NCBI RefSeq assembly: GCF_964188315.1
Contig: NC_135656.1
Span: 107,074,001-107,138,000, forward strand
Reading direction: 5' to 3'
Length of the DNA: 64,000 nucleotides
DNA from: Podarcis muralis
Taxonomy: Eukaryota
This document shows positions 1-64,000 of this stretch, in pieces; position 1 is the stretch's first letter; the number at the start of each line of letters is the position of its first letter. The notes beneath the pieces were generated by a model, which made no database searches, was not told the origin of the DNA, and worked only from the letters and a program-made list of their open reading frames with translations. The translations under genes and the position numbers were made by a program.

Positions 1-229
1 AGAGTCTTGATTTTGGAGCGGCACTCCAGGGCAGAGCGCTTATGGCCTCTCTGTGCCATCTTGCCGGCCACCACTTGGAAAGTCTCGATGTTCCGGTGAC
101 TCCGCTGCAGCTCCTGCTGGATCTCCCGCTCGCGCCAAATGACCAGCAGGTCTATGATCTCGGGGTAGGTCCACGTGGTGCCGCGATACTGCCTGTAGGG
201 GGCAATGGCTGGCTCGGGCGTTTCGGCAG
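1..229 (-). CDS. Exon encoding a Myb/SANT-like (trihelix, Myb_DNA-bind_4-type) DNA-binding domain of a ZSCAN20/ZSCAN29-like gene; runs off the window's left edge
   Basis: Reverse strand reads (A)AETPEPAIAPYRQYRGTTWTYPEIIDLLVIWREREIQQELQRSHRNIETFQVVAGKMAQRGHKRSALECRSKIKT with no stop. It has the W-x3-E-x3-L-x3-W / R-N-x3-F / C-R-x-K-x-K pattern. A pyrimidine-rich acceptor (ctctctcccacttggctttccAG) sits at 230-231. Missed by the ORF track because it is open at the edge. Confidence 0.88.
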
Positions 230-237
230 CTGGAAAG

Positions 238-299
238 CCAAGTGGGAGAGAGGTGAAGCCAGGTGGGAGGGAGGTGAAGCCAAGTGGGAGGGAGGTGAA
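238..299. repeat. Short ~21-bp tandem repeat (about 3 copies) forming the polypyrimidine tract of the Myb/SANT exon acceptor
   Basis: gccaagtgggagagaggtgaa / gccaggtgggagggaggtgaa / gccaagtgggagggaggtgaa. Confidence 0.8.
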
Positions 300-550
300 A
301 AGAGAGAGAAAGGTTAAATCAGACAGAACAGGGTGGGGAGAAAAGAGCTGACAATATTTAATTATCTTTTTTTGCGTGTGTGTCCTGAAGCATCACAATT
401 ACAAGAATTTTTAAACTCTTGAAACAGAGGGGGGTATCAACAAAAATAAGGACTGCACTAGATCTGACACTAAGAAACGAGAAGGTTTTCAGCATTCCTC
501 AAGTGGACTCTGCTGTACAGCCAGGCTTGAGGCACACAATGCACAAAATC

Positions 551-699
551 CCCTGGGATAGCTCAGTCGGGAGAGCATGAGACTGTTAATCTCAGGGTCG
601 TAGGTTTGAGCCCCACATTGGGCAAGAGATTCATGCATTGCATGGGGTTGGACTAGATGACCCTTGTGGTTCCTTCAAAATCCATAATTCTTTGATTCT
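551..699 (+). mobile_element. tRNA-Lys-derived SINE with CR1-like 3' tail
   Basis: Head gatagctcagtcgggagagcatgagactgttaatctcagggtcgtaggtttgagccccacattgggc resembles tRNA-Lys with a degenerate B box. Tail ggggttggactagatgacccttgtggt...attctttgattct resembles the CR1 3' end at 16.9 kb. Confidence 0.75.
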
Positions 700-1337
700 T
701 CTTTGATGCTTTGAATGAGGAGGGTGCATCTTTCTCAGTGCTGAGTGAGCACAACCTGCTCACTCAAACTCTGGGCAGACAGAGGGAGAATAGACTTCCT
801 TGCAATGAGGTTGAGGGAACGGTAAAAGAGCATTGGGAAATAATTCAAAATGAATTGGGGAAAAAAAGTTTTAAAGTACTTTTAAAAAACAACAACCAGA
901 GTCCTTTTTGTTGGGGAAAATTCAGACGGAAATTCCCAGGTGTCAAAAAAGTTTAGTAATGTTTGCCACTATTGTGTTTCGTTAACCCAAAAGTGCAAAT
1001 TGAGCAAAGTCCCAACTAAAGAAGAATGACAACTTAAACTGATGGAATATGTGCAGCTTGCAGACCTAACATAAGAGAGCAAGGAGGACATACATTTAAA
1101 GATTGGAAAATGTGTACACTTGAAAACGTTGGCAGCATTAAGATAAATTCAACCGTGTAAACAAGTTTTGGTGGATGTACTAATGGAATACTGAATGGTT
1201 TAGTTAATGTAAAATATGCAGGGATTTATGATATGCAAAATGAACTATGGAAAGAGAAGAAGGGAAGCCACTGACATTTTAAGGTTGCGTAAATTAGTAT
1301 TCTAAATTGTAAAACAGAAAGTTTAATAAAAACTATA

Positions 1338-1697
1338 AAGGTAAAGGTAAAGGTACCCCTGCCCGTTCGGGCCAGTCTTGCCAGACTCTAGGGTTGTGTG
1401 CTCATCTCATTCTATAGGCCAGGAGCCAGCGCTGTCCGCAGACACTTCCGGGTCACGTGGCCAGCGTGACAAGCTGCATCTGGCGAGCCAGCGCAGCACA
1501 CGGAACGCCGTTTACCTTCCCGCTGGTAAGCGGTCCCTATTTATCTACTTGCACCCGGGGTGCTTTCGAACTGCTAGGTGGGCAGGCGCTGGGACCGAAT
1601 GACGGGAGCACACCCCGCCGCGGGGATTCGAACTGCCGACCATGCGATCGGCAAGTCCTAGGCACTGAGGTTTTACCCACAGCGCCACCCGCGTCCC
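1338..1697 (-). mobile_element. Sauria SINE, full length
   Basis: Minus-strand head gggacgcgggtggcgctgtgggtaaaacc and (accttt)n tail; 14-bp TSD taataaaaactata at 1324-1337 and 1701-1714. Confidence 0.9.
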
Positions 1698-1782
1698 TAA
1701 TAATAAAAACTATAGAGAGAGAGAATAGACTTCCTGGTTAGAAGGCACGCGCTAGCCCTTCCAGGTGGAGTTGGCCCCTCAC

Positions 1783-1896
1783 CTAAGTTGCTTCCAGGCA
1801 GGATCCGCCTCCCTCTCGCGACTTGCTCGCTTGGGATCCACTGCTCTTCCTCAGACTCAATCTTGCAGATCAGCTCTGGCTCGTCAGCAGGCAACC
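1783..1896 (-). CDS. KRAB-B-box-like exon (114 bp, phase 1/1) of the same gene
   Basis: Acceptor ttctgctccttcctgcgcAG and donor ttag|GTGAGG. Reads (G)LPADEPELICKIESEEEQWIPSEQVARGRRILPGSNL, resembling the KRAB-B motif PELIxxLExxEEPW. Splices in frame to the Myb/SANT exon. Confidence 0.75.
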
Positions 1897-2078
1897 CTGC
1901 GCAGGAAGGAGCAGAAGAGCAGCAAGGCCCAGGTCAGTTGGCCATTCCACCCATCATTGGCTAGGGAGATGTTCTCCATTGCTTCACCCCAGTCCACAAC
2001 AAAATGAATTCCATCATTACTGGATGGAAGGTTGGGGGGGCAGGGAGGGAGGGATGGGGCAGGATTTGGGGTTCTTAC

Positions 2079-2205
2079 CCAGCAAGGCCATCGTTGCAAA
2101 GTTGTTCTGCATGACAACACCCCCAGCGCAGGGCTCTTTGGTTCTGGTCCAAAACGGCTCCCTGATGAAGTCCCACCACTGTTGGGCTCAAGAGTCACCA
2201 CCATC
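2079..2205 (-). pseudogene. Decayed KRAB-A exon (127 bp)
   Basis: Typical KRAB-A exon length and an intact donor (ctgg|GTAAGA). KRAB-A-like segments VTLE, AVLDQNQRAL and VMQNNFATMALL lie in three different frames. The acceptor reads ttttctG with no AG, and the expected frame has TGA at 2188-2190. Confidence 0.65.
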
Positions 2206-2323
2206 CAGAAAAATACACGGGGCCAAAAGTCTCCTCCCACGGTTTCGACCAAGGAACTGTGACATGTAGGGGGGAAGCAGAGGAAACGGTGAAACATTTG
2301 GGAGCACCCAATGCTGCAACAGT

Positions 2324-2680
2324 AGGACGCGGGTGGCGCTGTGGTCTAAACCAGAGCCGAGGGCTTGCTGATTGGAAGGTCGGCGGTTTGAATCCCCACG
2401 ACGGGGTGAGCTCCCGTTGCTCTGTACCAGCTCCTGCCTACCTAGCAGTTCGAAAGCACGTCAAAGTGCAAGTAGATGAATAGGGACCGCTCCGGCGGGA
2501 AGGTAAACGGCGTTTCCGTGCGCTGCTCTGGTTTCTCCAGAAGCAGCTTAGTCATGCTGGCCACATGACCCGGAAAAACTGTCTGCGGACAAATGTCGAC
2601 TCCCTTGGCCAGTAAAGCACCGCAACCCCAGAGTCGTTCACAACTGGACTTAACTGTCAGGGGTCCTTTACCTTTCACCT
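2324..2680 (+). mobile_element. Sauria SINE
   Basis: ggacgcgggtggcgctgtggtctaaacc...cctttacctttcacct; TSD aatgctgcaaca at 2310-2321 and 2681-2692. Confidence 0.9.
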
Positions 2681-3392
2681 AATGCTGCAACATGGTTGAA
2701 GCCAAAGCCTGGTCACCCTCTCTGTTGTTGTTTTTTCTGATTCTGTGCTTCTAACTGATTCATGAATTTCTTGTTCTCTAGCGTGTCTTGGTTCTTTTCA
2801 TTTTCCTGCTCCATATGCTTGGAATCACCTTCCAGGAAGCAGTGGTGAGTTGCCCCCTCACGCCATATGTTCAAATCTCTCTTTAAAATTTGTCCTTTTT
2901 TTCTGGAGCCTTTGGCTCTGGTTAGCTCGTTCTGTTATACCTGGAGTACCTGTCTGTGAATTGGTGCCATTTTAAACTATTGATGTTTATCAAATTGTTT
3001 ATATTAGTTGCTTTAGACCAGCGGTTCTCAAACTTTTTTCTCTGAGCCACACTTTCAGAATAAAAAATTGCTTGCATATACCACAAAATATTTTATTGAT
3101 GGGGGGGGGGGAATGCAACAACTTCTAGCAGCGTTTGACTTACAACATAGAACACAACTGCTTTATAATATGATCATGGGGCAGCCAGAAAGGATAAAAT
3201 GATGCAGCTACATAAGAACGTGAATCATTCCCAAAATATAATATTGATTGTCCTTGAATCTTCCTGCCACACTTGCCATCTTCTCCTGGACTGACCGTGG
3301 CTGATTATCAGTTAAACATCTGGCAAGTTCAGATGACAACCTTGAACTTAGAGAAGAAAAGTCACTTGATCCAGGGACAGTCAACATATACA

Positions 3393-3618
3393 CAGTGGTA
3401 CCTCAGGTTAAGTACTTAATTCGTTCCGGAGGTCCGTTCTTAACCTGAAACTGTTCTTAACCTGAAGCACCACTTTAGCTAATGGGGCCTCCTGCTGCCG
3501 GTGCGCCGCCGGAGCACGATTTCTGTTCTTATCCTGAAGCGAAGTTCTTAACCTGAAGCACTATTTCTGGGTTAGCGGAGTCTGTAACCTGAAGCATATG
3601 TAACCCAAGGTACCACTG
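3393..3618. mobile_element. Tigger/pogo-like (Tc1/mariner) MITE
   Basis: TIRs cagtggtacctc...ggtaccactg, TA on the right flank; internal (aacctgaag) repeats; siblings at 8875 and 61482. Confidence 0.85.
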
Positions 3619-4758
3619 TATTGGCCTATTCTAACCTCTTTTTCTTAAGAGTGACTGCTCCTTCTCAGGCTGCACAGAAAAATCATCTTGGCTCCAGAAA
3701 TTCATTCCGATTGTGCAAATAAAATATAACTGATAGATTTCTACAGGATGGGAAATTAGTGTGTGAAAACAGTCCAGATCCAATGATCCCCAGTTGTGGC
3801 ACCAGGTGACACTCAGGTGGGTTGCCCCGCCCACTTGTCAAAGTTGGCCCATGAAGGCCAAGTTCTAGCCCCGCCGGAGCCAAAATGTAGCCCCAACAAC
3901 CTGGCAAATAGATCCAGTGTCATTGTGGCTGAAGCCCAAGCTCAGAAATTGGGAGTTGGGCATCCAGCCTACCCTCCGCTAGACTCATAGGCCTGCCAGT
4001 CACACAAACACTCATATGCTGTGTATATATATATATAATTCAGGCTACCATACCAAAGGCAGAAACCGAAAGCGCTGCCAAGAGCCACTTTATTTGCCTG
4101 ATGTGCTAATAATGTGCCATTATGTAGTTTGGCAGTCATTAGGTGGCACAGGACTGAGTTGTGTCTGGGTGAAGTCAGGCATTTCCTGTTACTGCTCTTG
4201 TTGGAGAGAAACAACCAAGTTCTTGTCTCGCTTCCAGCAATTTTCCTGTGGAAGGGGATCCTAAGAGGTCTTCTAGCCCAACCCCGCTGCTCCATACAGG
4301 ATCTGCAATACAGGGATGCAACTACAGCAGCCCTGAGAGGGCCACCAGGTTTCGGAAGCTGCTCTGAGCCTTCCGGGACACCCGACCCCAGCAATTTCAG
4401 GGTGGTTTTTTCCTCCTCAAAAGCACCATTAAAACCTGCACAACCAGTTTGAACAGAGATCCCAGCTGGTGGGGTTGGGGAAAGAGACCGCACGTATACG
4501 TTGAGCAACAACGATGGCTCTAAGATGCCACCTCTGAATTTCAGAAGAGGTTATTTTCTGTGCTGGGAGCCTGTCGCTGTGGTTGGTATTATATTCCTTG
4601 CCCACCCTTCACCCTAAGGTCTTGGGGAATTGCAACACCAAACTGCAATATTAAAAACAGTTTTATCGTCACAAAAATAAGGCAGGCGCTAAAAATGTAC
4701 ACCTCAAAAGCAAGGGTAGAGGTGCCACTTTGTGGGGAGAGACCCCTACAACTTAGAG

Positions 4759-4894
4759 CAGGCATAGGCAAACTCCGGCCCTCCAGGTGTTTGGGACTAC
4801 AATTCCCATCATCCCTGACCACTGGTCCTGTTAGCTAGGGATGATGGGAATTGTAGTCCCAAACATCTGGAGGGCCGGAGTTTGCCTATGCCTG
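4759..4894. mobile_element. Palindromic hAT-type MITE
   Basis: caggcataggcaaactccggccctccag...ctggagggccggagtttgcctatgcctg; perfect 8-bp TSD acttagag on both sides. Confidence 0.9.
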
Positions 4895-5160
4895 ACTTAG
4901 AGGTTGCAACAGAGAATGCTCTCTCTCAGACTAAGGAATTTAGGGCTTTAAACACTATTTTGATCACCTTAAATCAGGCCTGAAAATGAACCGGCAACCA
5001 GTCCAGCTGCTTTAAAACAGGTGAGATATTAACTGGAAGCCCAGCCAGGAATCTTGCCTGATGCTTTTTGGAGTATGGTGGGCAAGTTGTGTCTGCCCAG
5101 CAAGGAAGGTGGCTGAAACCAGATTCCAAACGCCTTGTTAATTTGTTTAAAAATAAGAGC

Positions 5161-5514
5161 GGGTGGCGCTGTGGGTAAAAGCCTCAGCACCTAGGGCTTG
5201 CCGATCGAAAGGTTGGCGGTTCGAATCTCTGCGGCGGGGTGCGCTCCTGCTGCTCGGTCCCAGCGCCTGCCAACCTAGCAGTTCAAAAGCACCCCCGGGT
5301 GCAAGTAGATAAATAGGGACCGCTTACCAGCGGGAAGGTAAACGGCGTTTCCGTGTGCTGCGCTGGCTCGCCAGATGCAGCTTGTCACGCTGGCCACGTG
5401 ACCCGGAAGTGTCTGCGGACAGCGCTGGCTCCCGGCCTATAGAGTGAGATGAGCGCACAACCCTAGAGTCTGGCAAGACTGGCCCGTACGGGCAGGGGTA
5501 CCTTTACCTTTACT
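5161..5514 (+). mobile_element. Sauria SINE
   Basis: gggtggcgctgtgggtaaaagcctcagc...ggtacctttacctttac; short TSD taagagc. Confidence 0.88.
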
Positions 5515-5679
5515 TAAGAGCCACCGCTTGGGAAACTGTCCCGAGACAGAAGGAAATCAGAGTAGCAAATGCAGCATAACGTATCTGGGGTCTGTCTACT
5601 GCAGGACCGGCAGAACAATAATTTCAGACTCAGTCTAAATGAGAGGGTTCCCCCCCACCCACCCCACCCACAAGGCTGG

Positions 5680-5813
5680 GGGCATAACAGGATTGGCTCC
5701 CGTAGCATGACAGTTGTGTCTGTTCACACTTATTCCACCACCATCTCTGATCAAATAGCACTGCAGGTTTTTCTGACAGCTTCCGGACTCTTCAAAACCA
5801 TTTGGACCGGGCT
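5680..5813 (-). CDS. Possible internal exon of the KRAB/Myb-SANT gene (3' boundary uncertain)
   Basis: Acceptor ttggtttcttttgccccaccatAG is followed by an open phase-1 frame EPGPNGFEESGSCQKNLQCYLIRDGGGISVNRHNCHATGANPVMPPAL. The donor is weak and no domain is recognised. Confidence 0.25.
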
Positions 5814-5918
5814 CTATGGTGGGGCAAAAGAAACCAACAATGCATGCACACACATCAGGACCACACTGCCTCTCTCATGCCACCAGCAACTCTCTCTTAA
5901 AAGTAAATAATTAAAGTA

Positions 5919-6269
5919 AAGGTAAAGGGATCCCTGACCCTTAGGTCCAGTCGTGGCCGACTCTGGGGTTGCGGCGCTCATCTCTCTTTCTTGGCCGAGG
6001 GAGCCAGCGTACAGCTTCTGGGTCATGTGGCCAGCATGACTAAGCCGCTTCTGGCGAACCAGAGCAGCGCATGGAAACGCCATTTACCTTCCTGCCAGAG
6101 TAGTACCTATTTATCTACTTGCACTTTGATGTACTTTCGAACTGCTAGGTTGGCAGGAGCAGGGACCGAGCAACGGGAGCTCACCCCGTCGTGGGGATTC
6201 GAACCGCCGACCTTCTGATCGGCAAGTCCTAGGCTCTGTGGTTTAACCCACAGTGCCACCCGTGCCCCC
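5919..6269 (-). mobile_element. Sauria SINE
   Basis: Reverse-complement SINE body; TSD ataattaaagta at 5907-5918 and 6270-6281. Confidence 0.9.
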
Positions 6270-6380
6270 ATAATTAAAGTAGTGACGTGCTAAAAATAAA
6301 AATCAGAACTCAGGCTCTATACATTAGCTTGTGAATCGCCCTGAGATCTTTGGATGAAGGGTGGTATATAAATAAATAAA

Positions 6381-6381
<1 letters not shown>

Positions 6382-6411
<30 letters not shown>

Positions 6412-6420
6412 AAGAAGAAG
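6382..6420. repeat. (AAG)13 microsatellite following an L2-like 3' tail
   Basis: Perfect aag run, preceded by tgtgaatcgccctgag...ggtatataaataaataaat. Confidence 0.9.
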
Positions 6421-6444
6421 AATGCAGTATCATACCAGACAAAA

Positions 6445-6685
6445 CCGTCATGGCTTCCCCTAAAAAATCCTGGGAGCTGTAGCTTGTTACGGGTGCTGAG
6501 AGCTGTTAGAGGAGACCTCTATTCTCCTCACAGAGGTTCCTAGGAAGAACTGATTGTTAAACCGCTCTGGAAATTGTAGCTCTAAGAGGCGGACAGGGTT
6601 CTCCTAACCACTTCCAGCACCCTTAACAAACTACAGCTCCCATAATTCTTGGGGAGAAGGGAGGAAGCCATGATTGTTTAAAGTG
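6445..6685. mobile_element. Degenerate palindromic MITE
   Basis: Imperfect inverted arms catggcttcccc...ctgggagctgtag / actacagctcccata...ggaagccatg. Confidence 0.6.
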
Positions 6686-6824
6686 CTGTGAAGACACACC
6701 TCTTTATCCTAGCTTTTGACACTAGAGGTTTATATTTTTAGCACCCCTCTTGAATGTAAGTTTTTACTATTGCGCTTTAACAATGAAACCCACCCTGGAA
6801 CCATGGGGTGAAGGACAGATAAGT

Positions 6825-6855
<31 letters not shown>

Positions 6856-7499
6856 AGTGCAGCTGAGGCCACACACAGAGGGAGGCAGAGGTCAGGCTAT
6901 CAACTGAGGATCCCAGGACTAAAAACGAAAAAGACATTGGAGTTTCAGTGAGGAAAGGGGGCAGAGTGGCAGTACTGATCTCAATTTTCTTTAGGGAATT
7001 TGGAGAAACCAGGGGTAGAAGCACCTCGCTTCTTGCCCGGGACTTCTCAACCTTCTCTTCCTCATCCGGGTGGATTTATGCAGGCATAAACAGGAACAAC
7101 AACACCCCCCCAAAGCCTCCCACCAGTTTATTGCTGTCCTCTCAGAAACAAGTTCCACTGAGTTCCATCATGCTGCGCTTATTTCACAAGCAGAACTTCA
7201 CCAACTCCACCACCGGCTTACACAGCCCCAGGGAAAACGTCCATCAGGTCAGACCACCACCCTACTTTCCCCAGCCCTATCTTAAGCCCAAACAAGTCGT
7301 TCTTAGCAGGAAGGGGGGGTGGGATCTCAGCTCCCTAATCGCCTTCTCCACTTCTTCCGATTCTGGGTCTCTGGATTTTTAGCAATCATTATTGGGGGTG
7401 GGGGGTGGGATTTCTCTTTCTGCAAAGTCCAGAGGACTTGCTGCTGTTTCCTCGCTCGATCCACCGCACCCACCCACTCCCAAACCCCAAGATCTGCAA

Positions 7500-8200
7500 G
7501 AGAAGCAGGAACGTGAAAAAGCACGTGAGAACGCGCGATCACGGGAGTTGGGGGGGGTCCACTCGCACCCCAAACTCTGATGCACTTCCAGGGCCACCCC
7601 GACCTGCCAGAATGACTCACACTTCGCCCAACTCCGGCCAGGTCCTAGAGACGCACCTTTCCCTTTTTTATCCCCCTACCTGCTGGGTGTTTGGTTTCTG
7701 CAAAAGTGACGCGTCTGCAAAGGCTCCGCGGTCCCGGAGCGCGTTTGCAACGCGAGGAGGAGGAGGAGGCAGCCTCGCCGCCCGCGGCTGCAATGGCTCC
7801 GGCTGCTGCTGCTTCCGAGGAAAGGAGGCGGAGGAGCCTCGCCAGCACGTCCACACACTTCGCGGCACCGAGAGGGGGAAACATGGAAAAAAAAGAAGAC
7901 CCAGGCACTCGGAGCTGTCGTGGCTTCCCTTGCAAGGCAGCCCGGGTACTGTAGTTCGGCCAGAGGCGGCGTCTCTCTTCGCCGCAGACTCTCTGTTCCC
8001 CGCCGGAACTACAACTCCCAGAGTTCCCTGGGAGAGAGCGGACCCGGACTAGCTGAACTAGTTTTGGAACCGGTTTGTGTTTGTAGTGCAGATGCCGAGA
8101 GGCGCAAGCGGCGACCAACGCCTTGGAATGGGGGCGGGGGGGGGGGATGCGATGAGGATTTCAAAAAAATATATTTTACGGAGAGCTGAGCGGCCAAATG
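7500..8200 (-). promoter_or_regulatory. CpG island / promoter of the minus-strand KRAB/Myb-SANT gene, with a ZNF143/THAP11-type motif
   Basis: CpG-dense region; ACTACAACTCCCAGAG at 8008-8023; minus-strand donor cag|GTAGGG at 7678-7679. Confidence 0.75.
7680..7884 (-). CDS. Candidate first coding exon of the KRAB/Myb-SANT gene
   Basis: ATG at 7884, 68 open codons (MFPPLGAAKCVDVLARLLRLLSSEAAAAGAIAAAGGEAASSSSSRCKRAPGPRSLCRRVTFAETKHPA), then a phase-1 donor. Weak Kozak context, so it could be 5'UTR. Confidence 0.35.
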
Positions 8201-8874
8201 TGCATGGCTGATGGGGGGGGGGGGTTGGTTTTTTTTAAAGTTGTGATTTTTGTTCCTGGAGGCTTCATGGGGCCTGGAAGGAACGCTTTTGTTTGGCAGG
8301 TGTTTAGAAAGTTGACACGAGTTTTAATCCGTTTTTAGTCTATTGTTTTAATGGTGGGGGGGAGTTTTAAATTATTCTATAATTTTTTTGTATATCGCCA
8401 TCCATCCGCAGATCTCAGGGTGCTTCACACACACAATATTAAAGATTGGGGGGGGGGACACACAAAATATGTAATAAAAATATTGTTAGTTTTCCTTATT
8501 GATAATTTTACTGTTTTGTTCTGTTTTGTAAAGCGCTTTGAGTGTTTTGTTTGTTTGTTTTGAAATCAAGCAGTGTATAAGTTATATAAAATAAAAGAAT
8601 GAACAAACATTTTGAAATAGATTTGTCGTGCAAGCCTATGTATGACTACTCGGAAGTCAGCCCCATTGAATTCAATGTTATTTAGTCTCTGGGGTGTCTG
8701 TATAAGATGGCAGCTGCAGGCTGCAATTCCAAACATGCTTACAAAGGCGCTTGGTAAGGTTTACCTCTGAGTAAACACATGCAGAGTTGCTGCCACCCTT
8801 TGCACATTTACCTGGGAGTAAGCCCCACTGAATGCAGTTGGGCTTCTGTATAAGCATGCATTCAAACGGCACTA

Positions 8875-9100
8875 CAGTGGTACCTTGGGTTATGTACTTA
8901 ATTTGTTCCAGAGGTCCGTTCTTAACCTGAAACTGTTCTTAACCTGAAGCACCACTTTAGCTAATGGGGCCTCCCACGATTTCTGTTCTCATCCTGAAGC
9001 AAAGTTCTTAACCTGAGGTGCTATTTCTGGGTTAGCGGACTCTGTAACCTGAAGCGTCTGTAAACTGAAGCGTCTGTAACCTGAACCCGAGGTACCACTG
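8875..9100. mobile_element. Tigger/pogo-like MITE
   Basis: TA-cagtggtacctt...gaggtaccactg-TA; same family as 3393. Confidence 0.85.
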
Positions 9101-9360
9101 TATTAGGATTGCTGAGGACTGTTCCTCTGCCTGCTCCCTTCCATCCTGCACCTTCAACAACACTTAACCAGACAGATACCTGTCAGGTGAAGCTTTCGCA
9201 TGCACTTCATTTGTATGCTGGGGTGGGGTGCGGCTTCGCTTCCTGAAATTATGTACATCAGTCAGCGTGCAACGGTAGTAGCACTCTGGGAACGGCTTTG
9301 ACTCGCTGGCTAAACCAGGTGAGGGTAGCCGATGGGTCTCAAACCCTCCATGAGTTAGGA

Positions 9361-9667
9361 CAGGGGTCAGCCACGTTTTTCAGCCGTGGGCCGGTCCACC
9401 ATTCCTCAGACCATGCGGTGGGCTGGACTATATTTTGAAAAATTGATGAACGAATTCCTGTGCCGCACAAATAACTCAGAGACACATTTTAAATAAAAGC
9501 ACACACCAGGCAGGTCCCACAAATAACCCAGGAATGCATTTTAAATACCGGTAAAAGGACACATTCTACTCATGTAAAAACATGCTGATTCCCAGACCAT
9601 CCGCGGGCCGGATTTAGAAGGCAATTGGGCCACATCCGGCCCCCGGGCCTTAGGTTGCCTACCCCTG
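9361..9667. mobile_element. hAT-type MITE
   Basis: TIRs caggggtcagc / gcctacccctg; near-matching 8-bp flanks agttagga / atctagga. Confidence 0.75.
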
Positions 9668-9694
9668 ATCTAGGAGATGGAAAACTCTGATCTT

Positions 9695-9969
9695 AACTGG
9701 AAGGACAGGTCCTGAAGCTGAGGCTCCAATACTTTGGCCACCTCATGAGAAGAGAAGACTCCCTGGAAAAGCCCCTGATGTTGGGAAAGATGGAGGGCAC
9801 AAGGAGAAGGGGACGGCAGAGGAAGAGATGGTTGGACAGTGTTGTCGAAGCTACCAGCATGAGTCTGACCAAACTGTGTGAGGCAGTGGAAGACAGGAGT
9901 GCCTGGCTGTGCTCTGATCCATGGGGTCACGAAGAGTCGGACACGACTAAACGACTAAGCAACAACAAC
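9695..9969 (+). mobile_element. Bov-B (RTE) LINE 3' fragment
   Basis: Encodes LKLRLQYFGHLMRREDSLEKPLMLGKMEGTRRRGRQRKRW; tail cacgactaaacgactaagc(aac)n. Confidence 0.9.
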
Positions 9970-10502
9970 AAAACTCATTTGTGAACCCCCGAGGAAAAAT
10001 TCATACCTGCTGGCTTGTGGGACATCTTTGGGAGAAGAAACGGCTAAGGAGTAAACCCTACACAAATTAGGAAGGGAGTCCCTAAAAGGGTCAGAGGTTG
10101 CCTTGTACGCCTCCTTCTAGCAACTCCTGCAGGCAAACATGTTTCTTTCCTTTCCTTTGAACCACAGCAGCAAGACCAAGAGTGGGGCCTTGTTATCTGG
10201 GCATCCCAGGACCTCCATATACACTGCCCTGGCTTGCAGCCCAGGGAGGTCACTTCAGTGATGGAGATGCAGAAAAAGCAACAGTTAATGAGACAGCTTT
10301 TGAATGCATAGGATAAAGGTTAGTGAGATAAGGTGGTAACTTGAGGCCATTTAAAAAGAAACTGTCCTTAAGAAAGGGAGGCTGCCATGCCTGTGAGAGC
10401 ATTGTTATGAAAGGGCACACCTCCTGTGCTAGACATAATTTTAATACTATCTCTCCCCAGGCCAAGGAATCCTGGATTTAAAGTTCTGTAAGGAGAGCTG
10501 GA

Positions 10503-10856
10503 GGGACGCGGGTGGTGCTGTGGGTTAAACCACAGAGCCTAGGACTTGCCGATCAGAAGGTTGGCGGTTCAAATCCCCGCGACGGGGTGAGCTCCCGTTG
10601 CTCGGTCCCTGCTCCTGCCAACCTAGCAGTTTGAAAGCACATCAAAGTGCAAATAGATAAATAGGTACCACTCCGGCGGGAAGGTAAACGGTGTTTCCGT
10701 GCGCTGCTCTGGTTCACCAGAAGGGGCTTAGTCATGCTGGCCACATGACCCGGAAGCTGTACGCCGGCTCCCTCGGCCAATAAAGCGAGATGAGCGCCGC
10801 AACCCCAGGGCTGGTCACGACTGGACCTAATGGTCAGGGGTCCCTTTACCTTTACC
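10503..10856 (+). mobile_element. Sauria SINE
   Basis: Full body; TSD taaggagagctggag at 10489-10503 and 10857-10871. Confidence 0.9.
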
Positions 10857-22559: not shown

Positions 22560-23909
22560 CTAACTCCAGCTAGGATCGTAGCCTGTCCAGTCCGAAGGAG
22601 GTGCTAAGTAAACGCGGCGGCCTCTGAAGAGGAAACTGACGATGCCCTGGTAGCCGGCACGGGGCACTCCGGACTTGAGGTCGTCCATGACCCCTAAGGC
22701 CTTGGCGAAGGCCTTGAAGGAGTCGCGAGTGGTGTACTGCACTCGGACAGTGCCCAGCTCCCGGCGCTGGTTACCCTGCAGCTCCTCGACCCGTAGCTCA
22801 GGGGCCCCGTAGACCTGGGCTAGGAATGAGCGCTCGTACTCATCCTTCTTGAGGTAAGAGAGGTCCATCTGGGTGAAAGGCACGAAGCGGTCGTTGAGCT
22901 TGATGAACTTCAGGTACTGGTCAAAGAACTGACCGTGGCTCACGCCCTTGCGGCCAAACGTCATGGTGCGCGACACTTCGGGCCTGATGCACGAACGGCC
23001 CTGCCGTTGCTCAGGGTGTCGCATCCAATCATCCCAGAAGGCCTTGGGCCACTTGGGCTCCAGCTCGTCCCACAGGTCGGACAGCAGGAGCCAGCCCAGC
23101 CCGGGGAAAAAATCCGTACGGTAGAGGAGCTCCGGGTGGTTGGCGTCCACCATTTGCTCCTTGCCGTTGTCGTTCCAGGCGGAGAGACACCAAAGGGTGG
23201 GGTCGGCTAGCAGGAGCGGGAAAGCGGCCTGGAAGTATTCAAAGAAGTCTGGAGCAACTTCCAGGTCATCTTCCACCACAATGGCCGCCTGGTACTTGAA
23301 GTTCCGGAAAACCTGGCTCAAGGCCCAGCGATAGTGCCGGGCGATCTTGTAGTAGCCTTGGAACTTGCGGTGGTCGGTGGGCACAGGGATGTCGCTCAGG
23401 TTGGGCTGTTTGATGTGCATGATGGCGTCTCCATAGGAGGCGATGACCCTGGCGGTCTCCTCGTGTCCGCAGTCCTGGCTCACGATGATGGGGAAGCGCT
23501 CCTTGGAGGGGCGGTAATGCAGCAGCTTGTCGAGGCAGCGGCGGACTGTGCTGCGGTCGCAGGCAATCACCAGCACTGGCAGGACGGCGTCTGGAGAGAT
23601 TTGGCTGCGACGGGGCAAGGGGGCGGCTGTCGAAGGCGGGGTGGAGGACGCCACTGAGAGGTGGAGCCTTTTGGCTTCAGTAGCCTTCCTCCTGTTCCAG
23701 AGAGCGCTGTAGCGGTAGATCTGATGCAGGAGGTCCTTCTGGCGCTCCAGCTCCACCTCTGCGTCCTGGGCCAGTCGGATGACCTCTTCGGTGAGGCGGC
23801 TGTGGTCAGAGGAGGACTGAGGCCGAGTCCACAGGAAGAAGAGGATCAGGGCGTTCCAGGCCACAAAAAGCACCACGCCCCAGAGAACCAGGTTGCTTTT
23901 CTTCAGCAT
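22560..23909 (-). CDS. MGAT1: Alpha-1,3-mannosyl-glycoprotein 2-beta-N-acetylglucosaminyltransferase (GnT-I, GT13), 449 aa, single coding exon
   Basis: Type II membrane anchor MLKKSNLVLWGVVLFVAWNALILFFLW; PVLVIACDRSTVRRCLDKLL; EDD motif VVEDDLEVAPDFFEYF; SAWNDNG; FPGLGW; C-terminus GYDPSWS. Acceptor (ctacttgtgtgcAG) 79 nt upstream of the ATG. Confidence 0.98.
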   Translation of the reverse strand: MLKKSNLVLWGVVLFVAWNALILFFLWTRPQSSSDHSRLTEEVIRLAQDAEVELERQKDLLHQIYRYSALWNRRKATEAKRLHLSVASSTPPSTAAPLPRRSQISPDAVLPVLVIACDRSTVRRCLDKLLHYRPSKERFPIIVSQDCGHEETARVIASYGDAIMHIKQPNLSDIPVPTDHRKFQGYYKIARHYRWALSQVFRNFKYQAAIVVEDDLEVAPDFFEYFQAAFPLLLADPTLWCLSAWNDNGKEQMVDANHPELLYRTDFFPGLGWLLLSDLWDELEPKWPKAFWDDWMRHPEQRQGRSCIRPEVSRTMTFGRKGVSHGQFFDQYLKFIKLNDRFVPFTQMDLSYLKKDEYERSFLAQVYGAPELRVEELQGNQRRELGTVRVQYTTRDSFKAFAKALGVMDDLKSGVPRAGYQGIVSFLFRGRRVYLAPPSDWTGYDPSWS

Positions 23910-24153
23910 CCTTCACAGGCGCAGGCCCCCACCCTGTCTTCTCGTGCTCGCTTTCCCCTCCGATGGGCGTCACAACGCCACCATGGACCTGCACACAAGT
24001 AGGGGGGAAATAAAAGGGTGTTAGGGGAGGCCACAATATGTTCCATCGGTTTTTCTCCTCCTTCCTTGCCCTCAGTGATGTGGGTTTTCCAAACACTAAA
24101 ATCCTACGCAAATTAAGATAATTTGCTTGGAGGCAAGTTCTGATACCTTAGAG

Positions 24154-24289
24154 CAGTGTTCCCCAACCTTGGGCCTCCAGCTGTTTTTGGACTACAATTC
24201 CCATCATCCTTGACCACTGGTCTTGCTAGCGAGGGATGATGGGAGTTGCAGTCCAAAAACAGCTGGAGGCCCAAGGTTGGGGAACACTG
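24154..24289. mobile_element. Palindromic hAT-type MITE in the MGAT1 5' intron
   Basis: cagtgttccccaacc...ggttggggaacactg; perfect TSD ccttagag. Confidence 0.9.
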
Positions 24290-27200
24290 CCTTAGAGAAT
24301 ATACTAATTTATCACGTTTATTTTGCTTGCATTTAGTAAACAAAAGTTTTTTTTAAAAAAATTTCCCAACACACCACAAAAGTTTGACCTGATATATTTG
24401 AGGGGATGAAAATCAAAGCCTTCCTTTATCATCATCATTTATTAAATTAATGTGGTTTAAATGTTGCATTATGGGGGTGGGGGAAGAATTACTGGGAGAG
24501 ACTTACAGTTAATAGCATGCAATTTCCTTATACTGTTCAAATTTAAGCAAAAAAACAGAGGTGCTGAAAACTATTGACACACTAATCCATTTTAGCAATT
24601 CAAAGGCTTGTGCATGATATGCTGACTATCTCATTGCCAGAGATAATTACTTGAAAAACAACAATTACAACTATGAAAACTGCCAAGCTTGCATAATACT
24701 GCATTTGCAGTTGGCATCTATTCATTATTTTTTACCCCCCATCACTGCTTGCCCCCTACCAACCCAGACTATTAAAAAGATGATACATGCAATGTTTAAC
24801 ACAGATCTCTGAATGGAAGGTGCAATTCTGCAGTAGGTAGGAGAGATTTAATGGGCCTGCACTCTCAGTGCTTTCTGGATATTTCAACAAGAGAAACATC
24901 AGAGGTATATTCAGTCTCAATTCATCATCTACCTTCAGCATCACTTTTACTCTGAAGTCCACTCCACCTTGCTCCCTTGCTCCATGTAGGCCCCACCATT
25001 CATTTTAGCAGTATTAGAGAAGGGCAATGGAAGCAAAACAGTTATGCTAAGCGAAAGCAACAGGCATGCATGCTTGAATGTTTGGGCTACTTGAAATACA
25101 GAACTGTTGCAAGGAAATAAACACATTGTCAGAGTCATTGTGGCAAGAAAACATGGTCACGTCAAATCAAAGGCCTACACAATCTAGCTTGCTTGGACTG
25201 GCACTAATTGCCCCATAAATATCTATTTGATAAAGTCCAACAGGGCTCCTATGACCAATCACTGAGAACCATCCTTTTGCAGAGAAAAGGAGTCAGCTGA
25301 GGGCATGGTCCTGCCCAGCACAGAGATTATACTGCTCACTGTAGACCAAGCAGCTGTACTAGCAAGTCCAGAAAACGTTACAAGCCCACATACATTTTTA
25401 AAAAAAAACTATGTTAGTCATTTTGTAGATTAAGAAAGACTTTTGTTAAGTTCCCTGTCTGGACATTTGGAGATGATTCTTCTACCACAGGCAATCAGCT
25501 AAATGGGTATTTGCATGCCTGCAATTACAGTAGCTGGTCTACAGTGCAGCATTCTTGAAAATAAGAAAACTTTAAAACAGGGCAAAGTCATACCCTCTAA
25601 CATTTCTCCAATGAAAATAGGGACATCCTAAGGAAAAGCGGGACGTTCCAGGATCAAATCAGAAACTGGGACGGCTTCTTTAAATCAGGGACATCCTTGG
25701 AAAATAGAGAGAGTTGGAGGATCTGAGCAAAGTATCTGAATTTATAGCGGGGAAACCACAAAGAATACAAATGCTCAATGTAGCAGCTTTGGGACAGTCA
25801 CTGCTTCTTGCTACAGTCTTGTCCCCAATTGGGTAGAAGAATCTCTGCAGGAGACTGAAAGCGATCCCAACATCTGCCCTATAAACACCCTCCAGTTCCA
25901 TTCTTTTCTGAATTAAAGTGTGTTTAACAGACCAGGGTGAGGTGGAAAAATCTCTGCCTATTTTCAAAGCAGGAGTATTGGCTAACGGCAGCAGCTGCCA
26001 CCCAGGGTTTCTTGGTTTTGTGCCCTACACAAACTCTTTTCCCATTCTGTGTACCACCCAGAAGAGACCTGGAAACTTAAGGCACATTTCTAGTCATGCC
26101 TACTCAAAAGTTAAGTCCTGCTGATTGGAGTTAGGACAGCCTTAGCATCTAACGGAGGGTGGGGAACTGAATCTGGCCAGCTTATCTCCCCCACCTGTGG
26201 TGGGCCAAGTTTGACAGGTGGGTAGTGCTACCCACCTGTCAATCACCAGGCATCACAATGACACCAGATGACTACTTTTTTGCCTGCAAAACACTAATCA
26301 GCTAATTCTTCATAGGAAATGTGCCCCACAGGCTGAATTAGGCCCAACAGGCCAGTTTGGTCAAGTCACTCCCTCCTGCCCTAAGGCAAAGCTGACCAAC
26401 AGGCTTAAACAATGAATTCAGGCCTTCCCATCTCCCCTCATTCCTCACTTGAAGGCTGACATTTATTTTTAAAGTCCTTGCATGCTGTGTTTCAGGGCAA
26501 GGCTATCCACAGGCTGCGTACAAAAGATGAGTCAAGCTATGCATTTTTTCAGCGTCCACATAAAACAATTCAATGACAAAATCAAAAATGCATATTGCTA
26601 TTCACTGCTTGGATTGGGCAGAAGAGAAACACACTTCTTTATACCCCCAGCCAGCCTTTCATCTCCACCAACCAGTAGAAGCGAACATAAACACTTCTTT
26701 TGACAATAGTTTTTTGGCATAGGGAGATTAAAAGCTGGCGGGGGGGGGGGGGATCTCCTTTCCCACCGCTAGGCAACATCCCAAATGCTGGGGAAGAGCA
26801 CATCAGTTTCCCCCCTGCTTAGACTGAACGATTCACTTTGCTGAGCAATTGTGCTGCACAACACGTGCCGACTGGCCTGCTTGTGTGTGTTTGGGGCCGT
26901 GGCCTTGAAATCTCGTGCCCCTTTCTCCATTCAGTCCCCATGTTCCTTTGCTCAGCACAGTCCATTTTCACCACGCTTCTCCCTCCAGAGAACCTCAAGG
27001 ACTTGAGTTCAGAACAAAGAAAGTAACATGAGCTTGTTGCGCACAAGACAATTTTGTAGCACTTCCATTTGCATAATTTATTTGGAAAGCAGAATCCGAT
27101 CTTTTGGGAGAACAAAGCAGGGACAGCTCTCCTTTCAGGGCAAAGAAAGAGCACAATTAACTTCTTGAGGAAACCACAAAACTGAATGGAGACTACCCAA

Positions 27201-30200
27201 GCACGGCACGGACTGGCACAGAGCCCAACCCAGCGCTACAGAGCCATGACTCGAGTCTCCAGCAGCAGTTTGATACAGACCAGGGTGAATCAAAGCCAGG
27301 TCTGTCTTTCTTTGGCTGCAGGTATTGCCACCGCAGTAAGAAAGGAAAGAGGAAATATTTGAGACAGCTTTCTAACTGTGAGTGGCAGCCTTTATTAAAA
27401 ATGTAAGCTCTTGAGAGAAATCTAGAACATGCACATTTATTTTATTAACCAACCAGCTAATCAGTTAAGAAGTGGCTGATTATCAATCAGGATTCATTTT
27501 GTGGTAGGAGGCCCAATTACGATGCACACATTTGCTTCTTTGGGTCTCAGATAGTGAGACAAACGAACAGGAAGCCCTGAAATCACACCCCTGTTTATTG
27601 AAATTCTGCTTAAACTCCTTGATAGGCTGCAATTGCAAAAGCCTTAAGGAGGCTGCAATCTGAACTCTGATCCAAGTGAAAACACTTTCCACTGGACCCA
27701 AGTCCAAAGCAGATGACCAACTTATGCACACCTAAGGGTGCACGGTTCTATATGGAGGGGCTTGAGTGCTGCTAGACTCAGGATAGCCAAAATGGTGACC
27801 TCCAGATGTTGTTGAACTACAACTCCCATTGCCCTTGAGCACTGGCTATGCCAACTGGGGCTGGTGGGGATTAAAATCCAAGAACATTTGAAGGGACCCT
27901 TGTTGGCTACCTTGGTACTTGAGTATTCCACAATGAGCCAGTGCTGCTATACCCAGCAATGAACCTAGTCATTGAAACCAGCACATTCAGAACGAGAAAG
28001 AAAGCAAGGCCCAACCCCTCCTGTAGTAAAGTTATACCCACAAGTTCCTCTGTGAGCAACCAAGGTTCAGATCAACCCCTCTCAATGACAGTAGGAATTT
28101 TGGATACAGCCAGTAGTCATCTTAAGCACTACCTTGGTGAGTAGAAAGATGGGGATATAAATGAATAAATTATTCTAATAATACAACGCATTTCATGAGT
28201 GGGTGTGTGCAGAGGTAATGTGAAAAGCGAACTGAAAGCTTATGAAAGAAGTGTTTTGAGATCAACTGCAGCAGTAAGAGTTTCAGAGTAGTAAGTAAAG
28301 CTAGTTTGTTCTACATGTCAAGTCTCCAGTGGCATCAACTTCAAGAGTGCATAGCAGTAAATTATCAAGGGCTTAAAAGCATCCCTGCTCATAATTTGCT
28401 TGTCATGTGGTAGGGGAACAGCAGCCATAAACCTAGTTATGGGAAAATACTGGCAAAAACCACACAGCATAACAAAGTTGATAGCATATATTACCTATGG
28501 AGCTGTAGGTTTCATGATTGTGTGATTGCAGATGGCGACTTTGTGAGAGGCATGCAAGTATGGTTCAATAGGCTTTCATCTAAACCTTCACACTTCATGC
28601 TATGGGTCTGTGGTGTGAGTGACCTGCAAATCCCCCCCGATTTAACCCCCCACAACTCTGCAGCTGACCCCCATAACCACTTGTCCCCATAAACACTAAT
28701 CCTCAATCCTCTAATCTTCTTGACTCCCTTTGGCCCCTGCTGCTTAGCAGCTCTGCATGGGCAACCTTCTTAATCCCCACTCAGTAAGAGAACCAGACAT
28801 ATACATTTAACATTGCAGGGTTGGATATGGACTTTGCAGCTAGGCTTGTGCAAAACCTGGCTATTCTGAGGCCCTGGAATCCCACTAAATAGCCAGACTA
28901 CTCTGAGGGAACCTCAGCTTCTCACAGGAGACGGCAATCGATACTGACTGGCTCGCCCATATATAATTCGACTCCTGAAACAAATAAAAATGCCCTGTGG
29001 TGGCCTGCAGCTTGTGTGGCATGCTGAAAAAAAGGAGAGGCAATTGTTTGGCGTCCCTGAGATCAAGGAAGGCGTGCAGAAGTTACATTTAGGTGCTTGT
29101 CTGGTGTCCCTCTGTGCTGCTCAGCAGAGCTCTCAAGATGTTTCCTTCAACATCTGTTTAAGTCAGTCAGATTCCTAAAATGACCACCTCTTGTCCAGGC
29201 AGGGGTTAGAAAGACCACAGTCAGGATAGCAAGCACCCAGGAGGTACAATAAAGAATTGAAGCTGCCAGAGGACATGGGATGATGATCTTAAGGAAAAAT
29301 TCCACAGTTTTCATGGGTAAGATTTTTTTAAAAAGCAGACCCAGTACTTGAAAGAGACAAGCAAGGCAGAAGCTCCAGTGGATCTACACCCAGCAACACA
29401 GATCTCTCCCTCCCTTTCCTCCCCCCTCCAATAGTCACTGCCTTCTTCCAAACGTTTGGCAGCAGAAAGGAAAAGCACAGAAGCTGTGGCCCTTGGGACC
29501 CAGACACAACATGTTAACAATCCAAGTAGACTGCAGAGGAATACAGAGGGTTTTACTGGATCAGATCCAAGATACATGAAGCAGGCTAGTCCACCCACAG
29601 ATTCAAGCAGCTTAGCATCAGTTTCTTGTCTGTGTTCTGGAGAAAACTGGATGGTCTGAACAAGTAACCAGTGGTTTGCCTATCGATGACACCACATCCC
29701 CGGATGGCTTCAGCCAGTGGCACCAAACACAACAGAAGACAATACTGATCCCTGTGGAATCTCACAGGAGTATCAATCCCCTAGCCCTGCCTTCTCAATT
29801 CTACCCTCCACATAAGAGCAAAACTGCCACAATATGGTGTCTCCAATCACCAGCCCACAAAGGGAATCTGGAAAGATAACTTCTCTATGAAACATGGTCA
29901 GACTCCCCCATACTTCTACTTGGGGAAAGTCATCAGCCAGAGTAACCATGGTCGTTCCCTTTATTGAAACAGTAGATGCTAAAATCAGACTGCTAAGGAT
30001 GTGTGGGGCGGGGGGGGGGGGATAGCTTCACCTAAGAGAACCTGGAGTGACAGATGCTGAAAACAACCAGTAAGTACTTAAGGTCATCAGGGTCCTTCAA
30101 AGGTTTAAGGAGGGGCAATGATTGAGTAACCACTGGTGCCCCATATTCTCCTATAACGTTGCCCTCATTTGAAATCAACAGAAATTCACCCAAATAGCAG

Positions 30201-30387
30201 CAACTCACTAAAGCTAAGGTGATTTCATGAACAGACTCCAAAGTAAGTGGCAGTGGAATGGAGGCAAGTGATTCAAGTGCAAACATGCTTGGCAAAATTG
30301 GTGATAGTGGGCTGCAGATGTCCCAATGCAAAGATTGCAACAGCAGTCTAACCACTTGGTGTAGCTCCTAAGGACAACATGACAAAT

Positions 30388-30702
30388 AGGCTTATTCACA
30401 CTTACCTTTCTTCTGCTCTTTCCAGGCAAAGTCACACTTTAAAGCTCTGTGTCCAAGCGCCCCCCCCCCTCTTTTTTGCTCCAGAGCTTTCACCATGAAA
30501 ACCCTCTTTAAAGCTTTACTGAAGTAAACAGCAAGCCACAGAAAACCTGAACTGATACTAGCTTCGATTGAGTGCTAAATTACGGCTTTTTATGGGGAAA
30601 GCTCCGGGACAAAAAATAAAAAAAAATGCTTGTACATGGAGCTTTTAAGTGCGAACTTGTGCCTGGAAAGAACGGGGGCAAAAGATAAGTGTGAATAAGC
30701 CT
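30388..30702. mobile_element. MITE with 17-bp TIRs (superfamily uncertain, possibly PIF/Harbinger)
   Basis: aggcttattcacactta ... taagtgtgaataagcct; no clear TSD. Confidence 0.65.
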
Positions 30703-30995
30703 TCAGTCAGATTTTCCTTGAATAGTCTACCACCTGCACTCTTGCTGCCATCCCAACGGCTTCATCTCCTACAGCTCCTCAAAAAATGAAGGAGCAGCCT
30801 TTGTTTTAGTCACTGGACTAAAGGAGCAATAGTCAGCCACCCATGTTGATACCTTACGCTAGGAACAGACCCGCGATTTGACAGGAGAGCTTGCAAGGTC
30901 TGCTGGAAAAACCCGAAGAGTAGCTTGGAAAGCCAACAGATTCAACTGCTCCAAGGGGCAGACCATTTCAACAGGTCCCCTGCGGAAAACAACTA

Positions 30996-31244
30996 CAGTA
31001 TTTTTCGCTCTATAAGATGCACCAGACCACAAGACGCACCTAGTTTTTGGAGGAGGAAAACAAGAAAAAAATATTCTGAATCTCAGAAGCCAGAACAGCA
31101 AGAGCAAGCCAGAACAGCAATCCCTCTTGCTGTTCTGGCTTCTGTGATAGCTGTGCAGCCTGCATTCGCTCCGTAAGACGCACACACATTTCCCCTTACT
31201 TTTTAGGAGGGAAAAAAGTGAGTCTTATAGAGCAAAAAATACGG
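30996..31244. mobile_element. Tc1/mariner (pogo-like) MITE
   Basis: TA-cagtatttttcgctctataagatgcac...gagtcttatagagcaaaaaatacgg-TA. Confidence 0.8.
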
Positions 31245-33525
31245 TAAATCCTGTGATACGGACCTTCACGGTTTATGGCTAAGACACCAGAAACAGCTCT
31301 CATAGCCTATGCAAAACCCAAAATGAATCTATGACTGGTAGAATGTGTAGAGCTCAAAATTCACTGGCCTCCTGGTTATTTTGGACAGCACTAGAAAAGA
31401 AGAATGAATCGCTTTGAGGTGGTTAAACACCAAATTTGAGATTACATCTGCACAGTCAATCAGGGAGTCAGGCACTATGATGCGTGGAATGACGACCAAG
31501 CCCCCAGGCTGTCCCTGCCGTACAAGATAAATGTACTAAATAAAACCCTCTGCAGGACAAGGTGTCTGGTGAGAGTGATAGAATCTTTATAGGTTCCTCC
31601 TCTGCTTCCACCATCACTACACTGATGCTAGACCAAATACTTGGCTGGAGAAAGTAGGACAGTCGCAGGGTCAGCTGCCTCATCCCACCAGCTCTGTGAT
31701 CCAAACCAGAGTGGCTTCATTATCCAGGATCAAATGCTGAATTACCGCTGTTCCTTTTAAGACTGATCTGGCATTTAACAGGAACAGGCAAAGAGAAGCT
31801 GACTTGGCAATTAGAGTCCCCAGTAAAGGAAGTAGAGAGTAAAAAGAGAAGTTTGCTATTTGCTCAACATCTCCTTATCTCACCTGACAAGCCCAGCCAG
31901 CACTGCCATATCTCTGTCACAACACGCACATGACAAATGGTGACGCCCTATGCTATGCCTGACTATTCAACTGAAGCAGCACCAAACATGCGTATAGTTT
32001 GAATGGGGATCTTAAAAATGAAGCAGAAAAACAAAACTAAAGTGGGACAGTCAAGGAAGGAAATCTACGGTAGTTACTTCCCACCACTGGCCACCCAGTT
32101 GCAACGATTGATCCCACAGGAACACACTGCTAAAAAGGAACAAGCAGAACACAGAAGACACCCCTGGCCCCCTCCAGCAACAATACCCTCACTAGGGCAC
32201 TCAAAAGGTACTGTACTCACTCCCAGCCTTGCACTGGTCACATACATGATACTTGCATTTCTTCACAGCCATGAGGATTACAATCTCCAGTGCCTGGATT
32301 CTATTCCAGAGTCCATGTTCTGCAAGAAGTCTGCTCAGGTATTAACTGCTCTCGATACAACTTTAGAGGGCCTCATGAACCTGGCCGAAAACAGTTGTGT
32401 GCTTGAATGCCAGACCAGTTAAGCATCATGCAGAAGAACAGGTTTGCTTTTAACTGTTTCAGAGAAACTGTATTCGCCTTGCTAACAAAACTGAGGGCAG
32501 TTTAGAACAGGAAGTTGTGTTTTTTCCATATGCCTTGCAAAAATAAAGATTAGTCAGGAATTTAGAAGGGGGTTGGGGAAGGATATGGCAATACAAAAGA
32601 GAACTTTCAGCAGCAGCAGCATTGTTCTTCAAACATTACAACATCAGTGTCAACAGAGTCTGAAGAGAAATTCCCCTGAATGTTTTCAGTGACATGGGTA
32701 CTGGCAGAATTAACTTGTTTGCATGCAAATGAAGAGGGCCAGACGCTCTCGCAAGGGCAGCCACCTTAAGAATGAGCCAGAAGTAGAAGCAGCCACACAT
32801 TTCTGATTCAGCAAAGCAGAGAGATGAGAGAACAATTCCATCTTTGCACTCCGCAAAACCGGAGACTGCATATATTCTGCATTCCACCCATGGATGCCAG
32901 AAACAACAAGAGAGGGTTGCCTAAATCAGCAGTGAGCAAGTCAGGAAAGAGCCTTGAGTAAGGCAGAGTTGTCAGGATGGCATTCCCAAGCACCACCACA
33001 CGTGCTCATCTTCCTCCTACATCCCTCTGTGGCAGAACACAGAAAGCTGCCTTATACCAGGTCAGACCATTTGGTCTGCCTAGCTTAATACTAATCACTC
33101 TACACCAACTGGCAGCAGCTCTCCAGGGTTGTAGAGAGGGGTCTTTCTGAGCCAAACCTGGAGATGCCAGGGACTGAACATGCAATCTTCTGCTTGCAGA
33201 GAATGTGTTCTTGCCACAGCACCACACTCTTCCTTATCTGCCAGGCATATGAGAACCAAGTCAGCTTTAAAGCAGATTATCCCAGCAGCACACTGATCTC
33301 AAAAGCCAAGTTCACTAAGCCACTGATATAAATGAGGAGAAGGTCCAACTGTATCTGTCAAGGTCTTAACGGAGAAGAAGCACTCATATTCCTGCAAAGC
33401 CAGACATGTACACCCAACAAAGAAGTGCAAGGCCTGTAAGACGCAGACAAATACCTTGCATCCAGAATAGAAATTATGCAAATTGTCGAGTTAAGTTGCA
33501 TGATTTATTCCAACCCAGTTACTAA

Positions 33526-33661
33526 NNNNNNNNNNNNNNNNNNNNNNNNNNNNNNNNNNNNNNNNNNNNNNNNNNNNNNNNNNNNNNNNNNNNNNNNNNN
33601 NNNNNNNNNNNNNNNNNNNNNNNNNNNNNNNNNNNNNNNNNNNNNNNNNNNNNNNNNNNNN
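33526..33661. other. Assembly gap (136 N)
   Basis: Run of n. Confidence 0.99.
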
Positions 33662-34784
33662 AGCAAGGGCAGCATGGTGGAAGGCAAAGAAAGGGAGCTG
33701 TGGAATGAGAACTATGGACATTTCTGGTATGGGCTTTTATCTGCCTGGAGTCTCATTTTTATTTTCCAATGGTCACTGAGACACATCATGTGCAAACAAA
33801 CCAGAGGGTGATGATGGGAAGAGAAGGCTTCACCATCCATGGGATGCAGTTGTGGGTTTAACCTTTAATAACTAGCAATACTTAGAACTTCTTTCAAGAC
33901 TTACTAGTCAGTGTTCCAGGTCTTATTCTACAACTTACAGCAAGCTGTGCTGTTCATAACCCAATCTGCTAGATGGGTGAAATTTGAAAGAGTGTCTGCA
34001 TGGTTACCTGCCGTCTCCTGCATGTACTGGCACTAACTGGTGTTAACTTTCGGTATCTTTCCTGGCACCAAATTTCTCCTTGTCGATCTTCTCCAAATTC
34101 TGAACACTGTATTTGAGTTTTTGCATAACAAACAAATGGGTCGAAATAAATGTTCTACAGGTTTGCATTTTTCCTGGGGTAAAACCGAAAGAGCTTTGCT
34201 ATGAACACCAAGGCAGTAGCCACAGGAACAACAGCTCAGCAGATGTTTTGCATAGAAGAAGCTCCAGGTGCCATCCTCCGTAGCTCCAACTGAAAGGCAG
34301 CACTAGGAAAGATCTGAGACACTGGAGAGCTGATGCTAGTTTGAGTAGACAGCCCTGGCCAAATAGACCTTTGGATGGACTCAGTGTAAGTCAGTTTCAT
34401 ATGTTCAAGAGAAAGGGAAACTAGGACATATGAAAAGGAATGGAACTAAAGATGGAAGACAAGGGGCAGCTCCTAAGCAGTAGACGTCCTACTCAAGGGG
34501 GCCAATTCAACTCACAGTCATTTTATATTTCTTTAGAACAGTGGCTTATGAACTGCAGGAAAGATTGGGTGGGAAGTAGGTGGAAAACCTGGAAGAGGAC
34601 AAAAATGTCCAGGGAAGACTGAGAAAACTGTTCCCTTCCTCTGCCTACCAGCCAAGAGGATCCTTTCTGAGTAATCCTGGACTGAGGGATGCCTTCTCTT
34701 AAATTTACATCATCATCCCAATCAGATTTGGGAAAAGTAGCTTTAGAAGTGATCACAGAGGTGTCTTATTCTACTCCTTTTCTA

Positions 34785-34845
34785 ATCATAGAATCTTACG
34801 AGTTAGAAGGGACCCAAGGGTCATCTAGTCCAACCCCCTGCAATG
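34785..34845 (-). mobile_element. CR1 / CR1-tailed SINE 3' end fragment
   Basis: aatcatagaatcttacgagttagaagggacccaagggtcatctagtccaacccc is the reverse complement of the tail at 640-699. Confidence 0.7.
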
Positions 34846-35911
34846 TATGTCACGTGAGTGTCATGTGTCCTTCACAGATCTTTGTACTGTGCTGAAGGGC
34901 TGCTGTGCACTCTACTGTAGAGCAGAGCATTAGCATTGGGTAAGCTGAGGCTAGGGGCAGAATGTAGGGTAAGCTGAGCAGGCAGGTTCAAAAAGTTTGC
35001 TAAGCCACCTCAAATGCAAGAATATAAAGCAAGTTCTTAAACTGTTGTCCTGCACTACAACACTGGAAACCACAGAAGCATTAAAGCATCCCCTTGTGCC
35101 AGATTCAGAATAAGCACTGAGAAAGGGCCAAATTACAGAAGGCAGGAATTAGAAGGCAGAGAAGTGACAGGGAAAGAGCAACAAAGCGAAAGGGGATAAT
35201 GTCTAAGCAGGGGAATTCTACTCAGGTGACAAAACATCCTCTAAAATGGATGGAGAACCTCAGATGTGTAGGACAGATCCCACCTCTTTCCATTTCAATT
35301 CCAGGCTCTAATCAAAGTTGTCCATTAAGATAATTTAGGGAACACAGGTGGAGAATAAATTTAGAATTCTTCTAGGGAGGCAAAAAAAAAAAAAGGGAGG
35401 AGGGATAATACGCCCCTCCACAACCAATAAAAATGTTAAGAGCCCTGACTATATCAGGCTAAAAGACCATCTACTCCAGCAACCTGCTCTCACTGTAGTC
35501 AACCAAATGTTTATGGGATGCCTCCAATAGTGCCCTCCCCACTTGCAGCTTCCAGCAACTAGCATTCAGGGGACTATTGCTCCCAAAGTGGTGGAATAAC
35601 ATAGCCATTGTGCATAGTAGCCACCAAATTTGTCTATACTGTGAGCAGGAGTTTTGATTCCCCCCCCCTATAGGTTTGTTTAATAAGTAAGGGGTGAGAA
35701 AGCAACAGTTATTCTATGCAAACATATGCAAGCTTGCAGGTAAAGCCCTCTTGCTATTTGACATCCTATATACAGCGGTGCCTTGCAAGACGAAAAGAAT
35801 CCGTTCCGCAATTCTCTTCGTCTAGCGGTTTTTTCGTCTTGCGAAGCAACCCTATTAGCGGCTTAGCGCTATTAGCGGTTTAGCGGCTTAGAGGCTATTA
35901 AAGGCTTAGAA

Positions 35912-38015
35912 CAGTGTTTCCCAACCTTTTTTGGGCAAAGGCACACTTGTTTCATGAAAAAAATCTCGAGGCACACCACCATTACAGCCCCGTGACGTCA
36001 GCGCGCAGCGTCACGCCGGGAGGGACGCACGAAAGTGTAAGTTTCAATTTTTCCCCCTCCCCCTTGCCTTCCTTCTGTGCCAACCGCCAAAAAGCCAAGA
36101 AAAAAGCCAAGACTTTAGGGCAGCAGGTCGACACGGAAGAAGCTCCTACCTAAGGACAGGTGCGACGGCCGTGTCCTCTTCTGCCACACTTGGCAGCCCT
36201 GCCTCACGGTCGTGACTCCCACCCTGATTTCTCCCCGCAGGTCGAGCGGCACAGGCAGCCCAATGTGTCCAGCCCAGACACAAGCCCCGCTTCCCCACTC
36301 TAGATCCTGAATGCGACCAAGTGCTCTGGACTCCCAAGCAGGGTGGGAAAGAGGACTCGCATCTGGTAGCCTCCGGGCTCCTCGCCTGCTTGAGGGATGG
36401 CATTGCAGGCAAGCTGCCGGCCGTCGCCATCGCCGCCCCCTCATGCGAGTGGACCTGCCCGGAGTGGTGGGCCGGGGGAGGCTCGCTCTCTGTGGGGATG
36501 TGGCCCGCACGCGCGGCCCCGCTTCCTCCTGCCCAGGGCTGAGCTCCTTACCCGCGATCTCGGTCTCGCGCACGCGGATCCCACTTATTCTGAAGCTCGC
36601 GCCACTAGCCGGGGCTCTCACACCGTGCCAGGGCGAGGCGGCGCGGCCCACTGACGTCATCGCGGCTCGCCGCCGCCCTCGACTTCCCTGTTCCCTCCCC
36701 TCCCTCGGGTCGCCGTGGTTACCGAGGACTGCAAGCTGCTCGGGCGAGCGTGGGGCATTAAGTGGGAGAAGGAAAATTAAAATTAAAACTCGCCTGAAGG
36801 CCGCCTCTCCGGATACAGTGGTGCCTCGCAAGACGAAATTAATTCGTTCCGCAAGTCTCTTCGTCTTGCGAGTTTTTCGTCTTGCGATGCACAGTTTCCC
36901 ATAGGAATGCATTGAAAATCAATTAATGCGTTCCTAGGGGAAACCGCCTTCAGACCAGGTCCGGGGACAGTCTGTCCCCCGACCTCTTCTGAAGGCTGGG
37001 GGGGGGGGACAAGGGCTTTTCTTCCCACCCCCAGCATTTTAAAAAACCCCGGGACAGCGGAGGACTTCTCCGCTGTCCGGGGCAATCTTAAAATGCTGGC
37101 GGGCGGCATTTTAAAATCGCCCGGGACAGCGGAGGACTTCTCCGCTGTCCGGGGCGATTTAAAAGCCCCTGGGAAGGCAGGCAGGGGGGACAAAGATTTT
37201 CGCCCCCCGCCCGCCTTCAGAAGAGGTCCTGGACCTCTTCTGAAGGTGGGCGGGGGCGAAAGTCTTTGCTCCCCCCTGCCTGCCTTCCCGGGAGAGCAGA
37301 GAAAGGCAGCGCGTTTAACCGCTGTCCCGGATGGCTTTAGAAGGTCCTTGACCTCTTCTGAAGGCGGGCGGGGGCGAAAGCCTTTGCTCCCCCCTGCCTG
37401 CCTTCCCGGGAGAGCGGAGAAAGGCAGCGCGTTTCTCTGCTGTCCCGGACGGCTTTTGAAGGCAGGCTTTTGAAAGCCGTCCGGGACAGCGGAGAAACGC
37501 AGCGCGCCCTTGCCGCTGCCCCCCGACTTGGCTGGAAGGCTGGCGGGGGGAGAAGCCTGCTCCTCCCCATCGCCAGCCCCGCAAACTCGGGGGACAGCGG
37601 GAGAGGCGCAGCGCGCCCTTGCCGCTCCCCCCCGACTTGGCTGGAAGGCTGGCGGGGGGAGAAGCCTGCTTCTCCCCATCGCCAGCCCCGCAAACTCGGG
37701 GGACAGCGGGAGAGGCACAGCGCGCCATCCCGCTGTCTCCCGACATGGTTTGGAGGCTGGCGGAGGGCTTCCTCCTCCCCCAGCCCTGCAAGCTCCCAGA
37801 GCGATGCCAAAGCTGCGCGCAGCTTCGGCATGGCTCTGGGTCCCGTTCTGGGGGAGGGGGAAGCTCGGGCTTCCCCCGCCCCAGCCCCACGCCTGGCGGT
37901 GGGGGAATAATTTTTTTCCCCTTTATTCCCCCCCCCCGCCAATTTTTCCCGCGGCACACCAGGCAACGTCTCGCGGCACACTAGTGTGCCGCGGAACACC
38001 GGTTGGGAAACACTG
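35912..38015. mobile_element. Non-autonomous hAT-type element (2104 bp) with heterologous cargo
   Basis: TIRs cagtgtttcccaacc / ggttgggaaacactg; perfect 8-bp TSD gcttagaa at 35904-35911 and 38016-38023; no recognisable transposase inside. Confidence 0.85.
36816..37800 (+). mobile_element. Left arm and GC-rich interior of a second Tigger-like element inside the hAT (no right TIR); includes a 109-bp tandem repeat (~2.3 copies, 37500-37745)
   Basis: TA-cagtggtgcctcgcaagacgaaattaattcg at 36814; hairpin repeats ccgggacagcggaggacttctccgctgtccgggg; repeat units start at 37500, 37609 and 37718. Right boundary approximate. Confidence 0.7.
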
Positions 38016-38849
38016 GCTTAGAAGCTTAGCTGCTAAAAGGCTATTAGCAGCTTAGAAAAAGGGGGGGGGGAGCGGGGGGAAAATCGCAAGACTAGCAAGA
38101 CGTTTCGTCTTGCGAAGCAAGCCCATAGGGAAAATCGTCTTGCGAAGCAACTCAAAAATGGAAAACCCTTTCGTCTAGCGGGTTTTCCGTCTTGTGAGGC
38201 ATTCGTCTTGCGGGGCACCACTGTACCTTAGGATCAGGGCAGCTTACACCATACTAAGTAGCAGTACAGTCAAATACCACCATCCCCATAACCTGAGCAG
38301 AATCTGCCCCCTTCCTTCCCCTTCAGAATCCTCAAACAGGATGCATTTTAAAGAGGTGCAGCAGCAGCACAATCCCAATTACCGTAAATATCCTTCTGCC
38401 AACTTCTACTACTTTCATGTGTGTGTGTGATGGTGGTGAATGACCCCTTGCCTAATGCAAAATCGTTGCTCCAATTCAACTTCCCCCTTTCTTGTCTTAT
38501 CTTCCAAACACTCCTTCCTTTCCCAATTACTTGACGAACTCCACTGACCTCAGATTCTGCTTTCCAAACACAACATCCTCTATAAAATTAGCATGAGGAC
38601 TCCTCATACCCTAAAAAACCACCGCAGAGCAACTCATTCTTTCCCCACCACTAAAATGAAGTGGGATGAAGTTTGGATTGTGAAATATGTGCTTTTTCAA
38701 AATGTAACGTGTGCCAGGTCTATAAAACCTTTTAAAGGACCTTCAGCATGAACGCAAATATATACACAGAATACACACACCTACAGAAGCTACAAAAGTG
38801 ATCCAATGTCCCCAAGGGATCTGGATTTAATTTGTCACTAGGGGTCCAG

Positions 38850-39170
38850 GGGCCCTCAGTGGCTAGGTGTGCCAATCAACCTCTGTTCGTGCATCAACTA
38901 CAACCATACCTAGACAGTGATAGCCTTGGCTACAGTGGTCCATACACCGGTAACCTCACAATTAGAGTACCGCAATGCATTGTATGTGGGGCTACACTTG
39001 CACCTGGTTTGAAAGCTCCTGCTAGTACAAAATACAGCTCTTCTATTTCTTTGTTTGCTTTTTCTATGACATCTCATAAAATAAATTATCTGGGCATCTT
39101 TATGCATATTGCACTTGCACTGAAAGATCTGCACTGGCTGCTAATAAGCTACCCAGTAAGTCCGTATTTT
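38850..39170 (+). mobile_element. Degenerate L2 LINE ORF2 3' fragment
   Basis: Remnants like LQPYLDSDSLATVVH, YRNALYVGL and LKDLHWL. Confidence 0.65.
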
Positions 39171-39691
39171 GTTACAAACACTTAAAGCATTAAACAACTT
39201 GGGACCAAGACATCTTGGCAGACTGCTTCCCTTGGTTCAGACCAAGCCAGGTGTGTTAACCCCTAAGTTAAGTCTTTGAAGTGAAAGAGCTGACTGACAA
39301 CATTTATTAACACTGTAGGCCATGATTGCCGTGCTTGCAAACATGGCATGAAACCCATCCCCCCAAGAGAATGATGGAATTAGATGCCTCCATGTAATAA
39401 ATGTGAAGAACCTGGCCTGTATTAACCATAGTTTGGCCAGCTTGATGTATACTGATCTCAATTTTAAAATGGATGAAACTCAATTTCTCCCAGGTAAGTG
39501 TGTTCAGGAATTCAGCCCTAGTTTGTAAAATGCTTCAACCAACTCGTTCATCTCACAAAGCACACCATCATCTTCCAGTTCCCTGGAAAGAGACGCAAAT
39601 AATTTTAGGTACACCTTTGAGGCAACTACAAAGCCTCCAGCTGGGCTGGGGTGATAACTCTGGGATCTCATGACCAAATCCAAACACAATA

Positions 39692-39905
39692 TAGTCATTC
39701 CTCGGGTTACAGACGCTTCCGGTTGTGTGTTTTCGGGTTGCGCACTGCGCCGAACCCGGAAGTACCGGAACAGGTTACTTCCAGGTTTCGGTGTTCACGA
39801 ATGCACAGAAGTACCAAATCGCAACCCATGTGTGTGCAGACGCGGCGCTGCGGGTTGCGAATGTGCCTCCTGTACGGATCACGTTTGCAACCCGAGCATC
39901 CACTA
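39692..39905. mobile_element. Tigger-like MITE
   Basis: Imperfect TIRs tagtcattcctcgggtt / aacccgagcatccacta flanked by TA. Confidence 0.65.
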
Positions 39906-42657
39906 TATTAGCTTCAACAGGCCTCTTCTTTCTTTGGGCTGAATAAGACTTCCTCAGGGCTGCCTCATGTATTCCCTTCAGCCCCTAGCAAAAGAAAACA
40001 TTCCAAGTGCATGAACACATGTCGCATGGATTAGTAATGGACTCAGTGAGACTTGCAGGATTCAACACCCTCCCGTTTTGAGTTCCACGTTTCAAGAACA
40101 TTGGAGCATCGGGTCTGTTTTATACCCAACACCCCTCCTTTCCCCCCATTCCAACCCCCAACACAGGCACAGCAGAATCCAACCAGATATTTCCTTTGGG
40201 AGCTGCAGGCCACAGTAACTTCTAAGCCCCCCGCTTCCCAGTCATGGCCGGGCAGGGGGAACCCACAACTAAGTGCCCCAGCCTGGTCTACTGTCTTGCA
40301 TGAATGAAGTAAAGCTGAGTCAATGAATGAGAGTTATTTATGTGTCAACAGTGGCTTCTTCAGCATGGGGACTTCAAATAAGAGGGAACTCTTCCAGACC
40401 TACAACTTTCCAAATCAAAACACCTTGAGCATTTTTTCCCCACCAGGAGCTGAGGTCCAGACAAGTCCATCCAGCCAAAGCCAGGAACTCCCTCACCCAC
40501 CCCCGCCAGCAGACTAACAGCTATGCCGAAACTTCCAAAGCATCTGTCAAGCTGTCAGTGGAAAACTCCCAGCCAAACTTGTTTGACTGTCCAACGCTGA
40601 GCCCTGGTCTGGATTAGAAAATCAAAGGTGGAAGGTCAACAAATCCCTGTTTTGTCTGGCTCCAGATCTATCCACATGAGGAAAACCCTGGTCCCAAAGG
40701 GGAACCTAGGAACAGATACTGTTGAGTTTCAGTTAAATTCCTCACAGCCCCACATGCACAACTAAATACTGTCAAAGCACCAGATATGAGTCACAATATT
40801 TGCATCAGTGGAGAAATTGGTTCCTTCAAAAAATGCAGGGAGCACTGAAACATTTTTTCTGTATTAGATGTATATGTATGCATACACGCCTCACATTAGA
40901 ATAACAGGATTTTAGCTCTGGATTGGATCACTGAAATACTGGGTAACCATTGTGGGTACTGCTCAGGGTTTTATAGTGTCTGTGGTCTTACACATTTGTT
41001 CCCCTTATGGCAAAACAGCACTCCCTCAAATTCATATGTTGACACTTCAGCCCTCTAGATATGAAGGACACAAAGTAATAGGGATCTTGCCATAAATAGC
41101 CATAACTATGTGCCATTTCTGTATCATAGTTGGGGATTGATTTTGCAAGCTAAATGGGACCTGCTCCTATTTTTCTGCTGAAATCTGGGAGGTACACAGG
41201 GCAAAGTCATTGCAGAATAACAATGATTTTTCAAACATTTGCTAGGTTAACACAGGAAGGGGGAAGAAAAGGGTTCTTGGCAGCGTGAATAGAAATTCTT
41301 GTTCTATTGGAGAGCTATGACTAGTTCTATTTCCTCACGCTGCTGGGAAGGAATATGCAACTGGCTGATCCTAGCAATAGATTCATGAAACATGCCTTTG
41401 GCTTGACGTAGCACCTCTAAGCAATGGGCTTTGAGGCCTTAAATCTTAGAAGCCTACACAATGCTCTTCCAAGAAATCAATCAGTTCTAACAATTCAATT
41501 CTCTCTCTCATTAAAAAATAAACACCTTAAATATGAAGAGGAGGCGTTTCACATTCCAAACTACAGACTAAGGTTTACACACTTCCTATCACGATTGCAT
41601 TTACGGAGGAGACCCTGAGAAGGTCAGGTCTGGGCACGGTGGTGTTTAGATACAACATGAAGAAGTCATGCTTACTAAGGGAAGGGTGGAGATTTTGAAG
41701 CAGAAGACTCATGCAAACCACACTCTCTGGGCTTGTGTCTTTTACCTATGCTTATTGTTTACTGGAGTATACAATCAATGGGTAAACTGGAGATAAAAAG
41801 CAAATCAGAAAGTAGTATGCAAGGAGCTTTGGATGATCAGGGCCTCCATTTTTACTTTTGCAATTGGCACAAGGTTGCTGATATTGGAGTTGTAATGCAT
41901 ACACTGGGAAGGTGCCTGGTCAAATGCCTCGACTGTCACAATGACCCACAGCCATGCATCAGACAATGCAATGGAACTGTGCGCAAAGACAGGGAACTTT
42001 GGGGATTCACAATTTCACAAAGGTCATCTCAGGATTTGAGGAGAAACTGCACTACATGCAACAAGCCTGAGGCTACATTGGGAAAACAACCCAAACCTTA
42101 ACACATTCAGCCCTGTGCAACTAATTCAGATGAGCAAGAGACTAACCCCAAATATACTGAATCATACTCCTTCATGGCTCAAGTTTTCCAGCCCTGCCAG
42201 AATTGAGCATATTCTTTTCCCCATCCTGCCCCCACCCCAAAAGAGAGAGTTTAAGTACTCTTTCTAGTTGTGTGTATCCACAAGCAAAAGGATAACGTAT
42301 TTACTAAAACAGGATAGATGTAGGGTTTTGATCTTGCCTGAAAGGTAGCCTCTAGGCAAATTCTAGTTCAGTTCATCATTGTTAGGTGACAGCTTAGATA
42401 ACACTTTGCCCTGCCCAGAGGAAGTAAATTCTGTTTTTGTACTTTCGTGACGCTAAATGCAGCACTGAACCTTTCAGGAAGTCAGCGCAGCTGCCAGCCT
42501 CATGGTTACTGGTGCTAATGTTCAGAAGGCAAAGTGATGGAAACACTCTTCCCTCCATCTGGGTTTAATGCTCACAGGAACCAGGTCCCACTTTCCACTC
42601 TGCCAGGCCCATAAAAACAGTTGAAGCCACAATAGTTGGTTGTGAAAGCTTCACAAA

Positions 42658-42785
42658 CAGGCATAGGGAAGCTTTGGCCCTCCAGACTGCAATTCCCATC
42701 ATCCTTGGCCATCAGCCACACTTGCTGGGACTGATGGGAGTTGTAGTTCACTGACATTCAGAGGGCCAAAGATTATCTATACCTG
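42658..42785. mobile_element. Degenerate palindromic hAT-type MITE
   Basis: caggcatagggaagctttggccctccag...gagggccaaagattatctatacctg. Confidence 0.65.
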
Positions 42786-45700
42786 CTCTAAATGGAGCAT
42801 GAGAAGAAAAGCATTTGAGGTTACAAAGTGTGGGGACAGGAGGTTAATGGGAAGCAGAACTACCTAAAGACTGAAAAGAAAAAAGAAAAAACACACAACA
42901 GTCTCAGCTGTTCAGCAAATAGAAACGCCCAGCGACTAATCACGAGGCAGCCTAGCAAGACAGGATATCAGTATGACCGGCTCCATGCTTTAACCTTGGA
43001 CTTAGAACTAGTTACAGTTAAACACACAGAGTCCCAGAGGCTCAAGCAAGTCTGTTCAGATAGTGGCTCAGCCACCAAAGGCATCTCAGTGTATTAAATA
43101 GCCAGCTCTTAAGACAGCCTGTGCAGTTATTTTGTATATTTCGTCTATAAACCACCATAAGGATCTAGCTGGGCGGTAAGATAAGGGATGCAAACATGAT
43201 GGGAGAATACAAGGCGACAACAGGAGAGAGGCCATCACCATGCAAAATTGTTCCTTCCAAGTGATTCTAAGGGGTGCAGACCATTCTATCACCTAATTCC
43301 TTGCTGCAAGTGCTATTAGAGCAGGTAAAGACACAGAAGGCAGGACGAAGAGGCCCACTATCCAAACAGCACTGCTGGAAATGTACATGTACTCATGAGC
43401 CACAACAGACACAAACACTCCCGGATCTAAAACCGGTCAGATAAGGTCTCTCAAAAGTTTTGCTCCCATGTCTAATACCCACCGCAGAACTGCACAGAGA
43501 CTACCACATAGGAAACACATTCAATGCATGCAGGGCTGTTTATACAGTTCTTTTGCACCAAGTTCATCGGATATAAACAACTAAACATAGAATTACCAGA
43601 ACAGCCTAGAATTTGTTCCTTTTTAAAAGGCCGCGCCACTGTAAAGTGTTCCTAAATCCCCTCTCCATAGTGCCTTAGAAGTTCAGCTTGTACCCACCGT
43701 CACCATTAAGTTGCTGTTGCCACATGGTGCCAGCACTTTCCCCTCTATCTGAAGCTCTGTGGAGTTAACACACAGCGTTTGTCCCGAGCAGATTAGCAAG
43801 TCCAGCTCAGGAGACATTCCTTGTGCGCCTCGACAAATAAGTCCACTTCAAGAGCACCCTGCCGCTGCTGCTATGTTCAGCTTCTACCTCCCCTCTCTGT
43901 CCCGCTCTCCGATCAACAGCCCAAGTCCAGTGTTATAAACTTGCCTTCTGTCTCTCTGGCAGTTTTTATCGCTTGAAAAATATCTTTCCGCCGGTATCCA
44001 ATTTCCAGTGGCAGGAGAGCAGCAGGGCAGAATCTGACAGATTCGCTGGATGCCTGAATTGAAGGAGGGGAAAAACACGGCAAGGCACGCTGCCCTGCTG
44101 CAAAGTTTTGAACCCAGAGAGCTAGTTTCACTTCCCCGGGGAAATCAGGAAACGTGGCCCCTCCTTTGTAGGAGGGAAGGGGGCAGGGTTAAGAGGTTGC
44201 CACAGGGCAGCCCTCTTTATCAGGAAGTCAGGGCCCCTCTCCTCCTTCAACCTGAAGAGGGAAGGCTTAACCCTCACACACCCAGAACACTCATAGGGAG
44301 GCTGAAGATAAAAAAGGGTTGGATTCTCAAGTCTGCATCTTACAGCGAGTGCAGTGAAGCTAATGCAATCCTGAAACTGTTGCACTGGCCAATATGGGAA
44401 AGGTGAGGGCTGGATTCTGACCTCAGTTACTGGCATTAGCCCAGTCCGGATGATTCTATGGAGTCAAAAGCTGGGATCAGATTCTGACCTAAGTGACAGA
44501 AGTGGATGCCAAGCTCCCCCTCATACTGCATTTATGCCAAGGAAACAGATCAACATGACCCTCTCTTGCTAAAAGTGGGCTTTGGTGGAGTTGAAGTAGA
44601 GTATCAGCAAAGAAGAACAGGCGAAAGGTACAATATTCTTGGTAAAATACGAGGAATAGGACTGGAAGAGAAAACAGTTCTCATGGGGATGATTAGCAAA
44701 GCAAAGCAAGCAATGACCGCAATGAGCTAATTTCTGCTGCCACGTTTCCCCACAGAGGAGCGTTAACCATTAACTGCTCTCTTCCCAGCCAGCTGGTCGC
44801 CTGTTTCTGATGTTGGTGGTAGTAGAGGAAGTGCCTGTGTGAGAGTGAGAATGTGCTGGTTCCGAGGTAAACAGGATACAGAAGAGGGAGGGGATAATTG
44901 TGGGGAAATTAGGAAGACCACTTTAGGCAAGCTGTGCATTAAGGGTGCAATGTACACCACCACTCAGAGTCCCATCGTGGGAAGGGGATTAAGGGAGAAG
45001 CAGCATGAGCATGATCTCAGACCACTCAGAGGTCTCAATGGGACAGCAAGGGACAAAGTGAAGTGTTACCTGTGGGTGGGTGTGTACTTTTGTCACCCAC
45101 GCCAGCACAATGGAACTGTGAGAGAAGGGAAGAGCCTGCTGGGGAGGAAGGAAAAGAGATACAATGGTAATGTGCCTTGGAGCACTGCGGCAGATAAGTT
45201 TATTTTAAAATCCTCCTTAACCAAAGAGGCTGCTGGGGGATTGCGGGAGAGAAAGAAGAAAATCTTTACTGCATTGGGAACAAGTTTAATTATGAGGACA
45301 GGATTCAGCTTGACACGGAAGGCAAAGACAGTTAAAATGCCTAATTGGACACATTGAGTCCACCAAACTCTCTTGCTCGCACTGATTTTATGACGTGACA
45401 AATCGGACTTTGGTGTTATAGCTGTAACACCAAACAACAAAAACATTTATTGGATGATTTGGATCAAGTTTGCATCAGAAGATCAAGGCTGCAATTGAAC
45501 ACGGGGAGAGCCAGACGCAAAATTAGGACCAGATCACTCCAATTCCATCCCCAACACAGCTGCCTACTCACTAATAGGAAACAGAACTCTGTCCCAGCCT
45601 GCCTGGTCTTCTGCGTAATTATGTTAGGGGGGGAGGGGAAATGAACAGAATGGACAAAAAAACAGGAAGCCATCAACAAAACCAAGGCAGACAATTAAGA

Positions 45701-46876
45701 GCAGCCTTGGTAGATCAGGCCAAAGCCCTACCAGGCCAGCATTATGCTCCTCAAGTAGCCAACCAAATGCCTAAGCGAAGCCCACAATGAGCACAAGAGC
45801 ACTCCTGCTGATGATCCTCAGTCACGGATACTCAGAAGCATGCCACTTTGGATAGCAGAGGTAACATATAGTCATCTTATCACTGATCCATATGCAACTT
45901 TATAATAAATTTCTACTTAATAGCTCAGAAACATTGAAGGAACTCTGCATTCCCTAACCTGGTATTCTCCAGATGACTTCTGAATGGCACCAGGTTGAGG
46001 AAGGTTCAAAACATGGATTTTTAAAATTTATTTCTCACCTTGCTTCCACAATGTAATTCCAAGTAGCATACACAGGGTATCCAAGGCAGTCTCCCAGCCA
46101 GGCGCTGACCAGACACAAACCTGCTTAGCTTTAGAAAAGCGGCTATATCCCGTACCTTCTGACTACAGAACATGCATTTCCACAGCAGAGGGCAGACAGG
46201 TCTGGGCAACTACATTCCTATGATCTATTCCCTCCCAAGCTAACGTGCATATAGCCAAGTCAATTACAGAAGGAAGGCTGAAGGATGGCTGGAAAGGTCA
46301 TACTGTCGAGCTGTGATTCGAGCCTAGAGATGAGAAATAGTCTCATCTCTGTGCAAGGACACAGTTCCTAGTTTCTCAGTACTCCTGAAACAGGCTAGCA
46401 GCAAACCCAAGTTTGGCCCACGGGGCTTCCCATTTGGCCTCCAAGATAGAACCCTCCTTGTTACTCTTTGTTAGGCAACTCGGTCACTTTGTCCTATGGG
46501 AGCTCACATGTTGCAAAAAAATCTTCCTGTGCCAACAGCAACAGGAACATTGGCAGCATTCACATACACCTCAGCTGCTCACTCCCATTTGCCTGTGTTT
46601 TGACTCACACAGGGGACTGTGCAGCTGTGATACATCTTCAGGGAAGAGCTCTGTCCAAGTCTATGTTGTGCACTAAGGAAGAGGAGGGGATTAAAGAACC
46701 ATTGGTCCATACATTGTACTGGACTAAGTCAGCAGGCAGGTCTAAAACTGCTGGCCCTTCCACCATTGCTCACTTATACAGCCCCCAGCATGAAGCTAAT
46801 TGTCAACCAGGCCACTAGTTCAAGTATTTTGCTCAGGCTTAATCAAGACTCCTTTGTTCTAGCCACAGCTCTAGAG

Positions 46877-47012
46877 CAGTGTTTCCCAACCTTGTGCCTC
46901 CAGATGTTTTTGGCCTACAACTCCCATCATCCCTGACTAGCAAGACCAGTGGCAAGGGATGATGGGAATTGTAGGCCAAAAACAGCTGGAGGCACAAGGT
47001 TGGGAAACACTG
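46877..47012. mobile_element. Palindromic hAT-type MITE
   Basis: Perfect TIRs; TSD ctctagag at 46869-46876 and 47013-47020. Confidence 0.9.
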
Positions 47013-47020
47013 CTCTAGAG

Positions 47021-47137
47021 CAGGCATGGTGAAACTTGACCCTCCAGATGTTTTGGGACTACAATTCCCATCATCCCTGACCACTGGTCCTATCAGCTAG
47101 GGGTGATGGGAGTTGTAGTCCCAAAACATCTGGAGGG
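47021..47137. mobile_element. Second hAT-type MITE in tandem, right TIR missing
   Basis: caggcatggtgaaacttgaccctccag...catctggaggg followed directly by ctctagag (47138-47145). Confidence 0.75.
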
Positions 47138-50100
47138 CTCTAGAGGATAAATGTCTCAAGCTGAAAGTCCTCAAAGCAAGAAAAGAGGAGCACTTCAAGT
47201 TCATGCCGATGAGCAGAGCAGGCAGATGGAAATCAGAGAAAGCTCCCCACTGAGACCAACCCCCAATCTTGAAGTCTCCAAATCCCAGTGACTGGAGAAA
47301 CGGCAGCTACAGGAGCCCAAAGGGAAAAAACTCCAATGCCACATTCTCCACCCTGATGGTGATGAAGCAGCAGCAGACTAAGATAACCTCACCTTTTGCC
47401 TCTCAGTTTCACTTGCCAGAAAACGAGTCAACAATTTTCATGATAGTTTTCTGGACCAGATGATCACTTAACAGGAGAAAGACATGTGAACTTGCAGAGA
47501 GTTGAGAAGGCAGCCAGGAAGCCTTGTTTCACAGGTGTACAAAAAACATGCCTTCCCTTGAGACTCCGGGATGGAGATATTCTAGTCCAGCTGGTTCCCT
47601 CATGATACCTAACTCCCTCCTCTGTGAGCATCAGCTACCAGATCAGGGAGGATTAACCTTTCCCATCTAAAGAGGGGTGTGTGAGGAAGTAGTGAGAGGA
47701 AGAGAGAGAACTCGGTGAGTAAACTGATAATGTTTTGCTCGGTGGCTTTGCTTGCTTGTTGAGCGGAATTGAGCAATACAGCACTCTCCCACCAAGAAGG
47801 GGCAGCACTAAGCTGGAAAAACGGAAACAGACTCTTGAGGCTTGGCTGCTGACCAAGCCTGTCAGAATTGGGGCCACCAGAGCTAAGGAATGCAAGCCAC
47901 AGAACGGGAAAGAAAAAGCTCCGGAGCCAGGGAAACCTTGTCACTTGAAGACCTCATAGAAAGTCCCTTTTGCTTTGTAAGCCTTTCATGCGCTCCATCT
48001 GCGCAGCTTTAAAACTTCAAAGCTGTGGAGACCAAAAGCCTGGGTCACTTGGAAAGCATGCAAGTGCAATGCTCAAAGAGCCAAATCCCATGGCAGGTTC
48101 TGTGCTCTGTGACACAGCACAAAATACGCGTGTCCTTGGGCACAATTTGTCCCTTTTCAGGAAATGCCAGCTTCAGGTGGAAAAGGGGTGGGATGAGGAG
48201 GAGAAGGCTGAAGGCTTAGAAACAAAGTCTCTCGCTTGTTCTGGCCTGTCTTATCTCAAACAGCTAGTCAGCAGCAGGAAGGATTCCTTAGACTGAGCCT
48301 GTTTCAGCATTGATTGTAGGACGGATTCAAGGCTGGAGACAGGGAGAAAGGCAAAGACAACAGCATCAGGACCTGTGCTGGCTGGACTCCACAGGACTAC
48401 CACCACCAGCACAGAAAGGATCCCAGTTACGTTTTATACGTTGCTGCAATTTATTGTGCATTTCTTAAATGTAGTTTAATCTTATTAGTAAGCTGCCTTG
48501 GATGGATTTGTATTCTGAAAGGTGGGACAAACAACTGTAATGAATAATAATGGACCACCCAAGACAGATAGAAACCCAGCAACTAGATCATGCAACATAT
48601 CCAGATGCTAACTTTGCCTGCCCGCCTATCCACTCAGACAACACTACTGTAGGGCTTAATAATATACACAACACAGCATCAGGGGCTCATTCAACTGCTT
48701 ATACTTCTACCTCAACTGTTGGACATCAGTTGCTGGGAAGAACAAATGGGAAGGCTAGGGAGAGTGCCTTGAACTCAGGTCTTGCTTGCAAATGTCTCAG
48801 CAGCATCTGGTTGGCCACTGTAAGAAAAGGAGGCTGGACTAGATGGGCCTTTGGTCTGATCCAGCACAGCCCGCCCCCCCCCCCTTATCTTCAACATGTG
48901 ATAGAAGCCATCACCTGCCAACAAAGACCTTCTATAAGGCGCAAATAGATCAGTCACTATGCAGGAGTGTAAATGGATACAAGCCAGACTTATAAATCCC
49001 ATGTACATTTAGAAACCAGCAGGAGAACATTTCAGCCTTCCAGGATACTCTGCCACTGACCTAAACATCAATATTCTTCATGCAAAAAACAAACTTCCAA
49101 GGGAGAATCCAGCATGAAATTGTTGAATAGCATTTACCATCAGGTTTGACTGTATTCGTGGGCTTAAATCAGAACCAAGGGTGTGGGGAAGTAGGGGAGC
49201 GGGGGAAGTCCCATTATACAAGTAGAAAAGCTTGTGCTGGTGGGATAGAAATGCTCTTATGCATGTGAAATTTGGATTTCAAACTGAAAACAGTATCATG
49301 ACTACATGAATAAATGCTGTTTGCTTTTGCTAAAGGAATGGTAAACACATTTAGTTGGAAATAAGCACCATTTTGTTGTGGATATGGTCCTAGTGTATGA
49401 TCTGAAGGCACACACACACACAAGGCCTTGCTGAAGCTAAGCAGCTCTGGGTCTATTCAGTGCTTGAATGTTTACTCCCTTGGAAAGAGAGGTGGGATAT
49501 AATGGAGGAGAAGTGAGATATAAAGTAAAATTTAAATCAATAAAGATAAACAACAAATAAACTATTCTGATTGTTACTTCAGGCATTTTGTTAACTACCT
49601 TGCCTCTTCTTTTGGAAAGAAAAGGCAAAACAAAAATAGTAAAAATATAGGAATAATGCACACCATGGGCAGAAATCCCTGGAAATTATTCTGAGAGAAT
49701 CCGATCTGTAGACTTGTTTTTAACACCCATTGTCTTGCTTTGTAGCTTCTCCTTTATCCTTCAGAAGAACTGGTGACAGATACCTTCCCTGGGCATAATG
49801 GGCACTGTAAGCAATCTGCCTTGCTTGGGACACAGTGACCCAGCTAACAGCATGATAAAGGGCTGCAGGCAGGGCACAAGAGACTGAACACTTGAAACAG
49901 ATTCCCATCTCTGCATAAAGGGGGAATTCAAAAAGTTTAAGGAAGGAAGTAATCAGATCATAGGTGAATGAGGGGTGGTGTTGCTTTCAGCTCTTCTGCT
50001 TTCCACATCACCCCAGGATTTAAGAATATCTGAAGGAAGGCTAGCTGTAAGTACCTCCCACCATGAAGCATAGTCCATGCGCCTAAGATGTATGGTTTCC

Positions 50101-50395
50101 TCCACAGTGGTGCCCCAATGATGGGAGCTCTTTATCCAGAAAAGCTCACCTGACCAATTCTACAAACAGTTTAGAAAGCAGTTTACAATCAGTTTAGGTA
50201 AAGCTTTCGTCCTCTTGGAACAATGTCAGAATCTGCCTACAGATTTTTTTAAAATATATTATTACTCATTTGTTTTCCTGGTTGGCTGTTAATTTGGAAT
50301 ACATTTTTTTCCTGATGGGGTTCCATTGTCTCATTGTACTTTATGTTGCATTCCAATGTGAGCCATCTTTGAGATCTTGGCTAAGATACAAGCTC

Positions 50396-50755
50396 AAAAA
50401 GGTAAAGGTACTCCTGCCCGTATGGGCCAGTCTTGACAGACTCTAGGGTTGTGCGCCCATCTCACTTAAGAGGCCGGGGGCCAGCGCTGTCCGGAGACAC
50501 TTCCGGGTCACGTGGCCAGCGTGACATCGCTGCTCTGGCGAGCCAGAGCCGCACACGGAAACACCGTTTACCTTCCCGCCAGTAAGCGGTCCCTATTTAT
50601 CTACTTGCACCCGGAGGTGCTTTCGAACTGCTAGGTTGGCAGGCGCTGGGACTGAGCAACGGGAGCGCACCCCGCCGCGGGGATTCGAACCGCCGACCTT
50701 TCGATCGGCAAGCCCTAGGCGCTGAGGCTTTTACCCACAGCGCCACCCGCGTCCC
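50396..50755 (-). mobile_element. Sauria SINE
   Basis: Full body; TSD taagatacaagct / taagacacaagct with one mismatch. Confidence 0.9.
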
Positions 50756-51024
50756 TTAAGACACAAGCTTACACACCTGAATTTTAAAGAAACAAAAACG
50801 TGAGAACGGTGGTATAGTCGTAATGGGTTATTAGGTCAAGTAATACTAATAAGGAGTGGCAGAAGTGGACAATTGGTGAGCCAAGGTTGGATCACAGTTA
50901 ATATAAGACACAATGTGACATGCTAATAATGTACGTAACTGCCTGCTGTCTTTCTCCTCATACTATGTAATGAGCTGAGCTTGACTGAAAAAGTTGAGCT
51001 TGAATCTTAGCAAGAAAAAGGCAC

Positions 51025-51900
51025 TGTGGGTGAGTGGTTCCGGTGTCTGGGAAACTGGACAGCTGTCTGTCCTGGATGGGGTTGCACTCCTCCTAAAGGA
51101 GCAGACAAGCAGTCAGGGGTGTTTCTGGGTCCAGCTTTGTCACTGGAGCCACAGGTAGACTCAGTGGCTGGAAGCGCCTTTTACCAGCTGCGCTTGGTAC
51201 AGAAGCTTTTATTCTTCCTGGACTGGGAAAACTTGACCACAATAGTTCAGACACTGGTGACTTCAAGTCTGGATTGCTGCAATGTACTCTAAGTGGAGCT
51301 CCATTGTGCTTGACCTAGAAACCACAGTTGGTGTAGAATGCTGCAGCACAGTTGCTAACAGGAGTGAGACCCTGCTCAGATATCTGCACTGGTTGCTGAT
51401 TTCTTACCGGGCAGAGTTCAAGGTGTTACTATTAGTATACAAAGCCCTTAATGGCTTGGGACTAGTTTACTTGTGGGATCACCTTACCCAATATGTGCCC
51501 TCTAAACCACTTTGATCTACAGAACTGGCACTGTTACAGGTGCCACATAATACCTGCTACACAGTTTTAAGGAATCAAGTCTTTGAGTATTTCAGCACCC
51601 ATACTTTGAATTTCCCTGCCTCTTGACATTGGGCAGGTGCCCTGACTACATTCTTTTTGGCACTTGCTTGTAACAGGTATTGGCAATCCTATGGACACGA
51701 CTAAATGACTAAACAACAACCCAGACCCATAAATGTTGGTGTGTTTTAATATTTTCTACAGTTTTAAATGTTGGTGTGTTTTAATATTTTCTACAGTTTA
51801 TTTTAATGATTTTTTAAATTGTTTAAAATTGTTTTTCTGATAATTTTGGTATTTTTTGGAAACCACTTTGAGGTTTTATTACAATCAAGTGGTACAGAAA
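51025..51900 (+). mobile_element. Degenerate L2 LINE 3' fragment
   Basis: GVFLGPALSLEPQVDSVAGSAFYQLRLV, TLVTSSLDCCNVL and LHWLLISYRAEFKVLLLVYKALNGLG; AT-rich tail. Confidence 0.8.
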
Positions 51901-51907
51901 ATGTTAA

Positions 51908-52180
51908 CGGGACGTGGGTGGCACTGTGGTCTAAACCTCTTGGGCTTGCCGATCGGAAGGCCGGCAGTTTGAATCCTCGCAATGGGGTGAGCGTCCGTTA
52001 CTCTGTCTCAGTTTCTGCCAACCTAGCAGTTTGAAAGCACACCAGTGCAAGTAAATAAATAGGTACCACTGCGGTGGGAAGGTGAACGGCGTTTCCATGC
52101 GCTCTGGCTTCTGTCACGGTGTCCCATTGCACCAGACTGGACTTAACCATCCAGGGGTCCTTTACCTTTATTTTTACCTA
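51908..52180 (+). mobile_element. Sauria SINE with internal deletion
   Basis: gggacgtgggtggcactgtggtctaaacc head and tttacctttatttttacc tail; 3' body shortened. Confidence 0.8.
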
Positions 52181-55028
52181 TATAAATTGTTGTTAAATAA
52201 ATATGTCTAGTGTGGCTCTATCTATGCATTCTGCTGCATTTTAAGGATATGCACCCTTAATAAAGGAATCTGACCCCAGTATTAGTCTAGGACATGGATG
52301 GAGAACTTTGATCACACCAGCAAAACAACTTCCTGTGCCAGATGTGTGCACCCTATTTGCCTGTTTCAGTTTCAAGCAACTTACTGCAATTTGCACACTG
52401 TTTTCTCAAACCTGAAACCTGCCACATTACAGTGGGCAGACACCTCTTCATCAAACCATGTGCTGGTTTTGGAGTGGCTATCCTCATGTACAAAAGCAGA
52501 AGTTACTTGAACAATCCTCCCATGGCTTGCCTTCTCATTTCCCAACCTGCTCTTACTATTTGGCTAGCCTTGTAAATAGTTAGCATTGGCTGTCTGGGTT
52601 GAGGAAGATTTGCCACCCAATAGGGAAACAGGGAATGAACCCTTTCAGATTGCCAGTATGCCAGTAAAGGACTAATAGTCACCAAGCTGGCAAGTAATTT
52701 TTGTGAACCACTTTAAGGTGATGTGCAACACTTGCTAATAACCAAGATTATTGGTCAGGAATACTATTGTCTGCTGGAAGCCTCAGGAAGGTTTAAAAAT
52801 AGTGTTTGTTTTTTAAAGCAACACAGAATGAAACAGGACCCATTATAGGCCCCCATTCTTTTGTCATCTTATTATGGGGTGCTATTCCATTTCATTTTAC
52901 ACTTGCAAGCTACATTTCTCCCTGTGCTTTATTCTATCTACCTTCAGCAGCTGCCTCTCTTTCTAGGGCACGTTTTAAGATGAATAGAGACATCCACAAA
53001 GGTTGAGCATCAAAAGAAGGGAAGAAATGTCATGCCTGACTCCAGGAGAGAGATGGTATGCTTTGCAGCAGACTGCCACTGAGCCAGAAGAGAAATAAAA
53101 TGGACATGGAAGATCAAACAGCAAATATAGGGCAGGATTGTTAGCATACCTGCATTTAACAGAAAGAATAAAAATGAGAGAGGCGTAGATAAAACGGTTC
53201 CAATACCTTGAGCGATTTTAAAAACTGGACCCTAAAGAGATACTTTTGGCACTGTATTGATTTGGGACATCTAGCCTTTAAGCCACTGCACTTGCCTCTC
53301 CTACCCCACTGCCAAATCACAAATGAGAATTGCTGCCTTTTCCCTCCGCACCCAACTGTCATCACATCCCAATCCAAGCTCCCCAGGACAGAACAAGTAG
53401 CAGCCCCCCCCGGCTCCCCCCTTCCTCCCCAGCATGCCTCTTCTGCACCCCCCTCTCCTCTCAATTTCCATCCAACGTCGCCTCCCTACACCAACATCCT
53501 TCTCTCCCCTTTTGCGGGGCTCCCTCCAGAAAATGAGGATATATTTGGCTCAGGGAGACTCTCCTTGCCTCCAGCTGGGACTTACTGATTTAATTCCCCC
53601 CCCTTTGCCCCCCCTCCTGTCTGGACACCCCTCCCCCCAGCACCCACTCCTCTTCCTGCAGTCCCTTTTCCTTTCCTTTCCTTTTTCCTTTCCTTCCCTC
53701 TCTCTCCTTCTGCCAGGATCCCTCTTCCATTCTCTCCTTCCTAGAGCAGACTCCCTCCCACCAAGGGCTTCTGTAGCGCTTTCAGGCAGCTTAGTTTGCA
53801 GTGATGGAAAGGGAGATGCAGTCAGGTCTCACTTTGGAAAAGCAGTGCCAGGGCTGTGGGAGCATCCAAGAGCCCTTACACTGCCTTCTCAAAATCAGGC
53901 AGGCTTTGGGGAGGTGGCAGGGTCCACTCAAAACAACAACAACAACAACAACTCTGTCCAGATTTTCAATTTTGAAAATATGGCAACCCTAGTTAACTGC
54001 TATGTGGGAACTCATTCCCAGCCATTCCGTGAGAAAATGAAAGCCTTTCGGGGCAAAAGGTCATCACAACAACAGGGTTATAAAGTCATATGCTCAAAGT
54101 CATAAGCCATGACAAAGGCAATGAAATTTCTCTGGTAATAAACTTGGTTATCTCAAATGCAAAGCTAACTTGTCAACAAGCCACCTTCCCACTGATTTCA
54201 ATATTTATTTATTAAATTTGTATACTGCTTTTCATCTGTAGTTCTTAGGGAGCTTCATAACATAAAAATGCAAGATGCACATCCAAATAAGTGACCTTGA
54301 TAAAATTTTAATACTTCTTTTAAAACGGCCAATTTTAAAGATAAGTGATAGTTGATGCATGGCACTCCTACATCTAAAAAATGTAAGCTGGGGAAAGTTT
54401 GATCCACCTCCCCCACTTCCACAACAGACCCATGCTCAATGAGTCCCCACCTACCTTTTTCTCAGAAGCAGGCACAAAAAGCTCCTTATATTTTTAAACG
54501 CAAGTATAGCGTGTAAGACAACTCCCATGATGACATGTGTGCAGATGTTGTATCCACTTTGTGAAAGACTCAAGACTCCAAGAAGTCACCTAATTAAAAA
54601 GAAAAAGTAAGTCTGATATTTGCTGCCAAAGAAAAATTCAAATATAACTCGTATAGGTTGATGTTCCGTTAGGATCTGTGTACTGCACCATGGATAGATG
54701 AGGCACGGCACGAAGGTTTTAGGTTTAATAAAAAATAAAATAAAAACACAAAGTCAGATTCTTTTTCAGATGTGCCAACATTTCTACACAACAGCAGCCA
54801 CTGAGGGTTCCTAAATACCTGACAATATGCCAGAGACTAAACAAAAAAGAACCCCTGTGTTGCGAACAGAACAATCTGACAACCCAAAAGCAACACGGTA
54901 GGCTAATAATATAATTACAATACTTTTGTATCACAATTGAATTATGTCTTAATTGACAATCAGATAACGTACAATATATACATGGTGACACCAACATATG
55001 TATCCTGTGTACCCTTTTGGACGTTTTA

Positions 55029-55376
55029 CAGTGGTGCCTCGCAAGACGAAATTAATTCGCTCCGCGAGTTTTGTCGTCTTGCGATTTTTTTCGTCTTGCG
55101 AAGCACGGTGTCGGGAAAGTTTTGGAAAAGCTTCAAAAATCACCAAAGTCTTTAAAAACCTCAAAAAAGGTTACCACACTGCGTTCTATGAGTTGCTCCT
55201 CGAAGTCAAGTCGCAACTGTATTAACGGTGTTAAGAAAAAGGAAACAAGCTTGCAAGACGTTTCCGTCTTGCGAAGCAAGCCCATAGGAAAAATCGTCTT
55301 GCGAAGCAGCTCAAAAAACCCTTTTGTCTAGCGAGTTTTTTGTCTTCCGAGGCATTCGTCTTGCGAGGTACCACTG
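55029..55376. mobile_element. Tigger/pogo-like MITE
   Basis: TA-cagtggtgcctcgcaagacg...cgtcttgcgaggtaccactg-TA. Confidence 0.88.
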
Positions 55377-58300
55377 TACTTGGTAATGTATCTCTTATTG
55401 TGTAATAACCATTTACAGAATGTTCAGGTATATCATCTCATTTATTGTATTTGAATGTAACTGATTCTATTTGGTATTATTATCAGCTGAGGAAGAACAT
55501 TGATTGAAACAGTCAGTCATCCTGGAAGGACTGTCTTGTCGCTGTGTTTGGAGCACCAACGTTCTTCAGCTTACTCTCTACAAATACTGCATATTTGCCT
55601 CAAGCTTTAGTGATTCTTCGTGACGTTACACAGCCTAAAAACCCCTTATTTTGGGACATTTTCTTAACTCACCTTAGCTGGTGTCACCATGTATATATTT
55701 TACGTTATCTGATTGCCAATTAAGACAGAATTCAGTAGTGATACCAAAGTATTGTAATTATATTATTAGCCTACTGTGTTGCTTTTGGATTGTCAGTCAA
55801 TATGTCAGAGACTTACATTCACACATGATGCCTCCCCCATGATTCTTAAAAGCCCCATCTTTGACTGACATCCTCTTGGTTTCCAGGCTTATCCACTGAA
55901 GCCTCGAAACCTAGAGAAAGTTTTTTTCAGAATGATAGACTAATCCAACAGATTCCAGCCTTGCCTGGTTAGAACTGTCATGCTTACCAAGTGACAGACC
56001 AAAGGCCAACCAACAGCCTATCTGATAATAGTCTCCAATTGTGGCTAAGCATTCCATATGAAAAATAATGCCAATGTGAAACTGGCATTCTTGCAACAGC
56101 ACCATCCATTTGCAATGGCAGGAGTAAGGTCTCCTTGCTGCCCAGCCATGCACCCCACCCTTCCTATACAATCTGCCACCATCTGCCCTGTAACTCTCCC
56201 TCCAGTTCTACTGCCACAATTAAAACGACACAGCTTCTCTCACTGACATATCTGAACAGAAATAAGGAGAGAGAGGTTAGGAGCAAAACAAAAAGGAACA
56301 CACAAGCAGTTGCAGAGGGGACGAGTCTAGTGCTGCCAACTAGAGAGAATTTTACGGGCTTGGCCAATTGCCATCACGAGAGAACGCAAAGCCAAAAAGT
56401 TCCAGCTGAGCAGTTTGTGCTATTATTGTGCCCATGTGCGCCGTTATAGCAAGCGCTGAGGCATCACATGGGGGCAGTAACTGCATTTGTAGTGGGGTAC
56501 ACATGTGAAAGCACTGAAAGCTTTGTGCTGCTACTGCAATGAACACTGTATTGCTCCGTTCAGCTCTGCCTCTCAATACGAGGCTATCAGGGAAGTGGCA
56601 GGCACCATTTTGTAGAGTGCACCTGGAGAGACCACATGAGTATGTACATAGTGGTTGTCTAGATGGGTAAAGGTAAGTCAGCAAGTGCAGCAGAGGGGCC
56701 CATCCCCTCCCCCTCAGCTGAACCACCATCTCACACAGTTGTGAGGCTGCAGTCCCTGGAGGCAGGAGAGAGGAAGTCACCAAATTACACAATCCCCCCC
56801 AGACAGGGAAACATTATCCTCACAAAGGAAAGGCCATCTGAACGTGCTTGGGAGCACACTTGCCCTTGAGCCCTTATCTGAAAGAATTTCAGGTGGGGAT
56901 GAACATTGAGACGGGGAAGTTGGCCATTCTCCAAGGCGCTCACTTAAGCAAAACACAGCGCAGGCCACAAGTGTCCTGAAGTCAAGATTATTACCAAGGT
57001 AACTGCATTTGGGGTGGTGAGGAAGGTGCTCAATTTCCATTCCATATTTTCTCCAGGAGTTCAGAACTACAGCGTTCACCACACCTTTCATTTGCTTGCC
57101 ACCCTTTGAGGGAGGTTAGATGGAGAGATAGTACTGGGAAACCTTGGGCTAGTCACTTTTTGGCGGAGCTGCTTTTTGAAGCTGGGCCTCCCTGTTCTAC
57201 GAACGAAACTCTAGCTGTTACATCACACTAACCTGGCGTGCTGACTTGTAAAGGTTTTAAGTCAGGGGTGCCCAAACGTTTTTCAAGGGGGGCCAGATTT
57301 GATGAAGTGAACATGTATGAGGGCCACCCACCCAAAGTTGTTGAGTTTTTTTTAGGATTTACCCCAGGACATATACTGCCACAGGGCCCAGATTAATTTG
57401 GCCGGCGGTCCAGATTAGGGTCCCAAAGTGGACTTTGGATGTGTCTGTTGTAAGTAGAATAGAAATCTGCTGGCTTCTAGAAGGCAGACATTTCTGCAAT
57501 TAGCAGTTCTGCTACTCTTCCTAAAAACAAGCTCTTAAAATATGTTATCAGTATTACACAGACTCTTTTCTACTACCAGTCAAATGGTAACCAGAATTCT
57601 CAACAGAGCCAGCCAAGGTTTCTAGATCTGCAGATCAGAGCAATCTGTCAGAAAACACGTGTCTGCCCTTTGCAAGGTTTCTTAGATTCTGCCAAGCAAC
57701 AGAGACTTAATTGAATGGCTTTCAATATTTAACACTAATGAAAAGAGTTCTTCCCCAGAACACAGAAGCCATCGCTGAGTTCTGAACACTCATTCAAGTC
57801 AGTCTCAGCTGAACTCTGAATCAGATCACCTCACAGAATGTAAGATGGCCAGCAGCTTAAATGGCTTTTTAAAATGCCCAAACCAATTTACAGAGGATAG
57901 GCCTATCAATCACTGTTAGCCATGAAAGCTAAAATGAAAGTACCACAGATGGAGGCCGTACAGATCTGAATACCAGTTGCTGGAGGGTAAATCATAGAGA
58001 GAGCCATCACATTCATGACTTGTTAGTGGCTGATTCCTGTTAGAAACATCTGGCTGATTCCTGTTAGAAAGTGAATGCCAAGGAATTCTTGTAGGTCTAA
58101 TGAGAGATTGAGATGTTTCTACCTGCAATCTTGTTAGATTCTACAGGCCAGGCCCCATTGTGACTTCTTCCTGAGGTGAGGACACTACAGAATAGGGATG
58201 GAAAATCCCAGTGTTATTGGGCTACAACTCCTGGCCTGGGGCTGATGGGAGTAGGAGCCCAAAAACATATGGAAAGCTACAGGCTTCCCATTCCAGCGCA

Positions 58301-60919
58301 GAACATATTGCAGGTACATGTGTCTACTTACTACAAATGTGTTATACTGGGCATAGCTGTAAACAGAAATAATGTAATTTACGCAATAATCTTGCAGGAA
58401 AACAATTCATTGGTTTAAGAATGGAGACGAGCAGCTCACAGGTGAAGCGAAATGTTAAGAGTTCTCCAGCTGTGAGAGAGGCCACCCTCATGAAGCCCAA
58501 ATAGTTTCTACAGGGGAGGCAAGCTTCACATCCACCCCAGTTTGTCTCACATTTCATCCAGGATGTCCCTTCCCACTGACCTGGCTAGCTAAGACTATTT
58601 CTCCACTGGCTTTTATGTTCCCAGGAACCAAAATTACACAGTAAACACATACAACTACTTCCAAGTGAGGAAGTAAGAGATGCAGCCAAGGCATTGCTTG
58701 TTGAAGTGTCCTGGCTATACTTGAGAAGCGTTTATCTTGATTTAGAGTGGCACACTAATTAAATTTGGGATCGCCCACAATCAAGGCAATAACAACACAA
58801 CTCTCAGGTGTTGCAGAAGAGAAGAGAGAAACCACATGACACATTTCAGTCGAAATAGCCCTCTGGTCGGACAGGATAAACTATTATGCTGTGCATGTTG
58901 AGTAGCCAAACAGACAGCTACCTCGTTTGTGTGTTACACTAAACCATTGTTCAGTGATACGAGAACAGGTCAGAATGAGTGAAATCTCACATGTTCCCCC
59001 TTTCCTCCTATAACAGTTGGGAAAAGGAATTCATTAGTGTTTACTTTGACAGAGGTCTGTTGTTTAATACCAATCAAAGATTGAAATTTAAAACAAACTC
59101 TGGTCAAATAAACAAGCCAACTTCAAACCATAGATTATTACATTGCATGCAACAAGGCAGCAGGATTCTGTGAAACCAAAAGTAAATGCAAGCAAAGTCT
59201 TCCTCCTCACCACATGGAAGTGAAGAACAGGTGTAAGTCCAAGGCTTGGCTTGGGTTCATTCCAAGTAAGGGGATAACATGGACCCCCCAGAAAAGACCC
59301 TGGAGCTGCTACCCAAAGCCATCCACCATCACAGTAACATCTTCAGTTTAGCTTCTGTGCTCACCTGGATCTCAAGTCTCTCTCTTCCCCCATTAATTTG
59401 CACAAAGTCATGAGGCTGAACATATTTCGAAGAGACTGAGTTAATTAGGGCCTCAAAGTACTTGTACAGTCATGAGCTCAGAAAACCAGAGATGGGTGGA
59501 ATTCAGTATTCACAGGGAATACTGTACGTGATGTTGGAACTAAACAGGGAGTCGCTGAAACATCTTGCCCATAATACAAGCCTAGCCAACCATTATTAAA
59601 TTATTTCAGTATCACTGACCTTACGAGCCAACATTTAACTTTAAATTAGGGCATGCTGCATGGAATACTGAATATACAGTGTAAAACACTGTGGTGGATT
59701 CAACTTGACCCCATTTAAGGCCAATCTTGCAGTGTTAAAAGCATGGGGGCTGCTTATTGGAGACTTACGGTGGGATTCAACTAATGAGTCATCAGAGGAA
59801 GCCCTGTCAGAAGTTTTGTGGGGGGAGGGACATCAGTTTTCCCCTCCCCACAGGGGAGGGGCTCAGGGGGGAGGGGAGATACAAACTCTGGAACAGTGCA
59901 CAGAGGGGGGAGAGGAGGGATCATATCATCTGGCAAGTCCATGAAAGAACAATCACTTTAGAGCAAGGTTGAATTTCTCCTTAAAGCCCTAATGACTCTG
60001 CCTGTTGACTCTGCAGATACGAGGTAGCAGGCAGTACAACCATTTTGCTCCATATCCTTGCTGCTCTATGGGATCAGTGAAACAGAAGCATTTCCATGTG
60101 CACCCTCCCCTTCTGCACTTTCTGCATATTTGTTTCATCTTTCATCTGGGACATCCTAATATCTCCTCCCCTCTAATTTAGCATGGTATCGGAGCTAAGC
60201 ACCATCTGTATTGTGGAAGCCCATATACAACTCTTGGGAGTAAATTACAATCATGTTTGGACTTGCTGTATTCAGATGTATGGAAATGTGCACATTGATT
60301 TAATAAGCCCACTAGGTGATCAGGGCTTTCACAAGTTTGAATTTTTAAAGCAAAGATCAAAGTAATCAAACAGGTTTTTAAAAAAGTAGAGCAGAGGCTT
60401 GTGGAACTTGTCAAAGCAAGAGGGTCAAGTGCCAAAAATAGTGCTCAGAAAGCAATATTTAGTATACTGAGAGTGAGCAAATAGACACTATAAACAGAAC
60501 TTTACAAAAATACCCCATGCCAGCCCCTGCTTTGCCCATGTCAGATTGCTAGCCTGGCATGTGATTTGCTATGTAAGGAAGCAATTTGGGCTTTTGCTCC
60601 AGTGTGATATCATGCGTTGTGATTATGCACCACCACAGCAGCTCATGATACCACAACTTGATCAGGGTGCAACTGATCAAGTCAGACTTGGCAAGAGACA
60701 GTAGCATCACGTAGGCAGGGCAGTGGCCACACTGAGCACTATCCAATCCACACCAGTTGAACCACCCTTCCCTCAGTGCAAAATTATGCTAGTATGAACT
60801 CAATAACATGTGTGGCAGGACTCGGAGACCAAACAGACAGGACAGACAACCCTGGGCCCCAGAATCACGTGTCAGTTTCAGCAAGTACCCTTCACAGAAA
60901 CCATTAAATTGAACTTCCA

Positions 60920-61130
60920 GTTTCCTATCTACTGCTTCAACAGGGTAAAGAACAGCTTCTATCCGTGGGCTGTTAGGCTGCTGAATGAAAAGATAACAAC
61001 AGGGCAAATGACTTTCGGGTTTGGTGGGTGTGCGTCAGTAAACGAGGGGAATTAAGAGAGCTGAGTGGGGGGTGCTCGTGTAATCTCACTGTATACAAGT
61101 TGTACAAGTGACAATAAAGTATTTCAATTC
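60920..61130 (+). mobile_element. Probable Rex1/Babar LINE 3' end fragment
   Basis: NRVKNSFYPWAVRLLN resembles the Rex1 C-terminal motif; followed by gacaataaagtatttcaattc. Confidence 0.55.
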
Positions 61131-61481
61131 CACTATCGCCAAAGCTGCAATCCTGCAAACGCTTACTGGGAGTACAAGTGAGTGCATTAGGACTGAGTTC
61201 TAGATAAACATACACAGGTTTGCAGTTCATGGGACTGATCTGTGAACTAGAAGCCTCTGGCCTAGATTTTACTTCTGACATTAGGTTGCCTTCACCAAGC
61301 TACTATCTCTCACAGATTCACATACCACATAGCTACAGAGGGGACAGCTGTGTTACTGAGTTCCCAAATGAAAACTCTGTAGTACCCAGTCAGCTTAAGG
61401 TACAACCTCAACACACTTCCAAGGCTCCTGATAGTTCCTTGGCAGCCATGTCTTTACCTGCTCCACACCTGGCATTACATA

Positions 61482-61690
61482 CAGTGGTACCTCGGGTTAA
61501 GTACTTAATTCGTTCCGGAGGTCCGTTCTTAACCTGAAACTGTTCTTAACCTGAAGCACCACTGCCAGAGCCCGATTTCTGTTCTTATCCTGAAGCAAAG
61601 TTCTTAACCTGAAGCACTATTTCTGGGTTAGCGGAGTGTGTAACCTAAAGCGTATGTAACCTGAAGTGTATGTAACCCGAGGTACCACTG
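61482..61690. mobile_element. Tigger/pogo-like MITE
   Basis: TA-cagtggtacctcggg...cccgaggtaccactg-TA. Confidence 0.88.
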
Positions 61691-62207
61691 TATAGTATCA
61701 GGTGGGTGTGGGGGGAGGTCTCAGACAAAACTGGAACCTGTGCCAGGTCAATTTATTATTATGTATTAAATTTTATCTCTTCCTATCCCATCCCATGATT
61801 CCAGAGCAGCAAACACCCAAGTAGCAAAATTTTATAATAAAAACATATTTAGATACTGTACCTCAGTCCCAAGCTTTGTTTAAGGCTCTGTATACTCTTA
61901 CTAACACCTTGATTGGGACCGGTATCTCACACTACTTCCTCCAGGTATACCTGTAGCTAGCTGGTCACCACCCCCTCAATCACCTTGCCCTGAAGGAATT
62001 ATTAGAGACTGGGTAGCAATTTTCTAAAGCCTCTGAACCCATGAAGACCTCTTCAAAAGGGGCCACACTACCACCTCTTTCAAGGCAGTGGGCATAACTA
62101 CCTCCAATAGCAAGGCATTAACCACAATGGACCATCCAGTCATTACTTCCCACAAGACTTTACCAGCCAAGATTGACAGGGATCAAGAAGGTGCGTAGCC
62201 AGCCCCC

Positions 62208-62896
62208 TGTCAGGGGTTCCCTACCCCTGAACAACAATGCTCAATAAGACTGAAATATTAACTTACAAAGGCCTTGTAATCTGAAGCATTCTGACAAGCA
62301 TTCTATCCATATACTGTGATTATTACTACCATTATAATACTGTGATTACAAAAATAATGATAGGATATATTGAAACTGAAATATAGACCTGGCTAAAGAA
62401 ATAAGTACAATCACTCCATTAAGTCAATCTAGAAATATCTCATATCCAAACTAAATGATGTTCAGTTTCTGTTTCAGTTTCTGTTAATTGGTTCTCGTGG
62501 GAAACTTGCAGATTCTAGCTTCACACAATTAACTCAAGCTGGTGTCAATTTACTCTTGGCAGAAAGCCCAGGTCTGCCTGACCTAGAAACTACTCACTCT
62601 GATTGGTTAACGACCAGCACTCTGCTCTGTTATCAAGGGTTTGCTAGCTCAGCTTGAGGTGAGGTGTTGTTAGGAGTAGAAGTGCTGTGTATGGTTTTGA
62701 GAGAGAGAAAGAGAGGATTTATTTTGCTTTTATTTGTATGCAGAAACTCTGCTGGTTTTATTTTCTCCTTTTAATAAATCCTGTAAATAGTTATTCTGAG
62801 TCTAGCTGACTAGTCATTACCGCCGCAACTAGCTTCTTCGCTGTGCAGGAAAACTCTGCTACGTTTGGGCTAAAGCCAATAGGGCTATGCCTGACA
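62208..62896 (+). mobile_element. Candidate 5' LTR (689 bp) of the Copia element
   Basis: Terminal inverted repeat TGTCAGG...CCTGACA; ATTGG (CCAAT) at 62602; AATAAA at 62773; lies just upstream of a PBS-like site and gag. Confidence 0.65.
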
Positions 62897-62912
62897 CTCC
62901 AAAGTTCCATGA

Positions 62913-62922
62913 GGTTATGGGC
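62913..62922 (+). other. Copia-type primer-binding-site-like sequence (tRNA-iMet half-molecule type)
   Basis: GGTTATGGGC matches 10 nt of the canonical copia PBS GGTTATGGGCCCAG. Confidence 0.55.
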
Positions 62923-63140
62923 ATTGTGCTGCCAGCCTGAGTTGCGGTGGTGTCAGCATCAACGGCGTTGGTTCCAGTAGTTCCAGAGGTTGTTGTTCCT
63001 GGCTGGTTCCTGACCGTGGTGAGCTGGTGACGCAGCGGACACAAGGACAACAGCTGCAGCGTGTGAGTGCTGGGGTTCCTGTTTTCTCTCTCGGTGGTCG
63101 TGAGTAGCTGGTTCCGGGTTCCAGGGACATCGCTCTCAAG

Positions 63141-64000
63141 ATGGCCTCACAACCAGTTCAGATGGCTTTTGAGCGTCTGAATGACTCAAATTACTTGCTG
63201 TGGTCGGAACGCATGCAGGCAGTGCTGCAGAGGGATCGTCTCTGGCAAGTGGTGAGTAAGTTTCCTGCGAAGCCTGATGATGAAGACCTCGACAAAGACC
63301 AAAGAGCAAGGGCCACAATTGTCTTGGGGCTGGAAGATTCCCAGTTGCCGTATGTGAGGGGAATCAAGACAGCTAGAGGTGTGTGGCAAGCACTTAAAGA
63401 ACTCCATGTGCGTGAGACAGCGGTTTCCAAGCTGTTCATTCGCAAGGCATTGTACAAGGCAATGTTACAGCCTGGGGTTACAATGCAGGAACACCTACAC
63501 AGTTTACAGTTAAAGTTTACTGCGCTACAGGAAAGAGACTGTGCGTTAGACCAGCAGGAGAAGGTGGCTATTATTTTGAGTTCTCTCCCGGAAAGCTGGG
63601 ATAATTTAGTTTTGTCTCTAGAAGGCATGCAGGAGCATGATTTATCAGTCAGTTACGTTACTGGGCGTTTGATTGAAGAATGGCAGAAGAGGCAAGAAAG
63701 GTCGTTGGCTGCAGAGGCTTCTACAGGCGGGCGGTTTGGAAGGAGTTCTCATGCCGTGCCAGAGGTGGAGCGAAAGCAGCGTGCCGGTGAGGAGTCAGCG
63801 TTTGCTGTTAGGCGTTGTTTCCGATGTGGGTCTTCAGCGCATCTAAAACGACAATGTCCGGAGTTGGTCAAGTCTCAGTTGCCGGTGCAGGAGCAGAGAC
63901 GAGATCAGCAGCAGCAGCAGCAGCGTAAAAAGAAATTCTTCAAACGAAAACAGTCGGCTCAGCTGGTGACCGGCGAGGTCAAGATTGCTGATGAGAAACA
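63141..64000 (+). CDS. Ty1/Copia gag(-pol) ORF, open to the window end
   Basis: ATG at 63141, 286 codons without a stop: ERLNDSNYLLWSERMQAVLQRDRLW (Copia N-terminal), ILSSLPESWDNLV (UBN2/Retrotran_gag_2-like) and zinc knuckle CFRCGSSAHLKRQC. Confidence 0.92.
   Translation, partial: MASQPVQMAFERLNDSNYLLWSERMQAVLQRDRLWQVVSKFPAKPDDEDLDKDQRARATIVLGLEDSQLPYVRGIKTARGVWQALKELHVRETAVSKLFIRKALYKAMLQPGVTMQEHLHSLQLKFTALQERDCALDQQEKVAIILSSLPESWDNLVLSLEGMQEHDLSVSYVTGRLIEEWQKRQERSLAAEASTGGRFGRSSHAVPEVERKQRAGEESAFAVRRCFRCGSSAHLKRQCPELVKSQLPVQEQRRDQQQQQQRKKKFFKRKQSAQLVTGEVKIADEK

What the first reader, a model, noticed from the sequence alone, without database searches (positions are those of the whole stretch)
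36146..36700. The cargo looks like a portable promoter plus first exons aimed at MGAT1
Seen on the minus strand: perfect CRE TGACGTCA (36652-36659); a short GC-rich exon ending in a strong donor cgcgg|GTAAGG (36551); a 97-nt intron-like segment; an acceptor at 36455; a strong-Kozak ATG (ggcggcgATGg, 36430) opening 94 codons; and a second donor ttag|GTAGGA (36149). Orientation matches MGAT1, whose acceptor is 12.6 kb downstream. This is the strongest CpG island in the 40 kb upstream of that housekeeping gene. Inference: a captured gene 5' end that may now serve as an alternative MGAT1 promoter.
Basis: partly seen in the sequence, partly recalled or inferred. Interest (0 to 1): 0.7.

Follow-up and report, generated by a model that had tools for sequence, protein, structure and literature searches.

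The report
Young hAT transposon copy, not MGAT1 promoter
The CpG-rich stretch upstream of the lizard MGAT1 gene is the middle of a recently inserted, many-copy cut-and-paste (hAT) transposon, and nothing in the RNA data shows that this copy starts MGAT1 transcripts.

Summary
The splice-like sites are no more than chance gives, and RNA does not treat them as exons.

The stretch is the ~745-nt interior (36070-36815) of a non-autonomous hAT element (35912-38015). That element has perfect 15-nt TIRs and an 8-nt target duplication, and sits inside a Tc1/mariner MITE. A second copy (L002) shows the normal ~1-kb family form. The window copy carries an extra 1.1 kb of repeats between one arm and the interior.

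The interior runs to tens to hundreds of copies. A related species has a precise empty site lacking the whole nest, so this cannot be an ancestral MGAT1 promoter.

Family RNA is strand-biased but flat across the "promoter", "exon 1", "intron" and "exon 2". All 52 and 59 reads at two diagnostic sites carry the family letter, not this copy's. Four of five differences between copies are CpG transitions, which suggests methylation.

The 94-codon ORF has no relatives and the donor gene was not found. The junction to MGAT1 could not be tested.

The scan has already reported gene-start-carrying hAT elements elsewhere in this genome, so this is one more member.

The parts
35773..35903 (+). Outer Tc1/mariner MITE, left part. 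The TA target copy is at 35771-35772 and the TIR begins CAGCGGTGCC.
   Evidence: The TIR matches the full 352-nt copy at 55027-55378. Other copies of this MITE in four runs join about 35909 to about 38024 without the hAT (table 5).
35904..35911 (.). hAT target-site duplication, copy 1 (GCTTAGAA on +, TTCTAAGC on -).
   Evidence: Read. It is identical to 38016-38023.
35912..36069 (-). hAT arm next to the interior: the 15-nt TIR at 35912-35926, subterminal GTGTGCC repeats, and a TGACGTCA of its own at 35993-36000.
   Evidence: Depth in organism B is about 245,000 against 10-14 in single-copy flank. A contig leaves the window sequence near 36044-36069 into a different interior (tables 2 and 7).
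36070..36815 (-). Family interior (the 'cargo'), CpG-island-like, holding every motif of the finding.
   Evidence: GC 0.645, CpG o/e 0.81. It is 99.4% identical to L002 over 819 nt. One organism-B contig covers 36131-36815 at depth 593, against 8-15 in the flank.
36652..36659 (.). Palindromic CRE-like octamer TGACGTCA.
36146..36430 (-). 94-codon ORF. Its stop lies in the second donor-like site.
   Evidence: No Pfam family, no word-search hit, and only chance hits summed over repeats in the exhaustive search.
36816..37939 (.). Secondary insertion private to this copy: a mariner end (36816 to about 36925) followed by GC-rich palindromic and tandem repeats with 109- and 118-nt periods. It replaces 15 nt that L002 has at this point.
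   Evidence: Contigs of X14 and X17 stop matching at 36815 (table 8).
37940..38015 (-). The other hAT arm, with the TIR at 38001-38015.
   Evidence: 73 of 75 nt identical to L002 1-75. TIR.
38016..38023 (.). hAT target-site duplication, copy 2.
38024..38223 (+). Outer mariner MITE, right part. The TA is at 38224-38225.
   Evidence: The organism-B contig resumes at 38224 (record 10).
22560..23988 (-). MGAT1 coding exon from its acceptor, given for reference. The ORF is 22560-23909.
   Evidence: It is colinear with the Zootoca vivipara MGAT1 locus.

Best explanation
Positions 36146-36700 are part of the ~745-nt interior of one copy of a young, multi-copy, non-autonomous hAT transposon of the 'Pack' kind: the same arms carry foreign GC-rich middles.

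Shown:
- The element (35912-38015) inserted into a Tc1/mariner MITE and made an 8-nt target duplication.
- This copy also carries a 1.1-kb repeat insertion between one arm and the interior.
- The whole nest is missing at the same site in a related species.

Inferred:
- The interior is a piece of a CpG-island region, probably near a promoter, from a host locus not yet identified. It would have been copied into the element during repair of an excision gap or by template switching, and then spread by transposition.
- This copy is a silent, probably methylated passenger lying upstream of, or in the first intron of, MGAT1.
- The splice-like sites and the ORF are incidental.
For: **Structure**
- Perfect 15-nt TIRs at 35912 and 38015, and an 8-nt duplication TTCTAAGC.
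- Three 136-nt MITEs with the same TIR in the window. The two whose flanks are clear (24154, 46877) have 8-nt duplications.
- Mariner copies in other runs are continuous across the hAT insertion point (joints 35909->38024 and neighbours).

**Family**
- L002 has arm + 15 nt + interior + arm, with 5 substitutions in 819 nt.
- The interior contig in organism B has depth 593, against 8-15 for the flank.
- In organism A only 0.3-0.6% of the depth carries this copy's letters at 36336 and 36391.

**Age**
- The organism-B contig joins 35762 to 38224 (record 10).

**No coding content**
-.

**RNA (X23)**
- Depth is 39-61 in one direction and 4.5-18 in the other, flat from 36047 to 36772.
- The bin that is mostly 'intron' is the highest, at 60.7.
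- 0 of 52 and 0 of 59 reads carry this copy's letters.
- Unique flanks have almost no reads.

**Substitutions**
- 4 of 5 differences between copies are CpG transitions.
Against: - No donor locus was found, so 'captured host sequence' rests on composition and on analogy with other members reported by the scan. Those reports are unchecked notes.
- Only one other copy was seen base by base. The copy numbers come from contig depths, which the tool warns are poor measures.
- The strand-biased RNA over the interior is not explained.
- RNA came from one run of unknown tissue, of which 12% was read. The animal's genotype at this insertion is unknown.
- 'Exon 1' has no diagnostic letter, so direct splicing from 36552 to MGAT1 is not excluded.
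Confidence: 0.8

Rival explanations
1. One reading: the cargo is a working portable promoter with first exons, and at this site it provides an alternative first exon that splices to the MGAT1 acceptor at 23988.
For: - It has the same orientation as MGAT1.
- Its composition is CpG-island-like, with a CRE and GC boxes.
- There is a good donor-like site at 36551.
- Family RNA is biased in the direction that fits the minus strand in most stranded libraries.
- No other non-repeat CpG island lies in the 40 kb of window upstream of MGAT1.
Against: - The insertion is absent in a related species.
- RNA depth is as high over the 'promoter' (39) and the 'intron' (60.7) as over the 'exons'.
- No intron joint is among those listed.
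- 0 of 52 and 0 of 59 reads carry this copy's letters.
- There is no excess depth over 'exon 1'.
- The copies show CpG-decay substitutions.
- One such donor-like site per interior is what chance gives.
- With tens to hundreds of copies, a same-orientation neighbour gene is expected.
Confidence: 0.04
2. The interior is not from a promoter or a gene start. It would be a piece of a long transcribed exon or lncRNA, or internal sequence of another repeat, and it is merely GC- and CpG-rich.
For: - RNA coverage is flat and strand-biased over all 745 nt, including the part upstream of the proposed start.
- No coding exon is recognisable.
- No donor gene was found.
Against: - CpG o/e reaches 1.15 at GC 0.70 over 36552-36760, which is typical of islands that are unmethylated in the germline.
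- Earlier scan notes on this genome report that the same kind of element carries the starts of named genes. Those notes are unchecked.
- No match to Rfam or to transposase domains.
Confidence: 0.25
3. The block 35912-38015 is not one mobile unit. It would be a chance pile-up of separate insertions around native DNA, so that the CpG island is resident sequence.
For: A mariner end lies inside the block at 36814, and it is 96% complementary to the end at 38225 (I12). That allows a different parsing of the block.
Against: - The 8-nt duplication flanks perfect TIRs.
- The outer mariner halves are continuous in other copies.
- L002 shows the interior directly between the arms.
- The interior is multi-copy.
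- The related species lacks the whole block precisely at the mariner TA.
Confidence: 0.03

Closest known systems
Pack-TIR / Pack-hAT elements of animals (Tan et al. 2021, Nat Commun 12:4280, PMC8277862); Pack-MULEs of plants
   Same: - It is a non-autonomous TIR element whose middle is non-transposon sequence.
- hAT is the commonest carrier in animals: 208 of 370 cases in that survey.
- Gap-repair or template-switch origin is the model proposed there.
- A frog hAT carrying a 5' UTR piece in three copies is the nearest published case.
   Different: - In that survey only 4 of the animal Pack-TIRs were multi-copy, and the copy numbers were small. Here the depth data suggest tens to hundreds of copies.
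- The parent locus, which defines a Pack element, was not identified here.
Other gene-start-carrying hAT elements noted by this scan in the same genome (RANBP9, PPAT, PRKAR2A and SIX5 cargo; 'same arms, swapped GC-rich interiors')
   Same: - Same genome, same superfamily, GC-rich interior, recent insertion with an empty site in related lizards, multi-copy.
- I saw a contig that shares the arm up to about 36069 and then continues into a different interior (table 7).
   Different: - Those notes name a donor gene with a coding exon. This interior has none that can be recognised.
Transposon-derived alternative promoters, for example MER20 for decidual prolactin (cited within PMC8277862)
   Different: Here there is no start-site signal, no splice junction and no reads from this copy.

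Membership tests
hAT superfamily, non-autonomous element | Short terminal inverted repeats | tested here: met
   A perfect 15-nt CAGTGTTTCCCAACC at 35912-35926 (+) and 38001-38015 (-). There are 8 matches in the window against 0.16 expected.
hAT superfamily, non-autonomous element | 8-bp target-site duplication | tested here: met
   TTCTAAGC at 35904-35911 and 38016-38023. The MITEs with the same TIR at 24154 and 46877 have CCTTAGAG and CTCTAGAG.
hAT superfamily, non-autonomous element | No transposase gene; mobilised in trans | tested here: met
   No Pfam family in any ORF of 35912-38015. The autonomous partner was not looked for.
Pack-TIR (gene-fragment-carrying TIR element) | Interior derived from a host locus that still exists elsewhere (a parent copy without arms) | tested here: inconclusive
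   Protein searches of the ORFs found nothing but another element copy. No tool here searches this lizard genome by DNA.
Pack-TIR (gene-fragment-carrying TIR element) | The loaded element has transposed (several copies, distinct sites, empty sites) | tested here: met
   - A second copy exists (L002).
- Depth is 593 against 8-15 in organism B.
- The nest is missing at a precise empty site in organism B.
- The flanks of other copies were not seen.
Active CpG-island promoter | CpG-island composition | tested here: met
   36070-36813: GC 0.645, o/e 0.81. 36552-36760: GC 0.70, o/e 1.15.
Active CpG-island promoter | Transcripts begin there (a step in coverage, read starts) | tested here: not met
   Depth is 39 upstream of the CRE and 50-61 downstream. 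No place where many molecules begin was found (tables 2 and 6). The bins are 121 nt wide and the copies are pooled.
Active CpG-island promoter | Unmethylated in the germline | not testable with these tools
   Indirect evidence only: 4 of 5 substitutions between two copies are CpG transitions, which suggests methylation.
Alternative first exon of MGAT1 | Reads joining 36552 or 36150 to 23988 | not tested
   The two sides lie 12.6 kb apart.
Alternative first exon of MGAT1 | RNA that comes from this copy | tested here: not met
   At 36336 and 36391 all 52 and 59 RNA reads carry the family letter, not the window's (table 3).
Alternative first exon of MGAT1 | Present in related species (if it were the regular promoter) | tested here: not met
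   The organism-B contig bridges 35762 to 38224 (record 10).

The most novel reading that the evidence does not exclude
The interior is a working, mobile CpG-island promoter. The hAT family would have scattered it to tens or hundreds of sites, where it starts strand-specific transcripts, and a few copies, possibly this one, would feed new first exons to neighbouring genes such as MGAT1. This would be transposon-driven spread of a host promoter in a vertebrate.
Probability: 0.05. Interest if true: 0.65.

Novelty: new member of a known kind. Interest (0 to 1): 0.27.

Why it matters
Multi-copy DNA transposons loaded with host CpG-island sequence are rare in published animal surveys. Tan et al. 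2021 found four multi-copy cases in 100 genomes. This wall-lizard genome seems to hold several such families, and this is one more, with an interior whose origin is unknown. If any of these interiors kept promoter activity, they would be a ready source of new start sites near genes. For this copy the data give no sign of that. Its value is as a dated, nested, recent insertion and as a caution that CpG islands in this genome can be transposon cargo.

Tried and rejected
- **Native MGAT1 exon 1 flanked by insertions.** Rejected because of the target duplication, the second copy L002, the multi-copy depth and the empty site.
- **Identifying the donor.** All searches were blank.
  - Pfam on six-frame ORFs.
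  - Word search with the 265-aa and 94-aa ORFs. The first found only another element copy.
  - Exhaustive HMMER search of the 94-aa ORF. It gave four weak hits whose scores are summed over up to 28 repeated stretches in repetitive proteins. These are chance.
  - Rfam. It gave only sub-threshold hairpin matches in the palindromic repeats at 37000-37500.
  - Earlier findings searched by sequence.
- **Finding the true MGAT1 5' exon through transcript contigs of near-identical MGAT1 proteins**. Only genome records were listed.
- **Reaching the orthologous site in Zootoca**. The 10-kb flank ends at window position 34240, about 1.5 kb short.
- **The other 'CpG island' at 50401-50800 as the real promoter.** It is a tRNA-derived SINE.
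- **Spliced model.** I did not build or search a joined exon1-exon2-MGAT1 model. Only the single ORF was searched, by reference.
- **Run X17.** It is labelled RNA only by guess, and I did not count it as RNA evidence.

Full report
**What is in the sequence**

- TGACGTCA at 36659-36652.
- cgcgg|gtaagg, with the intron G at 36551.
- An AG at 36456-36455, 97 nt downstream.
- An ATG at 36430 opening a 94-codon ORF that stops inside ttag|gtagga at 36149.

The gene downstream is MGAT1. It has a 449-codon ORF at 22560-23909 on the minus strand (Pfam GNT-I, E 3.7e-187). A good acceptor precedes it, and the exon starts at 23988. The exact protein is on record in a lizard assembly, GCA_964188315.1. The scan's earlier notes call that assembly a wall lizard, Podarcis.

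**The surroundings are a nest of transposons**

- A hAT element spans 35912-38015.
  - It has perfect 15-nt inverted ends, CAGTGTTTCCCAACC.
  - It is flanked by an 8-nt duplication, TTCTAAGC, at 35904-35911 and 38016-38023.
- Three 136-nt MITEs with the same ends lie elsewhere in the window. The two whose flanks are clear have 8-nt duplications of the usual hAT kind.
- The hAT sits inside a Tc1/mariner MITE, 35773-38223, flanked by TA on each side. A complete 352-nt relative is at 55027-55378.
- In four sequencing runs, other copies of that MITE run straight across the hAT insertion point. Joints go from 35909 to 38024-38043 (table 5). So the 2104-nt block arrived as one insertion.

**What the normal element looks like**

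The 265-codon ORF that happens to stay open across the stretch found one near-identical product, on a 909-nt public contig, L002.
- That contig starts at the hAT end.
- It shares 73 of 75 nt with the window's arm at 38015-37940.
- It then has 15 nt, and then runs from the TA at 36815 through the whole CpG-rich stretch into the other arm.
- It has 5 substitutions in 819 nt.

So the usual family member is about 1 kb: arm, a ~745-nt interior (36815 to about 36070), arm.

The window's copy has an extra 1124 nt (36816-37939) between one arm and the interior.
- The extra piece is a mariner end followed by GC-rich palindromic and tandem repeats of 109 and 118 nt.
- Contigs of two runs stop matching the window exactly at 36815, as L002 predicts (table 8).
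- The second arm is shared with elements that have other interiors. One contig follows it to about 36069 and then diverges (table 7).

**Copy number and age**

- In a DNA run of another species (organism B), one contig covers 36131-36815 with 3 differences. Its depth is 593, while the unique flanks have depth 8-15. That suggests some tens of copies.
- In a DNA run of the window's species label, only 0.3-0.6% of the depth has this copy's letters at 36336 and 36391. That suggests a hundred or more copies. The tool warns that such depths are rough.
- At 36591 all organism-B depth has C, but only 19% of organism-A depth does. This fits a burst in organism A from a master copy that had lost that CpG.
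- In organism B a contig joins 35762 to 38224, the mariner's TA. Mariner, hAT and inner insertion are therefore all missing at this site (record 10). The nest is younger than that split, or is polymorphic.
- Two of the 136-nt hAT MITEs near the MGAT1 exon are likewise absent in Zootoca vivipara. hAT elements have been active recently in this lineage.

**Is it a gene start?**

The composition fits one:
- GC 0.645 and CpG o/e 0.81 over the interior.
- GC 0.70 and o/e 1.15 over 36552-36760.
- TGACGTCA occurs only twice in the window. One is here and one is in the hAT arm at 35993.

No gene could be attached to it:
- No ORF has a Pfam family.
- The 94-codon ORF has no word-search hit.
- In the exhaustive search it gave only four weak hits, whose scores are summed over many repeats of repetitive proteins.
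- Rfam has nothing in the interior.
- Donor-like sites as good as the one at 36551 occur about twice per kb per strand in this window. One in 745 nt is what chance gives.

I therefore take 'captured CpG-island sequence of a host locus' as the likeliest origin. This rests on composition and on analogy with the other loaded hAT elements that the scan reported in this genome. Those reports are unchecked notes. 'Promoter plus first exons' is not shown.

**Does it serve MGAT1?**

One bulk RNA run of the same species label (X23, raw reads, 12% read) covers the interior.
- Depth is 39-61 in one direction and 4.5-18 in the other. If the library is of the usual stranded kind, the RNA is from the minus strand.
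- The depth is flat: 39 over 36652-36772, upstream of the proposed start, then 50, 61, 53, 54 and 42.
- The highest bin is the one that is mostly the proposed 97-nt intron. There is no drop after the second donor.
- No place where many molecules begin was found, and no joint at the proposed intron is among those listed. The list is truncated.
- At the two positions where this copy differs from the family, all 52 and all 59 reads carry the family letter.
- The unique flanks have almost no reads.

Four of the five substitutions between the window copy and L002 are CpG to TpG or CpA, two on each side. CpG positions make up about 17% of the interior. This is the mark of methylated repeats, not of a protected promoter.

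Limits of this evidence:
- It comes from one run of unknown tissue and unknown genotype.
- 'Exon 1' has no diagnostic letter.
- The junction to 23988 lies 12.6 kb away. It could not be tested within the 6,000-letter limit and the single call.
- I built no joined exon model.

**Where MGAT1 really starts**

This remains open.
- Upstream of the coding exon the window has no other CpG island that is not a repeat.
I did not test it.
- From general knowledge, not tested here, vertebrate MGAT1 has its whole coding region in one exon and non-coding first exons far upstream. If so, the nest may simply lie in its first intron.

**Comparison with what is known**

Tan et al. 2021 (PMC8277862) found 370 Pack-TIR elements in 100 animal genomes. 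Of these, 208 were on hAT elements, nearly all were single-copy, and four were multi-copy. One of those was a frog hAT carrying a 5' UTR piece at three sites.

This element works like those and is more numerous. It fails the one test that would make it a full member, because no parent locus was found.

The scan has already reported the same phenomenon on other DNA of this genome, so this is one further member. Its special claim, a new MGAT1 promoter, is not supported.

The N run at 33526-33661 was left alone.

Noticed in passing
window 20851-20986 and 24154-24289: Two 136-nt hAT MITEs with the same TIR bracket the MGAT1 coding exon. One ends about 165 nt upstream of the acceptor at 23988. Both are absent from the colinear Zootoca vivipara locus L003.
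   Followed up: partly
window 35993-36000: The hAT arm itself carries a perfect TGACGTCA. This is the only other one in the 64 kb, so every element with this arm spreads a CRE-like site.
   Followed up: no
window 36047-36772: RNA over the interior is strand-biased by 3:1 to 11:1 and flat, unlike the two-stranded signal over the neighbouring mariner and hAT ends. The source is not known. It could be the donor locus, a few expressed copies, or a bias in the orientation of copies within genes.
   Followed up: partly
window 36930-37770: GC-rich palindromic units and tandem repeats of 118 and 109 nt. They are very abundant in all the DNA runs and give sub-threshold miRNA-like Rfam hits because of their hairpins. 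They are probably the internal part of a mariner-type repeat subfamily.
   Followed up: partly
window 50401-50800: This block passes CpG-island criteria (GC 0.59, o/e 0.94), but it is a tRNA-derived SINE and not a promoter.
   Followed up: yes
window 23969-23983: A short upstream ORF (atggtggcgttgtga) lies in the MGAT1 leader, between the acceptor and the main ATG at 23909.
   Followed up: no
window 55027-55378: A complete 352-nt Tc1/mariner MITE of the same family as the outer element, with a different middle.
   Followed up: partly
window 33526-33661: A run of 136 N. It was left as it is.
   Followed up: no
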